Assembly: GCA_030697705.1 (NCBI GenBank)
Contig: JAUYPE010000017.1
Span: forward strand, 5,066-69,065
Length of the DNA: 64,000 bases
From: a bacterium
Lineage (GTDB): Bacteria > Patescibacteriota > Minisyncoccia > Sungbacterales > HO2-52-23
Reading direction: 5' to 3'
Notes under the pieces: model-generated
The model's database searches: none
Told to the model about the DNA's origin: nothing
The model's input: only the letters and a program-made list of their open reading frames with translations
Part shown: positions 1-64,000 of the stretch, in pieces
Layout: every line of letters begins with the position of its first letter
How positions within the stretch are numbered: the first letter of the stretch is position 1
Position numbers and translations under genes: made by a program

Positions 1-1
1 T

Positions 2-373
2 TTTGATGATGTCGCAATTATTTGTGATCTAGATTATCTATTTAGCAATGACTTCAAAAATTTACTGAAAGAGGTTGGTATGGATGAGAATATTCCTCAA
101 AAATTGCGACAACATATTGAATGGACAGATTCCGGCGACCCCTCCTTAAAATATATTCTTGAAAAGATTGCCGAGAAAGGAGAGCCGCAAGATTTAGAGC
201 AGGTACTGTCTGATCTAGCGGTCAAGAGAGTTTTTGCTTTTAGAAAGGGGTCGCCGGAGATGTATTATGTAAATAATAATGGAGATAAAAATGGCTGGGT
301 TAATATTCAAAATGAAGCGGATTTGCTAGAATCAGAGTATCTAAAAGATTTGATGAATAAGATATTAACCTAG
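2..373 (+). CDS. hypothetical protein, 5'-partial (reading frame is open from the window start)
   Basis: ORF 80..373 has no in-frame stop upstream back to position 2. No recognisable motifs. Confidence 0.4.
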   Translation, partial: FDDVAIICDLDYLFSNDFKNLLKEVGMDENIPQKLRQHIEWTDSGDPSLKYILEKIAEKGEPQDLEQVLSDLAVKRVFAFRKGSPEMYYVNNNGDKNGWVNIQNEADLLESEYLKDLMNKILT

Positions 374-379
374 CTATTT

Positions 380-470
380 TGTCCGCCGAAAATTCCGTCC
401 GTCCGAGCAAGGGAATGGCGGAAGGGAGGTGTGGGGGGAATTCCGCCATTCCCTTGCAAAAAATAGAGGC
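380..470. repeat. GC-rich hairpin element (gggaatggcggaa ... ttccgccattccc), possibly a degenerate copy of the dispersed palindromic repeat family
   Basis: 13-bp perfect inverted repeat at 410-422 and 447-459. It resembles the ccgagc / ggaat and ttccgcc motifs of the elements at 8846, 47240-47425 and 49634. Confidence 0.35.
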
Positions 471-972
471 CAGCTCCGCCGCCTTGCTCGTTGAGAGCAG
501 AACCCAGCAAAAAAGTTTTCTTTTCCTTTTAGAAGAAAAAATCGGGCGCGCTCAAATCCGGAAATGCAAAGAAAACTTTTTTGTGGGGCGTGTCGGTTTC
601 CGGCACGGCGGCGGGGCGGCTTCATTGGGGGTTTTGCTCAAAGTAGGTTCGTCCAAGGTTCAGAATTTCCCACCTATATCCCCTCATTGGAAAGGAGGAT
701 CCCCTCGCAGTTGTTTAGTGCACAGATAATCAAGCGGCGGATTCAGGTATGCTCCCACGATCTGCTTGTCCCCGAATGGCAGGTAACCCCATACACATTT
801 GATATTGACCCTTATTTCAATGTATGAGGTACCTGCCGGGGCATGGTGAGCGAGGTAAAAAGAGTGGATTATGGGGCTTGACAAAAGAAATGAGGTTCGC
901 TATGTTTGGTGCGGTCATTCGGAGTTTTGGGGTAGAGGAAGTTCTTTGTAACAAATTTTAGATATAGGAGTT

Positions 973-1743
973 TTGCCCATGAAGAGGCAAGTTTTGGCTC
1001 TAGCAGTGACTATTTTAGTTCTTTCCTTGGCAAGCTCCGCGCTTGCCAATAACAGGCACAACTGTGACGGATTGCCGAGTGCCAGCCAATTACATTCGTA
1101 TCTTGTTGCTGCGGCAACGGGGACGGGTGTGAGTGGTCTGCTTGGACCGGGCACGAGTGCGGGCGGGCTCTTTGGCGGCACCCGTATGTGGGGAGCCATC
1201 GTGAATCGCGACGGGAAGCTCTGCGTGTCGGTCACCTCGACTGCAGATCCCACGCAGGTGTGGCCGGGTAGCCAAGCTATCGCGAAGGCAAAGGCCTACA
1301 CGGCGAATGCCTTTAGCGTTGATCCCTTGGCACTCTCTACTGCGCGGCTCTATCTGTTTGTCCAGCCGGGACACTCGTTGTATGGGCTGAACAACTCCAA
1401 TCCCTTTGACCCGCAATTCCTTGCGCCACCCGCAGGAGAAGGCGGGCAGAAGGGGCAGATTGGCGGCGGCGTTATAACTTTTGGTGGGGGCGTCCCGCTC
1501 TACAATGCCGCAGGTAGCATTATCGGCGGGCTCGGTGTCAGCGGAGATACTGCCTGTGCGGATCACGAGGTAGCAAAACGCGCTCGCGATTTGGCAGGTT
1601 TGAACCCGCCGGGCGGACCGCTGGCAGACGATATTGTTTACACCATCGCGGATAGTCCTCCTCCCAGCGTGTTCGGCCATCCGGTATGCCTTGGCACCTT
1701 GCGAAATGGCGTACCTATCGGCGATGAAACGCCGGCACCGTAG
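973..1743 (+). CDS. secreted GlcG/DUF336-family (heme-binding / HbpS-like) protein
   Basis: N-terminal signal peptide (MPMKRQVLALAVTILVLSLASSALA). Gly-rich DUF336-like core (ANAFSVDPLALSTARLY, GGGV..PLY..AG..IGG.GVSG). AGGAG Shine-Dalgarno 7 nt upstream. Confidence 0.55.
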   Translation: MPMKRQVLALAVTILVLSLASSALANNRHNCDGLPSASQLHSYLVAAATGTGVSGLLGPGTSAGGLFGGTRMWGAIVNRDGKLCVSVTSTADPTQVWPGSQAIAKAKAYTANAFSVDPLALSTARLYLFVQPGHSLYGLNNSNPFDPQFLAPPAGEGGQKGQIGGGVITFGGGVPLYNAAGSIIGGLGVSGDTACADHEVAKRARDLAGLNPPGGPLADDIVYTIADSPPPSVFGHPVCLGTLRNGVPIGDETPAP

Positions 1744-1783
1744 TCCTTTATTTTTTAACATCCGAAGCTCACGGATGACCACA

Positions 1784-1820
1784 GAAGCGCTCTTGATCAA
1801 AAATCAAGAGCGTTCTTTTT
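1784..1820 (+). terminator. rho-independent terminator between convergent genes
   Basis: Stem gaagcgctcttgatc / atcaagagcgttc, AAAAA loop, followed by TTTTT. Confidence 0.6.
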
Positions 1821-1898
1821 ATATCCAAAAAAAGCGGGAGAAATTTATTTTTCCGGATGAGGGATAGATAGCGTACTATCCGGTATCTCGGAGCAATA

Positions 1899-4886
1899 CT
1901 ACTCCTCCGCTTCAACGATGAAGCTCGTGGTAACGACGCGACCGGCATGTTTGAACTCGCCAAATATCTCATACAATCCTTGAGTCGGAAAGGTGAGGCG
2001 CGCCTGAATTTTCGGCCCAAATCGGTCGGGGATGAGGTGAGCGTGGTATTTCACATAGTCCTGGAACAACTGCTGGAAATAGGCGGAACCCGGTAAATAT
2101 GGCTGACCATGGGTGTGAGTAATGCGTCCCAAATCAGCACGCACTACCGCAATATGCATCGCCGCTCCAAGGTATGGTTCCAAGTCGTGAACAGGCACGC
2201 CATTCTTTTCAATTGCATAGGCCAGTTTAGCAACTTCACCAGTATTAATTTTTTTTGGAACTTCCAGCGTTACGCGGTAGCCGTCAATATCTTTTACAAG
2301 TGTGCGATCAAGATGTGTAATCGCGTCGCTGTTTTTTTCCATGCTGTTCGTACCGGATACGGATGCGTCGCCAACTTCAATGAAGGACTGCTGGGAAAGC
2401 TCGCGCCCGCCCACAACATAATCAATGAGAATGGTATAACGCCCCGCCGCGGGGAAGGTATAACGGAGCGGAAAGACAGCACTTTTTTTGATCTCCGGCG
2501 TGACGGGACCCACATCCTCGGTGTGAACGTGCGCGAATGTCTTAAGATCCTCGCCTACGATAACGAAGTGAAGAATCCTGTCGTGGTACACACCCAAATC
2601 CTCCGCTGGTCCGACAATCTGTCCGCGTTCAATCCTCCCAATACTTACCGAGAGATCTATTGGTATACCGGCAACCGGCTTGGTTGGTACGGTGGTAATG
2701 GTAACGCCGCTTTGCCGCGGGCGAGTAAAATATGCGTATTCGTTCGCATCCACAAGATGATACAGCCCGATATTGAAAGTGCATCCCGTCGTCGTATCGG
2801 CGGAGAGCGCTACACCGTCTCGAATAGGAACAGAAGGAAGCCAAAAGTTTCCATCCCTCCTGCAAATTTTTTCAAAATCGGTTCTGATGAATTGCGTATC
2901 AATGAGCCATATGCCGACCGAGAGGACGAGTGTTGTTCCTACCGCGATAAACAAAGAACGCACCACGCCTAGTACCGTCGGTGGTAGTGGTGAGGAATCT
3001 CCGCCCGCCGAGGGAGATGAACCGAGCGCAACATACGCCCCGTACCGTCCCGCACTCACGCGGTATAGCATCACGGTAATAAGAAGAACGCCGAGGGCAA
3101 TAGCAAGCAACACGATCTCAAACCAGCCAAACGAACGGGCATTCGGATCAATACGGCTCGTCGTAATGGCATCCGGATACTCAAGCGAGAATGAAGCAAT
3201 TGCGTCAAACGCCTCGGGGCGGGAGACAAAAACATCAATGCGCCACACCCCCGGCAAAGGAATCCCACTTCGTGAAAAAACATAACGCCCGGGCGCGCGC
3301 TCCTCTACCGCCACGGTCAAGGGACCAATCCCCTGCGCCTCGTTCGTGAGCTTCACGATGACGGCACCAAGCGTTGGTACCGCTCGGGTTTTTTCATCCG
3401 CAATGGCAACTAAAAATTTATCGGGTTCTATGGGATTCACGGATAAATCAATTCCTACTTCTTGGCTTGTCGCATGACGCGCAAAAGTAAACCGTTCGGG
3501 AGGCTGGGGCGGTGTCGTGATGATCAAAAAACTTGTCGCAAAAATAAGCATCACGCCAATGACGACCTCCAGTAAAAAAGTCGCGGGGAACCATTGCACC
3601 ATGCGCCTCGTACGGACAGGTGCCTGTGGAGTGTTTTGGCACGCGAGAAGCGTCGAGCGATCCGCCGCAAGTTGATGATAAAACCGCACTGCTGCAAATG
3701 CCCCGCCGAGCAGTGAAAGAATAATAAACCACTCGCCCCACGTGGAATTAAAAAGATAATGGGGGCTTTTGAGATCAAGCCAAATGATATACACGCCCGT
3801 CACTCCCGCAACACCGAAAATAACGCTCATCGCACGCGAAAATGCCGCGTAGGAAAAAGCTGTGGGAAGGAGATTTTTTATTTTTGCCAAGGTCGGTATC
3901 ACTGTGATACTGATAACCAGCAATCCTCCGATCCAAAGTTCTTTGGACAGAAGATGCACAGCGGTAATCGCAACCGAAAGCGCAGGGAAAAATGCGGTAG
4001 CCGCTGAATGGCTCACCCGGGTGCGCGAGAGAACGATAAGGAAAGCAATACCGGCAAGGAGCCACTCTTTTGACGAGATGGCGCGCGCATCGACAAATAT
4101 GCGGCGGCGGAACATAAAAAACACGAGGGTGAACATGATCGCAAGACCGCCACGGATAAGTGCATGTGTTCCGTCAAGCGTTCTTAGAAAAATGAGAAAG
4201 GTCGCAGCAAAGCCGGTTCCGCGCAATGCTCCCAAATCAAATGTTTTAAGAACAAGCAGGGTAGTGACACCTGCGAGGACGAGAAAAATGCCAAAACATA
4301 GTGAAAATGTTAAACGGCGCTGAAGGACATTGACCTCTTCATTTTTTACCATGCCACTCAAGCGATTTTTTAATGGCTTCAATATGATGACAAGCACCAA
4401 TAAAAACCCCCAGATGATGGACTGTCCTAAAAGTTCAAGCCAGAGCGCAACGGCCTGCGGAATAGTAGTAACATGTTGGACTTGAATCTGGCCCGCTGTA
4501 ACGGCAGAGATGGTTTCTTTCCCTACGGAAAAGACAAACGCGCCTTTCGAAAAGTGCCCATCATCCGCAGATGTCACCTGCCAGACAACCGTGTAGGTGC
4601 CCATACCGGCATCATGAACACTCGCTTGAAAAAAATGAGCGTCGGCCTGATCTATGCCCGCATCTTTTTCGTCAATACGTATACCGTCCGGTCCGAGCAC
4701 GGTCATGCCGCTCGCATTCGCCTCAATGCGCTCGCTGAAGTGGATGCGAACGCGAGTCGGCAGGCGTTCATGTACCACCGATGCTTGGGGCTCGTACGTA
4801 ATGGGTGTTGCATGGGCGGATGCGCTTTGTCCTCCCGCTCCAGGCGCAAGTAAAATAATGGCGGTTAAGAAGAGTTTTGATCGCAT
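1899..4886 (-). CDS. CopC-CopD fusion copper resistance/uptake membrane protein with a long C-terminal extracytoplasmic region (YtkA/FixH-like Ig-like domains, His-rich)
   Basis: Start at MRSKLFLTAIILL (signal peptide). The ORF track begins 53 codons upstream, but that part is non-homologous. CopC-like beta domain with HATP..H and MGTYTVVWQVTSADDGH. About 8-10 TM helices typical of CopD follow. C-terminal about 450 aa contain repeated HxH motifs (HVHTE, HTHG, HAHL). Confidence 0.7.
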   Translation of the reverse strand: MRSKLFLTAIILLAPGAGGQSASAHATPITYEPQASVVHERLPTRVRIHFSERIEANASGMTVLGPDGIRIDEKDAGIDQADAHFFQASVHDAGMGTYTVVWQVTSADDGHFSKGAFVFSVGKETISAVTAGQIQVQHVTTIPQAVALWLELLGQSIIWGFLLVLVIILKPLKNRLSGMVKNEEVNVLQRRLTFSLCFGIFLVLAGVTTLLVLKTFDLGALRGTGFAATFLIFLRTLDGTHALIRGGLAIMFTLVFFMFRRRIFVDARAISSKEWLLAGIAFLIVLSRTRVSHSAATAFFPALSVAITAVHLLSKELWIGGLLVISITVIPTLAKIKNLLPTAFSYAAFSRAMSVIFGVAGVTGVYIIWLDLKSPHYLFNSTWGEWFIILSLLGGAFAAVRFYHQLAADRSTLLACQNTPQAPVRTRRMVQWFPATFLLEVVIGVMLIFATSFLIITTPPQPPERFTFARHATSQEVGIDLSVNPIEPDKFLVAIADEKTRAVPTLGAVIVKLTNEAQGIGPLTVAVEERAPGRYVFSRSGIPLPGVWRIDVFVSRPEAFDAIASFSLEYPDAITTSRIDPNARSFGWFEIVLLAIALGVLLITVMLYRVSAGRYGAYVALGSSPSAGGDSSPLPPTVLGVVRSLFIAVGTTLVLSVGIWLIDTQFIRTDFEKICRRDGNFWLPSVPIRDGVALSADTTTGCTFNIGLYHLVDANEYAYFTRPRQSGVTITTVPTKPVAGIPIDLSVSIGRIERGQIVGPAEDLGVYHDRILHFVIVGEDLKTFAHVHTEDVGPVTPEIKKSAVFPLRYTFPAAGRYTILIDYVVGGRELSQQSFIEVGDASVSGTNSMEKNSDAITHLDRTLVKDIDGYRVTLEVPKKINTGEVAKLAYAIEKNGVPVHDLEPYLGAAMHIAVVRADLGRITHTHGQPYLPGSAYFQQLFQDYVKYHAHLIPDRFGPKIQARLTFPTQGLYEIFGEFKHAGRVVTTSFIVEAEE

Positions 4887-5083
4887 ATGAAGAAGATGAC
4901 AATAGCCCTTGGATAATAATTTTCGTCGCGAAATTTTATGATTTTGAGTGAGACAAAGTACAATTTCAAAACATATACGCATTATATGTTCAAAAATCCT
5001 TTGCAAAGCTGTTGCAAAGATCCAAAGCTTATACGTGCAGGACAAAGGTTATTACGCAGGGGTACTCCGGTCGTTGATTTATC

Positions 5084-5638
5084 TTAAGCTTTTTTTCGTT
5101 CCCCCCTAAAAAAAGATATGATCACAATAACCATAACCACAACTACCGCGCCCAAGAGAAAAAGGTTGATAATGCGATTTTGTGCGGCGTCAGCTGTTTT
5201 TTCTTCAGCGCCCCCTACGGTCAAGGGGAATGTTGCCTCGGCAAGCGTCTTGCCATCTTTGTCAAAACGCACTTTCATGTTATACAGCCCGCCGTAGGGA
5301 AAGGCAAAAGTCATCCCCGGCGGTACGATAGCGGAGTCTGACCCAACAATCCCCACATCAAGAACGGGCGGCATGTAGTTTGCATTCGTACCGGTTGATG
5401 TAATCGTCACCCAGACATCATCCACCGCAAGTGCTGTGGAGCGGTCTTTAGTGAAAAGCTGGAAAGCGAACTGTACGGGGGTTCCCAGAAAAATACCGCC
5501 CGTCGCATCGTAGTCCACATTGGCAATGTATTCACCAGCCGGCTTATCAAGCTGAATACCGAATCCGTTTGCCAGCACGTCTCCGACTGGCATAAAGATA
5601 AAAAGAGAAATAAAAAAAATAAAGGTGAAATATCTCAT
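5084..5638 (-). CDS. secreted Ig-like protein with C-terminal TM anchor, hypothetical (copper cluster neighbour)
   Basis: Signal peptide, beta-rich core, C-terminal hydrophobic helix followed by RGERKKA. Confidence 0.5.
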   Translation of the reverse strand: MRYFTFIFFISLFIFMPVGDVLANGFGIQLDKPAGEYIANVDYDATGGIFLGTPVQFAFQLFTKDRSTALAVDDVWVTITSTGTNANYMPPVLDVGIVGSDSAIVPPGMTFAFPYGGLYNMKVRFDKDGKTLAEATFPLTVGGAEEKTADAAQNRIINLFLLGAVVVVMVIVIISFFRGERKKA

Positions 5639-5713
5639 GAACAGTATTTTTTAGCGATACGATCCCCGTCTCCTCCATTCTAGTAGGAGACGGGGACCCC
5701 TACATGATGAATA

Positions 5714-6463
5714 CTATTCGTGCATTACGCGTGGACGAAGAAGCCACGCTACCCCGCCAAGAAGTATGCCGAAAACGCCAAGCACGATGCCAATGACGGC
5801 TTTGGAGCCAGTGCTCGCAACTTCATCTTGTGTCGTATTTTGGGCAAACTCAATTCCCTGCACTCTTTCTTCAAGCTCGGAGAAAGTCGTCTTCACCGGA
5901 GGGAAGGTACTCTCTGCCTTGGAAACCGGACAGCCGAAGCCGCTCTTCTTTGCCTTCTGGGTAACACTATCCGAGACAACTTTCTCCATCATATCATCGG
6001 AAACAGTGTCGCTTGAATTACAGCTGAAGACCAGATCAATGGGTGTGGCATTAATCGTTCCGAAGATACGAAAGGTATACGTTGTCTGAACACTGGGATA
6101 AAAAACCGCCTCATAACTGCCGGGAGTTTCCCGAACCGCCTTGAGATCCATTATTTTCTTTACACTCCCTGCACTTACCTCAACTTTGAGCGTTTTTTCA
6201 AGTTCCGTAACGGGCGCACCCTCGGCATCAGAATCCTCATCATGATGATCGGTATCTCCCCCGACTTTCTTACTCATAGATACTGCCAGAGAAAACCCGG
6301 CACGGTCATCAACCGCAACTGGCTCATTCAGAAAACCAACGGTAAAAACATACTCTTTGCCCCCGATCTGGTATACGCGATGCTCATGAGCGAGCGCGGC
6401 AACGGGTATCGCAAGGGCAAGCAGAGCTATCACAAACGAAATACCACACAAACGAGTTTTCAT
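5714..6463 (-). CDS. YcnI-like (DUF1775-type) membrane-anchored putative copper-binding protein
   Basis: Start at MKTRLCGISFVIALLALAIPVAALA. Predicted mature N-terminus is HEHRV (His at +1 as in YcnI His-brace proteins). C-terminal TM anchor. Lies next to the CopCD fusion as ycnI lies next to ycnJ in Bacillus. Confidence 0.45.
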   Translation of the reverse strand: MKTRLCGISFVIALLALAIPVAALAHEHRVYQIGGKEYVFTVGFLNEPVAVDDRAGFSLAVSMSKKVGGDTDHHDEDSDAEGAPVTELEKTLKVEVSAGSVKKIMDLKAVRETPGSYEAVFYPSVQTTYTFRIFGTINATPIDLVFSCNSSDTVSDDMMEKVVSDSVTQKAKKSGFGCPVSKAESTFPPVKTTFSELEERVQGIEFAQNTTQDEVASTGSKAVIGIVLGVFGILLGGVAWLLRPRVMHE

Positions 6464-6536
6464 AATGGAGAAAAGTGGTGAGAAGTAGTGCCCTCTTAAT
6501 AAGAGGTGGATAATGCTCATCACGCGATATTAATAA

Positions 6537-6938
6537 TCACTCCGCAAAACTCATATCATGCGACCCTTCAGCAAATAATCGGGAGTGTACAATACCGCTT
6601 GATAATGCCCTCCGCACCGGATCAAAAATCTTCGCGAAATTAGCTACCGTTTCACAAACGCGGTACAGCACCAGAAAGTATGACCGCTTGTGTGTTCTTT
6701 TCTCAAGAAAGGGCTGAAACAGTGTCGCGTGTTTGGTAATGAATGCCATCGCTAAGAGCGCTGCCCACCAGCGCCGTTCTTCGCCATGATGTGCCGCCTG
6801 CTCCTCACTTCCAAATAGTCTATCCGGGTGATGGTGATCAAAGACCGTGATATGTAAAACCAATGCAAAAAGCACCGCTAGCGCGAGAAAAAACCAGAAC
6901 AATCTTGGATGAAAATATTTTTTTAAGCGTGCTGACAT
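6537..6938 (-). CDS. small His-rich membrane protein, hypothetical
   Basis: Two hydrophobic helices with HHHPD and HHGEER motifs. Confidence 0.4.
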   Translation of the reverse strand: MSARLKKYFHPRLFWFFLALAVLFALVLHITVFDHHHPDRLFGSEEQAAHHGEERRWWAALLAMAFITKHATLFQPFLEKRTHKRSYFLVLYRVCETVANFAKIFDPVRRALSSGIVHSRLFAEGSHDMSFAE

Positions 6939-7103
6939 ATGTTTGAAAGTATACCGTACTCGGAACGGTCAATCAACATTCGCTACAACGAATAAGAAGT
7001 CAAAAAGCGGGCGCCCTATAGGGTCTTTGCTCATTCATTGTTGAGGACGTATACTGGCACACAAAGGTCGGACTTTTTTATAATGACCTATTACACTACT
7101 ACA

Positions 7104-7421
7104 ATGGAAGAACGCAAAGAAGGCGGCGGTGCCTGCGGAGGGAGTGGATGCCAGCACGGTTGTTCGGGTGCGCATGGTGGCATGTGGGACGGCGAGGGAA
7201 TGCACAAATTTTTCCTGCTCCGAATGCTGCTTCTCTTGGCAATCGTGAGTTTCGTCTTCTGGGGTGGTATGAAACTTGGCGAACTGAAAAGTTCGCTTTA
7301 TGGAGATGGTTACCGTCACAAGATATACAACAGCTATGGTTGTTATCCGCGCCAGCGCACTTTGTATTATGATGACAGTGTAATTCCTGATAACACTTAC
7401 GACGTACCCGAGGCACTGTAA
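7104..7421 (+). CDS. small Cys/Gly/His-rich membrane protein, hypothetical
   Basis: GGGACGGSGCQHGCSGAHGG N-terminus followed by one TM helix. Start uncertain (ORF track 7038). Overlapping antisense ORFs exist. Confidence 0.3.
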   Translation: MEERKEGGGACGGSGCQHGCSGAHGGMWDGEGMHKFFLLRMLLLLAIVSFVFWGGMKLGELKSSLYGDGYRHKIYNSYGCYPRQRTLYYDDSVIPDNTYDVPEAL

Positions 7422-7539
7422 TGCAATCGGCAAGAAAAATGATTCTGCGGGACATGAACAATGGGTAACCGGAACCGCAAAAAAATCCCGATGATATCAT
7501 CGGGATTTTTTTATACCCTCCTTCCTCTTTTTATAATAA

Positions 7540-8823
7540 TCAAACGCGCTTGCCAAGCTCGGCGGCGGTTTCCTGGCTTGTCTCAATATTCTCAAGAATC
7601 TCAAACGCGGATGCCTTGCCGATCGTCATTGCGCCGAGTCCCGCGGCGGCCATAGCCGCAAGTCCGCCCAGAGCAATTCCCCACCGCGGTCCTTGATGCT
7701 CCCCGATCCAACCGATAATGGGACCTCCAATTGGTGTAGAACCTAAAAATGCAACCGTCCACAACGCCATAACCCGCCCGCGCATTTCCGGTGCGCTCTC
7801 CACCTGAAGCAGAACATTGCCCAGCGAGGTAAAATTAATGGAAAAAATACCGATAAGGACGAGTGCGATGATGGCAAGTGTGTAGTTCGGCGCGATGGCT
7901 GCAAGAAGCATGGCTCCACCAAGCAGCATTGCCGCGCGTATGAGAAGGCGAGGTGAGGCGGTATGACGGCGCGCGGTAAAAAATAAACCGCCGAGCACCG
8001 ACCCCAAACCCATCGCGCCCGTCAGTGCCGCATAGCCGTGTGGTCCTGCGTGGAAGGTAAACTCCGCCAGAAGTGGCAAACTCACAATGAATTCGTACGC
8101 AAGCGTACCAATAACTGCCATCATAAGGAGTGTATTGCGCAGGAGAGGTGTTGCGGCGATATAACGGAATCCTTCCATGAGTTGACCGCGTATTCGTGTG
8201 ACGCGCGGTGGTGGACTTAATTCTCGCTCGTGCATAAGTATCAATGCTCCCAACACTCCCACGTATGAAAACGCATTGATCATAAAACACCACGCGAGCC
8301 CGACGCCCGCGATGAGGATACCGGCGATTGTCGGCCCGATGACGCGCGTAAGATTAATTTCCATGGAATTGAGCGAGACGGCATTGCCGAGCTGTTCCGT
8401 ATCCACCATTTCCAAAACGAAGGTCTGGCGCGTGGGATTATCAATTGCGTTGACCATACCGAGACAGAGTGCCAGCACGCCAACCATCCACAGCTGGACC
8501 GTATCGGTCATGACGAGAATCCCCAGAATGAGTGCTAAAATTCCCGAGAGTGATTGGGTGAAATAAAGGATTTTTCGTTTGGGAAATCTGTCCGCAATGA
8601 CCCCGCCGAACGGTCCGAAGATCAAAATGGGAAGAAATTGCAGTGCGGTGATTACACCGAGCGCCGTGCCTGAACCCGTAATTTTCAAAACCAGCCACGC
8701 CTGTCCGATTGTTTGCATCCATGTTCCGCACAACGAAACCGCCTGTCCGATGAAATACAGGCGGTAGTTGCGAACTTTGAGCGAAGAAAATGTTTGATGT
8801 CCGAACGCGATAATCCGTTGCAT
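7540..8823 (-). CDS. MFS transporter
   Basis: 12-TM layout, MFS signature GPFGGVIADRFPKRK between TM2 and TM3. Confidence 0.8.
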   Translation of the reverse strand: MQRIIAFGHQTFSSLKVRNYRLYFIGQAVSLCGTWMQTIGQAWLVLKITGSGTALGVITALQFLPILIFGPFGGVIADRFPKRKILYFTQSLSGILALILGILVMTDTVQLWMVGVLALCLGMVNAIDNPTRQTFVLEMVDTEQLGNAVSLNSMEINLTRVIGPTIAGILIAGVGLAWCFMINAFSYVGVLGALILMHERELSPPPRVTRIRGQLMEGFRYIAATPLLRNTLLMMAVIGTLAYEFIVSLPLLAEFTFHAGPHGYAALTGAMGLGSVLGGLFFTARRHTASPRLLIRAAMLLGGAMLLAAIAPNYTLAIIALVLIGIFSINFTSLGNVLLQVESAPEMRGRVMALWTVAFLGSTPIGGPIIGWIGEHQGPRWGIALGGLAAMAAAGLGAMTIGKASAFEILENIETSQETAAELGKRV

Positions 8824-8845
8824 GAAAACTAGAGCTTGTATGTTC

Positions 8846-8935
8846 TGGTCGTCATCCCGAACGAAGTGAGGGATCCCGTACGGTTTCAGTATTCTGAATG
8901 ATAACGGGATTCCTCGTTAGCACTCGGAATGACGG
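8846..8935. repeat. palindromic dispersed repeat (MITE/REP-like), unit about GTCATyCCGArnGAAGyGAGGrATCCC in inverted pair
   Basis: gtcatcccgaacgaagtgagggatcccg ... cgggattcctcgttagcactcggaatgac. Related copies at 47307-47425 and 49634-49735. Confidence 0.6.
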
Positions 8936-9003
8936 AACAGAGGTAAGCATATAAATCCTAAAAATAGTCTCTTCCATCGTAACAAAACCCATCTCTTTGC
9001 GTC

Positions 9004-9048
9004 AAAAAAAATAAAAATCCCACCGCCGCATATCGCTTGGGGTGGGAT
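9004..9048 (-). terminator. rho-independent terminator for gene 9091..9405
   Basis: On the minus strand: 9-bp stem aatcccacc / ggtgggatt, then a T-run. Confidence 0.55.
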
Positions 9049-9090
9049 TATTTCGCCTCCTTTCCCCCGCTATTTTTGCAAGAACCTTGG

Positions 9091-9405
9091 TCAGCCAGCC
9101 ACTTCATAATACTGCAGAGCACTCTGTTCCGCCTCAAGCCAGTCCTCAAGGGCATCAGCATCCTTATGCAACCTGTAAACTTTCTCGGCTTCGTTCCTTA
9201 TTTTCTCACGAAGCGGAGAATAACCGATTCCAAAAGGAGGGTGAGAGAAAGTTCCAAAGAGGTGCTCCGCCTCATACCAATTGCGATCCCTCCGACGCTT
9301 TTCTTTGTCATGCCACCTTAACCAAGCCCGCACTTGCACGAGATGACTAAACTTCTCAAGAGACACCGGTTCTCTGTACCTTATTCGACTTACCTCACCC
9401 ATGGT
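9091..9405 (-). CDS. hypothetical protein
   Basis: Start at MGEVSRIRY. The longer ORF-track start would overlap the GIY-YIG gene. Confidence 0.4.
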   Translation of the reverse strand, partial: TMGEVSRIRYREPVSLEKFSHLVQVRAWLRWHDKEKRRRDRNWYEAEHLFGTFSHPPFGIGYSPLREKIRNEAEKVYRLHKDADALEDWLEAEQSALQYYEVAG

Positions 9406-9499
9406 CAGTCTCCTCGGTTCGCAGGTTTTTCTCCTACCCTTTCCTATCTCAACGAGAGCACAAACATAGCATAAACAATTTTTTCCGTCAAACGACGGG

Positions 9500-9763
9500 T
9501 CATCCAGTCGATGGGTTTGCCCTTGCGCACAGTTCCCATTTTTGCGTCCGCGTGAGTTTTTTGAGCGCATACTCCCGCCGCATGGCTCCGCGTCGCGTGC
9601 GGCACAGTTCCGCATACCGCACGACCACCGGTCGGCGTGTTCTGGTATACCGTGCACCTGACTTCAGAGAATTATGCGCATGGAGACGCCGTGCCAAATC
9701 ATTCGTCGCGCCGACATAGAGCGTCCCGTCAGCGCACTCAAGAATATAAACGCAGTACCTCAT
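9500..9763 (-). CDS. GIY-YIG nuclease family protein (UPF0213-like)
   Basis: YCVYILECADGTLYVGATNDLARRLHAHN, canonical GIY-YIG. Confidence 0.8.
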   Translation of the reverse strand: MRYCVYILECADGTLYVGATNDLARRLHAHNSLKSGARYTRTRRPVVVRYAELCRTRRGAMRREYALKKLTRTQKWELCARANPSTG

Positions 9764-9774
9764 AGCAGTCCGTT

Positions 9775-11229
9775 TTACTCCTTTTCCAGATCAAGCACCT
9801 CGTCAATACGGATTTTGGCGACGAATTCCGGCACGTGACTCACGAGAATCATTGCGCCTTCGTAGCGATTCAGTGCCTCGGCAATGACGGGAATGTGGCG
9901 GAAGTTCATGTGGTTCGTTGGCTCGTCAAGCATAAGGAGTCCGGGGCGTTGCAGAACCAGACGCGCAAAGGTGACAAGCCCTTTCTGCCCTTCCGAGAGA
10001 GCGCCGATTTTCGTGCGAATCATATCGGCGGTGATGAGAAATCCTGCCGCTGCGCTGCGCATCTCTTCCTCAACTGGAGCCGCCATCGCCCCCATGAGCG
10101 TGTCGTGCACTGTATCGTCAAAGTTAAGCGTTGAAAAATCCTGGCGGTAGTAGCCCACGCGCGTACCCTCGGTGATACGACTACCCTTAGCTATGCCTTT
10201 GGCAATTGATTCCAATAGCGTAGACTTCCCGATGCCATTTTGCCCTTTCAACAAAAGATGCTGGCGGCGCTTGAGCGAGATAGCAACAGTTTTTTTGACG
10301 GGCTTATGGTTTTTGATAATAGAAAATGAAGTGATGCCGACGATTTCACCGATACTGTCCTCTTGTGCCGGAATAGTGAATCGCCGAATCGCACGGTCTT
10401 CCTTGCGCACCACCACCTTCTCCTCCTCAAGCTCCGCCGCCTCCTCGCGCATGCGCTTCGCCACCAGGCGCATCTGCCCGCCCTTAAACGCAAACCGGTT
10501 CGCCTTGTCTTTATTCTCCTGAATTTTTTTAGCAAGTTGGGCGTTGGCGCGGTTCTCCTTTTCTATCCGCGCGGTAATTTGCGCCACGACGTCAAAATAA
10601 TTTCCCGCATAGTGCTCCAGCCGCTGGGTGAAAGCATCAAGATACAGCACGCCTTCAGTAAACGCGTTCAAAAAATCGGCATCATGCGAAATGACCATGC
10701 AGGTCTTGGGATAGTCAATGAGGAATTGCCGCAGATGCGCGATACCCGCCGCATCAAGATTGTTTGTTGGCTCGTCAAGAAGTAATACGTCCGGCTCCTG
10801 GATAAGCGCGGAAGCAAGAAGTAAACGCGCCTGCTGTCCTCCGGAGAACGACGAAATCAATCGGTCATGCGGTGCGTGGAGATTCATCACCTCAAGCACC
10901 GCATCAATTTTCGGATCAATATCATATACTTTTTTGCTGAAGCATTTTTCAAAAAACCCCTGCACGGTGAGATTCAGTTCTCCGCGCGGCATTGCTTGGC
11001 GCGCCGTTGCAATAGTAAGCCCGCGGGGAATATTAATAGACCCTTCATCAGGTTTTAACACACCGGTTATCAGCCCGAAAAGCGTGCTCTTGCCGGCACC
11101 GTTCTGCCCCATGACGGCAAACTTCGCGCCCTGTCGCAGAGCAAAACTCCCCTCTTTCATGATGAGTTTTTTCGGCCCGTATTCAAATGAAACCGCGTCA
11201 AACCGCACGACGACATCTCCCTGCGACAT
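9775..11229 (-). CDS. ABC-F family ATPase (two ABC domains, no TM domain)
   Basis: Two Walker A motifs (GQNGAGKST, GQNGIGKST) and two LSGGQ-like signatures (SGGQQARL, SEGQKGLV). Confidence 0.85.
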   Translation of the reverse strand: MSQGDVVVRFDAVSFEYGPKKLIMKEGSFALRQGAKFAVMGQNGAGKSTLFGLITGVLKPDEGSINIPRGLTIATARQAMPRGELNLTVQGFFEKCFSKKVYDIDPKIDAVLEVMNLHAPHDRLISSFSGGQQARLLLASALIQEPDVLLLDEPTNNLDAAGIAHLRQFLIDYPKTCMVISHDADFLNAFTEGVLYLDAFTQRLEHYAGNYFDVVAQITARIEKENRANAQLAKKIQENKDKANRFAFKGGQMRLVAKRMREEAAELEEEKVVVRKEDRAIRRFTIPAQEDSIGEIVGITSFSIIKNHKPVKKTVAISLKRRQHLLLKGQNGIGKSTLLESIAKGIAKGSRITEGTRVGYYRQDFSTLNFDDTVHDTLMGAMAAPVEEEMRSAAAGFLITADMIRTKIGALSEGQKGLVTFARLVLQRPGLLMLDEPTNHMNFRHIPVIAEALNRYEGAMILVSHVPEFVAKIRIDEVLDLEKE

Positions 11230-11325
11230 GCCCGCCAGCGTACCCTATTTTAAGACAAAGGGAAAGGGAGGAAAAAACCATGTTCCATCTTTATCTGTGT
11301 TCATTATCTAAAAATTCCTTGTATA

Positions 11326-12246
11326 TCAGCGGATTCCCGTATCAACATCAATCATGAGCGTCACGGAGCTATTCGTCTTGATATGGACAAGAATGGGAAC
11401 ACCACTGATCCCCCCAACGCCAACCCCCGGATGCGCCATATCAATCCAATAATCCCCCTCCGGCAAAGTCGCGCTGAACTTTCCTTCCGCGTCCGGGGTG
11501 AGTGTGACGACAAGCGTCTTTTTATCCGGCTTATAGACGAAAACTTTCCGTATGGCAAATGTTTCCGGCGATGGCGTGCAGGGACGGTCAATCCTTTCCA
11601 CAGGGCAGATGGGGCCGATCGTCATCACGCCTTCCAGTGTGCCAGTTTTTGTTGTTTGCGGCTGAACGGAAAAACGGATAGGGATGGAAAGTGAATCCGC
11701 ATATTCGGGAAGTCCGGAGGGATTATCCTTTTCCAAAACGATTGTGCCGGTTTTTGTTGTTGCATTTTCAAATATAAGAGTCGCCTCAAACGGAACGAAC
11801 TCCGTTGTCATCCACTCCTTTTGCGCCTGTGCGGGAATAATGCCGAGTTGCTTTCCATTCGCGTCAAAAATCTTAACCGGAAACGATGCTTCAAAATACC
11901 AAGTCCCCCGCGCCTCTCCTTTCACGATGAGCGGACTCGCCACCACGGTATCGGGAAGCGGCGAGCTCACGCGAATAATATCATTTTCTGTTGGTTGGAT
12001 GACTTCGGGCGGCTGTACCGTTTCCGTAAACGACTTTTCCCCCGCGCGGCATTGGCGCGGATAGGATTCCGCCACCGGAAATCCCAAACCTGCGCATCGC
12101 GCAAAACTGTCTGCCGCCCGAATTTTTTGCCATTGAAACACAAAGCACCAGTCATCCGTGCATGAGAGAATAAACCAGCCTCCAAGGCCGGCAACGACCG
12201 CGAGAACGCTCGTTATGGCAATAGCTAATTTTATTTTCATGTTCAA
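11326..12246 (-). CDS. GerMN / Gmad2 Ig-like domain secreted lipoprotein-like protein
   Basis: N-terminal anchor. Repeated beta-rich domains typical of GerM-like proteins. Confidence 0.45.
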   Translation of the reverse strand: MNMKIKLAIAITSVLAVVAGLGGWFILSCTDDWCFVFQWQKIRAADSFARCAGLGFPVAESYPRQCRAGEKSFTETVQPPEVIQPTENDIIRVSSPLPDTVVASPLIVKGEARGTWYFEASFPVKIFDANGKQLGIIPAQAQKEWMTTEFVPFEATLIFENATTKTGTIVLEKDNPSGLPEYADSLSIPIRFSVQPQTTKTGTLEGVMTIGPICPVERIDRPCTPSPETFAIRKVFVYKPDKKTLVVTLTPDAEGKFSATLPEGDYWIDMAHPGVGVGGISGVPILVHIKTNSSVTLMIDVDTGIR

Positions 12247-12264
12247 TTGTAATTATACTTTTGA

Positions 12265-13236
12265 TTAATCGATAATCTCTTTGATGAGCAGATCTTGCAA
12301 TTTCTTTACCTCTGCATCGTCATACATGCTCACGGTCGTTACCAGCGGCGTTAGCTTTTTCATAGACTTGACTATCATGTCTAGTTTTTTTTGGTCGTCC
12401 ATCACGTCGGTTTTGGTCAAAACGACAATTTCTTTTTTTTGCGCGAGCGCCGGATCAAAGCGTTCAAGCTCTCTGCGGACGACGGCATAGGTGTGCGGGA
12501 GATCTTCATGTTCCAATGAAATCAGATGGGCGAGCACTTTCGTGCGTCTGACATGCCGGAGAAATTTATGCCCCAAACCCCTCCCTTCCGCCGCACCTTC
12601 AATGAGTCCGGGAATATCGGAAATGATATAGCCGTGTACCTCGCCGAGATTCGGCTCAAGCGTGGTAAAAGCATAGTCGCCCACCTTGCCCTTGGCATTC
12701 GTCATCGCATTAAGAAGTGTTGTTTTTCCGGCGTTCGGCAGTCCGATCAAACCGATATCCGCAATTAATTCAACCTCAATAAAAAAATCCGCCTCCTCTC
12801 CCGCACTGCCGCGCGTGAATTTTTCGGGCGTCTGATTCGTGGAGCTTTTGAACGACTCGTTGCCCCGTCCCCCATGGCCGCCCTTGAGCAGGAGCACGCG
12901 CTCGCCGTCGTGCAGGAGTGAAATTTTCTCTCCCGTTTTTTTGTTGGTAATGATGGAGCCGACCGGAAACGGTATCTCAAGATCTTTGCCGTCCCCGCCG
13001 TGCGAGTTTTTATTTTTGCCATTCTCCCCCCGTTCCGCTATAAATTTCTTCTCAATCTGATACCGTGCGAGAAGATTGACATTGCGCACCGCCGTCGCGT
13101 ACACGCTCCCTCCTCGTCCGCCATCGCCGCCGGACGGCCCGCCAAATTCGCGATTTTTCTCATGCAACCACCGCACCACGCCGTGGCCGCCGTCCCCCGC
13201 CTTAATATGCAATGTTATCTCATCAACGAATGCCAT
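12265..13236 (-). CDS. obg: GTPase Obg
   Basis: FVDEITLHIKAGDGGHGVV, GGDGGRGGSV, Gly-rich Obg fold, G domain GLPNAGKSTLL and DIPGLIEGA. Start at MAFVDE. Confidence 0.9.
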   Translation of the reverse strand: MAFVDEITLHIKAGDGGHGVVRWLHEKNREFGGPSGGDGGRGGSVYATAVRNVNLLARYQIEKKFIAERGENGKNKNSHGGDGKDLEIPFPVGSIITNKKTGEKISLLHDGERVLLLKGGHGGRGNESFKSSTNQTPEKFTRGSAGEEADFFIEVELIADIGLIGLPNAGKTTLLNAMTNAKGKVGDYAFTTLEPNLGEVHGYIISDIPGLIEGAAEGRGLGHKFLRHVRRTKVLAHLISLEHEDLPHTYAVVRRELERFDPALAQKKEIVVLTKTDVMDDQKKLDMIVKSMKKLTPLVTTVSMYDDAEVKKLQDLLIKEIID

Positions 13237-13258
13237 AGATAGTGTGGACATGTATCAT

Positions 13259-13861
13259 TCACCCTTGTTGAACGACATTCAATTCAGAACATGCAAAAAG
13301 ATAAAGGGGATTGAATTTTTCCTTAGGATTAAAGAAGGAACAGAATTGCGTCTCATGAGTATTCTGAAAGATGTCTTTATAACGAACCGTTCCTGTCACA
13401 TAAACTTTAAGTTGTTCAGATTGCACCTGTTGTAATTCTTCAGTATTGAGAGCTCTACCATCAGTAACTCTCATAGCACGTTCTGAGTTTGAGCCAAGCA
13501 TGATTTTTCCATTTTGAGCCATAAAGTCAGATTGTATCGTTGTTGGGGGGGTTGAAATTATGTCTAGGTGTCCTGAAAATTGCATATCTAAAGCAGGTGT
13601 TGTCCCTGCATTTTTTACCAATATTTCAGCAGCCAGCGGGCGGTCTTGATTTGGTAATTCAGCTATTCTTATTGTCTCAATAACAATGTATGGTCGTTGC
13701 GCAATCAGAAAAAAATCATGTGCTTGACTAAGAGATTGAACAGCTACATATGCTGAGTATGCTGAAATAAATACACTAAACAATGAGAAAAGTGCCAACA
13801 ACGTCGAAACTTTATTTTCTGGTTTTTCTATCCACTGCGGGGAGGTAATCTTTTCTTCCAT
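13259..13861 (-). CDS. hypothetical membrane-anchored protein (AT-rich region)
   Basis: N-terminal TM helix. No recognisable family. Confidence 0.45.
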   Translation of the reverse strand: MEEKITSPQWIEKPENKVSTLLALFSLFSVFISAYSAYVAVQSLSQAHDFFLIAQRPYIVIETIRIAELPNQDRPLAAEILVKNAGTTPALDMQFSGHLDIISTPPTTIQSDFMAQNGKIMLGSNSERAMRVTDGRALNTEELQQVQSEQLKVYVTGTVRYKDIFQNTHETQFCSFFNPKEKFNPLYLFACSELNVVQQG

Positions 13862-14174
13862 GTGTGGGTTATTATTCTAGATTCTATGCCCCAGATTTTT
13901 ATACGATCTTCATATTGTAGAAGGGTTATTTTATTTTCGGAATAGCTTAGGCAACAAGGTACGCGTCGGCGAGAGTGTACTGTGAGCACATGGTAAGAAT
14001 GAGGAAAGCATATCATGCTTCTGGCGCGCGGGCTATCTGTTATAGGTAGTGGCACATTGCTACGGTTCATATTATACGCTCACGCAAAGACCTCCAGAAT
14101 ATGTGCCAGCTGTGCATATGAGAATCCGTTTAAAAATGCCCCATGCGAATGCCGGGACATAAATATTGTGCTCT

Positions 14175-14219
14175 TTGCCAATCTTTCCGAATAAAAATAA
14201 ACCTCCAGAACATTCATGA
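14175..14219 (-). terminator. rho-independent terminator for gene 14214..14597
   Basis: Stem cctccaga / tctggagg, followed on the minus strand by TTTATTTTTATT. Confidence 0.55.
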
Positions 14220-14597
14220 CTCTGGAGGTTGGTAGGTATTTATCCAGCGTCCTCTTCGATATATCTTCTCTTTATCTAAGAAACTTTCCAACCGATACTG
14301 CGCTTCACTCGCTTCACGGATAAGCGTGAATGTTGCCGCAGGCCGGTATCCGAGGTCAAGGTTTGGTATCTCGTCCGGATGCCATCCGGTCATCTCGCAA
14401 ATTTTTTGTGCAATTCTCCTTGTTCGCACAAAGATTCGGCATCCATCCACCGGATCTTGTTCTTCTCCTTCATCGTTAAAAACCAGAATATCGTACACAT
14501 CCACAACCACGACATCGGTTGTGGCGTGGAACAGCTCGCGCACGTGAGCGGGCGTCTCTACCCAAGGAATCCGCATTGCTTGAATCCTCGCACGCAA
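14214..14597 (-). CDS. hypothetical protein (downstream neighbour of the patatin gene)
   Basis: ORF only. No known motifs. Confidence 0.4.
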   Translation of the reverse strand: MRARIQAMRIPWVETPAHVRELFHATTDVVVVDVYDILVFNDEGEEQDPVDGCRIFVRTRRIAQKICEMTGWHPDEIPNLDLGYRPAATFTLIREASEAQYRLESFLDKEKIYRRGRWINTYQPPES

Positions 14598-14737
14598 GAG
14601 TGACCATGCTATAAAATATACTGAAATATAAATAACATATATTATGGCTACCCGTCAACTCCGCACTATAGACAATATTAGAATCTGTTTTCAAAGTCAG
14701 AATCGCTTATATCCTTATCTCATCACCCTTTCCGATG

Positions 14738-15763
14738 TCAGAGATTTGGTTTGCTGATTTTAGCTTTTATCGGCACTGCGTCTCGGCGGTGCCGTGTAGC
14801 CATTTGTGTAGCGTGTGCCTGAAAACTGTCAAAGTCCCATCGGCTAAAGAAATCACGTCCCGTAGCAACACCCGACTGATAGAGGGCTTCTTTTCGTTGA
14901 GGCGTGATATTAAACTCCGTCGTATGCACGCCAAGCGTGGGAATCGGAATTGTCCGCATGAAATCAGTATCTTTGATATAACGCGCATCGTGCGCTTCCA
15001 TCATGGTTGAGAATAGCGCGCTCAAAAGGGTGATAGGGCCGATGATGGTATGCAATTTTCCTTCTTCCGGATCAACCAATTTAAATCCGAGAGTCGGCCA
15101 ATCCTGATGAAATCCTTTGCCGGGCTCATCCAGAATAAAAAGAGGATAATTGCTTAAAATACCACCATCAACAAGATATGCTTTTTTTTGGTCAGGTAAT
15201 CTTTGTATTATCGGTTTGTAGAAGTAGGGAATGCTCATGCTCATCCTTACCGCAAGAGCCACATTAAGATTATCCGGGTTGATGCCAAAATCCTTCGCGT
15301 CTCCCGGCATAATCAGTAATCGTCCGCGCGAGATGTCTGACACTACCACTTGCAGTTTGTAACGGAATTGGGGGTCGTCGGCATATTCCTGAATCACCAA
15401 ATCGCCGAACGTCTTAATACCCTTTTTAGCAAGAAGTTCACCCATCCAATTTTTTAAAAAATCGCCTTTATACAGGCCCTTGTTAAAGAGAAGATTGATT
15501 GCCGGCCCCACCAAGGGAATCGCACCAATTGCATTGGCATCTTTGAAGCGCAGATAATCGATTTCATCCATGAGTGTTTTTAATTCCGCGGTCGAATAGC
15601 CGGCGGCAACAAGTCCCGCGATAATCGCCCCCGCAGAGGTTCCTGCGAGATTGACAAACTCGTATCCCAATTCTTCCGCCACCGCAACAGCGCCAACCAG
15701 CCCGCTCCCCTTTACCCCCCCGCCCTCAAACACCGCATCTATTTTTTGAGATGGTATGCTCAT
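14738..15763 (-). CDS. patatin-like phospholipase
   Basis: GGGVKG oxyanion hole, GTSAG nucleophile elbow, DGG catalytic Asp motif. Confidence 0.85.
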   Translation of the reverse strand: MSIPSQKIDAVFEGGGVKGSGLVGAVAVAEELGYEFVNLAGTSAGAIIAGLVAAGYSTAELKTLMDEIDYLRFKDANAIGAIPLVGPAINLLFNKGLYKGDFLKNWMGELLAKKGIKTFGDLVIQEYADDPQFRYKLQVVVSDISRGRLLIMPGDAKDFGINPDNLNVALAVRMSMSIPYFYKPIIQRLPDQKKAYLVDGGILSNYPLFILDEPGKGFHQDWPTLGFKLVDPEEGKLHTIIGPITLLSALFSTMMEAHDARYIKDTDFMRTIPIPTLGVHTTEFNITPQRKEALYQSGVATGRDFFSRWDFDSFQAHATQMATRHRRDAVPIKAKISKPNL

Positions 15764-16131
15764 AAGATTAGACCCCTTTGGGTGGAATAAAAAATCCTTA
15801 TCTTGAAGTTGAGTATATCACACATCAAGCAATTACCGGTAGAAGACGTCCCTGTATGTTTACGAAGAAAATATACGGTTAGAACCTGAAATTTATCCCA
15901 TAGATAAAAGAAAAAGAGCACCTTTCAGTGCTCTCAATCCCAAGGGACTCCGGCTACTGGATGAAGTTAGAACCTGTTTACTAGAAGGAAGATCGGCTTT
16001 TGCATATAGTTTTGCGGCATAATTACGCCCAACTCTGCTCTGTTAAATTTACCCAAAAATGATCTGCCCCGCAACGACTGAACGCTGCGGGGACTTTTGT
16101 TGAATAAAAATCTGATGACATGAACGAGGAG

Positions 16132-16698
16132 CTATCTCCTGTTGCCTACTCCTTTGAGCACTTTGAACTCAAAGATATAGATACCAAGATGCTCCTTTTC
16201 AGGCGGATAGATGCGCTGGAGCACTTGTAGAGCACCAGCAGGATCATCGGGAACAATATGCCCCGCTTTCTCGTGCTGAAGCATCTCTGAAAAAGTTTTA
16301 TACATGCGCACATCTACCACCTGCACTACCCCAGAAAGCCGTTCGCTCTCCAAGCGGACACTGTCGCCTTTCTGTATCCGCTTGATACTGTCATAGCCAA
16401 CACGCGCCTCCAAAGGTTTTGTGCCTGCCATAATCGCGTTGAAATACTGCCGTTTGACTCGCATCGTCTTCATCACTTTTTCCTCCATAACGAGACCCCA
16501 TTGTTGAGTGATTACGCCGCGCTTGTATGCTTCCGGCATCATGGCTTCAATCTGCCATCCATGATGCTGGAGTGTTTCTACCTCCACACTTGTGGGAACT
16601 GTGTGGGTATAGAGTTTGTGCCCATACTCCCGTAAAAATGACGGGAGTTCTGCCACCAGAGCCGAGAATACCTGAATGTCTTCGGCAACAAGCGGCAT
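16132..16698 (-). CDS. ASCH (PUA-like) domain protein with N-terminal extension
   Basis: C-terminal half (MKTMRVKRQYFNAIMAGTKPLEAR ... IYIFEF) fits ASCH. Hairpin plus T-run terminator downstream at about 16040-16090. Confidence 0.5.
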   Translation of the reverse strand: MPLVAEDIQVFSALVAELPSFLREYGHKLYTHTVPTSVEVETLQHHGWQIEAMMPEAYKRGVITQQWGLVMEEKVMKTMRVKRQYFNAIMAGTKPLEARVGYDSIKRIQKGDSVRLESERLSGVVQVVDVRMYKTFSEMLQHEKAGHIVPDDPAGALQVLQRIYPPEKEHLGIYIFEFKVLKGVGNRR

Positions 16699-16776
16699 TA
16701 GTTTGATGGGCTCTCCTTTTTTGGGAGTTGTGGCGGCAATTCCAAGTACGGTCCCATCAGGAGATTTCGCAACCAG

Positions 16777-17115
16777 TTAGTCAATGACCTCAACCCGTAT
16801 CCCAACCACCCCATATTTTTGCTCATCCTCATCAGAATAAAATTGCTTTATTTGATTGAGAAGAAACTCCCTGCTTTCTCCGCCAAAAAGAGAAGGGTCA
16901 TGATCGGCAAACAGTTCCCTGAACGATTGATAACGGAGCAATCCTTTCACTCGTGTTTTGACTTTTTTCTCGGGATTTTCATGTGCACTAAACTCAATTT
17001 TATCTCCTATAATGATTTGCTGTCGCTTCTCATCATAGAGGCGCGACTCAATAACTTTCGCATGAGTAGCGATTTTTTCAAAAGGTTCGGATGATAATTT
17101 CATTTGGTACTGCAT
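16777..17115 (-). CDS. ASCH domain protein
   Basis: MKLSSEPFEKIATHAKVIESRLYDEKR ... IGDKIEF ... GIRVEV, classic ASCH layout. Confidence 0.55.
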   Translation of the reverse strand: MQYQMKLSSEPFEKIATHAKVIESRLYDEKRQQIIIGDKIEFSAHENPEKKVKTRVKGLLRYQSFRELFADHDPSLFGGESREFLLNQIKQFYSDEDEQKYGVVGIRVEVID

Positions 17116-17237
17116 AGGATTCCGCTTGACTTTGTTGTATCAATAATGATTCAAACAAGATCATCTCTTTCCCCTGCAAGGAAAATCAGTTTTTGCGTAT
17201 GATTTTTGAGTATAAACCTACCCCACCCTGCCACTCA

Positions 17238-17606
17238 CTATATCATTCTCTCCAATACCACAGTCCTGTATTTGCAATCAACTATGGCTTTATAACCAAA
17301 CTTTGATAAGAAGCTGATACCTGCTAACGGCATACTTTCTGATATTAAAACTTGAATGTAATTTAGCACTCCTTCCATCGCCGCAAGTGCAAGGGCTACA
17401 GGGACTTCAATAACCTGACCATTAGCAATTTGTGTTTTAGTTACACCAATAACTTCAAGCCCAAGTTCCTTTGCTATTTTTTGCGTTACTTGTAAATCTC
17501 CAGTAAAACCCGTGTCTAAAACAACAAAAGGGGCTTGCACAGATTGCCCCCAAGCCACGACAACTTTTATGAACGGTATGTTTTCTACAAAGACGCCGCT
17601 TACCAT
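17238..17606 (-). CDS. retropepsin-like (clan AA) aspartic protease
   Basis: VVLDTGFTGDL (DTG catalytic motif), about 120 aa as for single-domain retropepsins. Confidence 0.65.
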   Translation of the reverse strand: MVSGVFVENIPFIKVVVAWGQSVQAPFVVLDTGFTGDLQVTQKIAKELGLEVIGVTKTQIANGQVIEVPVALALAAMEGVLNYIQVLISESMPLAGISFLSKFGYKAIVDCKYRTVVLERMI

Positions 17607-17609
17607 ATT

Positions 17610-17888
17610 TTATTTATGTTCAGCAAAAGACCCTGCCATTGTTTCAGCCACATCAAATCCTATCTTCACGACATAAAAGACCTTGTGAGGATGATTTTGT
17701 CTAGCTAATTCAAGAGCTTCAGCACTCGTGTTGCCGAGGTATGCTTTTTTGCTATCAATATCAATAGCCAAAAACTTACCCCTTTCTTTGGGATCATAAC
17801 TAACCTTTATCTGCCCATATATTTTAGCCCCTTCCTCGGCAATCTTCTGAATATCTGCCTTTTTAATTAGTTCTTCATTATTATCCAT
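17610..17888 (-). CDS. small protein paired with the retropepsin-like protease (DUF5678-like)
   Basis: 4-nt spacing to the protease gene. Family assignment from memory, not verified. Confidence 0.4.
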   Translation of the reverse strand: MDNNEELIKKADIQKIAEEGAKIYGQIKVSYDPKERGKFLAIDIDSKKAYLGNTSAEALELARQNHPHKVFYVVKIGFDVAETMAGSFAEHK

Positions 17889-18112
17889 AAGGTTTGAAAA
17901 GGTAAGGAGTTAACAATAACTCTACCATAGCACCCATTTATAGAGAATACAACAATGCACCCCACCCCGCGTAGCACCATTTCTCTATGTTTAGGTTATC
18001 CCCACCCCCTCTTGACTCTCAACGCCCAGCAGGTATACAGTGAGCACATACACGCTCCAGCCAGCCGCAAGGCCCGCTGGAGTTTCCCGTTTTTACTGGT
18101 ACAATCAAGGAT

Positions 18113-18689
18113 ATGGCGACCTATTTGTTCATTGACGGGGAAAACTTCAAGGGTAAGGTACGCGCGGTTTTCAAAGACGCCAGTAAGCAACGGCCAGTAT
18201 GGCATGAGTATGACTTTAAGGGTCTTTTGGACAAGGTGCTCAATGGCATTGCCATAGATCGGCAGGTATTCTATTTTGCCAGTATTAAGGAGCACGCGGA
18301 AAGCATGGAGAAGTCAAAGCAACTGATTGAAGAACAACGCCTGCTCAAGACCCATCTTGAGCGGCAGGGTGCGGGGTCAGGTGGAAGACGGCAAGTGGAT
18401 GAGGAAGGTATTGATTTTCAGAGAGAAGGGTGTGGATGTTCGGATTGCCGTGGATATGATGGCTACCGCGTGCGATAAAAAAGCGGATGAGATTATTTTG
18501 GGAAGTTCTGATTCTGATTTACAGCCGGCCATAAAAGAGGTACGAGAGCATGGGGTCAAATGCGTATACCTAGGTTTTGAGACGCAACCAAACAAAGGCA
18601 TCTCTTACAATACCAACCGAACTATTCTCGTTCGCAATTCAGAGATTTTTGAGTTTGAGAAAATAGGTAGCAAGTCAAAAGAGAATTGA
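18113..18689 (+). pseudogene. NYN/LabA-like (DUF88) nuclease gene interrupted by a frameshift
   Basis: N-terminal half in frame 2 (YLFIDGENF ...) and C-terminal half in frame 0 (KGVDVRIAVDMM ... ILGSSDSDLQPAI ... VYLGF) overlap at 18327-18478. Frame switch near 18355-18400 (ggtgcggggtcaggtgg). Confidence 0.7.
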
Positions 18690-18727
18690 AACAGAAATAT
18701 CCTATAATAATGTGATCACTCGCTTTC

Positions 18728-19147
18728 TTACAATGACGGATTTGCATTGAGGTGATGAAGGAGTTTGTCTATAACCTCATTCTGGGAGTAATTTCCCTTA
18801 ATCATATAGTCAATGGCACCAAGAGCCATTCCTTGCTCAATATCTTCTTTCTGACCACAATTCGTCAGAAAAACAACCGGAATACCTTTGGTACGCTGGT
18901 CATTCTTCAACATGCGCACTGCTTGAAAACCTTCGTGGCTCACAATAAGATCCATGGTGATAATATCGGGCTTTATCTCAAAGACCTTCTCAATGAAATC
19001 ATCTGGTATCTTCTCCAATGAAAAGAAGTCAAATCCTCTTTCCTCAAATATTACTTTGTACATGTCGGTGATGAATACATCTTGCTCAACGAACAGAATC
19101 TTATAGTGATTTTTTGTTTTATTTTCATTCATATTTTTCTTTTCCAT
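18728..19147 (-). CDS. stand-alone response-regulator receiver (REC) domain protein
   Basis: CheY-like fold: ILFVEQD, phospho-acceptor D in IITMDL, conserved T (VVFLT) and K (IKG). Confidence 0.8.
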   Translation of the reverse strand: MEKKNMNENKTKNHYKILFVEQDVFITDMYKVIFEERGFDFFSLEKIPDDFIEKVFEIKPDIITMDLIVSHEGFQAVRMLKNDQRTKGIPVVFLTNCGQKEDIEQGMALGAIDYMIKGNYSQNEVIDKLLHHLNANPSL

Positions 19148-19150
19148 AAC

Positions 19151-19543
19151 TCAAAGTGGTAATCGTTTCCAGCCGTTCCAATCGTCCTTTCGCGCATCCT
19201 TGCCGTCACCCTCATAGAGCATCCATTGTCCAGTATACTTGCGGGTGTCTGTATTTGCCACAATACCACCGAATACTTTGCGGCCTTTCTTTTTCAATCC
19301 AGCGATATATGCCCGCAGACCGTCTGACTTTGATGCGAAGTCCGTCAAGTGTATGCCATGCGGATCAAAAAGCCCGATACTTCCGTCTTTTATCATTACG
19401 ACAAAATCAACATAGAATGGCGCTTGATCATCTTTTGGCCCATACTGCACGGCAAGGAATACTGCGTCGCGGTCTCCGTTTTTGAACCACCAAAGACAAA
19501 GTATCAAAAAAACGGCAATACGCATCACTATACTTATTACCAT
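19151..19543 (-). CDS. hypothetical membrane-anchored protein
   Basis: Stop is 3 nt upstream of the REC gene start (operon-like). N-terminal TM helix. Start uncertain (19543 or 19525). Confidence 0.4.
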   Translation of the reverse strand: MVISIVMRIAVFLILCLWWFKNGDRDAVFLAVQYGPKDDQAPFYVDFVVMIKDGSIGLFDPHGIHLTDFASKSDGLRAYIAGLKKKGRKVFGGIVANTDTRKYTGQWMLYEGDGKDARKDDWNGWKRLPL

Positions 19544-20182
19544 TGCACGAAACGCAAAGACCCGAACTGTACTCAACCAGCCATAGAAGAAGATGAGCTT
19601 GAAAAGCAGATTGCCGCCGAGCTTGCCAAGCTGGAAATCCCCACTGATTTCAAGGATTGGGCTATGGCGCGCTTGCGTGATATGAATACGCAAGAGGTAT
19701 CAGACCGAGAACAGATTTGCGGTAACCAACGGCGCGAATACGATGCGTGCGTGCGCAAGGTCAATAATCTCATTGATATGCGAGCCAACGGCGAGATTGA
19801 CGAGGATGAGTTCAAAAACAGGAAGACCGCGCTTTTGGCAGAAAAGGCGCGGCTTCAAGAGTTTCTGAATGATACCGATAAGCGCGTGGACAACTGGCTT
19901 GAGATCGCCGCGCGCGGCTTTAATTTTGCGGAAAAAGCTCGTGGAGCGTTTGAAACGGGCGGCGCTGAGGTCAGGAAAGAGATTTTTGCCGCGTTAGGTT
20001 CGGACTTCCTGCTGAAAGACAGAAAATTAAGCATTTCACTGGATAATCTGCTGTTTCCGATACAAACTGCCGCAAAAGAAGCTCAAAACATTTCTACAAG
20101 GTTAGAACCTGCAAAAAACGCGATAGATAAAAAAGAAATCGGGCATTTATATGCCCGAAATCCTGTCATGCTCCGGCGGTAG
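19538..20182 (+). pseudogene. large serine recombinase C-terminal remnant (zinc-ribbon YYHC motif plus coiled-coil), catalytic domain missing
   Basis: YYHCTKRKDPNCTQPAIEEDELEKQIAAELAKLEIP and a long coiled-coil region match the C-terminal part of large serine recombinases. Nothing resolvase-like upstream. Ends overlapping the tRNA-Asn 3' end. Confidence 0.55.
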
Positions 20183-20208
20183 GATTCGAACCTACGACCC
20201 ACTGGTTA

Positions 20209-20748
20209 CATGTATTCCATTATTTCCATAATGGCATGGACTATATCTTTACCGTATGGTTTTGCCAATGCTCGCCATGTAGGTACTCTGGTATCTAGTC
20301 TCTACGGAGCTCCCCGCTAAAAGGCAGGGTTCCCACGGTATTACCCGTCTTTGTGTCAAAAAGATTTGGGCTTCACCGTTATCCCAGAGAGTTCACTCTT
20401 GGGTTTCCCCAGGAGGCTGCGCTATGCCTGCGTGTATCTCTCGGTGACAATTCGCGCATACGAGAACGCATTTATTGATTTCCTTTTTGATCTTTTCCCA
20501 ACTGCGCGTTACTCCGCGCACCGAGATACCGAAATCTTTTTTCTTTGGGTCAAGATGATGAAAATCGAGCGCTCCCGCATAGCGTTTATAGCCACAAAGC
20601 TGACATTTGTCGCCCTCGTATTCACGTGCCATTGTGCAAAGTTTATGTCTTCGCTCTGAAACAGCTTTTCGCAGATACTCGGCACGATCGGCATACGTTC
20701 TTTTATCTGGCATGCATGGTTAAGTATACCAGACTGGCGAACTCGTTC
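20209..20748 (-). other. group I intron (self-splicing) within tRNA-Asn, carrying an HNH endonuclease ORF
   Basis: 5' exon ends in U, intron ends in G (…acatg|taa). Conserved group I core elements: R-like gagactagatac and S-like aaagatatagtcc in the 3' part. Confidence 0.7.
20393..20713 (-). CDS. HNH homing endonuclease (intron-encoded)
   Basis: CQLCGYKRY..GALDFHHLDPKKKDF ... CANCHREIH, HNH with two Cys pairs. Same orientation as the tRNA, starts 35 nt inside the intron. Confidence 0.8.
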   Translation of the reverse strand: MPDKRTYADRAEYLRKAVSERRHKLCTMAREYEGDKCQLCGYKRYAGALDFHHLDPKKKDFGISVRGVTRSWEKIKKEINKCVLVCANCHREIHAGIAQPPGETQE

Positions 20749-21348
20749 ACAGCCAGTCGCTCTACCACTGAGCTACGCCGGAATATGATTCTGGAAAAGT
20801 ACGTACCCTCACCATCCGCGACCAGTATAACAAGCGTGCGGAGGATTCGCAAGCAGGTGTATCCGTCCACCTCACATTGGACTTTTCTGATTGAGCGCTT
20901 ACCATAACCGGGACCGTCAATCGTTTTGCGTAAATAGTCCTGTGGATAAGTTTTTCTCGACGCAGCGTTCATGAAAGTTTGACCTGATCAGGATGCAAGA
21001 TTGCAATACTCGCATGATCATTGAGCTGAACTTCAGAAATCTCAAACTGTTCTTCGGTCTTGTTACCTCGCTTCCCCGATCAATCAATGGCTACCTCGCC
21101 AACTACTTTTATTCAATCCTTGCCTACGCGTTACGATAGTTTTCTTTTCTCCGTGATACCTTTTTCCTTCACCAATACGATACGCTTCAAAACTCACATC
21201 ACATGGGTCTGCTTTAGCGCACCCTGTTTATCTGGGGTTTGGGGAGTTTCGTAATTCAAAGAAAGAGTAATTAATAACGACATCATAATACCGGTACTTA
21301 CGTATGACAAGCATGGTTTTATCTACACCCTTCTTTTCAAAGGAACGC

Positions 21349-21384
21349 AGAAAAATGAACCTCCGACCAGCAAGCTGGTCGGAA
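21349..21384 (-). terminator. rho-independent terminator downstream of the PQQ dehydrogenase gene
   Basis: Stem tccgaccagc / gctggtcgga with T-run on the minus strand. Confidence 0.5.
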
Positions 21385-21413
21385 TAGTCTAGTTCAAGGC
21401 AGTATATTTCATC

Positions 21414-22637
21414 TTAGCGCACTTGCGGCGGTGCAATGCGATAAATGACTCCCGCTTTGTCGTCAGAAACATATAAGGCATGATCGGGACCGAACACGAG
21501 ATCAACTGGTCGCCCAAGCGCTTCGTTTTGCGCGGTTAGCCAACCGGAAATAAAATCTTCCATATTTTTATACGCTCTGGCCTTATCAAACTTCATCCGT
21601 ACCACCTTATACCCCGTCGGACGCGTCCGATTCCATGAACCGTGGTACGCGACCAAAAGATTGCCCGCATAGTCCTTCGGCCAGCCAGCATCGGACGGAA
21701 CGAACGCAAGACCCAGAGGCGCCGAATGTGCGGGAAGATCTATAAAACTCTCTGTTTCAAACGGCTCCATACACGGATTACGGATATACGTGTTGTGATC
21801 AAAATCCGTGTCGTGGATATTTTTGCCGTAGCAATTCGGCCAGCCGTAGTTCTTCCCCTCTTCCACAATATTAATTTCATCCGGCGGGATATTATCACCG
21901 ATCAAATCCCGGCCCATTTCTGTTACCCACATTTTTTTGGTTTCCTGGTGCCAGACAAAAAATACTGCATTGCGAAGCCCTCGCGCAAATTGGCGAAAAT
22001 CGCTTCCGTCTTTTTCCATCACATATATTGCGGCACGCCGCTGATCTTTTTCAATGCAGACATTGCAGGATGAGCCGATGGATACATAGAGCTGATTGTC
22101 CGGTCCAAAACCAATGGTACGGGTGAAGTGACCATCGCCGGATGGCAATGCGGCAGTTTTTTCCAGAACATCAGGACCATCTGCACCGAGTCGCAAACGC
22201 GATACTTGATGTTCTTCTGCAAAGTAAAGGTACTGTTGTGAGGAATCAGCGGGATCAAATGCAAGTCCATGAGGATTACGCAGTCCGGTTACGGCGTCAT
22301 CCTGATGCGTTACGGAGCCATTTTCCACCCGCAAAAATGTGATCGCTCCTTCGCCTGTTCGCGAGACCCACATATTACCTTCTTGATCAAATGCCATGAC
22401 CCGCACACCGGGCAAATTTTTCGCAAAGATTTCAATTGAAAATCCGGGAGGCAGCGCGAGTGGAAAACTTGTTTCATTTTTTCCTGCGGGATATTCGGTG
22501 ATTAGTTTTGCAATATCTTCCGGTGGACTTTTCAGTACCGGACTAATGCCACGAAGATTATGCCAATAAAAAACTCCGATCCGCGCCGCAAGCGCGATGA
22601 ATAAAACTGACGCAAGCGTGAGTGTTATTTTTTTCAT
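21414..22637 (-). CDS. PQQ-dependent sugar (glucose/sorbosone) dehydrogenase, beta-propeller
   Basis: N-terminal anchor, then a soluble glucose dehydrogenase-like propeller (GLAFDP, LYVSIGSS, HGSWNR, LYVSDDKAG). Start taken at MKKITL. Confidence 0.75.
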   Translation of the reverse strand: MKKITLTLASVLFIALAARIGVFYWHNLRGISPVLKSPPEDIAKLITEYPAGKNETSFPLALPPGFSIEIFAKNLPGVRVMAFDQEGNMWVSRTGEGAITFLRVENGSVTHQDDAVTGLRNPHGLAFDPADSSQQYLYFAEEHQVSRLRLGADGPDVLEKTAALPSGDGHFTRTIGFGPDNQLYVSIGSSCNVCIEKDQRRAAIYVMEKDGSDFRQFARGLRNAVFFVWHQETKKMWVTEMGRDLIGDNIPPDEINIVEEGKNYGWPNCYGKNIHDTDFDHNTYIRNPCMEPFETESFIDLPAHSAPLGLAFVPSDAGWPKDYAGNLLVAYHGSWNRTRPTGYKVVRMKFDKARAYKNMEDFISGWLTAQNEALGRPVDLVFGPDHALYVSDDKAGVIYRIAPPQVR

Positions 22638-22727
22638 TCTCCATCTCATAGATGATAAAACGAAAAATAGTGAAGCTCAAATAATCATATCACGGATGCG
22701 GCATGGCTGTGAGAAATCCTGATGCTA

Positions 22728-24641
22728 TTAGGGGCGCACATCAAAGCAGGTGATGCCCGTATCCCTGTCAGTACATTTTTTGAAGTCGGCGCCGTCAAAA
22801 CCGTTTTTCCAACCAGCTTTTTTTGAGTTAAAGTCGGTGTCGGTACCGAGTACCGCCGAGCCAAGGAGCTCAAGTGAGGTGCCAAGATGATAACTCTTGC
22901 GGTCAGGACTCGGGCTGTAATTATAGAGTACCGTCGTGGAGGCGGGATCGGTAGGTAAAACGGCAAGAAAACGAGGGGTAAGTAGTGAGAGTGAGGAGGG
23001 ATACAGCGGTGTCCTCTGACTTGCGGCATACTGCTGTAAACCTTGCGCGATTTGAGTAAGATCATTAATGCGGTGCATGTCGCGGAATTTTCTCTGCGCC
23101 TGAGCTACAACACCGCCCAACACCTCGGCGAGCGGTCGGGATCCCGCGGGCGACTTTACCTCATAGACCTTGTTGAAGTCGGTATACTTCACCGAAAGCT
23201 CAACAGTACCTCTAACCGCGGGATTTTTCTCATCCGCAACCGACAAATACACGAGTATGCGGCGCGGCAATAAATCTTTCTGTGAAAGCCAGATCTCCCC
23301 ATGCAATTTTTTGACCGCTCGTATTGCCTCATCGGCGGCGCGATCAATGTCAGCATCTACCGTAGGAGCAATACCCTGTTCCTGCCGTCGCGCATGCCCG
23401 ATAGCAACCAGTTCATTAAAAACTTGCGCGATGCCGGAGGAGGTTACATCAAAACCATAGTGCGAAGTGGCAACACCGTCTATGGATTCGTCGGCGAGTT
23501 CAGTTATGTTGGCAAGAAACGAAGTATTACCAATGATATCCTGAAAGCGTGCTATCTCCACGACGGTCAGTCCCGATGTGACCGATTGGGCAGGCGCTGG
23601 AGAATTATTCCCGGTAGGCCCGGATAGCGCGTCGCGAATATGGGCGAGATCAACGCTGATCCATTGATTTTTGATCCCACTCAAGTCAATCCCGATGGGC
23701 GGAATCTCGGTGAGTACTGCGTAGGCGGCACTTTGCGTCAGGCGCATCTCGCCGCCAAGAGAAAAGTCGCCGAACTCCTGCGAATTGACCGTTGCGCTCA
23801 CGGTGGCGCTTCCCAACGGATGGGTAGCGTTGTGGCGATCAAAAACGCCCTCCGCGTGGATTTTCAGGGAGACATTATCTTGAGATGATAAGCCATCTTC
23901 CGGAAAATCAGGTGAACCGGATGACTGGGCAAAAAGCGCTGAAAGAACATTCGCCGTTTCTTGAGAACCGGTTAAGGGAATGAGTAACGCCACACTTATT
24001 CCAGAGCTTGGTCCGGTTGCAGCAATGAGATCTGCGTTATAACGAAATGATGATGCGTTGAGTAAATTTTTGAATGCGGCGGGAATCGCCACCGCGGGCG
24101 CCTCCTTTCGGAAATACCGATAATAGAGAAATGCACCATAACCGGTCAGCATCACCAAGAGAAGCATGGTGACTATCCGCCTGCCTGTTCGTCTTCCCGT
24201 GCCTTCTCTTCCCGACAAAACCGAGGGGCTCCATGTCGCCGACGGGTGCAGTTGAACGGTATGTCCCGAATCCATGGAAGTCCTCATGCCCGCGGGTCTT
24301 TGTTCGGCGGGAACGACGAAAGGGGCCGTCGATCTTTGGGGTTGCTGGGGCAGGAGTGGTGTCGCGGAACGCTGTTGTTCTTTGGACTGAAAACGGGTGA
24401 TTCCCGGCGGCTGGTAGTTTGCCGAGGCGAATGGTGGACGCTCTTTTGGTATATTCCCACCGGGCATGAAGTCCACCGCTCCGCCCGATGCAGGGTGAAC
24501 CGTCGCAATAGCCATCTCGGTATCCTCGCGCGTCCAGCCGCCCGTTATGAGCGCTTCACGAATCTCGGCGACTGAAAAGCCGTTTTTGATCTGGGTTTCA
24601 ATGTAGGTGAGAATCTCTTTAGTGACCATAAAAGGTGGCAA
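22728..24641 (-). CDS. large hypothetical membrane-anchored protein with a Pro/Gln-rich linker
   Basis: Small N-terminal cytoplasmic domain, one TM helix (IVTMLLLVMLTGYGAFLYY), about 450 aa extracytoplasmic region. Confidence 0.5.
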   Translation of the reverse strand: MPPFMVTKEILTYIETQIKNGFSVAEIREALITGGWTREDTEMAIATVHPASGGAVDFMPGGNIPKERPPFASANYQPPGITRFQSKEQQRSATPLLPQQPQRSTAPFVVPAEQRPAGMRTSMDSGHTVQLHPSATWSPSVLSGREGTGRRTGRRIVTMLLLVMLTGYGAFLYYRYFRKEAPAVAIPAAFKNLLNASSFRYNADLIAATGPSSGISVALLIPLTGSQETANVLSALFAQSSGSPDFPEDGLSSQDNVSLKIHAEGVFDRHNATHPLGSATVSATVNSQEFGDFSLGGEMRLTQSAAYAVLTEIPPIGIDLSGIKNQWISVDLAHIRDALSGPTGNNSPAPAQSVTSGLTVVEIARFQDIIGNTSFLANITELADESIDGVATSHYGFDVTSSGIAQVFNELVAIGHARRQEQGIAPTVDADIDRAADEAIRAVKKLHGEIWLSQKDLLPRRILVYLSVADEKNPAVRGTVELSVKYTDFNKVYEVKSPAGSRPLAEVLGGVVAQAQRKFRDMHRINDLTQIAQGLQQYAASQRTPLYPSSLSLLTPRFLAVLPTDPASTTVLYNYSPSPDRKSYHLGTSLELLGSAVLGTDTDFNSKKAGWKNGFDGADFKKCTDRDTGITCFDVRP

Positions 24642-24770
24642 TACTTAAGAAGCGTTTCAAGAATGAGCGAGACGAGCAGTCCATGGAGCAAAGACGCCAT
24701 GCATCGCTTTTACCCCTGCCACAAGGATAAAATCATTTTCCGTCAGACCGTCCCGCTGGTAAAATACCAG

Positions 24771-25658
24771 TCATCGGTTTTGCTCCGCCAGATGCTTCAA
24801 CACCTCGCGTGAACGGTTTATGATCTCGATCGGCGAGCTATCTGCCTTGATAATGTAATCCACGGCACCGAGCGCCAAGCCGCGCTCCCGCTCTTCTTTT
24901 TGTCCGAGATTGGAGAGGATAAGGACAGGAATGGTTTTGTATTCCGGCGATGCCTTGAGTTCTTTGAGAAAGGCAAAGCCGTCTTTTTTTGGCAGAAGGA
25001 TGTCAAGGAGGAGGAGATCAACGGGACCGGCAGTGAGTATCTTCATCCCTTCATCGGTATCGTGTGCAATGGAAACCTTGCCGGCAGCCTGTTCCAATTT
25101 TGTCTTGAGCATCTCAAGAATGAACAGGTCGTCCTCAATAACAAGCAGATGCGCATTTCGCAAAGGATCACCCCCTGTCATGGCGAGAGCATCCGATTGC
25201 GGTGACAACACTCGGCTTGGCTCCTGATTCATCGGAGGAGGAGCGGCAACGGGGACGGGGGTGCTCAAAACGGTTTTTATTTTTACCAGCACCTCTTGAG
25301 GATCAAAATTAACCTTAACAAGATAATCGCGCGCGCCAAGGCGCAGAGCCCGTTCAATCTCAACGGGCTGCCCGGAATTGGAAATAATAACGACGGGAAG
25401 TGCAGGCATAATCGCCTGCCGCCCGAGCTCCTCCATCACCCAGAAGCCATCCCGCCCAGGAAGCATCATGTCCAAAAGCAAAAGGGCAGGGTGTGATTTC
25501 TTCACCAGCTGTATCCCCTCAATGCCGTTGGGTGCGACCTTGACCGCATACCCCGCCTCCTCCAGTTTTTTCGTCAGGAGCGAACTGATGATCTTCTCAT
25601 CTTCAATGAGAATGATGAGTTTTTGATCTGCATTTTTTTCCGCATCCTCAGTATCCAT
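24771..25658 (-). CDS. tandem receiver-domain protein (two REC domains, no output domain)
   Basis: Two CheY-like domains, each with DD/E acidic pocket, phospho-acceptor D (LLLLDMM, LLLLDIL), conserved T/S and K. GGAGGA Shine-Dalgarno 8 nt upstream of ATG 25658. Confidence 0.8.
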   Translation of the reverse strand: MDTEDAEKNADQKLIILIEDEKIISSLLTKKLEEAGYAVKVAPNGIEGIQLVKKSHPALLLLDMMLPGRDGFWVMEELGRQAIMPALPVVIISNSGQPVEIERALRLGARDYLVKVNFDPQEVLVKIKTVLSTPVPVAAPPPMNQEPSRVLSPQSDALAMTGGDPLRNAHLLVIEDDLFILEMLKTKLEQAAGKVSIAHDTDEGMKILTAGPVDLLLLDILLPKKDGFAFLKELKASPEYKTIPVLILSNLGQKEERERGLALGAVDYIIKADSSPIEIINRSREVLKHLAEQNR

Positions 25659-25787
25659 ATAATTTCCTCCAGTATATAAGAGTTTGCTCCGCAAAGAAAG
25701 CAACCGCCTCTCGGGCGGTGTGGATAACTTTATACCCATATGGTATACTGTTCCCGTGGATTGTTCTCTTATGTTATAACTGCTTTT

Positions 25788-26303
25788 ATGGATGCTCTAA
25801 ATGTCATAAACGGTATCGTGGTTAGTCTTGGCATCCCAACCATCATAGGGGTTGCTGTTTATATTGGTAGGAAGTTACAGATCCTAGAAGATTTAAAGGA
25901 TATTAGGGGAAGATTTAATGTTGTTGAGTCCAAAGTAGGCGATCTTTGGGCGGATAGGCTTGCTCCGGCAAAATCTCCGAGACAATTAAATGAAATGGGC
26001 AATAAAATACTGGGAGAAAGCGGGATTAAAGGAATTGTTGAGGAGAAAAGAGATGATTTACTCAAAATCATCAGAGAGAAGAATATAACGAATGCTTATG
26101 ATGCGGAGTTGGCGGTAATGGGAGTCATGAAAGAGCTACCCAAACATTGCCCTGATATTGTGGAGAAACTCAAAGATGGAGCTTTCAAAGTAGGAGCTAA
26201 CCCGGATACCTTGTTATTTGTAGGAGGGATTTATTTGAGAAATCTGATCTTTGAAGATTTAGGATTTGCCCTGAATGACCTAGATAAAGCAAAAGATACC
26301 TAA
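25788..26303 (+). CDS. hypothetical membrane-anchored protein (AT-rich)
   Basis: TM helix at N-terminus. Start uncertain (25740 or 25788). Confidence 0.4.
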   Translation: MDALNVINGIVVSLGIPTIIGVAVYIGRKLQILEDLKDIRGRFNVVESKVGDLWADRLAPAKSPRQLNEMGNKILGESGIKGIVEEKRDDLLKIIREKNITNAYDAELAVMGVMKELPKHCPDIVEKLKDGAFKVGANPDTLLFVGGIYLRNLIFEDLGFALNDLDKAKDT

Positions 26304-26309
26304 TAATAG

Positions 26310-26465
26310 ACCCGTCCCCTTATAATTTTCGTTACGAGATGTTCAGATTTCGAGCGAGACAAAACAAAAATCTTTCGACATATACGCTGTATATGTCGAA
26401 AGATTTTTGTAAAGTCGTAGCCGAAATGTGAACATTGCAGTAGAAAGGTTATAAGGGGACAGGTC
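26310..26465. repeat. IR-flanked structured element containing a perfect 19-bp-stem hairpin
   Basis: 17-bp inverted repeat gacccgtccccttataa / ttataaggggacaggtc with one mismatch. Inside, a perfect hairpin aaaaatctttcgacatata-cgctg-tatatgtcgaaagattttt (26366-26408). Confidence 0.6.
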
Positions 26466-26491
26466 TTATGTTTGAAGTAAAGAAAGTAAAC

Positions 26492-26533
26492 AAAAAAGGT
26501 CGCCTCGTCCAAGGTGACCTTTTTTGTTTTTGT
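26492..26533. terminator. bidirectional rho-independent terminator (downstream of rpoD and of gene 25788..26303)
   Basis: AAAAAA ggtcgcc tcgtccaa ggtgacc TTTTTTGTTTTT. Confidence 0.6.
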
Positions 26534-26539
26534 GAGAGT

Positions 26540-27805
26540 TTAATACTCCAGCAATTTATGCGCGGAGTCGTGGGTGCGGATGCGCTCAAGCGCCTTTGCC
26601 TCAATCTGGCGGATGCGCTCGCGCGTTACGCCAAACTCCCGTCCCACCTCTTCCAGCGTGTGCGTAATGCCGTCGTCCATGCCAAAACGCATGGCAAGGA
26701 TTCTCTTTTCGCGGTCGGTCAGCTCGTCAATAATCGCCATCAGCTGGTCACGCAGGAGCCGCCGCGCCGCAACTTGCGAAGGCGAGAGCGATTTTTCGTC
26801 TTCAATAAATTCGCCGAGCACCGACTCATCGTCGTCCTCGCCCACGGGCGCCTCCAACGAAACGGTATCCTGCGCTATTTTTTCAATCAAGTGCACTTTT
26901 TCAAGCTCAATATTCATCTCGGCGGCTATTTCTTCCGGAAGCGGTTCGCGCCCCAGATCCTGCACAAGGCGGCGGCGCACCTGCTGGTATTTTGAAATCG
27001 TCTCCCCCATGTGGACGGGAATGCGAATCGTCCGCGCCTGGTCGGCAAGCGCGCGGGTAATCGCCTGTTTGATCCACCACGTTGCGTAGGTTGAAAATTT
27101 ATACCCCCGCCGATAGTCAAATTTCTCCACCGCCTTAAAAAGCCCGATGTTGCCTTCCTGAATAAGGTCAAGCAAGCTCAAGTGCGACGAGCGGCCGACA
27201 TATCTTTTGGCGATAGAAACCACCAGGCGAAGATTGGCCTGCGTGAGTTTTTTGCGTGCCTCGTCGTCGCCCTTCTCAATGCGCCGCGCCAGCGATTTTT
27301 CCTCATCACCGGTGAGCAACGGAATGCGCCCGATCTCGCGCAAATACATCTGCACGGAGTCCTGGCTTAACTGGTCAAAGTCAATCGCCGCTTCTTTTCG
27401 TGCACCTTTCGCTTTAGCGCTTTTTTTGCCCATGGGAACGGTCTGTTTTTCTATCTCTTCTATCAATTCCTTGCTTTCCAGCACGTCAATATTGCCTTTT
27501 TCAAATCGCGTATAGAGATCCTCTAAAAGAAAAATATCATCCTCAATTTTCGGGAAGTAGTAGAGAATTTCGGAATAAGTAACGAAACCGCGGTCGCGTC
27601 CCCGCTTCATAAGCGTCTGCACTTTCGCCTCTATCTCCACGGCGCTCGCCAGTTTTACCTTCAATGGAGGCACGGTTTTTTTTGGTTTCTTCATTATTGC
27701 GCCCGTTTTTTTCTTTTCTTTCGGGCGCGCATGTCTTTTTCGCGCCGGACGCGTACGCGGGGGGGATGGTTTTTTATGCGTTTTCTTTTTTGGTTTGGCG
27801 GCCAT
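26540..27805 (-). CDS. rpoD: RNA polymerase sigma-70 factor RpoD with Lys/Arg-rich N-terminal extension
   Basis: Region 1.2 [12 protein letters not shown], region 2 ([31 protein letters not shown]-like), regions 3 and 4 ([17 protein letters not shown]). Confidence 0.95.
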
Positions 27806-27815
27806 GTGTAAAAAA

Positions 27816-29597
27816 TTATGAGCTTAATGCGCGAAGGAGTTCCGAAGTATTTTTAAATTCGCCGAGCAGTGTGGCAACATCCTCGCGGTTCCCCTTGCCC
27901 TCCTGTTCATGGATGCGTCCCGCGAGCGCACCCAGCCGCTCTTTGGCACCCTCTTTCTCCAACTCGCGCCGGCAGAGTGCAAGCTCAACCGCGAGATCTT
28001 TGTCTTTCGCCATCTCGGCGATTGCGTCTCCCTTAAATTGCAAAATAGCAAGCGCATTCGACGGAGCTCCCTCGCTCCCCTCTTGCGGTGATGCACCGAC
28101 ATCGGTGAGGAGATGGAAAATTTCCTTATGCCTAGGCGAGAAGAGTGAAATAGTCTCACCCGCACTCGCCTCGGCCGTCCGCACCGCCGGATCCATCAGC
28201 GAAAGAAGTGCTAAATAACGCTCTTCCAACAAAGCGCGCCGACCCGAAACCGGCTTCACCGGCTCGTTCGCCGCGGGAGCTTGTTCCATCGGTCTGTTTG
28301 TCTCAATAGGCGTTCGCCGCTCCAGCTCTTTGCGAATCGCCTCTTCCGGCACAATCAAACGCCGCGAGAGCTCTCCTATCCAATGCGCCCGCTCTACCTC
28401 GTCGGTCAGCTCGCGAAGAAACGGCAGAAGCAGAGCGGTAATCGCTTTCTTGCCCGAGGCGGTCGCCGGATTCTCCCGCGCAAAAGCCCGTTCCGTATAA
28501 AACTCAACCACGGGCTTAGCTGTCTCAACCGCGCGCGCCCATGCCGCCGGGTCTTCCCGCACGGTGTCGGCAGGGTCATTCCCCGAGGGAATATGCGCCA
28601 CACGGCGGTCAAAGTCAAACTGCGCCGCAAGCGCGAGCGACCGCCTCGTCGCCGACTCCCCCGCCCCGTCCGCATCAAACGAACACACCAGCGTCTCGGC
28701 AAGACGTCGCAGAATCTTTAGTTGCTGGACCGTCAGCGCGGTGCCGGATACGGCGACGGTGTGGGTCACTCCCGCCTGGTGCGACATCACGCAGTCCATG
28801 TAGCCCTCCACAATGACGGCGGTATTTTTTTTGCGAATCTCTTGGCGCGCACGGTCAAAACCATAGAGCACGGATGATTTATCATAGAGCGGCGTCTGCG
28901 GCGTATTAATGTACTTTCCGCCCGAGGCGGACCCGCCTTGGGCGGGTGCTTTTGGATCTTCAAATATCCTGCCGCCGAATCCGATGACCTTCCCGCTCGG
29001 GTCGGCGATTGGGAACATGATTCTGCTTCTGAAGCGGTCGTACCACGAGCCGCGCTCCGGTGACTTTATCGCCAGTCCCGCCTTCCCAATTTCTTCCTGC
29101 GTGAATCCTTTTGTCCCAAGGGCGCGGGAGAGCGTCTCCCAGCTCTGCGGCGCAAAGCCGATGCGAAAGTTTTTGATCGTTTCGGGTGTAAGACCGCGTT
29201 CAGACAAATAGTTCTGAACATCGGATGCTCGCCCAAGTTCGATGATAAAAAACTGCGCCGCACTTTCGCAGAGAGCTCCCAGCCGCCCGCGCTCGGAGCG
29301 TGCCTGCGGATTCTCGCGGCGGATGATGACGCCCGTGCGCTCCGCAAGAAGGTTTAATACCTCGGGAAAACTATGCCCCTCCATTTCCATTAAAAATTGA
29401 AAAACATCCCCCCCTTTTCCGCATCCGAAGCAATGCCAGCTCGCCCGCGCGGGCGAGACGAAAAACGACGGCGTTTTTTCTCCGTGGAAGGGGCAGTTCG
29501 CCTTGTAGTTCACCCCGGCTTTTTGCAACCGCACATACGACTGGATGAACTCCACGATATCAAGCCGTGCTTTGATTTCTTCCGCTGGTGTGGGCAT
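27816..29597 (-). CDS. dnaG: DNA primase DnaG
   Basis: Zinc-binding [23 protein letters not shown] region ([16 protein letters not shown]). Conserved dnaG-rpoD gene order. Confidence 0.9.
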
Positions 29598-29623
29598 AGG
29601 GAAAGTGAGATATTGCCTCCATT

Positions 29624-30994
29624 CTATCCTCTTTCCCCGCCTTTTTCAATCAATTGCTCAACCTTTTGTTTTGCTTCTTCCAGAAGCTCTTTTGCTTTTA
29701 TGCGCGCCTCATGCGATTGCCTCACCAATTCAGCGATTTTTTGTTGAGCCGCTCTTGGTAAAATGGGAATAAGAATATCTTTTATACTCTCTTTTGGTAC
29801 GGCGGTGAGAATAGTGCCAGCACAGCGTTGTGTAAGCTGATTTTGCACAATGAAACTTTTTGCAATAACAAGCAGAACTTCCGGCAGAACTTCATCGCTT
29901 CTGAATTGAAAAAATCCGGTTGATGCCAGATACCCCTCTTGCTCTTGAGTGACAAGAGCAACTTTTCCCAGTGAACCCTCAACACTAGAGACGATTACAT
30001 CGCCCGCTTTCAATACTCTTTTTGCTCTGCTTGGAGCTTCTTTTCCTAAAACTTTCGTAAAGCCGTCAATTGTCCCGATAGCAGAATTAATATTGGAAAG
30101 CTCAACATAGTTAAAAGATTTATCGGGTTGCACCAGTGTATTAAACTTTGCAAGTACATTATCAAATACTTCCTCCAGCGAACTTGCTTTGTCTGACCTT
30201 AGTTTTGCAAGGAGTTTTTTATATTTCGGTTGAAAGTATTCAGCATCCATCCGGTGTGCATTCTCTATGTCCGAGAAATTGATAATGCTGTACAAATCCC
30301 CATCCGTCGTGAAATCCTTTAACCCCAGCTCCTCCAAAAGCAACTGTTCGGCTTGAGTGTAAAGAGATTTTGAATTCTCTAATTCATGGAGAAAATATTT
30401 GTATGTATCCCCTATTTGTTGTGTTACTTTCTGATCAAAAATAGGGATTTTGAACTTTTTAATCTGTCCAAGAAAGATATTTGCCTGAACGCTACTTACT
30501 ATCTCTCGTTGTGTTTGTAGTAAACCATATTTTGAATTGAGAAATGCGGTCAGATAATAAGGTGACATGGTGTCAAGCGGAGTAATTTTAGCGATAGCTT
30601 GATTGGCATTCGCGCTTCGTGGAAGGTTATGTGCTATTGCCGCGTTTCCGATTGTTCCCGCCATAGTGAGTAAAACTTGACCATTGTTGACTTTTGATTT
30701 TTTTAATATCTCATTAACTTTCTCGCTGATGTACTTTACACTGCTCAAATCAATATATCCGTCATGAACATCACCCACATTTATGTATGGTACGCCTGAC
30801 TCTTGCCATTCAATATGACTAGTAAGCGAGTACGCCCCAAAACTGATAACCGATTTTGAAATTTGCTCTAAGGTTTTTGTTTCTAGCATGGTAAATTTTT
30901 GCTCCAAAGCCAAATACTCCGGCTGATAATACTCCGCATCCAGCCGGTGCGCTCCCTCAAGTTGCGATTTTTGGATTATAGAGAAAGTTGCCAT
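29624..30994 (-). CDS. hsdS: restriction-modification specificity (S) subunit with two target-recognition domains
   Basis: Two TRDs, each followed by the conserved helical spacer (IPIFDQKVTQQIGD..; IPILPRAAQQKIAELV..). Start at MATFSII (ORF track 31102 would overlap upstream gene). Confidence 0.75.
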   Translation of the reverse strand: MATFSIIQKSQLEGAHRLDAEYYQPEYLALEQKFTMLETKTLEQISKSVISFGAYSLTSHIEWQESGVPYINVGDVHDGYIDLSSVKYISEKVNEILKKSKVNNGQVLLTMAGTIGNAAIAHNLPRSANANQAIAKITPLDTMSPYYLTAFLNSKYGLLQTQREIVSSVQANIFLGQIKKFKIPIFDQKVTQQIGDTYKYFLHELENSKSLYTQAEQLLLEELGLKDFTTDGDLYSIINFSDIENAHRMDAEYFQPKYKKLLAKLRSDKASSLEEVFDNVLAKFNTLVQPDKSFNYVELSNINSAIGTIDGFTKVLGKEAPSRAKRVLKAGDVIVSSVEGSLGKVALVTQEQEGYLASTGFFQFRSDEVLPEVLLVIAKSFIVQNQLTQRCAGTILTAVPKESIKDILIPILPRAAQQKIAELVRQSHEARIKAKELLEEAKQKVEQLIEKGGERG

Positions 30995-31079
30995 ACATGT
31001 GTGGATAACCCAGTATTGTTGAGTTTTTGTTGGTAGTGTGCTATGTTTAACTTGGTATATCGGAAGAGGGCGTCGACCG

Positions 31080-31889
31080 TTAGGACGATGGCCCTTTTTC
31101 ATTTGTCTCTAGGGATATAGGCAATCTTTGTTGTATGTCACCATCTACAAAGATATTGAATTTATAGTTTTTAAATCCTTGCGTAAAGTCAGAAACGCCC
31201 ACATTCTTCTTAAAATGTTCAAGAAATCTTCGTTTATATTTATCACCGCGCTGAATCATTCCGGTCTTAAATTTCAAGTCATACGATATCGCTCCAATCA
31301 TAAGATCAGCGATTTGAAGCAGATCATTTGATTTTGAGTCAAAACGCGCCACTCCTGCGATGGATAAGCGACTAAGAGCATCATTGATTTTTCTTTTCAC
31401 ATTCACTTCAAATTTTACATCACGAGGTACTGTTACATGATCAGCAATGACGATTGCGATTTCATTTTGCGCGATATTTGACTTGATAAGCCGAATGGTT
31501 ATATCCTCATACGCTTGCCAAGGATTGCCACCAAATTCCCTCTGAAAATAATTCCCTTGTTTATCAAGTGTATATGAGCAGAAATTGAATCCTTCCGTAG
31601 CAAAAAAAGCGTTTATGGCAAAGACAGCGAAATTAAAATTTTTGTCCGAGAGCTTGTTAAATTTAAGCTCATCATAAAATTGTCGTTTGCTCCTCTCATA
31701 AACGGTCTTGCTTTGAAGATAGTATGGCTGTGAGCATTTGATAGCGCCCACGGTAAAAAACGCCTCCGTCCGATTACTCAAACTTCCGCTCTCATCAAGG
31801 AAAAAGAACTTTGACCAGATGCTTTTATAATCGGCGAGCGCAAGATCTCCTCCTTTCTTATCTTTATGAAAAATTTTATCAAACATCAT
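31080..31889 (-). CDS. DUF3800 family protein inserted between the methyltransferase and S-subunit genes
   Basis: N-terminal FLDESG motif and C-terminal LLQIADLMIGAI motif, characteristic of DUF3800 as I recall it. Confidence 0.55.
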   Translation of the reverse strand: MMFDKIFHKDKKGGDLALADYKSIWSKFFFLDESGSLSNRTEAFFTVGAIKCSQPYYLQSKTVYERSKRQFYDELKFNKLSDKNFNFAVFAINAFFATEGFNFCSYTLDKQGNYFQREFGGNPWQAYEDITIRLIKSNIAQNEIAIVIADHVTVPRDVKFEVNVKRKINDALSRLSIAGVARFDSKSNDLLQIADLMIGAISYDLKFKTGMIQRGDKYKRRFLEHFKKNVGVSDFTQGFKNYKFNIFVDGDIQQRLPISLETNEKGPSS

Positions 31890-31899
31890 GATAGTGCAG

Positions 31900-33852
31900 T
31901 CAAAAACTAAACTTTTGCTCTTTTATAAACTTTAAAAATCCGTCGGCGATGTTGTCCAAGTCGCTGTCTAGTATCTTCTTGCCCCTTCCGTCATGAGCGT
32001 AATTTCCAATTGCGTCTTTCTTGTACATATAATCGCCGGAGTTGTCTTTGCCGCCCTTTTTAGACACAGCCATAAAAATCGGATAGTCCTTTTGCGGCTC
32101 ACCAGCTTCTCCGCCCCATTTCTGCAAAAACAGCACGCTCGTTTTTGTGCCGGTGTGAGGCTTGAATGTATTGCCGTGCAATCCGACCACAGCCAGTATC
32201 CGCGCCTTGTCAAAAAGATACTCGCGGATACTCTCCATATTGGTGTTATTAAGCACGCCCTGCGGAAGCACGATTGCCATTCTGCCGCCCGGGCGGATCA
32301 TATCAAGCGTGCGTTCAATGAAAAGAATATGCCGCTCGGCTTTGTTTACCAGTTTGCCTTTTTTCTTGCCGAAAAAATACTGGCGCAAGATGCCATGGTC
32401 TTTAATCTCGCCCGCAAACGGAGGATTGGTGAGCAGTATGTCAAAATTGAGATAGTGAAATGTTTTTTTATTTTCTTCATTGTCTGCGGTGGAGCCCATA
32501 TCAAACAATCTTTTCTGGAGTTCTGATCGCGCATAAAGCAGATGGCCGTCTTCTCCCTGCCATTCTCGGGAATCAAGGGAGTTGAGCTTAAACAGATGCG
32601 ATCTGCCATCTCCGGCGATAAGCATAAGCGCGCGGGATGTTTTGGAAATTTCGTCCGCAAAATCAATACCCCAGATATTTTTTTGAGCATATTCGCGCAT
32701 CGCCTCATCCGAGCCGCGCAAGTGCCTATCCTTGACGGAATACATCGCGCTGATGAGAAATCCGCCGGAGCCAGCCGCCGGATCTATGACATATTCGTCC
32801 GGTTTAGGATCAAGCATTTTGACGGCCATATTGATGACATGGCGCGGGGTGAAATACTGACCTTTCTTGCCTTTGGCAACTTCGGGTATGAGGTACTCAA
32901 ATGCCTCGTCAATGATTGAGAGATCGGAGCCGAACAGACGGGTTCGTTCAAGCTCTCCGACTACAACGGAAAGATGATCGGGAGACAAGCTGATGTTTTC
33001 CTGCTCGTAGAATGTGCCGGGCCATTTTTTGATAGCTTTTTTAAACAGGTCGTTGATGGTGTTGTATGTTTTTCCCGGATCGCGATATTTGCGAAAAAAG
33101 ATTTCTTTGTCCGGACGCACAAGCGCCTCCGACTCATCATAGAGCTTGGCGTACACAAGTTTGAACACCTCATTGAAAACATCAACGCCCGCGTTTGCAA
33201 GGACAAGCTCCTGCATGGAGTCAATGACTTCTTTGAGATTGATTTTCGTGTTTGTATGTTCAAAGTAGGTTTTCTTTGCTTCCAGAAGGTCATCAATGGT
33301 CTGATCCGATCTCGGAAGATCGGGAAGAGTGTCATTGAACTCGCGTGGGTAAAAACGATACAAGATGACGCGCTTGATGCCGTTTCCCCATACACCAATC
33401 TCCGCGCCCTCGGCGTTTAAATAACCTTTCATCTGCTCAATGCCTTTGCTCTCGGTGGGCGCTTTTACCTCCACAAGAATATAGGGGGTGATTTTGTCCG
33501 GCTTATAAACAACGATATCAACGGCTTTACTGTGAATTTCACGCCCGAAATGAATATCTTTTTCCGTATCCATTCGGTCAAACGGATAGTGATAGTGCTT
33601 ATTGAGCTTAGAGAGCCAAAGTTGGCGGACGATTTCTTCCGGCTTGCCGGTATTTTTCTTTTCATCAAAAACGAACCGAAGCTTGCCCGACTTCAAATCT
33701 TTAATGTAATAACGATCTTTTTCTTCTTCGGTAATGTGTAAAACATCATGAATAGCAATTCCCTCAAACTCTCTCAAGCCAAATGCCATTTCAGAGTCCC
33801 TGAAAATCTTTGTGATAATCTCTTCTGTTCTGTTTGGTTTTTTGGTGGGCAT
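31900..33852 (-). CDS. hsdM: N6-adenine DNA methyltransferase subunit with N-terminal PD-(D/E)xK nuclease-like (HsdR_N-type) domain; either type I HsdM fusion or type IIB (BcgI-like) A subunit
   Basis: MTase motif I VIDPAAGSGGFL and motif IV NPPF (LLTNPPFAG). N-terminal DIVVYKPD ... ILVEVKAP fits a restriction-endonuclease fold. No separate hsdR gene in the window. Confidence 0.75.
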   Translation of the reverse strand: MPTKKPNRTEEIITKIFRDSEMAFGLREFEGIAIHDVLHITEEEKDRYYIKDLKSGKLRFVFDEKKNTGKPEEIVRQLWLSKLNKHYHYPFDRMDTEKDIHFGREIHSKAVDIVVYKPDKITPYILVEVKAPTESKGIEQMKGYLNAEGAEIGVWGNGIKRVILYRFYPREFNDTLPDLPRSDQTIDDLLEAKKTYFEHTNTKINLKEVIDSMQELVLANAGVDVFNEVFKLVYAKLYDESEALVRPDKEIFFRKYRDPGKTYNTINDLFKKAIKKWPGTFYEQENISLSPDHLSVVVGELERTRLFGSDLSIIDEAFEYLIPEVAKGKKGQYFTPRHVINMAVKMLDPKPDEYVIDPAAGSGGFLISAMYSVKDRHLRGSDEAMREYAQKNIWGIDFADEISKTSRALMLIAGDGRSHLFKLNSLDSREWQGEDGHLLYARSELQKRLFDMGSTADNEENKKTFHYLNFDILLTNPPFAGEIKDHGILRQYFFGKKKGKLVNKAERHILFIERTLDMIRPGGRMAIVLPQGVLNNTNMESIREYLFDKARILAVVGLHGNTFKPHTGTKTSVLFLQKWGGEAGEPQKDYPIFMAVSKKGGKDNSGDYMYKKDAIGNYAHDGRGKKILDSDLDNIADGFLKFIKEQKFSF

Positions 33853-33855
33853 AGA

Positions 33856-34500
33856 TTATTTTATTGGTTTCCAGTAGTTGTTCTTTAAAACCGAAACCAC
33901 TTTACCTTTGAGCTCTACATCATCAGTAAAAAGGATATTATTATATTTTGGATTTTCCGGTTTGAGATACACATACGGGGGCTTATCATCAGACATAAAT
34001 CGTTTTATCGTACTGTCATCCCCGATCTGCGCATAGACAATCTCACCCGATATAAACTCTTTCTTTGTTTGCACTAAGACAGCATCACCATCATCAATGC
34101 CTGCGTTGATCATAGAATCGCCTAAAACTTTAAGAATGAATAGATCCTCATCCAAGCGAGAAATCTCCTTTGAGAGCGTTTTCCATTCTCCGGAAATCTC
34201 AAACGATTGAATGGGAGTGCCCGCGCTCGTAACTCCAAGGAACGCCGCGAGAGGCGGTTGGTCAAGGACATTATACCCTGTCCGTAATATGGCAAGCCCG
34301 CGCGCCGCCGTCTCATTGCGCCTTATCAATCCCGCTCGCTTGAGTTTCTCTAAAAGGTCCATCACCGACTGATTGGAAGAAACGCCAAGACGCTCCCGCA
34401 TCTCTTCAAATGTGGGTGGGTATCCCGTATCTCTCGTGTACTCGTATATAATACTTAAGAGCTCTTTTTGCCTCTTGGTAATGATCTTCTCCATCACCAT
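33856..34500 (-). CDS. lexA: LexA-family repressor (winged-helix DNA-binding domain plus S24 peptidase)
   Basis: N-terminal LTKRQKELL..GYPPTFEEM..LG..S...V..HL..L.RAGLI. C-terminal LKVLGDSMINAGIDDGDAVLV with catalytic Ser, and Lys in IKRF. Confidence 0.8.
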   Translation of the reverse strand: MVMEKIITKRQKELLSIIYEYTRDTGYPPTFEEMRERLGVSSNQSVMDLLEKLKRAGLIRRNETAARGLAILRTGYNVLDQPPLAAFLGVTSAGTPIQSFEISGEWKTLSKEISRLDEDLFILKVLGDSMINAGIDDGDAVLVQTKKEFISGEIVYAQIGDDSTIKRFMSDDKPPYVYLKPENPKYNNILFTDDVELKGKVVSVLKNNYWKPIK

Positions 34501-34509
34501 TAGTGTACC

Positions 34510-34523
34510 CGACCATATGTTCT
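34510..34523. promoter_or_regulatory. candidate LexA (Cheo-type) operator immediately upstream of lexA
   Basis: cgaccatatgttct matches CGAACRNRYGTTCG at 12/14 positions. It sits 10 nt upstream of the lexA start. Confidence 0.4.
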
Positions 34524-34783
34524 GGATGCAAATAGATGTCTGTGGATAAGTTCCACATAAGTTCGGAAGAAAATGGCGTTAGAATTTCCAATCAAGTAGT
34601 TGGCGAAGGTGAACGAGCCGCTGGAATTATTCACTGCAATGATTGTCATGAATAAGGCGTTGGTGGTATTCTTAACCGAGAGGCGGTAGTTCTCTTTATA
34701 TCGTATCGCCTGTGAAGTAAAGAAATAAAAGGTCGAAACATGTTATCTGCATTATAAACTTTACCGTAATTCTAGAACAAATC

Positions 34784-35671
34784 ATGAAAAAAATAATTAT
34801 CAGCTTGAGTGTGATCGCGGCGATAGCCGCAGTTGCGGTGGGTGCGACCACGGCGTTCTTCTCGGATACCGAGACCTCGCGAGGCAACACCTTTACCGCA
34901 GGAGCGATTGACTTAAAGATTGACAGCAGATGCCACTGGAGCGGCGGGGACACGGGATCAACGACGTGTCCGTGGGAGAGTGCGAATTGGCAAGAAACCG
35001 ATCTGGGAACTCAGAAATTCTTCAGCTTCAATGATATCAAGCCGGGTGACTGGGGAGAGAACACTATCAGCATCCATGTCCACGACAATGACGCATGGGG
35101 ATCGTGGGGCATTGCAAACGCAACGAGCAGTGAGGGCACTTGCACCGAACCTGAAACGGAAACGCAGGCATTGGGAACTACTCCGTGCGTGGAAAACGCC
35201 ACGCCGGGTCAGCTTAGAGCGGGCATGACCGGTAAGGCGTGGCTTGATCAGGGAAGTACTCCGGGATTTCAGTGCAATGATCCGAATGGTGATACGACAA
35301 CAGCCGGTGCGGGATGCCTTCGTGATCCGTTTGAGGGAGATAATGTGTGGCAACAACAATCTGAACCGGTAATCGCGAGCACTGTGGCTCCCCAGTCATT
35401 CTTTGATGTTTTCACGAATATTGATCTGGCAGGACCCCTTGCGGCAGAGGCGAGCGCAAAATGCGAGGCGGCGGCGGTAGACGGACACGATGACTACGGA
35501 CCATGCCACGGCCTTGCACGGGATGGTCGTTTGGTAGGGAGCGTTACTTATTACATCGGCTGGAAGTGGCATCTTGATCCCAGTACCGGAAATGAAGCGC
35601 AAACCGACACGCTTGGCGGCGATGTGTGGTTTAAAGCCGAACAGCACCGCAATAATCCCGGTCCCACCTAA
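34784..35671 (+). CDS. TasA/camelysin-like (peptidase M73 family) secreted protein with SipW-cognate signal peptide
   Basis: Signal MKKIIISLSVIAAIAAVAVGATTAFFSDTE (TIGR04088-type AFFSDTE motif). Camelysin-like FFSFNDIKPGDWGENTISIHV. Confidence 0.7.
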   Translation: MKKIIISLSVIAAIAAVAVGATTAFFSDTETSRGNTFTAGAIDLKIDSRCHWSGGDTGSTTCPWESANWQETDLGTQKFFSFNDIKPGDWGENTISIHVHDNDAWGSWGIANATSSEGTCTEPETETQALGTTPCVENATPGQLRAGMTGKAWLDQGSTPGFQCNDPNGDTTTAGAGCLRDPFEGDNVWQQQSEPVIASTVAPQSFFDVFTNIDLAGPLAAEASAKCEAAAVDGHDDYGPCHGLARDGRLVGSVTYYIGWKWHLDPSTGNEAQTDTLGGDVWFKAEQHRNNPGPT

Positions 35672-35742
35672 CGACGATCTTCGTCTTTGACGTAAACTAA
35701 CCTTCTCTTGGTTCTTATCAGAGCGGAGAGAAGATATGTCTC

Positions 35743-36537
35743 ATGAAAAAGATCATTTTTAGTTTGGGCGTGATCGGCGCGGTTGCCGTTATGGCGGTTG
35801 GGGGTACCGTTGCGTTTTTTAACGACACGGAGACCTCACAGGGTAATGTCTTTATAGCCGGATCCGTGGATCTGCAGGTGGACAGCTTCGGCGCGTCTTA
35901 CAATGGCGAGGATATTGAGACGCCCGGCTCGGCGTGGACCTCCCGAAATTTGACGAACCAGAAATTCTTTTCGTTTGACGACATTAAGCCCGGGGACTAT
36001 GGCATGCGTCACATCAGCGTACATGTGGACGGCAATCCTGCGTGGGCGTGCCTCCTCGTAACGAACAAAGAGGACGAAGAGAATGATCTGAACGATGCGG
36101 AGCATGACGCGGGAGATACCACACCGGATAGGGGCGAGCTCTCGCGCTACCTGCATGCCTTCGGCTGGCAGGACGATGACTCTGACGGAAGGTATGATCC
36201 GCACCATGGCGAAAAGGCGCTCAAAATCCACAACGATCCCGATGCGGACTTTAACTCGTTCTTTGATGTCTTCTATGATCTTGACATAGCCGACTCGCAG
36301 TCCAGCACCGATCCGCTTCCGCCAAATGGCCCGGCAACGACGCGCAATATCGCGGTTGCGTGGTGCGCGGGCGTGCAGTCGGTCAATCATCAGACGGGAG
36401 TAATCTCCTGCGACGGCTCCGATGTGCGGGATGATGCGCAGTCCGACTCGTTCAGTGCCGACGTGGTGCTCTACGGAGAACAGGTGCGCAATAATCCGAA
36501 TTTCAGGTGTGCGGACGTCCTCCTGCCTCCGCTCTAA
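35743..36537 (+). CDS. TasA/camelysin-like secreted protein with SipW-cognate signal peptide (paralog)
   Basis: VAFFNDTETSQGN and FFSFDDIKPGDYGMRHISVHV. Confidence 0.7.
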   Translation: MKKIIFSLGVIGAVAVMAVGGTVAFFNDTETSQGNVFIAGSVDLQVDSFGASYNGEDIETPGSAWTSRNLTNQKFFSFDDIKPGDYGMRHISVHVDGNPAWACLLVTNKEDEENDLNDAEHDAGDTTPDRGELSRYLHAFGWQDDDSDGRYDPHHGEKALKIHNDPDADFNSFFDVFYDLDIADSQSSTDPLPPNGPATTRNIAVAWCAGVQSVNHQTGVISCDGSDVRDDAQSDSFSADVVLYGEQVRNNPNFRCADVLLPPL

Positions 36538-36650
36538 TGTTAAGAAGAGTAACTCCACAAGATATGCGCTAAGACCTTTCACTCCCCCTCTCCGCTTGTG
36601 ACGGAGGGAGGGAGCACAGAGAGCTTATCACACAGGAGGTCTTGATTTTT

Positions 36651-37187
36651 ATGGACACAAAAAAAATTGCCATCACCAGTTATTATGTGTTTGTCAGCGT
36701 ACTCGGCATCGTGGGAGTTTTGGTTGTCGTTTCGGCTTTCCCGATTACCGGTAATTTTAAGATTATGGCGGTGTTGTCCGGCTCTATGGAGCCGGCTATT
36801 CGGACCGGCAGTATTGTCGTCGTGCGTCCCAGTACCAGCTATTCCATTGGCAATATTGTTACCTTCACCGGAACAAGTGGGGGGAAAAGCATCCCGATCA
36901 CGCATCGGGTGATGGAAATACGAGTGGATCGGGGCGTGCCTTCATATATAACTAAAGGAGACGCGAATAATGCGCCCGACGCACGGCTCGTTGCGCACCG
37001 AGAGATTATCGGGGGGTTGGTATTTTCTGTTCCCTATCTTGGCTATGGGGTGGAGACCGCGCGAAAGCCCTACGGTCTTGCGGCACTGATTCTGCTTCCC
37101 GCGGCATTGATCATCATTGACCAGGCGGGAAGAATTAAAAAAGAACTTGCCAGGTTACGACGCGAAAAAGAAGAAAAAACCATCTGA
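36651..37187 (+). CDS. sipW: signal peptidase I, SipW (S26B, archaeal/ER-type)
   Basis: LSGSMEP catalytic Ser box and conserved His in ITHRV. AGGAGG Shine-Dalgarno 12 nt upstream of ATG 36651. Confidence 0.75.
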   Translation: MDTKKIAITSYYVFVSVLGIVGVLVVVSAFPITGNFKIMAVLSGSMEPAIRTGSIVVVRPSTSYSIGNIVTFTGTSGGKSIPITHRVMEIRVDRGVPSYITKGDANNAPDARLVAHREIIGGLVFSVPYLGYGVETARKPYGLAALILLPAALIIIDQAGRIKKELARLRREKEEKTI

Positions 37188-37189
37188 AC

Positions 37190-39463
37190 ATGAAAACGAA
37201 AAGTTTTTTTCCAAAAATAACGGCGCTCGCCCTTATCCTCACGCTTAACGCGGGCGGGATTTTGACGGTCGGCTCCACGCTCGCGTTTTTTAACGATGCC
37301 GAGACAGCGGGTGATAGTTTGTTTGTGGCGGGAATACTTAATTTTTCCCTCGCTTCTGATGAATGGACTCCTGTTGATAGTGCCGGGGCGCTCAAATCAG
37401 GAGATATGATAACGCGGCATATGAGCATTCTGGCGGGTGACAGTATTCCCTTTCAATATCGGATCAGAACAATAAAAACATCGGGAGATGATGCGTTTTG
37501 CGGCGCACTGCACATGGTTGCGAGCCGTGGGGCTGTTTCGTTGTATGACGGCGTGCTGATGGATTTTGATCTCACGCCTCCGGTAGAAATTGAGGGAGAC
37601 GGACAGGATGATTGGTCGTTTAAGATGAGTATGCCGACCAGTGCTGGCTCCTTTGTCGGGAAAACATGCGAATTTCGCTTTGTCGTGGACGGATGGCAGG
37701 TGGAGTTTCCCGACGGGACAGGCGGATTCAGCGACCGAGAGGCGCTTGAAAATATTCTTGAGAGCGATGATACGGCTCGAGAAGACGGCGGGCAAAACAT
37801 TTCAGCGCTGGAGGACTCATACGGCGAACAGGAGCATCCGGATGACACGAATGGAACTGCGGGCGACCTGCGGGTAAAATCACAATCGGGCGGGAAGAAT
37901 AAACGCGCCTTCGTCCGCTTTGATTTCCCTTTTCCCGACGGGACGGCAATTCAGTCGGCGGCATTAAAAATGTTCATGGATGATGCGCCTTCCGCGTCGC
38001 GGACGTATGCGGTCGCCCGAACGCTCTCGCCATGGACTGAAGCGAGTATTTCGTGGAACAATCAGCCGGGAACATCCAGTCCCATGAGCGCATCGGCGGT
38101 AACCGGAATTACCGATGATCAATGGCTTGCGTGGGATGTCAAAGATGACGCGAGCGCATTTGTGGCGGGTACGGCTACCAATTATGGATGGACCGTATTT
38201 GACGCGATGGAGAGTTCGGCAACCGCCCGTGAGGGAAAGTTCAGCTCAAGTGAAAATAGCCATCAAGACAAGCGACCGGTGCTGGAGGTCGCATTCAGCG
38301 CACCCCCCGCAACCACATCGCATATCGTCATAAACGAAGTATACGCCGATGTGGGAGACGGAAGGGGTTCCGAAGGGACGAATGAGTGGGTTGAGCTCTA
38401 TAACCCGACGGAGTCGGCTGTTGACATCAAGGATTGGCAGGTGTGCGATGCGGCATCGTGCGATTCGTTTGCAACAACTTCATCCTCAATCATGCTTCCG
38501 AGCCGCGGATTCGCAGTGGTGACGGCTGGTACCTCCACCTGGCAACATTGGGTGCTTCCCGAAGGAGCGATACGGATCGTTCTTGGCGCGAACATCGGCG
38601 GTGGACTCGCAAATCCCGGAGATGCGGTTATTTTGAAGAATGCCTCCAGCGCCGAAATTGACGCGATGAGCTACGGGACCGACACCTCAAAATTAAATCC
38701 TGCAGTTCCCGTTTCAGGCGAGGGCAACTCACTTGCGCGAATCGTAAAGGGATACGACGCAGAATTGGCAAACGACTGGATTATCAATGCGACGGCAAAT
38801 CCGGGAACCAATCCATCCGAGGATGGTACCAGTGAGGTCATGCGCTTCACGAGCCGCGGTAGTGAAGTTGCGGCCGGTGAGAACGGCTTGCCCGCTCTGG
38901 ACACTACGGCGATTCCCGACGAACCGGAAAAACAGATTCTGAAAGAAGAGCCACCGCCTGAAGTTAAGAAGGATGGAGAAGAAACGGAGGACGCCGGGGT
39001 AAGAGATGCGATTAACACCGATGGGGAGCCGGCGTCCTCCCATGCGGCACCAACCGATGGAGATGAATTGCCGCTTATGGTACCGTCAGAAGAAGATCAA
39101 GCAACCACGATGGTGGTTGTTGAATCACACGACGCTGCGACGACAACCTTGTTGATTCTTGAAGGAGAGCTACAATCAACGCCTGTGGAGGAGCGTGTGC
39201 CTGCCGATACAGAGACACCTCACGCCGACGGGACGGAACAAGATATCGTACCGGAACCGGATGGGGTAAATCACAGCAACATGGGTGAGAGTCAAATTTT
39301 ACCTCCGGCGACCATCCCGGAAGTTACGAATGAAAACGCCCTACTGCCAGCGGAAAATAAGCCCGCTGGTGGCGGTGATGGAGGGGGTGATCCGACCACT
39401 CCCGCGGGCGGCGAGGAAGTACCGTTGCCCACACCCATTGCCGACAACGCGGTATTGCAATAA
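37190..39463 (+). CDS. large secreted protein with SipW-cognate signal peptide and a lamin-tail domain (LTD)
   Basis: LAFFNDAETAGD signal motif. LTD-like HIVINEVYADVGDG...NEWVELYNPTESAVDIKDWQV...GDAVILKNASSAEIDAMSYG. Acidic, Pro/Glu-rich C-terminus. Confidence 0.6.
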   Translation: MKTKSFFPKITALALILTLNAGGILTVGSTLAFFNDAETAGDSLFVAGILNFSLASDEWTPVDSAGALKSGDMITRHMSILAGDSIPFQYRIRTIKTSGDDAFCGALHMVASRGAVSLYDGVLMDFDLTPPVEIEGDGQDDWSFKMSMPTSAGSFVGKTCEFRFVVDGWQVEFPDGTGGFSDREALENILESDDTAREDGGQNISALEDSYGEQEHPDDTNGTAGDLRVKSQSGGKNKRAFVRFDFPFPDGTAIQSAALKMFMDDAPSASRTYAVARTLSPWTEASISWNNQPGTSSPMSASAVTGITDDQWLAWDVKDDASAFVAGTATNYGWTVFDAMESSATAREGKFSSSENSHQDKRPVLEVAFSAPPATTSHIVINEVYADVGDGRGSEGTNEWVELYNPTESAVDIKDWQVCDAASCDSFATTSSSIMLPSRGFAVVTAGTSTWQHWVLPEGAIRIVLGANIGGGLANPGDAVILKNASSAEIDAMSYGTDTSKLNPAVPVSGEGNSLARIVKGYDAELANDWIINATANPGTNPSEDGTSEVMRFTSRGSEVAAGENGLPALDTTAIPDEPEKQILKEEPPPEVKKDGEETEDAGVRDAINTDGEPASSHAAPTDGDELPLMVPSEEDQATTMVVVESHDAATTTLLILEGELQSTPVEERVPADTETPHADGTEQDIVPEPDGVNHSNMGESQILPPATIPEVTNENALLPAENKPAGGGDGGGDPTTPAGGEEVPLPTPIADNAVLQ

Positions 39464-39472
39464 AAGAATATA

Positions 39473-40756
39473 ATGCATATTCCGGTTGTCAGCTTTTCGC
39501 TCCTAAAAAAGATTGTGCTCGCGGGCGTTGTGCTTGTGTGTTCATTCGGTTTTCCTTATGCACATGCCGCGAATGATGACCTTGTGGTTGAGTTTGAACA
39601 GACCCCCCTTTTTAACAAGGCGAATTTTCTGCCGGGCGAGATGGTAAGCCGTACCGTGAAGGTAACGAACAATACAGGCGCGTCCCAACAGATTACGACA
39701 GAGGCGATTGCCATAAGCGATCCGCATCATCTGGGCGATGTTTTACGCATAACGGTGAAAGAGGGCGCCATCATGTTTTTTGACGGAACGCTTGCGGAGT
39801 TTTTTGGCAGCGGCGCGCATATGCTCTCCCATCTGGCGGCAGGAGTTGCGACAACCTACACCTACTCGGTTTCGTTTAAGTCCGATGCGGGCAACGCGTA
39901 TCAGGAAGAATCGCTCGGTTTTGATATACTCGTCGGATTTGAGGGCAATGCGGGAGACGGCAATCCTTCTTCACCCGAAGGAGGTGTGACCCCGCAAGGT
40001 GGTGGAGGCACGGGCGGTACAAGTGGTGGAGGTGGTGATTCTGGCGGTCCTCGGGGGCTTACTATTACCGGCGAGCTTGTTCGCGTTGTTGAAATTGGCG
40101 AGACCACTGTGATCATTGAATGGGGCACGAGTTATGAATCCACGAGCCGCGTCGTGTACGGCACGGCGAGCGGATTATTCAATTTTTCCAACACTCCCAA
40201 TTACGGCTACCCACTTTCCACCATTGAATCCGACGCGCCGGCACATCCCAACGGTGTTCTCGCTCACCGCGTCCTCATCAGCGGACTCGTACCGGCAACG
40301 ATCTATTATTTTCGTACGATTTCCCACGCCTCACCCGACACAATCGGTTTTGAACATACTTTTACGACTCTAGGCTCCCGCGACAGTCAAAGCGCGGTCA
40401 TTGCTTCCGGCGGGCGGCTTCCCATATCCTCTTCGGGAGAGGTGCTTGTTTCGGCGGGTGGAGAAAGGAGCGTACAACGGATTGGATCGGGTGCCGAGGT
40501 GAATAATGCTCCCTTTCCTCTCTCTCGCGCTTCAGAAAGTAGCGCAGGCGACACGGGTGTTTCGGAACGCCGGAATGAAAATCTGTTGGAGGATGCTGGC
40601 CGCGCATTCACTCCCCTCCTCGCCGTTCTTTCCGCCGCCCTGCCGTTTGTCGGTAAAGAAGGAGGTCGCATCATGCTTATTGTTCTGATAATCGCTCTGC
40701 TTCTTTCCCTTATCGTCTGGCGCCTCTCTCGCCACAGAAGAAAAAATAAGAAGTAG
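39473..40756 (+). CDS. secreted protein with fibronectin type III-like domain, Gly-rich linker and C-terminal TM anchor
   Basis: Signal peptide. FN3-like LTITGELVRVVEIGETTVIIEWGT...YYFRTIS. C-terminal IMLIVLIIALLLSLIVW + RLSRHRRKNKK. Confidence 0.5.
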   Translation: MHIPVVSFSLLKKIVLAGVVLVCSFGFPYAHAANDDLVVEFEQTPLFNKANFLPGEMVSRTVKVTNNTGASQQITTEAIAISDPHHLGDVLRITVKEGAIMFFDGTLAEFFGSGAHMLSHLAAGVATTYTYSVSFKSDAGNAYQEESLGFDILVGFEGNAGDGNPSSPEGGVTPQGGGGTGGTSGGGGDSGGPRGLTITGELVRVVEIGETTVIIEWGTSYESTSRVVYGTASGLFNFSNTPNYGYPLSTIESDAPAHPNGVLAHRVLISGLVPATIYYFRTISHASPDTIGFEHTFTTLGSRDSQSAVIASGGRLPISSSGEVLVSAGGERSVQRIGSGAEVNNAPFPLSRASESSAGDTGVSERRNENLLEDAGRAFTPLLAVLSAALPFVGKEGGRIMLIVLIIALLLSLIVWRLSRHRRKNKK

Positions 40757-40792
40757 ATACTGACAGCGGTTTTTTCGGTATTCATCGGCACA

Positions 40793-41083
40793 CTATTGCG
40801 GAATGCCGTTTGGTACCGCTATTTCTGTTGTTGTCGCGACCGATACAGCACTTCTCTCTGTGGGAGTGGGTACTGCTGGCAGTGCGGCTTGCTGCGGTGG
40901 AGATTTTTTTTGCGGAGGGGATACCAATGGCGATCTCGTCAATGTGGGAGCAACAGGCGTCGCAAACTCATCCGGGCTCGGGAGCGTGAGCCGCATGCCA
41001 CTGCCCAGACGCGCTGAAAGAAAGACGGCATATCCTGCGACGACAAGCGTTGTAATACCGATAGCAAGAAGCGCGTTTTTCAT
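40793..41083 (-). CDS. small Pro-rich membrane-anchored protein, hypothetical
   Basis: N-terminal TM helix, PxxP-rich tail. Confidence 0.35.
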   Translation of the reverse strand: MKNALLAIGITTLVVAGYAVFLSARLGSGMRLTLPSPDEFATPVAPTLTRSPLVSPPQKKSPPQQAALPAVPTPTERSAVSVATTTEIAVPNGIPQ

Positions 41084-41163
41084 ATTTTTTTGTTACCCGT
41101 GTAAAATATGATACCGCACACCGGTATAATACGCCAGACATTTGTGTTTCAAGGGCAGTTTTT

Positions 41164-41742
41164 CTATCCCCCCGTCTGCCAGACGCGAATCGCCTCAAGC
41201 GGATAGATAAGCATGATGATATTGAGCGTGAGGTTATCGCGAATGAAGTAACCGACAAAAACCTCCATGGCAATCGTGAGTGCAATCGTAACCCACAGGG
41301 GCAAGATGCGCGCAAGCGCAAAACCGACCATCATAGCAAGGACATCGCTCACAGAATTGACGACGCTGTCGCCGAAGTAGTCATAGGAAATCGTAACGGT
41401 GCGGTAGCGATTGATGATATAACTTGAGTTTTCAAAAATTTCCCATACGCACTCAATCACAACAGCGAGCACGAGGCGGAAACCTATGGACGTGCGCTTT
41501 GTCACAAGCCAGAGCAAGCCGAAGAACGCAAAACCGTGGATGACATGCGAAAAAGTATACCAGTCGGTGAGATGCTGGGAGTTCTCGGAACTCGCGACGA
41601 TGCCATGCCAGAACTTGATGTATCCGCAATCGCACCACGGCACACGCCCCGTCCATAATAAAATAAGTGCGTGAATACCGAGTATGCCGACGACGCCGAG
41701 TGCGTACAGACGAAACGGAATGCGATTGAGCAAACTAATCAT
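41164..41742 (-). CDS. integral membrane protein (DUF2585-like), hypothetical
   Basis: Five to six TM helices with a CDCG motif. Confidence 0.4.
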
Positions 41743-41861
41743 GGGTACAGTATAGCAGAAAAATATTTCACTTGCCTTGTCCGGCTACAAAAAAACCGCT
41801 GGACGAACTATGCGGTCTACGATCTACAAAAACATTCCTTGTTTGTACTCATCAATAGATG

Positions 41862-42416
41862 TCAACTTTTCTGTTCTTTGAGCAGATCCTTATAGGCGTG
41901 GCGGATCTTTTCCACCTTCGGGGCGATGACGATTTCAACATATGGCTGATCAGGGTGAGTATCGTAATAGCGCTTATGGTATTCTTCAGCCGGATAAAAC
42001 GAATTGCCGAGCGGTTCGATTTTCGTCACGATCGGATCAGCATATTTTTTCTCCGCGGTCAGCGCCGCGATCATGCGCTCCGCTTCTGTTTTTTGTTCTG
42101 GTGTCGTGTAAAGAATCGTGGAGCGGTATTGCGTGCCCATGTCGGCACCCTGGCGATTCAGCGTCGTGGGATCGTGACTTGCGAAAAAAACTTCCAGCAG
42201 TTTTGCAAAAGGGATAATACTCGGGTCGTACACAATGCGGATAACCTCGGCGTGCCCCGTCGTACCGTCAGAGACACGGTTGTAGGATGGGTTCGCTACC
42301 GATCCACCCGCGTATCCGGGTGTAACTTCGGCAATGCCCTTTAATTGCAAAAAAACCGCCTCCGTGCACCAGAAGCACCCCCCGCCAAACGCAACCACTT
42401 CCATAGATCCGGTCAT
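41862..42416 (-). CDS. msrA: peptide methionine sulfoxide reductase MsrA
   Basis: GGGCFWC active-site motif. HDPTTLNRQG..G.QYRS. Confidence 0.9.
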   Translation of the reverse strand: MTGSMEVVAFGGGCFWCTEAVFLQLKGIAEVTPGYAGGSVANPSYNRVSDGTTGHAEVIRIVYDPSIIPFAKLLEVFFASHDPTTLNRQGADMGTQYRSTILYTTPEQKTEAERMIAALTAEKKYADPIVTKIEPLGNSFYPAEEYHKRYYDTHPDQPYVEIVIAPKVEKIRHAYKDLLKEQKS

Positions 42417-43378
42417 AGTTTTATGTAATTATTGACAATTGGTTGTTCATTCACCATGCGGTTAACAAGAATCGCCGCCAGCGCGCCGCCTGCAGTGGTA
42501 CCGGTAATTGCCAGTACCGCATCAAACGCGTCGTAAGAAACGGGAAAGACGGCAAACTGAAGCGGAAGCGCATACAGAAACAACCCGCCCACCGCACCGG
42601 CAAGAAACCCGCGTGCGGTTGATTTTTTAACTATGCCGCTACTCACAATTCCCACCATGCTTATTGTTGAGAGGGCAAGAAGCCAATTGGGAAGATGGGG
42701 GTAGCTCCCTGCCGCGCGACTTCCCGCAACGACGCCAGCATCAAAAAGCGCGCCCTGAAAGGTAAGGGTGAATAGAGCCGCAAGCAGTGCCGGAATGACG
42801 GGACCGAAAAATCGTTCGGCAAAAAAATAAACGGCGATGGAGAGAAATGCTGCAATGCACGCTCCGCCAAAACCGGCAATCGCGTAGGGACTGAAAGGGA
42901 AAAAAGGCGCGAAGAAAATGAGCAGAATATTTAAGAGCGACGCCAGAAGAAGCGCACCGAATATCTCGCGTCCGGCAAGATCGCGTTCTTTTTTAATTTC
43001 ATGGACAAGCAAGGTGAGCGCGGTGATGGCGGCGCCAAAAAAGAAAAAATGCGGCGGACTCCAGATGATAAGCACCGACTCAACCGTTTCTTTGCCGCGC
43101 CACCGGTGCCACGCCTCATCAAATGGAATAGTCATAGGAACAACGAGCAGCGCAAAAAAAATTCTCCGCCAGGAAGGCATCCCCCGTCGCCGCCATGCGA
43201 AAAAACTTTGTGCGAGCATGACGAAGAGACTGCCCTGCACGAGGAGGTGCGGGAGGATAAAAAAACTATCCCTTCCTTTGGCAAGATGCCACCAACCGTC
43301 AAAGCTTACGCCGAACGAGGCAACCGCTCCTGCGAGGATGGCGACATGAAGCGCGTGGATGTGTTTTTTTGTTTCCAT
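42413..43378 (-). CDS. polytopic membrane protein, hypothetical
   Basis: About 8 TM helices. 4-nt overlap with msrA. Confidence 0.5.
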   Translation of the reverse strand: METKKHIHALHVAILAGAVASFGVSFDGWWHLAKGRDSFFILPHLLVQGSLFVMLAQSFFAWRRRGMPSWRRIFFALLVVPMTIPFDEAWHRWRGKETVESVLIIWSPPHFFFFGAAITALTLLVHEIKKERDLAGREIFGALLLASLLNILLIFFAPFFPFSPYAIAGFGGACIAAFLSIAVYFFAERFFGPVIPALLAALFTLTFQGALFDAGVVAGSRAAGSYPHLPNWLLALSTISMVGIVSSGIVKKSTARGFLAGAVGGLFLYALPLQFAVFPVSYDAFDAVLAITGTTAGGALAAILVNRMVNEQPIVNNYIKL

Positions 43379-43462
43379 ATGAAAAGGAAAGAAAAGATGA
43401 AAGCTCCGCGCTTCTAGTATACCACTTAATGAAAGATTGAGGAAGATGCTGTATCCGGGTAC

Positions 43463-44300
43463 TCCTAGTCAATTGGTACAAGCGTTAATGATTTTTGCAG
43501 ATACTCATGCGGGTTTTCAAACAATTCCGGCAGGGAAAATCTGAAGCAAAATTCCCTCACATAGTCAGGCATCTTCTCAGGGGTAGCATGGTGATACATT
43601 CTTCTGATGAAGGTACGCAGGTTTCCGAACATTCTCTCAATCTCCGAGGTGTGAGCAAACTCAAACTTCTCGTGAATATCCCTCATATGCCGTACTGGCC
43701 ACCAGCGGTTGATCCCTTGGTAGATAGCGGCGCGTCGTCCGTATGCAGGCGGCTCCGAGGACGCACATGCTGTTCAAGGAAGCGTACAAGCATGGTGGCG
43801 CTGGACGCTATGCCCCGAGAGCATCTCAAACGCTACCTTGCGCGTTCCCTTCTGCTTCCCCATGAGTAACGACCATCGGGTGCCATACGCTTCATCCAAC
43901 TGCACGATATGCTCAAGAATAAGAGGATTTTCCGGTATCTGCGTCCGAAACAGATCACACCATCGTCGTACCGCTTCTTCAGAAAAAACAGCGAGTGCCT
44001 GTGTCCGCTTCACCGGCACTCTACTGGTCCAACACCAGAGCAAGAGCCAGAACTTTTGATACGACAGCTTCATGTCTTTGAGCCATGTGTGGGAGACCAG
44101 GGAAAACTTTAAGCGACGAGGGGCGACATCGGTACCGATCCTCGTATCGTAACACCCTACGAGACCTGGAGGTGGGACAGAAGACATTCTTACCAAAAAG
44201 AACGCGGCGGAGGTACTTCTTTACTTGAGCTTCTGAAGGTATCTGTTTGAGATGGTACCTATCGGGTAGTATACCCAATTTGTACCAACTGACTTAGGAG
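43463..44300 (-). mobile_element. IS1595-family insertion sequence, transposase degraded by frameshifts, with about 22-bp terminal inverted repeats
   Basis: TIR ctcctagtcaattggtacaag (43463-43483) versus revcomp of 44274-44300 ctcctaagtcagttggtacaaat. Transposase fragments: ISXO2-like N-terminal part (IVQLDEAYGTRW..GKQKGTRKVAF, 43774..44196) and C-terminal part (TSEIERMFGNLRTFIRRMYHH, 43465..43686) in different frames. Confidence 0.6.
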
Positions 44301-44351
44301 ACCCATATTTGTCATATTGCGATAAGGGTACATCTGTGCTAGTATGAACAG

Positions 44352-44687
44352 GTGAAGTTTCTGCTGAAATTTTTATTCAAAATCATCCTGACGGGAGTCG
44401 TGCTCTACGGTCTCACACAATACTTCCCCACCTTCCATCTCGAGGGTGGACTTCAAAGTTTTGCCCTTGCGGGATTTGTGCTTGCGGTGCTCAACGCAAC
44501 CGTCTATCCCATTCTGCGCCTCATTACGACCCCTTTGCGTTGGCTGACCCTCGGTCTCTTCGGGCTGGTCATCAATATGGCGGTACTCGCCCTTGCCGAT
44601 TCACTCCTCCCCAATCTTACGATTGATAATCTTGGAACACTTTTTTGGGCATCGCTCGTCATCGCCGTTGCCCATATCTTTTTTTAA
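44352..44687 (+). CDS. DUF360 / phage-holin-4_2 family small membrane protein
   Basis: Four short TM segments, about 110 aa. Family assignment tentative. Confidence 0.45.
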   Translation: MKFLLKFLFKIILTGVVLYGLTQYFPTFHLEGGLQSFALAGFVLAVLNATVYPILRLITTPLRWLTLGLFGLVINMAVLALADSLLPNLTIDNLGTLFWASLVIAVAHIFF

Positions 44688-44717
44688 AACACACACCCGT
44701 AAAAATAAAAAACTGGC

Positions 44718-44936
44718 ATGCGACAAATCATTCTCATAGCACAGGTTATCATCTCTCTTCTCCTTATCGTCTCCGTACTCTTGCAACAGCGGGGCGGCGG
44801 CCTCTCGCAGGTATTCGGCGGGACGGGTGGTGCCTACCGCACACGCCGAGGCGTTGAGCGTGTAACGCTCTGGGCAACCATTATTCTCGCCATACTCTTC
44901 CTCATAGCAGCGCTTTTAAGCATCCGACTTCGCTAA
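44718..44936 (+). CDS. secG: preprotein translocase subunit SecG
   Basis: Two TM helices flanking LLQQRGGGLSQVFGGTGG. Confidence 0.75.
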   Translation: MRQIILIAQVIISLLLIVSVLLQQRGGGLSQVFGGTGGAYRTRRGVERVTLWATIILAILFLIAALLSIRLR

Positions 44937-44994
44937 ACGAAGAAGATACTTTCAAGGATCTTTCTATCCGCACTCTACTTCTAGAGCATGTGCC

Positions 44995-46752
44995 ATGGAT
45001 GAACACACCAATAGACCGGCAGGCGGCTACTCTGCGCTTCCGTTCAAAAAACTCCTTTATCTCCCCCATCTCCTGTCAAAAAAAGAAAAGCGCGTAATGG
45101 CGCTTCTTGCTCTTTTATGTCTTACCAGCGGTACATGGCTGTTGATGCGCGGCTACCATAACATCACGCAGCCCATTCCCGCCATTGGATCGTCCTACAC
45201 CGAGGGAGCAGTTGGCGAACCGATTACGATCAATCCTCTGCTCGCGAGCCGCGATATTGATCGCGACCTGAGTCGCCTCGTCTACGCCGGTCTGCTCACT
45301 TATGGCCCGGATGGCACTCCCGTTCCCGATCTGGCCGATCGCTACGAAGTCAGTGCCGATGGTAAGATATACACCGTTACGATCCGAAACGGTCTCATCT
45401 GGCATGACGGCAAACCTCTTACCGCCGACGATGTCGCCTTTACCGTCAAACTCATTCAAAATCCGCAGTACAAGAGTCCGCTCCGCGCCAACTGGCAAGG
45501 TGTTTTGGCGGAAGTATTAAATCCACAAACCATCCGCTTCACCCTTCGCGCTCCCTATGAGCCGTTTATAGAAAATCTTACCGTCGGCATCATTCCCCTC
45601 CACCTGTGGGAAAATGTAACCCCCGAGCAAATGCCGCTCCATGAGCTCAATCTCAAGCCGGTCGGCTCCGGTCCCTATCAATTCTCCGGTATCAAACAAA
45701 GCACCGCCGGCTCACTCACCTCCTACACCCTTACACGCAATAAAAAATATCACCGCGAGGGTCCTTATCTTCAAACGATCACGTTCCAATTCTACCCCAC
45801 TGAGAGCGCTCTTTCGAGCGCGTGGCGCGCCGGCACAATTGAGGGATTCGGCCCGGTTGCGAACCCCTCGGAACTCCCCGCTACCATTCAAGCCGCCTCG
45901 CTTCACCCCCTTGAGATGCCGCGCATTTTTGGTATTTTCTTCAATCAAAAACGCTCTCCCGCGCTCGCCGATTCTACCGTAAGATCCGCTATTGCCCGCG
46001 CTATAGATAAAAAAAAGCTTGCTGATTCGGCATCCGCCAGCGGCAAGGTTCCGCTTGACGGCGTTCTCCCGTGGATCAGCGCACCGGATGAACTGAAAAA
46101 CATCTTCAATCCCGAAGTGGCACGTACACTGCTTGATCAAGGCGGATGGAAGGAGACCGATGCAGACGGCATTCGCCAAAAAAAACTCAAAGACGCAAAA
46201 GGCAAGCAAATTCTCACACGACTGGCATTCACACTCTCAACATCCGATTGGCCGGATCTCCTGCAGACCGCAGACAGTATTAAAGAAATGCTCCGCGCGG
46301 TGGGCATTGAAATTACGATTGAAAAAAAACCTTTTACGGAACTTCAATCTTCGGTCATTCGCCCGCGCGCTTTTGACATCCTGCTCTTCGGGCAGGTGTA
46401 CGGTTATGAGCCGGATCCGTTTGCTTTCTGGCATTCTTCCCAAACACGCGATCCGGGACTGAATGTCGCCCTCTATGCAAGTAAGAGTGCGGACAAACTA
46501 CTGGAAAGTGCCCGCACGACAGAGGACTCCGCAGAACGCGCGAGAGAATACGAGCAATTCTCGCGCCTCCTTCTCAAGGATACGCCCGCCGTCTTTCTCT
46601 TTTCCCAGTTGTATCTTTACCTCCTGCCAGCCGACATACAGGGCGTGAATTTATCAAAAATCTCACTTCCCGCAGACCGTTTTAATGACATTAATCTCTG
46701 GTACCGGAGTACGAAAAGAGCATGGAGCGCTAGCGCGCCTCAGAAGAATTAA
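44995..46752 (+). CDS. ABC transporter substrate-binding protein, family 5 (oligopeptide/nickel type)
   Basis: Signal anchor. SBP_bac_5 pattern (YTVTIRNGLIWHDGKPLTADDVAFT). Confidence 0.8.
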   Translation: MDEHTNRPAGGYSALPFKKLLYLPHLLSKKEKRVMALLALLCLTSGTWLLMRGYHNITQPIPAIGSSYTEGAVGEPITINPLLASRDIDRDLSRLVYAGLLTYGPDGTPVPDLADRYEVSADGKIYTVTIRNGLIWHDGKPLTADDVAFTVKLIQNPQYKSPLRANWQGVLAEVLNPQTIRFTLRAPYEPFIENLTVGIIPLHLWENVTPEQMPLHELNLKPVGSGPYQFSGIKQSTAGSLTSYTLTRNKKYHREGPYLQTITFQFYPTESALSSAWRAGTIEGFGPVANPSELPATIQAASLHPLEMPRIFGIFFNQKRSPALADSTVRSAIARAIDKKKLADSASASGKVPLDGVLPWISAPDELKNIFNPEVARTLLDQGGWKETDADGIRQKKLKDAKGKQILTRLAFTLSTSDWPDLLQTADSIKEMLRAVGIEITIEKKPFTELQSSVIRPRAFDILLFGQVYGYEPDPFAFWHSSQTRDPGLNVALYASKSADKLLESARTTEDSAERAREYEQFSRLLLKDTPAVFLFSQLYLYLLPADIQGVNLSKISLPADRFNDINLWYRSTKRAWSASAPQKN

Positions 46753-47125
46753 AAAAGCGCACCGACTTGCATTGATTTTGAAACCATGCTATACTGTTCC
46801 TATCGATGAGTCATGTGGAGAGTCGTTCTTGCCAAGAGACAAGAAAAATTCTCCAGGTGACTACTCAAAAAAGAGAGGGTTTATCTCTCTTTTCGCAGAG
46901 AAAGACAGTGTTTTGGGACGCCACTCATGGCTATCCCGCATTGCGTGTGCATCATGTATTCTTGAGGTTCAGGAATCGCAGAGGTGCATTGCTAGTTTTT
47001 TTACGAGTTGTTTTTCTGTTGGTTATTCTAGTAGACACCTAATGCCCTCCGCCGCATCTTCTTTACGGATGACAGCGAACCACTAATTATGGTACATTAA
47101 TTCTCGCGAACAGCATCGGCAGTTC

Positions 47126-47209
47126 GGGGATGTGGTGGAATCGGCAGACACGCAGCGTTCAGGGCGCTGTGAGCGCAAGCTCGTGGGAGTTCAACTCTCC
47201 CCATCCCCA
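47126..47209 (+). tRNA. tRNA-Leu(CAG), type II with long variable arm
   Basis: ggggatg tg gtg..cac g cagcg ttcaggg cgctg, variable hairpin gagcgcaagctc, T arm gggag ttcaact ctccc, then catcccc a. Anticodon CAG. Confidence 0.75.
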
Positions 47210-47270
47210 TCAATATGAGCGTAGGGGAAATCAGGGAGTTTCCGCCCATGGCGGACCCGCCTTTGGCGGA

Positions 47271-47288
47271 CAACTCTCCCCATCCCCA
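47271..47288 (+). repeat. direct repeat of the tRNA-Leu 3' end (caactctccccatcccca)
   Basis: 18/18 identity with 47192-47209, 62 bp downstream of the tRNA. Confidence 0.7.
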
Positions 47289-47306
47289 TTTTGTTAAAAA
47301 ATCAGT

Positions 47307-47425
47307 CGTCATCCCGAATGAAGTGAGGGATCCCGCGCAATTTCAATATCGCCAAAAACTTACGGAATTCCTCCCTCACGGGACACCTGCCAGCAGTCGT
47401 TCCACTCGGAATAGCGACAGAACGA
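47307..47425. repeat. palindromic dispersed repeat copy (same family as 8846-8935 and 49634-49735)
   Basis: gtcatcccgaatgaagtgagggatcccg ... ggaattcctccctcac ... cactcggaatagcgac. Confidence 0.55.
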
Positions 47426-47613
47426 TAAGCCTGCACGTGATCGTTTTTCAATCTTGTCCCATTTTATTTATTCTTCATTTATCTAATCGCGCATCGTACT
47501 GACGGATCATATCCGCTCTAGAAACTCCTGCGCTTAAGCTCAACCGCTATTCTTTTGGCTTTTTCCGGCTATCCGGTAATTTTCAAAATGGCGTTCCGCT
47601 CCGTATTTTCATT

Positions 47614-49449
47614 ATGCCTCCACAAACCGCACCCTCACCGCAAAGACCGCACACCCATCGTCCCAGACCGGCAGGCAATCGCCACCTCGCAAATCGCCAT
47701 CATCGTCGACCGCACTCACCGCATGGTGGCGGCCGCCATACGTTCGTTACCCCGCCGGCGCATAAAGACGACCATCGTCCTCACGCACTCTCGTTCCTTC
47801 CGCTCGGCGGATGCGGCGAAGTTCAACGCAGTTGCTACGTCTACGAATACGGCGACGACATCGTCATCGTAGACATGGGGCTCCAATTCCCCGATGAGGA
47901 CATGCCGGGAATTGATTATCTCATTCCCAACATTGAGTACCTCAAGAAAAAAATCCACAATATCCGCGGTATCGTCATCACGCACGGTCACTACGACCAC
48001 ATCGGTGCGATCCCCCACCTCTTGGCGTCGCTTGGCAATCCCCAGATTTTTGCCACGGCCCTCACGCGCGGCATAATCATGAAGCGGCAGGATGACTTTA
48101 AGGGCTCCCCCACGCCAAAGATAGAGATCGTGACGCCCGAATCCATTATACGGTTGGGCAATTTTCAAATTGAATTCTTTCACGTCAACCACAATATTCC
48201 CGACTGCGTCGGCGTTGTTCTCAAAACCCCGGGCGGGACGGTGGTGCATACCGGCGACTTTAAGTTTGACCACACGCCGGTCAATGAAAAACCCGCCGAT
48301 ATGCCGCGCCTTACCCAAATCGGCAATGACGGCGTTACCCTGCTCGTATCCGAGAGCACCGATGCGGAGTGGGAGGGGCATCAGATTTCCGAATCCGAAG
48401 TACAGAAATCTCTGGAAGAGATTTTCAAAGTGGCACAAGGGCGCATTATCGCCGCGACATTCTCCTCCCTCCTCACGCGCATCCAGCAGATGATCTGGCT
48501 CTCGGAACAATACGGTCGCAAAGTATTGATTGAAGGATTCAGCATGAAGCAGAATGTCGCCGTCGCCCGCGAGCTCGGCTATCTCAAAGCAAAGCCGGGC
48601 ACGCTCATTGAGTCCAAAGAGATTAGTAACTATGCCGAGCATCAGCTCACCATTTTGTGCACCGGCGCGCAGGGCGAGGATCATGCTGTGCTGATGCGCA
48701 TTGCCAATAACGAACATAAAACCGTCAAACTTCTGCCGGGCGACTCCATTATTTTTTCCTCGTCCGTTATTCCAGGCAACGAAGGAACCGTCCAGCGCAT
48801 GAAGGATGTTTTATTTAAACGAATCCACAAGGTCTACCACTACGCAACCATGGATGTGCACGCAGGCGGGCACGCCAAGCGTGAGGAGCTGACGCAGATG
48901 ATTAAGCTGATGCGGCCGCAATTCTTCATTCCCATTCACGGCAACTACTTCATGCTCAAGCTCCACACCGAGCTTGCTGAAGCCGCTGGTGTGGCGAAAG
49001 AAAATATCATGATCGCGGAGGACGGCGACAAAATTCGCGTTTCGCCTATGGATGGTATTGAGAAGCTCGCCGAAAAAGCGCCCATTGAACATGTCATGGT
49101 AGACGGACTTGGTGTGGGCGATGTCAAAGAAGTCGTTTTGCGGGACCGCACACACCTCGCCGAGGACGGCATATTCGTTGTTATCGGCATCGTGGACGCT
49201 AAAACGGGCAAGGTCAAAACCAGCCCTGATATTGTCTCGCGCGGTTTTATTTATCTGAAAGAATCGCAAGAATTATTGAAAGAAGTGCGCAAAACGACGC
49301 GCAAAATCATTGAAGAAATAACGCTTCACGGCGAGCGCCCCATTAACTGGGTCTTTGTCAAAGACGAACTGCGGGAAAAACTCGGACAATTCCTCTTCCA
49401 AAAAACCCAGCGCCGTCCTATGGTACTGCCGGTGGTGATTGAAGTATAA
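47614..49449 (+). CDS. rnj: ribonuclease J (beta-CASP metallo-beta-lactamase RNase)
   Basis: HGHYDHIG motif and beta-CASP region. N-terminal 60 aa are low-complexity Pro/His/Arg-rich, so the true start may lie downstream. Confidence 0.85.
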   Translation: MPPQTAPSPQRPHTHRPRPAGNRHLANRHHRRPHSPHGGGRHTFVTPPAHKDDHRPHALSFLPLGGCGEVQRSCYVYEYGDDIVIVDMGLQFPDEDMPGIDYLIPNIEYLKKKIHNIRGIVITHGHYDHIGAIPHLLASLGNPQIFATALTRGIIMKRQDDFKGSPTPKIEIVTPESIIRLGNFQIEFFHVNHNIPDCVGVVLKTPGGTVVHTGDFKFDHTPVNEKPADMPRLTQIGNDGVTLLVSESTDAEWEGHQISESEVQKSLEEIFKVAQGRIIAATFSSLLTRIQQMIWLSEQYGRKVLIEGFSMKQNVAVARELGYLKAKPGTLIESKEISNYAEHQLTILCTGAQGEDHAVLMRIANNEHKTVKLLPGDSIIFSSSVIPGNEGTVQRMKDVLFKRIHKVYHYATMDVHAGGHAKREELTQMIKLMRPQFFIPIHGNYFMLKLHTELAEAAGVAKENIMIAEDGDKIRVSPMDGIEKLAEKAPIEHVMVDGLGVGDVKEVVLRDRTHLAEDGIFVVIGIVDAKTGKVKTSPDIVSRGFIYLKESQELLKEVRKTTRKIIEEITLHGERPINWVFVKDELREKLGQFLFQKTQRRPMVLPVVIEV

Positions 49450-49633
49450 TGTTGTTGCTCGGAACCGCGCTATTTGAAACTCGCTCGTCCCGCCAGCGCG
49501 GAACTCGCTAAGCATCCGGCGCACACTCGTGCGAGACGCACGAGACCATGCTGTGCGCCTCCTGATTGTTTCAAACAGCACAGATCCCTCGCTGGGGAAT
49601 ATGGGAGCAGGAACCCTCCTTATATTCCTCCTT

Positions 49634-49735
49634 CGTCATTCCGAGCATAGCGAGGAATCCCATAAGATACTGAACCACTGCAAGATCGCCTCCTCTTTAG
49701 ATTGTCATTCCCGCGAAGGCGGGAATCCACCCTCC
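49634..49735. repeat. palindromic dispersed repeat copy
   Basis: gtcattccgagcatagcgaggaatccc ... gtcattcccgcgaaggcgggaatcc. Confidence 0.55.
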
Positions 49736-49741
49736 CCCATT

Positions 49742-51136
49742 ATGAAAAACAAAAAAGGGTTCATCCAACTACCCATCCTCATCGCAATCATTGCGAGTGT
49801 TTTAGTTTTGGGCGGTATTGGCTATTTTGAAATACGCCAATATACTAGCCATTCAACACAAGATAAAAAACAACCTACTTCCCAGGTCAGCAAAGCAACA
49901 ACTACGCCCGAGCTTTCGGAAGTTGAAAAATTGAGAAAAGAAGTTGATCAGCTTAAGAAGCAAAAATCTCCTGAATCTCAAATACAACCTACTATCGTAA
50001 AACAAAAAACAATAGACGCAACTCCAACAAAACAAGTAATCCTATCCAATGCCGACATTATTAAAAAAGTTAAGCCCGCAACTGTTTTTATAGAAACAGA
50101 AAAAGCGACTGGTAGCGGGATGATTATAGATTCAGACGGATATGTTTTGACCAACGCTCATGTGGTTCAAGGCGCATCTTCGGCTAAAATCAAACTTTCA
50201 GACAACCGATCGTTTTCCGCTTCGGTAGTCGGCAGAGATGAAGTTATTGACTTGGCAATTTTGAAAATCATCGGCAGTAATTTTTCTAAAGTAGAGCTCG
50301 GCAATTCTGATAGTGTGGCGCAAGGTGACAATGTTTTTGCCCTTGGCTATCCTTTTGGTCTTGAGGGAGATGTAAGTTTCAAGGAAGGCACCATTTCAAG
50401 AAAAATTGATAGCGAAGACACGACCTATTTTGAAACATCCGCGGAGATTCATCCAGGCAATAGCGGCGGTCCATTGGTTAATAAAGATGGTGAGGTTATT
50501 GGTATAAATACACTCATTATTGGGAAAAGCATCAATAATATTCTAATTGGAGAGACGATCAAGCTAGCCATACCCATTAATATTGCGAAAAGTATCCTTT
50601 CAGAATTGGAACATGGCAGGAGTATTATAATTTCTACAAAAAATACAGAACAAATTACACCCCCTGATACTCCCCACAAACCATTATTAAGTATAGAGCA
50701 GAGTGGTGCAGTTTCTTCTTTTATGAAGGATTGGAATGCTATCATTAGAACCATTAATGGAGGTGTAGACGCATTGGATAAGTCTCGAACAAGTTATTTT
50801 CTTGGAAACTACAATGATGCTCTAAATTATAGCCAAGATGAACAGGTATCCTTCACTTCAGCATACTATTCGGTCAAATCATTAGTACCTTCGGGTCTTC
50901 CTTTCTTTAATGTCATAAATGATGTGGTTCGTCTTAAGGTAGAAGAAATTCTGCACCTAAAAATATCCTCTGAGTATCGAAAAAGTGCAGTGCAGGCAAA
51001 ACTTGATGGCAACATATCAGGTGTATATGGCAGTTTTACTGAAGAGAGTAATCATATTACCAGCGCGTCACAAATAGGTACAGAATCGAAAAAAAAGTTT
51101 GACGCTTGGATTAATCAGGTAAATCAATATAGGTAA
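49742..51136 (+). CDS. trypsin-like (S1 family, HtrA-like) serine protease with N-terminal TM anchor and C-terminal non-PDZ domain
   Basis: Start at MKNKKGFIQLPILIAIIAS. Catalytic triad context TNAHVV, D in VIDLAIL, GNSGGPLVN. Confidence 0.75.
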   Translation: MKNKKGFIQLPILIAIIASVLVLGGIGYFEIRQYTSHSTQDKKQPTSQVSKATTTPELSEVEKLRKEVDQLKKQKSPESQIQPTIVKQKTIDATPTKQVILSNADIIKKVKPATVFIETEKATGSGMIIDSDGYVLTNAHVVQGASSAKIKLSDNRSFSASVVGRDEVIDLAILKIIGSNFSKVELGNSDSVAQGDNVFALGYPFGLEGDVSFKEGTISRKIDSEDTTYFETSAEIHPGNSGGPLVNKDGEVIGINTLIIGKSINNILIGETIKLAIPINIAKSILSELEHGRSIIISTKNTEQITPPDTPHKPLLSIEQSGAVSSFMKDWNAIIRTINGGVDALDKSRTSYFLGNYNDALNYSQDEQVSFTSAYYSVKSLVPSGLPFFNVINDVVRLKVEEILHLKISSEYRKSAVQAKLDGNISGVYGSFTEESNHITSASQIGTESKKKFDAWINQVNQYR

Positions 51137-51151
51137 GAGATCAAGTGTCAT

Positions 51152-51427
51152 ATGCATTTTTTAAAACAATTTTTTGAGAAAAAACATAAAAAAGATTTCG
51201 AACAAAAAGTTCTATTGCGTTATCAAGCACTAGCTGGCTTGGTTGGTAATGGCGGTGAAATGATAAATAGAGACAAGGAGAGTCGGGCTAGAGCATGGGT
51301 TCACGAACAAGAGAAACTTCTCGCCCCCAAAGAAGCATTTTGGAGTAGTCGCACCATACAAGCTGCATTTATCGGAGGAGTTTTTGTTTTACTCGCTACA
51401 ATTGTTACACTGTACTTATCAAAATAA
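51152..51427 (+). CDS. small hypothetical protein with C-terminal TM helix
   Basis: ORF only. Confidence 0.35.
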   Translation: MHFLKQFFEKKHKKDFEQKVLLRYQALAGLVGNGGEMINRDKESRARAWVHEQEKLLAPKEAFWSSRTIQAAFIGGVFVLLATIVTLYLSK

Positions 51428-51611
51428 TGATCTGCGAGAACTCTTAGCTTATGAAAAGAAAAGACCCCATGAGGACGGGACATCATAGGGTGATCTTTTC
51501 CGTTGGTGATGCCTCCATACTAGCAGAATAGGACGGTATGTCAAGGCATCCTTATCCTCAAGAGGATATCACCACAAGGGGGACAATGTCAGAGCTTATC
51601 CACATCATACT

Positions 51612-52634
51612 ATGCAAAAACCAACACTTTTGAGCGGGATTCAGCCATCGGGTGTCATCCATATCGGGAATTATTTGGGTGCAATAAAACAGTGGGTAGA
51701 GTTGCAAAAGACGCATCATGTTTTTGCCATGATCGCGGACTTGCACGCCATCACCATTCCGCAAGAGCCGGAGAAGCTACGGGAAAACACGCTCCGCATG
51801 GTAAAACTTTTGGTCGCGTGCGGCATCTCCGCCAAAGGCGGATCCGTCTCCGACGGAAATCCTGATGAGTCCGTCTTATTCGTCCAGTCCCATGTTCCCG
51901 CACATACGGAATTGGGCTGGATTTTGAATACCATTACGCCCCTCGGCGAATTGGAGAGAATGACGCAGTTCAAAGAAAAACAGGAGAAATCCGGACTCTA
52001 TGCTGGACTCTTGAACTATCCCACCCTCATGGCGGCGGATATTCTTTTGTATCAGACGGAGGTTGTGCCTGTCGGAGAGGATCAGGAACAGCATCTAGAA
52101 CTCACGCGCACGCTTGCCAATAAATTCAACAATCGTTTTGGCGAGACATTTATAGTTCCCAAAGCGCTTATCCAAAAAGATACGGCGCGGATTATGGGGC
52201 TGGATGATTCGTCCAAAAAAATGTCCAAGTCGGCGACAAGCGCGAATAATTATATTTCATTATTAGACGAACCGGACGAGATTCGGCGCAAGATAAAAAT
52301 CGCCGTTACGGATTCTGACGGTACCGTTCGCTACGACGAGGAGCACAAAACCGGCATCGCCAATCTCATGCGCATTTACCGTGCGTTTTCAGATAAGCCG
52401 CTTGAGGAAATTGAAAATAAATACGCTGGCAAGGGTTATGCGAATTTCAAGAGCGGTCTTGCGGATCTCTTAATTGAAAAACTAGAACCGATTCAGAAAA
52501 AATATGAGGAGCTGACTAAAGACGAGAGTGGCATTATGGACATCCTCATGGCAGGCGCAAAACATGCCAATAGCGTAGCCGAGTCATCTCTGGCAACGGC
52601 AAAAAAGAATGTTGGCTTTCTTGCGCGAGAATAA
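51612..52634 (+). CDS. trpS: tryptophan--tRNA ligase
   Basis: Class I HIGH-type PSGVIHIGNYLGA and KMSKS (KKMSKS). Confidence 0.9.
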   Translation: MQKPTLLSGIQPSGVIHIGNYLGAIKQWVELQKTHHVFAMIADLHAITIPQEPEKLRENTLRMVKLLVACGISAKGGSVSDGNPDESVLFVQSHVPAHTELGWILNTITPLGELERMTQFKEKQEKSGLYAGLLNYPTLMAADILLYQTEVVPVGEDQEQHLELTRTLANKFNNRFGETFIVPKALIQKDTARIMGLDDSSKKMSKSATSANNYISLLDEPDEIRRKIKIAVTDSDGTVRYDEEHKTGIANLMRIYRAFSDKPLEEIENKYAGKGYANFKSGLADLLIEKLEPIQKKYEELTKDESGIMDILMAGAKHANSVAESSLATAKKNVGFLARE

Positions 52635-52644
52635 GCACCAAAAA

Positions 52645-52717
52645 CGCTCCCATCGGGATTCGAACCCGAGTTTCATGGATGAGAACCATGTGTCCTAGGC
52701 CTCTGGACGATGGGAGC
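52645..52717 (-). tRNA. tRNA-Glu(CTC)
   Basis: gctccca tc gtcc agaggcctagg acac atgg ttctcat ccat ... gggttcgaatccc gatgggagc g. Glu-type D arm, anticodon CTC. Confidence 0.7.
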
Positions 52718-52780
52718 ATCGGTCAGAATATAGCATTATTTTTCATATATCACAACCGCGCGCACTTCCCGCCATCAAGA

Positions 52781-54064
52781 TTATTTCCAATAGGCATCCT
52801 GCCTGACTAAGTATTTTGATGCGTCTTCGGGATGCGCCATTATTTTTTTCACAATACGCTCCATACGCATACCTTGACTTCCTTTCACCAAGATTAAATC
52901 GCCGGGCTGAATGTGCGATACGATTTCTTCTGCCGCAGATATGGCATCAGAAAATATATATACCTGTTTACCTATCACGTGCACCTCCTCGGCAATTATT
53001 TTTGAATGAGAGCCAATCGCTATAAGAACATCAGTGGACTCTCTCACCAGCCGGCCGATCGCGCGATGAGCTTCTTCGGCGTACTCGCCCAATTCAAGCA
53101 TATCGCCAAGAATTGCGATCCTGCGTTTTGCTGGTAACCCTGTGAGCGTGGTGAGCGCCGCGCGCATCGCCTCCGGTGCGGCATTGTACGTATCGTCAAG
53201 GATAAGCGTATCGTGAATACCCTCTAGTAGACGCATCCTCCCTGTTGGAGGTTTGTATTCATGCAGTGCAGCAACGCTCTCATGGAGATTAATATCCATC
53301 ACCCCACCAACAGCCACCGCTGCAGCAATCGCGTACATCTGCGGCTCACCAAAGATACTGTCAAGCCGCACCGTGGTTAAAATGCCATCATAAACGAGCT
53401 GAAATGACATTCCCTTGGGCACTCCCTTTCGTTCTCCTTTACGTATTAAGTCAATGGAATATTCTTCCGCGCGCACATCGGATTCAGGATTCTTCCCAAA
53501 AGTCAGTATGCGAGCTTTTGTTTTTTGGCACATCGCACGCACTACCTCATCATCGGCATTGAGAATGGCTGTTCCGTCCGCGGGAAGTGCCGTAATGAGT
53601 TTCTCCTTTTCTTCCGCAACTGCCGCGGGACTCGCAAAAAACTCAATATGAACTGGCGTCTTACCAATTGCCGTCACTACTGCTATTTTCGGTTTCGCAA
53701 TTCCGAGCAGAATATCCATATCGCCCGGACGGTCAATGCCATACTCAAGAATCAAAACTTCGGGATATTTCACGCGCCAAAGATATATCCGCCCAAATGC
53801 GATTTTAAGCCACCACACCCATTTAAAAATATTTTGCCCACAATGCGAAATTCCTAAGATCGTGAGTGGCAGACCGATTTCATTATTAAAATTCTTCTCT
53901 GGCTGACGGATGCGATATTTTTTTGCCAATATGCAGGCAATCGCCTCGCGCGTGGACGTCTTCCCCACCGATCCTGTCACGCCGATAATAACCGGCTTGT
54001 ACCGCCGGATCGTTGCTCGCGCCAGTTTTACGAGTATTTGTTGGAGTATTGATTTTTTTAGCAT
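52781..54064 (-). CDS. murF: UDP-N-acetylmuramoyl-tripeptide--D-alanyl-D-alanine ligase MurF
   Basis: Mur ligase P-loop IGVTGSVGKTST. dcw cluster context. Confidence 0.8.
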   Translation of the reverse strand: MLKKSILQQILVKLARATIRRYKPVIIGVTGSVGKTSTREAIACILAKKYRIRQPEKNFNNEIGLPLTILGISHCGQNIFKWVWWLKIAFGRIYLWRVKYPEVLILEYGIDRPGDMDILLGIAKPKIAVVTAIGKTPVHIEFFASPAAVAEEKEKLITALPADGTAILNADDEVVRAMCQKTKARILTFGKNPESDVRAEEYSIDLIRKGERKGVPKGMSFQLVYDGILTTVRLDSIFGEPQMYAIAAAVAVGGVMDINLHESVAALHEYKPPTGRMRLLEGIHDTLILDDTYNAAPEAMRAALTTLTGLPAKRRIAILGDMLELGEYAEEAHRAIGRLVRESTDVLIAIGSHSKIIAEEVHVIGKQVYIFSDAISAAEEIVSHIQPGDLILVKGSQGMRMERIVKKIMAHPEDASKYLVRQDAYWK

Positions 54065-54295
54065 AACACGATAGTATTAGTGAACCACTCGCTGGTCTGC
54101 TTCTACATTTTGGGAGAAGTAGGCGCAGAAGAGCTTTTCAGAAGTATTATAGACGCTTCCCATCAGCAAGGTAAATATTCTGTCAGCTGATAATTTCTAG
54201 TTATGTTCTCGGCTTCTCGCCAAGCCCTTCACACGGCTTGGCAATTTTTTTATTATTATTTTCTTCTTCCCTGCTCCCATTATGCTCCGGCGAGG

Positions 54296-54419
54296 AATTT
54301 GTCGGTTTGGGACAATAGGAGGCACTGTTTGCATGGTTCCGCCTTTGGCGGAAAACAGTGCCGACTCTTAGTATATTTTGTCCAGCGACAAAATATACGT
54401 GTCCCAAACCGACAAATGC
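54296..54419. repeat. nested-palindrome MITE/REP-like element in the murF-ftsI spacer
   Basis: Outer IR atttgtcggtttgggaca, inner IR ggcactgtttt / aaaacagtgcc around the motif ggttccgcctttggcgg that recurs at 47241-47263 and 61246-61262. Confidence 0.6.
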
Positions 54420-54423
54420 CGAG

Positions 54424-56151
54424 CTACTTTTCATCCGGAGGAATCTCGTAATAATTCAGCATGTATTCCGCCAAGTCGTGAAATGCCGGTGTAAGTGTGT
54501 TGGCGGCAAAACGGTTGCCCTTGGGATTGTTGAGCTGAAGTAAAACCAAAAACTTTGGATGAAACGCCGGCGCATATCCCACGAACGTGTGCGTTACCTT
54601 GTCCGAATAGCCGCGACTGGCAGGGTTGGGGATTTGTGCCGTACCGGTCTTGCCCGCCACAAAATATCCCTTGACGCCGGCATGATTTTCAAAGCCGTTG
54701 TGCACGACGGATACGAGCATCTTTGTCAATGTTTCAGCCGTCTCTTTCCGTATAACCTCGCGTATCACTACGGGGGTTTTCTTCGTCTCATTCCCCGCGT
54801 CATCAATAATACGGTCAATGACATAGGGACGCATAAGTTTTCCTCCGTTGGCAATCACACCTACGGCCGCCGCGAGTTGCATGGGCGTTACGGAAATCCC
54901 CTGCCCAAATGCGGCAGTTGCAAAATCAATATCCCTCCCAGCATTAAGATTGGCAATATTGCCCGCCACCTCACCCGGCGTATCTACACCCGCAGGCGTG
55001 CCAAGACCGAAGCGCTCAAGAATATCTTTTTGCTGGTCGTGCCCCATCATCCGCGCAATGTGCACCATACCCGTATTGAGCGACTTCTCCAAAACTTGCG
55101 TCATGGTTTGAAGGCCATACGCATTGCCGTCAAAATTTTTGATACGGTAACCGCCAATTTTGACCTCGCCTGTATCGGTATAAGTACTCGCTGGTGTTAT
55201 GATATTCGCATCAAGCGCCCCCGCCATCGTGAGGGGCTTTAACACCGAGCCCAACTCATAGACCGATTGTGTCAAGGGATTTAGAAAAACGGAAAGATCT
55301 TTTTCCTTGCCGAAGTCATTCGGATCAAATGACGGATCCCCCGCCATTGCCAAAATCCGGCCCGTCGCCGGCTCCAGCACCAGCACACCACCCGAATCGG
55401 CGCTCCATTTTTCTTTTGCCGCGCGTAAAACTTCTTCGCTTTTCATTTCAACATTATCATCAATCGTAAGAACAACATCGGAGCCATTTTTTTGCGGATG
55501 AAGAATGCGCCGCCCAAGCGCAACCAAGAAGCCCCCTGAATTCTGCGTACCTTCAGCGACACCCCGCTCACCTTTTAAATCTACATCGGAAAACCGTTCT
55601 ATACCGTAGCGCCCGACCTCTTCATTGCTTTCTTTGCTCACAAATCCGACCGCCTGGGCGGCACGCGTACCGTGAGGATAAATGCGCCGCCGCTCCTCTT
55701 CAAAACTCAAACCGGCAATGTTTTTTTTCGTGAATTCCTCCGCACGATCAGTATCCACTCTTTTCAGTAAAATCTCATAACCGTCTTCCGGATTCCCCAG
55801 TTTGCGCCGTATCATCTCACGATCAACGCCAAAAAAATCGGCAACCACTCCGGCCGCATCATCAGGATCGGCGATGAGCTTGGGTGAGGCGATAAGATTT
55901 TTATAGACCTTGTTGAGCGCAAGCGGGATAAGCGCGCCATTTCTATCCTGGGCATAGATGCCGCCCCGTTCCGGATCGGCCGCTTGAACCGTCTGATGCT
56001 GACCCGCCGCCGCTTTTGCATACGTGCGATGATTGACAATCTGCAAAACAAAAAGCCGCGCGGCAAGTGCCGTGAGCGCCAAGAAAAAAAAGAGCAGGAT
56101 AAGCTTTATCCGTGCTCCGATCTCATCTTCTGATTTCCTTTTTTTCTTCAT
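54424..56151 (-). CDS. ftsI: penicillin-binding protein 2 / FtsI-type transpeptidase
   Basis: N-terminal TM anchor, dimerisation domain, transpeptidase with SxxK (STFK-like), SxN and KTG(T) motifs (GKTGTAQ). Confidence 0.85.
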   Translation of the reverse strand: MKKKRKSEDEIGARIKLILLFFFLALTALAARLFVLQIVNHRTYAKAAAGQHQTVQAADPERGGIYAQDRNGALIPLALNKVYKNLIASPKLIADPDDAAGVVADFFGVDREMIRRKLGNPEDGYEILLKRVDTDRAEEFTKKNIAGLSFEEERRRIYPHGTRAAQAVGFVSKESNEEVGRYGIERFSDVDLKGERGVAEGTQNSGGFLVALGRRILHPQKNGSDVVLTIDDNVEMKSEEVLRAAKEKWSADSGGVLVLEPATGRILAMAGDPSFDPNDFGKEKDLSVFLNPLTQSVYELGSVLKPLTMAGALDANIITPASTYTDTGEVKIGGYRIKNFDGNAYGLQTMTQVLEKSLNTGMVHIARMMGHDQQKDILERFGLGTPAGVDTPGEVAGNIANLNAGRDIDFATAAFGQGISVTPMQLAAAVGVIANGGKLMRPYVIDRIIDDAGNETKKTPVVIREVIRKETAETLTKMLVSVVHNGFENHAGVKGYFVAGKTGTAQIPNPASRGYSDKVTHTFVGYAPAFHPKFLVLLQLNNPKGNRFAANTLTPAFHDLAEYMLNYYEIPPDEK

Positions 56152-56230
56152 ACCGGAAAGCGGTCCGGACAGCCTGCTTACTGCCGGAGATCAAGAGAAT
56201 CGTACCATAACGTATCTCATACCGCCATTA

Positions 56231-56620
56231 TCAGGGACGCGAGGCGGCGCGCGCCATGGCAACATTTTCCGGTTGCAGATAGGTGATGACTGATATCTTC
56301 TCCATCGTGGAGAAGATATCAGCGTGGTCAATGGCAACCGCTCCTTTCTTCGCCTGAAGCTCCAACTCCACGCGCAGGGTCTGGCGCGTAAGCTCTTCCG
56401 CAATGCGACCTTGCCGCTGAAGCGCCAAGTCCATGCTGAATGTCTGATAGAGCATGACGAGATACACACCCGTAAGCGCCACGACCGCAAGGCCAAGCAG
56501 CCACTCAAACGCCCCTATGGATACACCGTGATGCACCTTAACTCGCCCACCTCCAGCACCACGATCTGCTATACGGGTGGAAGCATTATGATATCCGGAA
56601 GAAGTAAGTATGACACTCAT
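56231..56620 (-). CDS. ftsL: cell division protein FtsL-like (single TM plus coiled-coil)
   Basis: Position between rsmH and ftsI. One TM helix then a helical region. Confidence 0.5.
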   Translation of the reverse strand: MSVILTSSGYHNASTRIADRGAGGGRVKVHHGVSIGAFEWLLGLAVVALTGVYLVMLYQTFSMDLALQRQGRIAEELTRQTLRVELELQAKKGAVAIDHADIFSTMEKISVITYLQPENVAMARAASRP

Positions 56621-56639
56621 GAAATTGATTAAAAAATGA

Positions 56640-56838
56640 GATTACCTAATAGACCTACTGCGTAATAACCTTTCTACTGCATTTATGCTTTTTCGGCTGC
56701 AAACAACTCACCGCTCGTCCACAAGGGATATTAGAGCTTATCAATGAATACGCTGTATTCACCTCCTCGCACTTCATTGTTTTCGCACGAAAAAGCATAA
56801 GTTCGTAACGAAAATTATTACGCAGTAGGTCTAATGAA
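56640..56838. repeat. inverted-repeat element between ftsL and rsmH; right arm encodes the last codons of rsmH
   Basis: About 20-bp IR ttacctaatagacctactgcgtaataa / ttattacgcagtaggtctaatgaa. Inner IR tttatgctttttcg / cgaaaaagcataa. Confidence 0.55.
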
Positions 56839-57732
56839 CCGACCGCCACGCAATTTTGCAGAACGCGCCCTCCGGTTTCGCCGTACCTCCCCACATTCCG
56901 CCGTCAAAGGCTTCCTGGTTATGATTTCAAAAATACCTTCCCATGCTTTTTGTTTGAAAAAATTCTTCACCAAGCGGTCTTCCAACGAATGAAAAGAAAT
57001 AATTGCTAGCCGTCCTCCGGGCGCCAAAAGGTCAGAAACTTCCGAGAGAAACCGATCGAGACATCCCAGCTCGTCATTAACCGCGATCCGCAATGCCTGA
57101 AACGTACGCGTCGCCGGATGAATTTTTCCCTGTTGGAATCTCCGTGGTACACCCTGTCGTATCGCGGCGACAAGCATACCCGTCGTCATAATCCGTATAT
57201 GCTTCCGTGCCGCCACAATCGCCTGTGCAATACCTCGCGCGAATCGTTCCTCCCCGTAATCGCGAATCATTCGCTCCAATTCATCTTGTCTCCGATTGTT
57301 AATGATATCCGCCGCTGTCTCTCCCCCTCCCTGCCGGTCATATCGCATATCCAGAGGTTCGTTTTTTTGAAAAGAAAATCCACGTCCCGCCTCGTCCACA
57401 TGCCAAGAACTGAAACCGAGGTCGAGTAAAATACCGTCAACGCGCCGTATGCCGCAACGCTCCAGAATACCCCAACTGTCCGCGTAATTTCCCGCTACGA
57501 CCGTCACATTCGCCATTTTTTCTTTTTTGATGCGCTCCGCAAACTTCTCCATCACCTCACTGTCGCGTTCAATCGCAATAACTCTTCCACCGGACCCGAC
57601 ACGCCCGCGCAACGCCAATGTATGTCCGCCGCCGTTTGCCGTACCGTCCAGCATGACTTCGCCGGGCTTCGGATCCAACAGCGTAAGCACACTTTCCAGC
57701 AACACAGGCGTATGCATTAATTCGCCGGTCAT
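56818..57732 (-). CDS. rsmH: 16S rRNA (cytosine1402-N4)-methyltransferase RsmH (MraW)
   Basis: HTPVLL..V, DGTANGGGHT, SAM-binding motifs. Confidence 0.9.
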   Translation of the reverse strand: MTGELMHTPVLLESVLTLLDPKPGEVMLDGTANGGGHTLALRGRVGSGGRVIAIERDSEVMEKFAERIKKEKMANVTVVAGNYADSWGILERCGIRRVDGILLDLGFSSWHVDEAGRGFSFQKNEPLDMRYDRQGGGETAADIINNRRQDELERMIRDYGEERFARGIAQAIVAARKHIRIMTTGMLVAAIRQGVPRRFQQGKIHPATRTFQALRIAVNDELGCLDRFLSEVSDLLAPGGRLAIISFHSLEDRLVKNFFKQKAWEGIFEIITRKPLTAECGEVRRNRRARSAKLRGGRFIRPTA

Positions 57733-57733
57733 A

Positions 57734-58168
57734 TCAATAAAGACCTAACTGTCCCAGCTTCTCGGCGATCATATCGGTATTTTTTTCAACCTCGTTTTTA
57801 TAACTGTTCCATCGCGCCTCTTCCCAGATTTCCAGCCGATCATAAACACCCGTGATAACCACCCGCTGATGAAGCCCCGCGTACTGCTTCAGGTAATCGG
57901 GCACCAGAATCCTGCCCAATTGATCAAGCTCCACCTCTGCGGCACCGGAAAAAAGCAGGCGCAAAAAACTCCGCGTGTCTCCCTGCCCCATCGGCAGATT
58001 GCTTAACTTCTCCGTCAGCTTTTGCCACTCGGTAAGCGGATAGACGAAGAGACAATTGTTTAAACCCCGCGTCACAATTACTCGATCGCCCAGCTCCTTA
58101 CGCAATTTTGCTGGCACAGCAAGACGCTTTTTTGGATCGATCGTATGCGTGTACTCGCCGATAAGCAT
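57734..58168 (-). CDS. mraZ: transcriptional regulator MraZ
   Basis: Two MraZ/SpoVT-AbrB repeats (DPKKRLAVPAK ... GRILVPD). Confidence 0.9.
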   Translation of the reverse strand: MLIGEYTHTIDPKKRLAVPAKLRKELGDRVIVTRGLNNCLFVYPLTEWQKLTEKLSNLPMGQGDTRSFLRLLFSGAAEVELDQLGRILVPDYLKQYAGLHQRVVITGVYDRLEIWEEARWNSYKNEVEKNTDMIAEKLGQLGLY

Positions 58169-58218
58169 AAAATGAGAAAGATTTAGAATCGGAAAGCGGG
58201 AGTTATACCCAAAATCAT

Positions 58219-58266
58219 TTACTTATCCACAGAATCATCCACAATTCGCCACTTCCCTTATCCATT
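58219..58266 (-). promoter_or_regulatory. candidate MraZ operator: 3-4 direct GTGG(A/C) repeats at about 10-12 bp spacing upstream of mraZ
   Basis: Plus-strand atccac (58225), atccac (58237), gccac (58248), atcca (58260), 57-96 nt upstream of the mraZ start. MraZ is known to bind spaced GTGG-type direct repeats in its own promoter. Confidence 0.45.
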
Positions 58267-58316
58267 TCCCTACTTTATTCCACTTATGATCATTATGCAA
58301 GTTTTTCGAGTCATTC

Positions 58317-58348
58317 TTTGAAAAAATAAAAAACGGCTTATATAAGCC
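58317..58348 (-). terminator. rho-independent terminator downstream of the PRTase gene
   Basis: Stem aacggcttat / ataagccgtt with T-run on the minus strand. Confidence 0.6.
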
Positions 58349-58414
58349 GTTAGATTTGTTGAAGCGTGCGATAATGCACAGCTTATCTACAGTTTATCAG
58401 TTTCCACCATTCTT

Positions 58415-59098
58415 CTAAAATACCTCTATGCGCCCCCCGTCCTTTACCAAAGGAACTCGGCGCAAACAATACGGACACTGATCCTTATTCCACTCATTGT
58501 CGGCGAGAGGATAATCGGCAAGCGAAAATTTAAACCTTCCGCTTGCAGGTTTCTCCAAAGCCATGAGCGGCATCGCCCCCCTATTGATTACAGCCATTTC
58601 GCCGACGACATAAGCGCCTTGCCACAAACAAACCTCGTAAAGCGCGTTGAGCGTCTTGCCCGTGGTGTGGATATCATCAACAATGAGCACCGCGTTTGAT
58701 GACCCCAGTGTGAACCGGTTCAACGCATAACCTTCTCCGCTTTTTTCCGCATATGCCAGATCGGGAGGAATCTTATGCATACGCAAAAAGGCGTATTGCA
58801 GTGCGACACCCAAAGGAATCGCGCCAATAGCCGCAGTGAGGATGGTGTTAAAATTGCCGGCAAGTCCCAGCCGATCAATCTCTTCAAACGCCACACCGGC
58901 AATCGCATGCCCAACCGTAAAGTTCCCAAACGCGCGGGAAAGCTGAATATGTATTCTGCTATGCAACCCGCTCGCCAAGAGATAATGCTCACCCGTCTCC
59001 TCCGCATCCAAAATAGTATCCGCCCATCGGCAAAAATCTATCAACTCCTGCCCTTTCCGCATAGCTTCTCCTTCTTCCTTAAAGTAACTCTGTCTCAT
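58415..59098 (-). CDS. phosphoribosyltransferase-domain protein (ComF-like?) with C-terminal CPYC motif
   Basis: PRPP-binding motif VLIVDDIHTTGKT. Confidence 0.55.
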   Translation of the reverse strand: MRQSYFKEEGEAMRKGQELIDFCRWADTILDAEETGEHYLLASGLHSRIHIQLSRAFGNFTVGHAIAGVAFEEIDRLGLAGNFNTILTAAIGAIPLGVALQYAFLRMHKIPPDLAYAEKSGEGYALNRFTLGSSNAVLIVDDIHTTGKTLNALYEVCLWQGAYVVGEMAVINRGAMPLMALEKPASGRFKFSLADYPLADNEWNKDQCPYCLRRVPLVKDGGRIEVF

Positions 59099-60140
59099 TT
59101 ACCATCATCCACCTTCCATCACGCCGTGCCGATTGGTACGCCGCATGACACGCATATGCGACATTCAACCCCTGCTCAATCGTATGAAGCGATTGCGAGT
59201 TGTCCAAAGAAGCAAGAATGTCTAACCACATCCTTTTATAGAGATGGGCGTTATAGGAACTCCAATCGCCGCCATAATCCGGTTCTCGTTGAAACCGTAG
59301 ATTCAGTCCTGAAACGACCAGACGATCTCCCGACGAATCAGGTCCATATACCAACGAGCCATTCTCAAATTGGAGGGCATGCGCGACTGTTCGGTGGGCG
59401 TACATACCATGCTGACCTGTCACCGCAAGACACACTGACCACATCAACTGCCTGCCAGTATCAAACTCCAGCACCCCGTGCATCGTATCGTATCCGCCAT
59501 ACTTTTTCAGTTCGGGATACGCCAATACCTGCCCGACAGCCCAAACGCGAGTAATGCGCGCCCTGGCAAACAAAAGTGCGGTCATGAAGTTGTGGCTCAA
59601 GCCGCCGGCAACGGGATTATACGCCGACTCGGTTCTCCATTTTCCATCACCCATAATACGATCGCAATTCGTCATCATATAACTCGTTGAGCCGGTCAGA
59701 AACTGCCCCAACCGTTCCCGTTCCCACTCTCCAAGTGCCGCCTGTACCGGATACGCGAAACTATATTTCTCGCTGAAAAGCATTTTTTTCGGATAGCGGC
59801 GAATCAGATCTCTAAACGCGGCAATATCCATAGAGGATGTTGCTAACGGCTTTTCAATGAAAACATACTTACCCGCCTCAAGTACTCGCCTTGCAGGCGC
59901 GAGATGCTCACCATCCGGCGTTGCAATCACTACGACATCCACATCTGGATGAGCAAGAAGCTCCGCTTCCGCCTTGCATATACGGACGCCTCGCCATCCT
60001 TCAAACTCCAGCACATTGCGAACCTTCTCATGGTTGTCATAGAACGCCACCGTTCGTATACCAGCCGCTACCAAACCGTGATAATTACTCATACCGCCAT
60101 CGCCGCATCCGATAATGCCAACTCCTCTGAGTGTTTCCAC
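59079..60140 (-). CDS. Gfo/Idh/MocA family NAD(P)-dependent oxidoreductase
   Basis: Rossmann GIIGCGDGG, EKP motif (YVFIEKPLA). Confidence 0.8.
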   Translation of the reverse strand: METLRGVGIIGCGDGGMSNYHGLVAAGIRTVAFYDNHEKVRNVLEFEGWRGVRICKAEAELLAHPDVDVVVIATPDGEHLAPARRVLEAGKYVFIEKPLATSSMDIAAFRDLIRRYPKKMLFSEKYSFAYPVQAALGEWERERLGQFLTGSTSYMMTNCDRIMGDGKWRTESAYNPVAGGLSHNFMTALLFARARITRVWAVGQVLAYPELKKYGGYDTMHGVLEFDTGRQLMWSVCLAVTGQHGMYAHRTVAHALQFENGSLVYGPDSSGDRLVVSGLNLRFQREPDYGGDWSSYNAHLYKRMWLDILASLDNSQSLHTIEQGLNVAYACHAAYQSARRDGRWMMVNETELL

Positions 60141-60380
60141 AAAAAACCTCCTCGGTTTTCAACGAACACCTTATCCGAAAATTCTCTTTTGCCACAAGTG
60201 AAGCTACCATAACAAACTCAAAAAAGCAAGAGTACCCGCCCAATGCCTTGCTGAACCGCTGGTGCAGTATTCTTGAATTAGTCCGAACGCATTTCGTCCC
60301 GACCTTGCGTCGGGACGAGGAAGTCCCCCCGCCTGTCTGCGTGCGTACACGCACAGGCAGGCGAAAATTCGGAAAGGCGG

Positions 60381-60455
60381 CGGAGCCGCACCGCTGATTC
60401 AGCAGGTGATTCAGTAGAATCATCCTAGGGGCTCACCTACTGGGTGACAATTTTC
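60381..60455. repeat. left arm of about 75-bp inverted repeat flanking a single-gene cassette
   Basis: ggcggcggagccgcaccgctgattcagcaggtgattcagtagaatcatcctaggggctcacctactgggtgacaat matches the revcomp of 61377-61450 at about 92%. Confidence 0.7.
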
Positions 60456-60533
60456 TCGCTATGCGAGATCTGGCGTAGCCATGACAAGTTTTTCTTTGGC
60501 GGCATACTCTTGCAAACAAATAAAATCTGGAAA

Positions 60534-61196
60534 TCAATTTGATTTAATTTTTCTTTGTCTGCGAATAATGAAATATATTGTAACAATAGCAACTATGGCA
60601 ACCAACGACAAAACAATTTTCGATGACTTTTCTGTAAGTTCAACGCTGGGAGCACCACCCGGGCTTATTCCTTTCGAAGTAATACGAGATTTATCTACTA
60701 AGCAGCCGTCCAAGCTTGTATCAGGGTCATCTTTGCTAATAAGTTCGATAGGATTACCAAATGATTTACAGTTGAAGCCAGCAACGCTACCAGTCATCAT
60801 CGGAGACCAAAAACGATACTTTTCTCCAAATGACCATGCAAAAATAGATATGACATTTTCTTTATCAATGACGATGAGCACTTCCGCACCAACCGGCGGC
60901 CATTCTGCAGTAAGGCCTACTTTTTCGTCTTTTGGCGGCCACTCTACATGTATAAAACGACTTGGGTTCCATGTTGGGTCAGTTGAATACCCCGCAGATA
61001 AAATGTCAGTACTGCCCAATGGTTGGAATTTCAAAGCGTCGGTATCGTATGACACGATTTTCGCTGGCGTAATGATACTTGCCCCCTGCAATTCTTCAGC
61101 AAGATTAACAAGTAGGGATTCAGCGTTGGCTATCGTAAAAGCAAAAAATACGAAAGCAAGGAAAACAAATAAAGCAGTTGTAGTTTTAGGAATCAT
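60534..61196 (-). CDS. secreted protein with signal peptide and C-terminal TM anchor, hypothetical (inside the IR-flanked cassette)
   Basis: Start at MIPKTTTALFVFLAFVFFAFTIANA. C-terminal IVLSLVAIVAIVTIYFII + RRQRKIKSN. The overlapping plus-strand ORF 60481..61239 is an alternative. Confidence 0.4.
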   Translation of the reverse strand: MIPKTTTALFVFLAFVFFAFTIANAESLLVNLAEELQGASIITPAKIVSYDTDALKFQPLGSTDILSAGYSTDPTWNPSRFIHVEWPPKDEKVGLTAEWPPVGAEVLIVIDKENVISIFAWSFGEKYRFWSPMMTGSVAGFNCKSFGNPIELISKDDPDTSLDGCLVDKSRITSKGISPGGAPSVELTEKSSKIVLSLVAIVAIVTIYFIIRRQRKIKSN

Positions 61197-61376
61197 GGTT
61201 AAAAAACTTTCTTCCCTCAAAATTTCAACCAGAGGATGATCCGCCTTTGGCGGAAAAATATGGTTCCCTCCAGAGGCGGGCAGGCGAGCCGATGTTTTTC
61301 TCCGGGCTCCCGATTTGTCCAAGAGCGAAGCGATTGGTTACAAATCGCAGTCCTTTAGGGTTCTTTTGCGATTTTG

Positions 61377-61450
61377 ACCCAGTAGGTGAGCCCCTAGGAT
61401 GATTCTACTGAATCATCTGCCAAATCAGTGGTGCGGCTCCGCCGCCAGTC
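61377..61450. repeat. right arm of the about 75-bp inverted repeat
   Basis: See left arm. 23 nt upstream of the tRNA-Tyr 3' end. Confidence 0.7.
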
Positions 61451-61472
61451 AAAAACTCGATCAACGAGAATA

Positions 61473-61556
61473 TGGGTAGGGTGAGAGTTGAACTCACGAG
61501 GCCTATTAGACAGCAGATTTACAGTCTGCCCCCGCCCCCTACGGGTCTACCTACCC
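61473..61556 (-). tRNA. tRNA-Tyr(GTA), long variable arm
   Basis: Acceptor gggtagg / cctaccc. Anticodon arm gcaga ctgtaaa tctgc is identical to E. coli tRNA-Tyr. T arm gtgag ttcaact ctcac. Confidence 0.7.
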
Positions 61557-62341
61557 AGCTCATTCATAATCCATTCAAATCGTTCACCATGCTTGGGATT
61601 CTTCGGTTGTATTTCTTGAAAAAAACGAATAATTTCCGGACGCTTTGTTATATAAAACCTAAAACCGCTTATATGAGATGGGTGGTAATCTAAAAACTTA
61701 CACGCTCTGTGGATACCCTTCAAAAGCGGCAGTGACCTATTGGTAAACGATATCTGTACACCAAATCGCAACCGGTACACAGATCCGTCAGTGTCAAAGA
61801 AACCTCGCACCAAGCGCTCAAGGTACTGCGATTTCTCAAAGATCCATTCGGGAACGCTAACCTGCGCTCGTACTTTATTGTATACCAAACCTTCATCTTT
61901 CAGCCAATGACTGAGTGCTACGGATCCAACATAAACATTCTTATAACCTGTCTTTCGGATGCCTATTTTGGGAGCTACCCCAAAGAGTCCCTTCATGAGC
62001 CGAACGATATATTCCGCATATGCATACTCTTTTGTCCCCAGTGTTACAATAACTTGATAGAACGAGAGGTTGCCGTCCCCCAGCATAATCCCAAAGAATT
62101 CAGCAAGATCGGGTGAATAGGATTTTGGAATGATAATATCCTCGCGTCTTTTTGCGCTATACCCTTTTTTAAGGTACGGCGTTGATACAATGCCCAGTCG
62201 CTGTATTCTCTGAAATACGGTCTGCTCGGCGATACCAAGAATCTTGCCAACTTCTCTAATCGTTTTATTTTCAACGGTATAGAGACGGTTGAGTTCTTTT
62301 CTCATCTTTCCTTCTTCCCCATGAGTCCATCGCCGAGGCAT
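61547..62341 (-). CDS. LAGLIDADG homing endonuclease (double-motif) with N-terminal HTH domain
   Basis: Two LAGLIDADG motifs: FGIMLGDGNLS and RGFFDTDGSVY. N-terminal sigma-70-region-4-like HTH (TIREVGKILGIAEQTVFQRIQRL). Start at MPRRW. Last codons overlap the tRNA-Tyr 5' end (stop is the tRNA U8-A9-G10). Confidence 0.75.
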   Translation of the reverse strand: MPRRWTHGEEGKMRKELNRLYTVENKTIREVGKILGIAEQTVFQRIQRLGIVSTPYLKKGYSAKRREDIIIPKSYSPDLAEFFGIMLGDGNLSFYQVIVTLGTKEYAYAEYIVRLMKGLFGVAPKIGIRKTGYKNVYVGSVALSHWLKDEGLVYNKVRAQVSVPEWIFEKSQYLERLVRGFFDTDGSVYRLRFGVQISFTNRSLPLLKGIHRACKFLDYHPSHISGFRFYITKRPEIIRFFQEIQPKNPKHGERFEWIMNELGR

Positions 62342-62443
62342 GACACCATCGTAGCAAAACAAGCGTGATAAAGCAAGTTTTGCAATTGATGGCTCTACTA
62401 TGCTAGTAAAGACTTCAGACCAAGAACACTCCAATCTCATGAG

Positions 62444-62515
62444 AGCCGACCCCGAGAGTCGAACTCGGAACCTTCGCTTTACAAAAGCGTTGCTCTGCCA
62501 TTGAGCTAGGTCGGC
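62444..62515 (-). tRNA. tRNA-Thr(TGT)
   Basis: gccgacc ta gctc aatggca gagc a acgct tttgtaa agcga aggtt ccgag ttcgact ctcgg ggtcggc t. Confidence 0.7.
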
Positions 62516-63150
62516 ACCTGTTCATTCGTTTCTTTAACCACGCTATCATTCCTCTGCTGTTCAATTTTTATGCGGTGCGGGCGCGACGAGGATTGTTGTT
62601 GGCGCATACCTTCTTCCCATTTCGGTGCAATGTGAAGCGTCCGGTGACGGACGCGCACGGCATCGGGCGTGCGCACTTTATTCTGTTCATCTCTCAACGA
62701 CACTCGGTCCGTGGAGGATATCACCGGTACCGCTATGCGCACTTTTCCGCGGGGAACCAGAGGATCGCGGGTACGCGGTGCGCCATCCTGCCTTTCACGA
62801 AGGTGTCGCACATACTCCCCCATCCCGTTTGCTCCACTCGCAAACGCACCCGCGGAGCGAATCTTTTGCAGAAGCCGGACGAGCGCATTATCGAGACGAA
62901 GAATTAAAATATGGCTTTTCAGGATCATTTTACCGACAAGATGGAGAAAAAAATCACGATAGTGACGCCCACGCCAAAACGTGCGGAAATGCATCAAAAT
63001 AAGAAGGAAGCGCGCCGAATCCTCATGAAGACGCTCGGTAATTTCATGCTCCGAAAACACAACAAGCCGGGGCGCATATGCCCGAACGCTTCGCCAGAGA
63101 AGTACACCACTCGCCGCACACACGAACAACAAAAGAAGATCAAGGATCAT
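62506..63150 (-). CDS. hypothetical protein with N-terminal TM helix (uncertain)
   Basis: Long ORF with a plausible TM start, but high GC and several overlapping alternative ORFs. It ends inside tRNA-Thr. Confidence 0.3.
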   Translation of the reverse strand: MILDLLLLFVCAASGVLLWRSVRAYAPRLVVFSEHEITERLHEDSARFLLILMHFRTFWRGRHYRDFFLHLVGKMILKSHILILRLDNALVRLLQKIRSAGAFASGANGMGEYVRHLRERQDGAPRTRDPLVPRGKVRIAVPVISSTDRVSLRDEQNKVRTPDAVRVRHRTLHIAPKWEEGMRQQQSSSRPHRIKIEQQRNDSVVKETNEQVPT

Positions 63151-63179
63151 GATGCAAAGAAAAAGAACATAAGCTCCAT

Positions 63180-63764
63180 CTATACCTCAAAGCGGATAAA
63201 AGAGCCGATTTTAATATTCTCCCCGAACCGCCCGATCGCCTCATTGACAAACTCACCAACCGTTCTTTCCTGATCTTTCACAAACGGTTGCGTCATCAGC
63301 GAGAGGGCGCCGAAATGGCTTGCGAGCTTGCCGGTTATGATTTCAGCCACGATCGCGTCCGGTTTGTTCAGCTTTGCCGTCTCCTCCGCAAAACGATCTT
63401 TTTCCACACGCCGAATAGTGTCAGGAACCGCATCGGGAGTCAGATAGAGCGGATTCATCGCGGCGATGTGAAGCGCGATACTGTGAGCGAACTCACGGAA
63501 GGTAGGATTCCGTGCAACAAAATCCGTCTCGCAAAAAACTTCCACCATTGCGCCGACACGGCCGTTGGAGTGGATATAGGAATCGACAAGCCCCGCACCG
63601 GTCGCACGGCTTGCTTTTTTAATCGCGGCGCTCCCCAATTTGTGCTCAAGCCATGCAAACGCCTTCGCATGGTCACCCCCGGACTCTTCAAGCGCGCGCT
63701 TCACGTCCGAGATGCCCGCACCCGTGCGCTCCCGCAAATCCTTAATCTCCTGCGCTGAAATCAT
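63180..63764 (-). CDS. tsf: translation elongation factor Ts (short form)
   Basis: ISAQEIKDLRERTGAGISDVKRALEESGGD (UBA-like N-terminus) and EVNCETDFVARN-like core (EVFCETDFVARN). Confidence 0.9.
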   Translation of the reverse strand: MISAQEIKDLRERTGAGISDVKRALEESGGDHAKAFAWLEHKLGSAAIKKASRATGAGLVDSYIHSNGRVGAMVEVFCETDFVARNPTFREFAHSIALHIAAMNPLYLTPDAVPDTIRRVEKDRFAEETAKLNKPDAIVAEIITGKLASHFGALSLMTQPFVKDQERTVGEFVNEAIGRFGENIKIGSFIRFEV

Positions 63765-63934
63765 AAAAGAAATCAAAAGAATAAGAGGTCGCCCCACCCA
63801 GGACATTTCGTTCTCTTTGCTGGCTATTGAAAATTAACAAAGAAAACGCTCCTTTTTCGGAAAAGTGTCAGAAACAAACATTGAAGATCTCCCACCCGGA
63901 TGAATGGCAGAGCAAGACGCGCCGTTTTTGATTA

Positions 63935-64000
63935 CTTACCCACAACACCTTCTTTTTTCTCATCGGCTTTGCGATCCGCCTGCATCCTCAAACCCTCGCG
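63935..64000 (-). CDS. rpsB: possible 3' end of rpsB (30S ribosomal protein S2), 3'-partial view
   Basis: Open frame ending ...ADEKKEGVVGK* at 63932-63934. Conserved rpsB-tsf order. Only 22 codons visible. Confidence 0.3.

Follow-up and report, generated by a model that had tools for sequence, protein, structure and literature searches.

A free-standing LAGLIDADG endonuclease gene joined to tRNA-Tyr in Patescibacteria, probably a homing cassette in the 5' end of the tRNA gene

Most bacterial LAGLIDADG genes reside in group I introns or inteins, and, to our knowledge, homing endonucleases are thought to persist in conserved genes only inside such self-splicing introns or inteins. WhiA of Gram-positive bacteria has lost the catalytic residues, carries a C-terminal HTH and is, as far as is known, universal in its lineages, and maturases have lost their catalytic residues as well. 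The homing endonuclease I-TevI is an autorepressor, whose operator at its own promoter resembles its homing site. Islands and phages that integrate at tRNA genes use integrases, take the 3' part of the tRNA as the target and leave att repeats. Free-standing homing endonucleases have been described from T4-like phages, for example, SegB in the T4 tRNA gene cluster, mobE and the autorepressor I-TevI (PMC2988022; PMC2790892), and the rRNA genes of CPR bacteria contain insertion sequences and group I introns that carry LAGLIDADG genes (PMC11270868; PMC11809585). The survey of these CPR rRNA insertions does not mention tRNA genes (PMC11270868; PMC11809585). In the literature on tRNA-linked LAGLIDADG genes in CPR or Omnitrophota, we found no description of the arrangement reported here.

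The gene lies in a Patescibacteria (CPR) genome, in a window of 64,000 nucleotides (the whole stretch of DNA that was analysed, whose positions are used below) that also holds a group I intron-like element at another place. On the minus strand, the order from 5' to 3' is tRNA-Thr(UGU) (62444-62515; ARAGORN, and Rfam tRNA at 64.4 bits), the endonuclease ORF, which is the single ORF spanning the inter-tRNA space, and tRNA-Tyr(GUA) (61473-61556; ARAGORN, and Rfam at 38.7 bits against a cut-off of 29). This tRNA-Tyr gene is of single-copy type and intact, its CCA is not encoded and its D-arm is odd. The ORF and the tRNA-Tyr gene overlap at 61547-61556, where the first 10 nt of the tRNA form the final codons and the stop of the ORF; the stop codon TAG (61549-61547) is U8-A9-G10 of tRNA-Tyr, exactly as an earlier note, made from the sequence, had read it. 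That note had also described a free-standing double-motif LAGLIDADG gene with an N-terminal HTH between two intact tRNA genes on the same strand, and ARAGORN, Rfam, Pfam and the AF2 model agree with this description. The single ORF between the tRNAs was correctly recognised, although its start has to be moved: the 297-aa ORF from 62440 is an in-frame upstream extension, and the homologues all start at MARRWT, which corresponds to M34 (ATG at 62341), giving a gene of 264 codons plus TAG at 61547-62341 on the minus strand. The NCBI gene call of 252 aa (start M46) is probably too short.

The earlier note had proposed a search for an intron-like structure across the ORF. Rfam (E up to 10) found no intron-like RNA in 60800-63200 and matched only the two tRNAs, and a group I intron-encoded endonuclease was rejected on the grounds that there is no Intron_gpI match and both tRNAs are complete. 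A transposon, IS or integrative element was also rejected, because the direct or inverted repeats flanking the cassette do not exceed the chance level of 10-12 nt and the neighbouring ORFs include no integrase or transposase. Judging from the sequence, the endonuclease gene is free-standing, with no ribozyme or host protein around the ORF and with a promoter-like signal of its own.

The protein matched Pfam PF14528 (LAGLIDADG_3) at 41.4 bits (E 1.7e-10), well above the cut-off of 22.5, and every homologue among the matches listed carries PF14528. Its LAGLIDADG motif 1, LAEFFGIMLGDGN (residues 79-91; 62069-62107, minus strand), and motif 2, LVRGFFDTDGS (residues 177-187; 61781-61813, minus strand), with the cores GIMLGDGN and FFDTDGS, contain the predicted catalytic residues D89 and D185, respectively. 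Both aspartates are invariant across alignments of 25 and 44 homologues, and the active site is not degenerate, a defect that the earlier note had considered; the symmetric pair Q96/Q196 is likewise invariant in the homologues. The GDG of motif 1 is invariant in the 44 aligned homologues and its full pattern, G[IV][ML]xGDG, occurs in 79 of 81 ORFs (the remaining two miss only the strict pattern), while the DTDG of motif 2 is found in all 81 loci. The AF2 model (pLDDT 93.1, pTM 0.81) consists of an HTH and two alpha-beta-beta-alpha-beta-beta-alpha domains, and Foldseek matched it to the TliVMA intein endonuclease and I-Tsp061I (E 3.9e-11 to 7.5e-10) and to I-DmoI and I-SceI (E about 1e-6). On the basis of its profile, the paired motifs and the pseudo-dimeric fold of the model, the protein is of the monomeric two-motif LAGLIDADG homing-endonuclease type. 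The N-terminal HTH domain (residues 7-48; 62198-62323, minus strand; model helices 7-23, 28-35 and 39-48) opens with a conserved RRWTxxEE, of which W5 is invariant in the homologues. The three helices agree with the HTH of the earlier note; the Pfam matches to sigma-70 region 4 (Sigma70_r4_2), HTH_23 and other HTH families, at residues 53-81 of the 297-aa ORF, were all sub-threshold.

The earlier note had taken the gene for a rarity; it belongs instead to a large family of at least 565 database proteins, with members in the genomes of 180 Patescibacteria species. tRNA-Tyr follows immediately 3' on the same strand in 78 of 80 loci, and the contigs of the other two end at that point. tRNA-Thr, in contrast, is upstream in only about 12 of the 80 loci and is incidental. 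Therefore, homing into the Thr/Tyr spacer is a wrong description of the element, whose partner is tRNA-Tyr alone; of the two suggestions in the earlier note, homing is better supported than a regulator. The stop codon lies within tRNA-Tyr in 63 of 76 loci and the remainder have a gap of 1-9 nt, and a conserved KH motif is found at a median of 35 nt before tRNA +1. The family is absent from viral contigs, where we found only two distant relatives (23-26% identity); a phage origin was consequently set aside, and the family has no known vector.

The upstream side of the ORF also bears traces of tRNA-Tyr. In the window, a decayed D-arm remnant, GTAGAGCCATCAATTGCAA (62380-62398, minus strand; approximately positions 10-27 of the tRNA), fits the family consensus tAGAGTGGTCAATTGCAA. 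In 41 of 76 loci, the motif AG[CT][GA]GT[CT]AA is present at a distance of 20-70 nt 5' of the start codon (0.002 expected per searched interval), and three loci (L021, L039 and L057) retain 25-27 nt equal to tRNA-Tyr positions 1-26, whereas the stump is decayed in most loci. L016 is among the loci where the stump and the live tRNA-Tyr have similar D-arms, and the stump-type D-arm of the L016-type tRNA-Tyr is GCAGAGCGGTCAATTGC. L057 has a chimeric tRNA-Tyr that combines a type-A body and a type-B T-loop, as co-conversion would be expected to produce. Had the cassette carried a whole tRNA, a 3' piece of the old tRNA-Tyr should follow the live gene, and none was found there. Between the remnant and the ORF is a promoter-like region (62348-62376, minus strand; a match to the consensus only), with TTGCTT (62376-62371), a 17-nt spacer and the extended -10 element TGCTACGAT (62356-62348), whose TGC is the last 3 nt of the spacer. 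This element (TGnTAnnnT) ends 6 nt 5' of the ATG at 62341, from which a leaderless mRNA is predicted. In 67 of 76 loci a TANNNT terminates 4-9 nt short of the start codon, and the longer TGnTAnnnT is seen there in 37 of 76 (about 1% expected). A consensus scan of the 3' end of the ORF found a promoter for tRNA-Tyr in only 1 of 77 loci; the empty sites described below carry TATACT 16-19 nt 5' of tRNA-Tyr. The anatomy from 5' to 3' is, then, a tRNA-Tyr stump (to about position 26), an extended -10, a 264-codon ORF and a complete tRNA-Tyr, and the tRNA-Tyr scar upstream of the ORF together with the ORF's own promoter places the cassette in the 5' end of the tRNA-Tyr gene and not in a spacer.

Comparison of the spacer in relatives, another proposal of the earlier note, revealed loci with and without the ORF. 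Locus L152 is empty and has 43 nt where the syntenic L063 and L060 have 837 nt; all three have a parB-like gene upstream, a tRNA-Tyr of 96% identity and the same genes downstream. About 12 more Patescibacteria-type tRNA-Tyr loci are empty, with no HMM-detectable remnant. The gene is missing from most of the sampled Patescibacteria-type tRNA-Tyr loci, a small sample picked by one D-arm pattern; because the metagenome scan with this pattern returned mostly other phyla (acceptor GGAGGGG) and just 23 of its 120 loci belonged to the Patescibacteria type, the ratio of filled to empty sites is rough. By sequence comparison, this is a presence/absence polymorphism at one precise site, representing gain or loss in either direction, as the flanks of the compared lineages are about 75% identical. 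In the clade of the window, which we approached through the neighbouring EF-Ts gene, the contig of the closest relative (87% EF-Ts identity) stops before the tRNAs, and the next relative (67%) has tRNA-Thr, with tRNA-Tyr elsewhere. The same slot is also used by other genes. In L160, L102 and L135 it holds ORFs of about 203 aa with an HTH and a single-LAGLIDADG-like domain, the latter called from a single hhalign match (probability 65%, E 6e-5) together with a GEG motif, with Pfam giving HTH matches only; L112 has a PF11645 PD-(D/E)XK endonuclease, and the ORF in L191 is HNH-like by motifs, with no Pfam match.

A sister family, which matched the profile over the endonuclease core with E of about 1e-35 to 1e-49, was found in Omnitrophota, where the ORF abuts or overlaps tRNA-Ser in all seven loci. 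The sister gene also overlaps tadA by 4 nt, with conserved synteny, and this overlap looks host-integrated and counts against the homing reading.

From this anatomy we infer, as the rather probable explanation, that the element is a free-standing LAGLIDADG homing cassette in the 5' end of tRNA-Tyr that is rendered harmless by RNase P. The enzyme would cut cassette-less tRNA-Tyr alleles by recognising the conserved 5' part (the D-arm region) of the gene, with the HTH lengthening the site, and the cassette would be copied in when a cassette-bearing allele serves as the template for mending the break. The cassette is proposed to end in, or to rebuild, the tRNA 5' segment, by which the tRNA gene would stay active; an intact tRNA gene does follow the ORF. 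RNase P would then release the tRNA from the ORF-tRNA transcript, and tRNA processing would replace the self-splicing of intron and intein endonucleases. tRNA-Tyr would be read from the cassette promoter, its own promoter having been lost according to the consensus scan. Most members have their stop codon within the mature tRNA sequence, and RNase P cleavage would therefore produce non-stop mRNA; this and leaderless translation may together keep endonuclease levels low, and the D-arm stump at the promoter is a possible operator for autorepression. Note that the intact downstream tRNA-Tyr keeps any target made up entirely of tRNA sequence, so that immunity would need a target at the leader/tRNA junction or a recoded D-arm.

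The strongest competitor of the homing cassette is a domesticated host regulator, which the earlier note had also offered: a WhiA-like LAGLIDADG/HTH DNA-binding protein acting on the tRNA-Tyr unit or on its own promoter, vertically inherited and immobile. Intactness of all 81 ORFs, with dN/dS of 0.05-0.23 (39 close pairs with computable dS), and a position fixed over deeply diverged lineages would suit such a gene. A classical homing cycle predicts many degenerate copies, and there were none among the 81, which were found with search patterns that favoured intact ones. The conserved D-arm-like element overlapping the promoter could be the operator of a regulator, WhiA is among the Foldseek structural matches, two database entries of the family are labelled WhiA by JGI, and 3-4 Omnitrophota loci have the sister gene in translational coupling with tadA. 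Nevertheless, the catalytic Asp pair and the paired Gln are invariant, the protein reaches only 16.5 bits with Pfam WhiA_N (E 0.009), short of the cut-off of 23.4, and its HTH lies at the N terminus instead of the C terminus. The retained active site, the absence of the gene from syntenic relatives and from most of the sampled tRNA-Tyr loci, and the unrelated endonuclease genes in the same slot disfavour a regulator, which we consider unlikely.

A further point against the regulator is that the identity of the endonuclease (HEG) follows that of the host marker, the adjacent ClpB, weakly (Spearman 0.12, Mantel p 0.08), although this incongruence test has little power because the distances are largely saturated. 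At 82-85% ClpB identity, the HEG identity is either 46-51% or 81-83%, and L078 is an outlier in the comparison; as a sign of horizontal transfer, the correlations among HEG, ClpB and tRNA distances are weak and suggestive only. We make no claim of an arms race from the rate at which tRNA-Tyr evolves, the result being mixed: the mean pairwise identity of tRNA-Tyr (without the variable arm) was on a par with that of tRNA-Trp from the same 19 loci (0.69 and 0.68, respectively) and below that of tRNA-Thr (0.62 and 0.73, 13 loci).

A second alternative is a decaying relic, a once-mobile gene with no function of its own, trapped because it overlaps the tRNA and provides its sole promoter. The overlap and the lack of a promoter-like site before the tRNA would indeed make clean deletion difficult, and the upstream stump is decayed in most loci. 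Such a relic should show stops, frameshifts and a dN/dS near 1, but every one of the 81 copies is intact, the active site is invariant and dN/dS is about 0.1-0.2, and the clean empty sites indicate that deletion or non-insertion is possible; the selection data largely refute this reading, which is very improbable. Finally, a gene encoded by an intron or intein, or carried by a transposon or integrative island, would agree with the usual residence of bacterial LAGLIDADG genes in group I introns or inteins and with the group I intron-like element elsewhere in the window. CPR rRNA genes are also rich in such insertions (PMC11270868), but two complete tRNAs flank the ORF, which is outside any host protein and has no intron family match in the region scanned with Rfam, no terminal repeats and no nearby integrase or transposase; this origin is scarcely credible.

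Taking the two phyla together, we tentatively suggest, as a possibility to which we give less credence than to its denial, that tRNA-abutting homing-endonuclease cassettes are, in ultra-small bacteria, a class of mobile element in their own right. These elements would break the gene of a class II tRNA (tRNA-Tyr in Patescibacteria and tRNA-Ser in Omnitrophota), heal it with a replacement 5' segment, seize its transcription through a leaderless-mRNA promoter and rely on RNase P instead of splicing. Their dosage would be throttled by removal of the stop codon, a recoded D-arm, as in the tRNA-Tyr of the window, would confer immunity, and the stump would be the operator for autorepression.

If the homing cassette is real, it would represent a third solution besides introns and inteins, namely parking at the 5' edge of a tRNA gene while carrying the displaced piece of the tRNA, where the RNase P of the cell removes the element from the transcript. 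It would explain the single position in at least 78 fetched genomes, the several unrelated endonuclease families in the same slot and the use of tRNA-Ser by a sister family in another phylum. Predictions also follow for as-yet uncultured organisms: the mRNA should be leaderless, the tRNA should depend on a selfish promoter and tRNA processing should give rise to non-stop mRNA. On the practical side, the family would offer several hundred diverse, natural and compact (about 260 aa) predicted meganucleases with an accessory HTH and inferable targets, and it would reveal a systematic annotation problem, in which ORFs are called through tRNA genes and acquire tails such as VGTQVVNEGRL.

Among the known systems, I-DmoI, I-Tsp061I and the archaeal intein endonucleases (TliVMA and PI-PfuI) share with the present enzyme the fold, the paired helices, the catalytic acids and the size of the core. 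They are located within self-splicing introns or inteins, whereas the present gene is free-standing, encodes an additional HTH at the N terminus and runs head-to-tail into a tRNA gene, the function of which would be preserved by tRNA 5' processing instead of splicing. The free-standing endonucleases of T4-like phages are likewise intergenic and mobile by break repair with co-conversion of the flanks, and SegB is tRNA-associated; however, they belong to the GIY-YIG and HNH families in phage genomes, whereas the present family is chromosomal and absent from viral contigs, and we know of no ORF/tRNA overlap, tRNA stump or takeover of a tRNA promoter described for them. The insertions in CPR rRNA genes come from the same phylum and enzyme superfamily and follow the same logic, with a highly conserved RNA gene as the target. 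Situated within the rRNA genes, they are taken out as introns or spacers, in contrast to the present family, which has its own promoter and an HTH and abuts tRNA-Tyr. WhiA likewise combines a LAGLIDADG scaffold with an HTH, and the present family differs from it in the intact active site, the N-terminal position of the HTH, the patchy distribution and the sub-threshold match to WhiA_N. Islands and phages integrated at tRNA genes are likewise flanked by a partial tRNA copy and, at the opposite end, by an intact tRNA, but the present cassette is without an integrase, duplicates positions 1 to about 26 at the 5' end of the tRNA and carries a single endonuclease gene as its cargo.

In the window, the space between tRNA-Thr(UGU) (62515-62443, minus strand, by ARAGORN; Rfam 64.4 bits, cut-off 29) and tRNA-Tyr(GUA) (minus strand, 61557-61472 by ARAGORN and 61556-61473 by Rfam; 38.7 bits, cut-off 29) is taken up by a single minus-strand ORF (62341..61547). 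The earlier note had placed the stop codon of this ORF within tRNA-Tyr, and this was confirmed, the TAG at 61549-61547 being tRNA positions 8-10; the intron-like structure for which it had left room was not borne out, with an Rfam search of 60800-63200 at E-values up to 10 finding no intron-like RNA. Flanking repeats above chance 10-12-mers were not found around the ORF, nor was a terminator-like site on its strand in the intergenic stretches of the locus.

Three further observations concern this region. Between tsf and tRNA-Thr lies an ORF of 214 aa (62506-63150, minus strand) that overlaps the 5' end of tRNA-Thr by 10 nt; it is probably a real gene with no assigned function, because it is kept as a 213-aa gene in the contig of the closest relative (L204); a relative's record of it lists no Pfam entry. 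The tRNA-Tyr of the window's clade (61473-61556, minus strand, in the window; loci L002, L004, L005 and L021) has an unusual G-rich D-arm, UAGACCCGUAGGGGGCGGGGG, which is strongly unlike other Patescibacteria tRNA-Tyr types and the D-arm of the stump, a decayed 5' fragment of a tRNA-Tyr gene upstream of the ORF, and is nonetheless accepted by ARAGORN and Rfam. Whole-window Rfam scans, at the gathering threshold and in E-value mode, missed the long-arm tRNAs Leu (47126-47209, plus strand) and Tyr (61473-61556, minus strand), both of which ARAGORN detects and the second of which received its 38.7 bits on a shorter stretch; the miss is a filter effect that matters for Rfam-only tRNA counts.

A word-indexed protein search retrieved at least 565 relatives of the ORF, at 50-63% identity and without exception in Patescibacteria metagenome-assembled genomes; 1.84 billion cluster representatives, searched by profile, gave 321 matches at E 1e-30 or better, and a one-genome-per-species scan found relatives in 180 genomes. 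The family was not present on viral contigs. Among 80 loci fetched out of the 180 genomes, tRNA-Tyr(GUA) lies directly 3' of the ORF on the same strand in 78, and in the remaining two the contig stops just past the ORF. On the 5' side, tRNA-Thr(UGU) occurs in about a dozen loci only, and clpB is the most frequent neighbour (42/81). The ORF and tRNA-Tyr adjoin essentially without a spacer: the stop codon falls inside tRNA sequence at 63 of 76 loci, with gaps of 1-9 nt at the other 13. The conserved C-terminal KH motif lies at a median of 35 nt upstream of tRNA +1.

All homologues start with MARRWT, which is M34 of the longest ORF in the window, and the corresponding ATG at 62341 gives a protein of 264 aa. 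Pfam identified LAGLIDADG_3 (PF14528, E 1.7e-10), with only sub-threshold matches near the N-terminus to HTH families, sigma-70 region 4 among them, and a match to WhiA_N under its cut-off. The AlphaFold2 model (44 homologues as input; pLDDT 93.1) begins with an N-terminal domain of three helices (residues 7-48), which a linker joins to two alpha-beta-beta-alpha-beta-beta-alpha domains, and Foldseek matched it in the PDB to the TliVMA intein endonuclease, I-Tsp061I, WhiA, I-DmoI and I-SceI. The catalytic Asp residues, D89 (GDG) and D185 (DTDG), one per motif, are invariant among homologues, as are Q96 and Q196, one per half of the protein; judged from these residues, the endonuclease active site looks intact. 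The ORF is full-length in 81/81 loci, with DTDG in 81/81 and the strict motif-1 pattern in 79/81, and Nei-Gojobori dN/dS was 0.05-0.23 in 39 of 41 close pairs (those with estimable dS), which places the protein under purifying selection. As a separate matter of annotation, since the stop codon is mostly inside the tRNA, many deposited family proteins (e.g. P0008, P0043, P0046 and P0097) have C-terminal tails that are translated tRNA-Tyr gene (...SDSGYSR, ...VGTQVVNEGRL), the latter ending at a stop formed by U35-A36-A37 in the anticodon loop. These tails are a systematic annotation artefact, and start codon calls among the entries are also inconsistent.

A metagenome scan by a tRNA-Tyr D-arm pattern gave 120 loci, mostly from other phyla, of which 23 have the Patescibacteria-type acceptor stem GCGTCGG. 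Where upstream sequence was sufficient, one of these carries the ORF (L167) and about twelve are empty, a ratio from a small sample picked via one D-arm pattern; the family HMM detected no remnant in six-frame translations of the empty loci. The empty locus L152 has 43 nt at the place where the filled loci L063 and L060 have 837 nt, and all three have in common a divergent parB-like gene, the tRNA-Tyr (96% identical) and the downstream genes; the tRNA-Tyr sequence of L152 is found again in the ORF-bearing L167. L152 is a clean empty site, and this comparison together with the empty loci shows that the gene is dispensable and patchily distributed. An empty site within the window's own clade was sought and not found. 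Identity between family members was weakly related to that between adjacent ClpB proteins (Spearman 0.12, Mantel p 0.08). Where ClpB proteins are 82-85% identical, the endonucleases are 46-51% identical between L078 and L019, L013 and L023, and 81-83% identical between L033 and L013, L017 and L023, which suggests exchange, the saturated distances making this no proof.

Upstream of the ORF, a TANNNT hexamer ends 4-9 nt ahead of the start codon in 67 of 76 loci, and the extended form TGnTAnnnT is found in 37 of 76, against about 1% expected from ORF interiors; in the window, TGCTACGAT matches the consensus and ends 6 nt before the ATG. From this placement a leaderless mRNA is predicted. Further upstream, AG[CT][GA]GT[CT]AA is present within a 51-nt window in 41 of 76 loci (0.002 expected). 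Elsewhere it occurs 29 times in tRNA genes and only 17 times across the remaining 432 kb; it is a D-loop motif. The stump is unmistakable in L021, L039 and L057, where it comprises 25-27 nt equal to tRNA-Tyr gene positions 1-26, that of L057, GCGTCGGTACTCAAGCGGTCAACGA, being identical to the L008-type tRNA. The majority of the other loci have kept the D-arm consensus tAGAGTGGTCAATTGCAA with a decayed acceptor part, and the TTGCAA of this consensus is at the place expected for a -35 element; the window stump is GTAGAGCCATCAATTGCAA (62398-62380). The D-arm type of the stump is usually unlike that of the live downstream tRNA, and no 3' tRNA fragment was found downstream of the live tRNA-Tyr. A promoter-like site just ahead of the live tRNA was seen in only 1 of 77 filled loci; several empty sites (L129, L139 and L152) have TATACT about 16-19 nt upstream of tRNA +1.

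The simplest reading is that the cassette (the ORF with its promoter-like signals and the stump) sits in what was once a tRNA-Tyr gene, interrupted after about position 26, ends in a replacement 5' segment that makes the tRNA-Tyr gene whole, and would now drive its transcription. Alternatively, the cassette may have been inserted in the first copy of a tandem tRNA-Tyr pair. The enzyme would cleave tRNA-Tyr alleles without the cassette, which would then be copied in by break repair. RNase P would free the tRNA from the ORF-tRNA transcript, a substitute for splicing that would keep the cassette harmless; its removal of the stop codon, together with leaderless translation, may limit expression, and the stump may act as an operator.

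In other metagenome contigs, different genes lie on the same strand directly at the 5' end of tRNA-Tyr. L160, L102 and L135 have ORFs of roughly 203 aa that combine an HTH with one LAGLIDADG-like motif, GEG (hhalign against the family, E 6e-5), and the upstream clpB-type gene of L160 is common to loci with the two-motif family. The slot of L112 contains a frameshifted PD-(D/E)XK endonuclease of the I-Ssp6803I type (PF11645; E 3.8e-13 with the two frames joined), and that of L191 an ORF without a Pfam match, read as HNH-like by its Cys and His motifs. The tRNA-Tyr 5' slot is a hot spot, and such a gathering of unrelated endonuclease genes has the look of a homing site. We consider it fairly probable that the family is a homing cassette, still active or active until recently. 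A domesticated regulator, which the earlier note had offered beside homing, appears unlikely, as a dedicated host regulator is hard to square with this crowding; the protein may also combine homing with autorepression, as has been reported for I-TevI. A functionless relic or other explanations account for the remaining probability.

Two of these contigs merit separate mention. In L110 (Ga0172375_10084402), a 323-aa ORF ending 3 nt before tRNA-Tyr resembles class I Trp/Tyr tRNA synthetases only faintly (PF00579, E 0.037). In L102 (Ga0209211_10018928, about 2712-2800), tRNA-Tyr is seemingly broken right after the anticodon (...GGCAGACTGT, then GAAAGATTGCAGC...), and the insert includes GAACTCTCTGGGATAACGGTG, a string also present in the group I intron-like element of the window at about 20390. 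With the 203-aa ORF against the same tRNA-Tyr and tRNA-Thr(UGU) upstream, this would be a case of two different selfish elements on a single tRNA gene. The element in the window (20217-20487, in the region 20160-20560, minus strand; 36.5 bits, cut-off 50, E 1e-5) has an ORF read as HNH-like (...CANCHREIHAG...) directly upstream and a tRNA 3' half (GGTTCGAATCC...CGCCGGAGCA) directly downstream; this tRNA is missed by ARAGORN. It is probably what the first reading of the sequence called a tRNA-Asn intron.

The profile search also retrieved a sister family, Omnitrophota proteins of roughly 335-350 aa (LAGLIDADG core match, E about 1e-35 to 1e-49) with a longer HTH-bearing N-terminus, in which GDG, DTDG and the KH motif are kept. 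Their ORFs end from 39 nt inside to 9 nt before a same-strand tRNA-Ser in 7/7 long contigs (L209-L215). Three (L211, L213 and L214), downstream of serS, have the order tRNA-Ser(UGA), ORF, tRNA-Ser(CGA); the other four have a tadA-like deaminase gene, the ORF and tRNA-Ser(GCU), with the ORF start overlapping the tadA-like stop by 4 nt (L209), 4 nt (L210) and 14 nt (L215) and the deaminase gene 81 nt upstream in L212. Bacterial tRNA-Tyr and tRNA-Ser are both class II (long-arm) tRNAs, which, with two tRNA types only, may be a coincidence.

Nothing on LAGLIDADG genes adjoining tRNA-Tyr or tRNA-Ser in bacteria turned up in full-text literature searches. Of the closest known comparisons, WhiA has its scaffold in common with the family and has lost catalysis. 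The fold is also that of I-DmoI, I-Tsp061I and intein-type LAGLIDADG enzymes, which are intron- or intein-borne. LAGLIDADG genes are also contained in CPR rRNA insertions, the survey of which (PMC11270868) is silent on tRNA genes. SegB of the T4 tRNA cluster (PMC2988022) has a similar free-standing lifestyle, but its enzyme family and host differ, and such free-standing phage endonucleases, unlike the present family, are not known to be fused to a tRNA. Integrase-type islands, the last of these comparisons, restore tRNA 3' ends.
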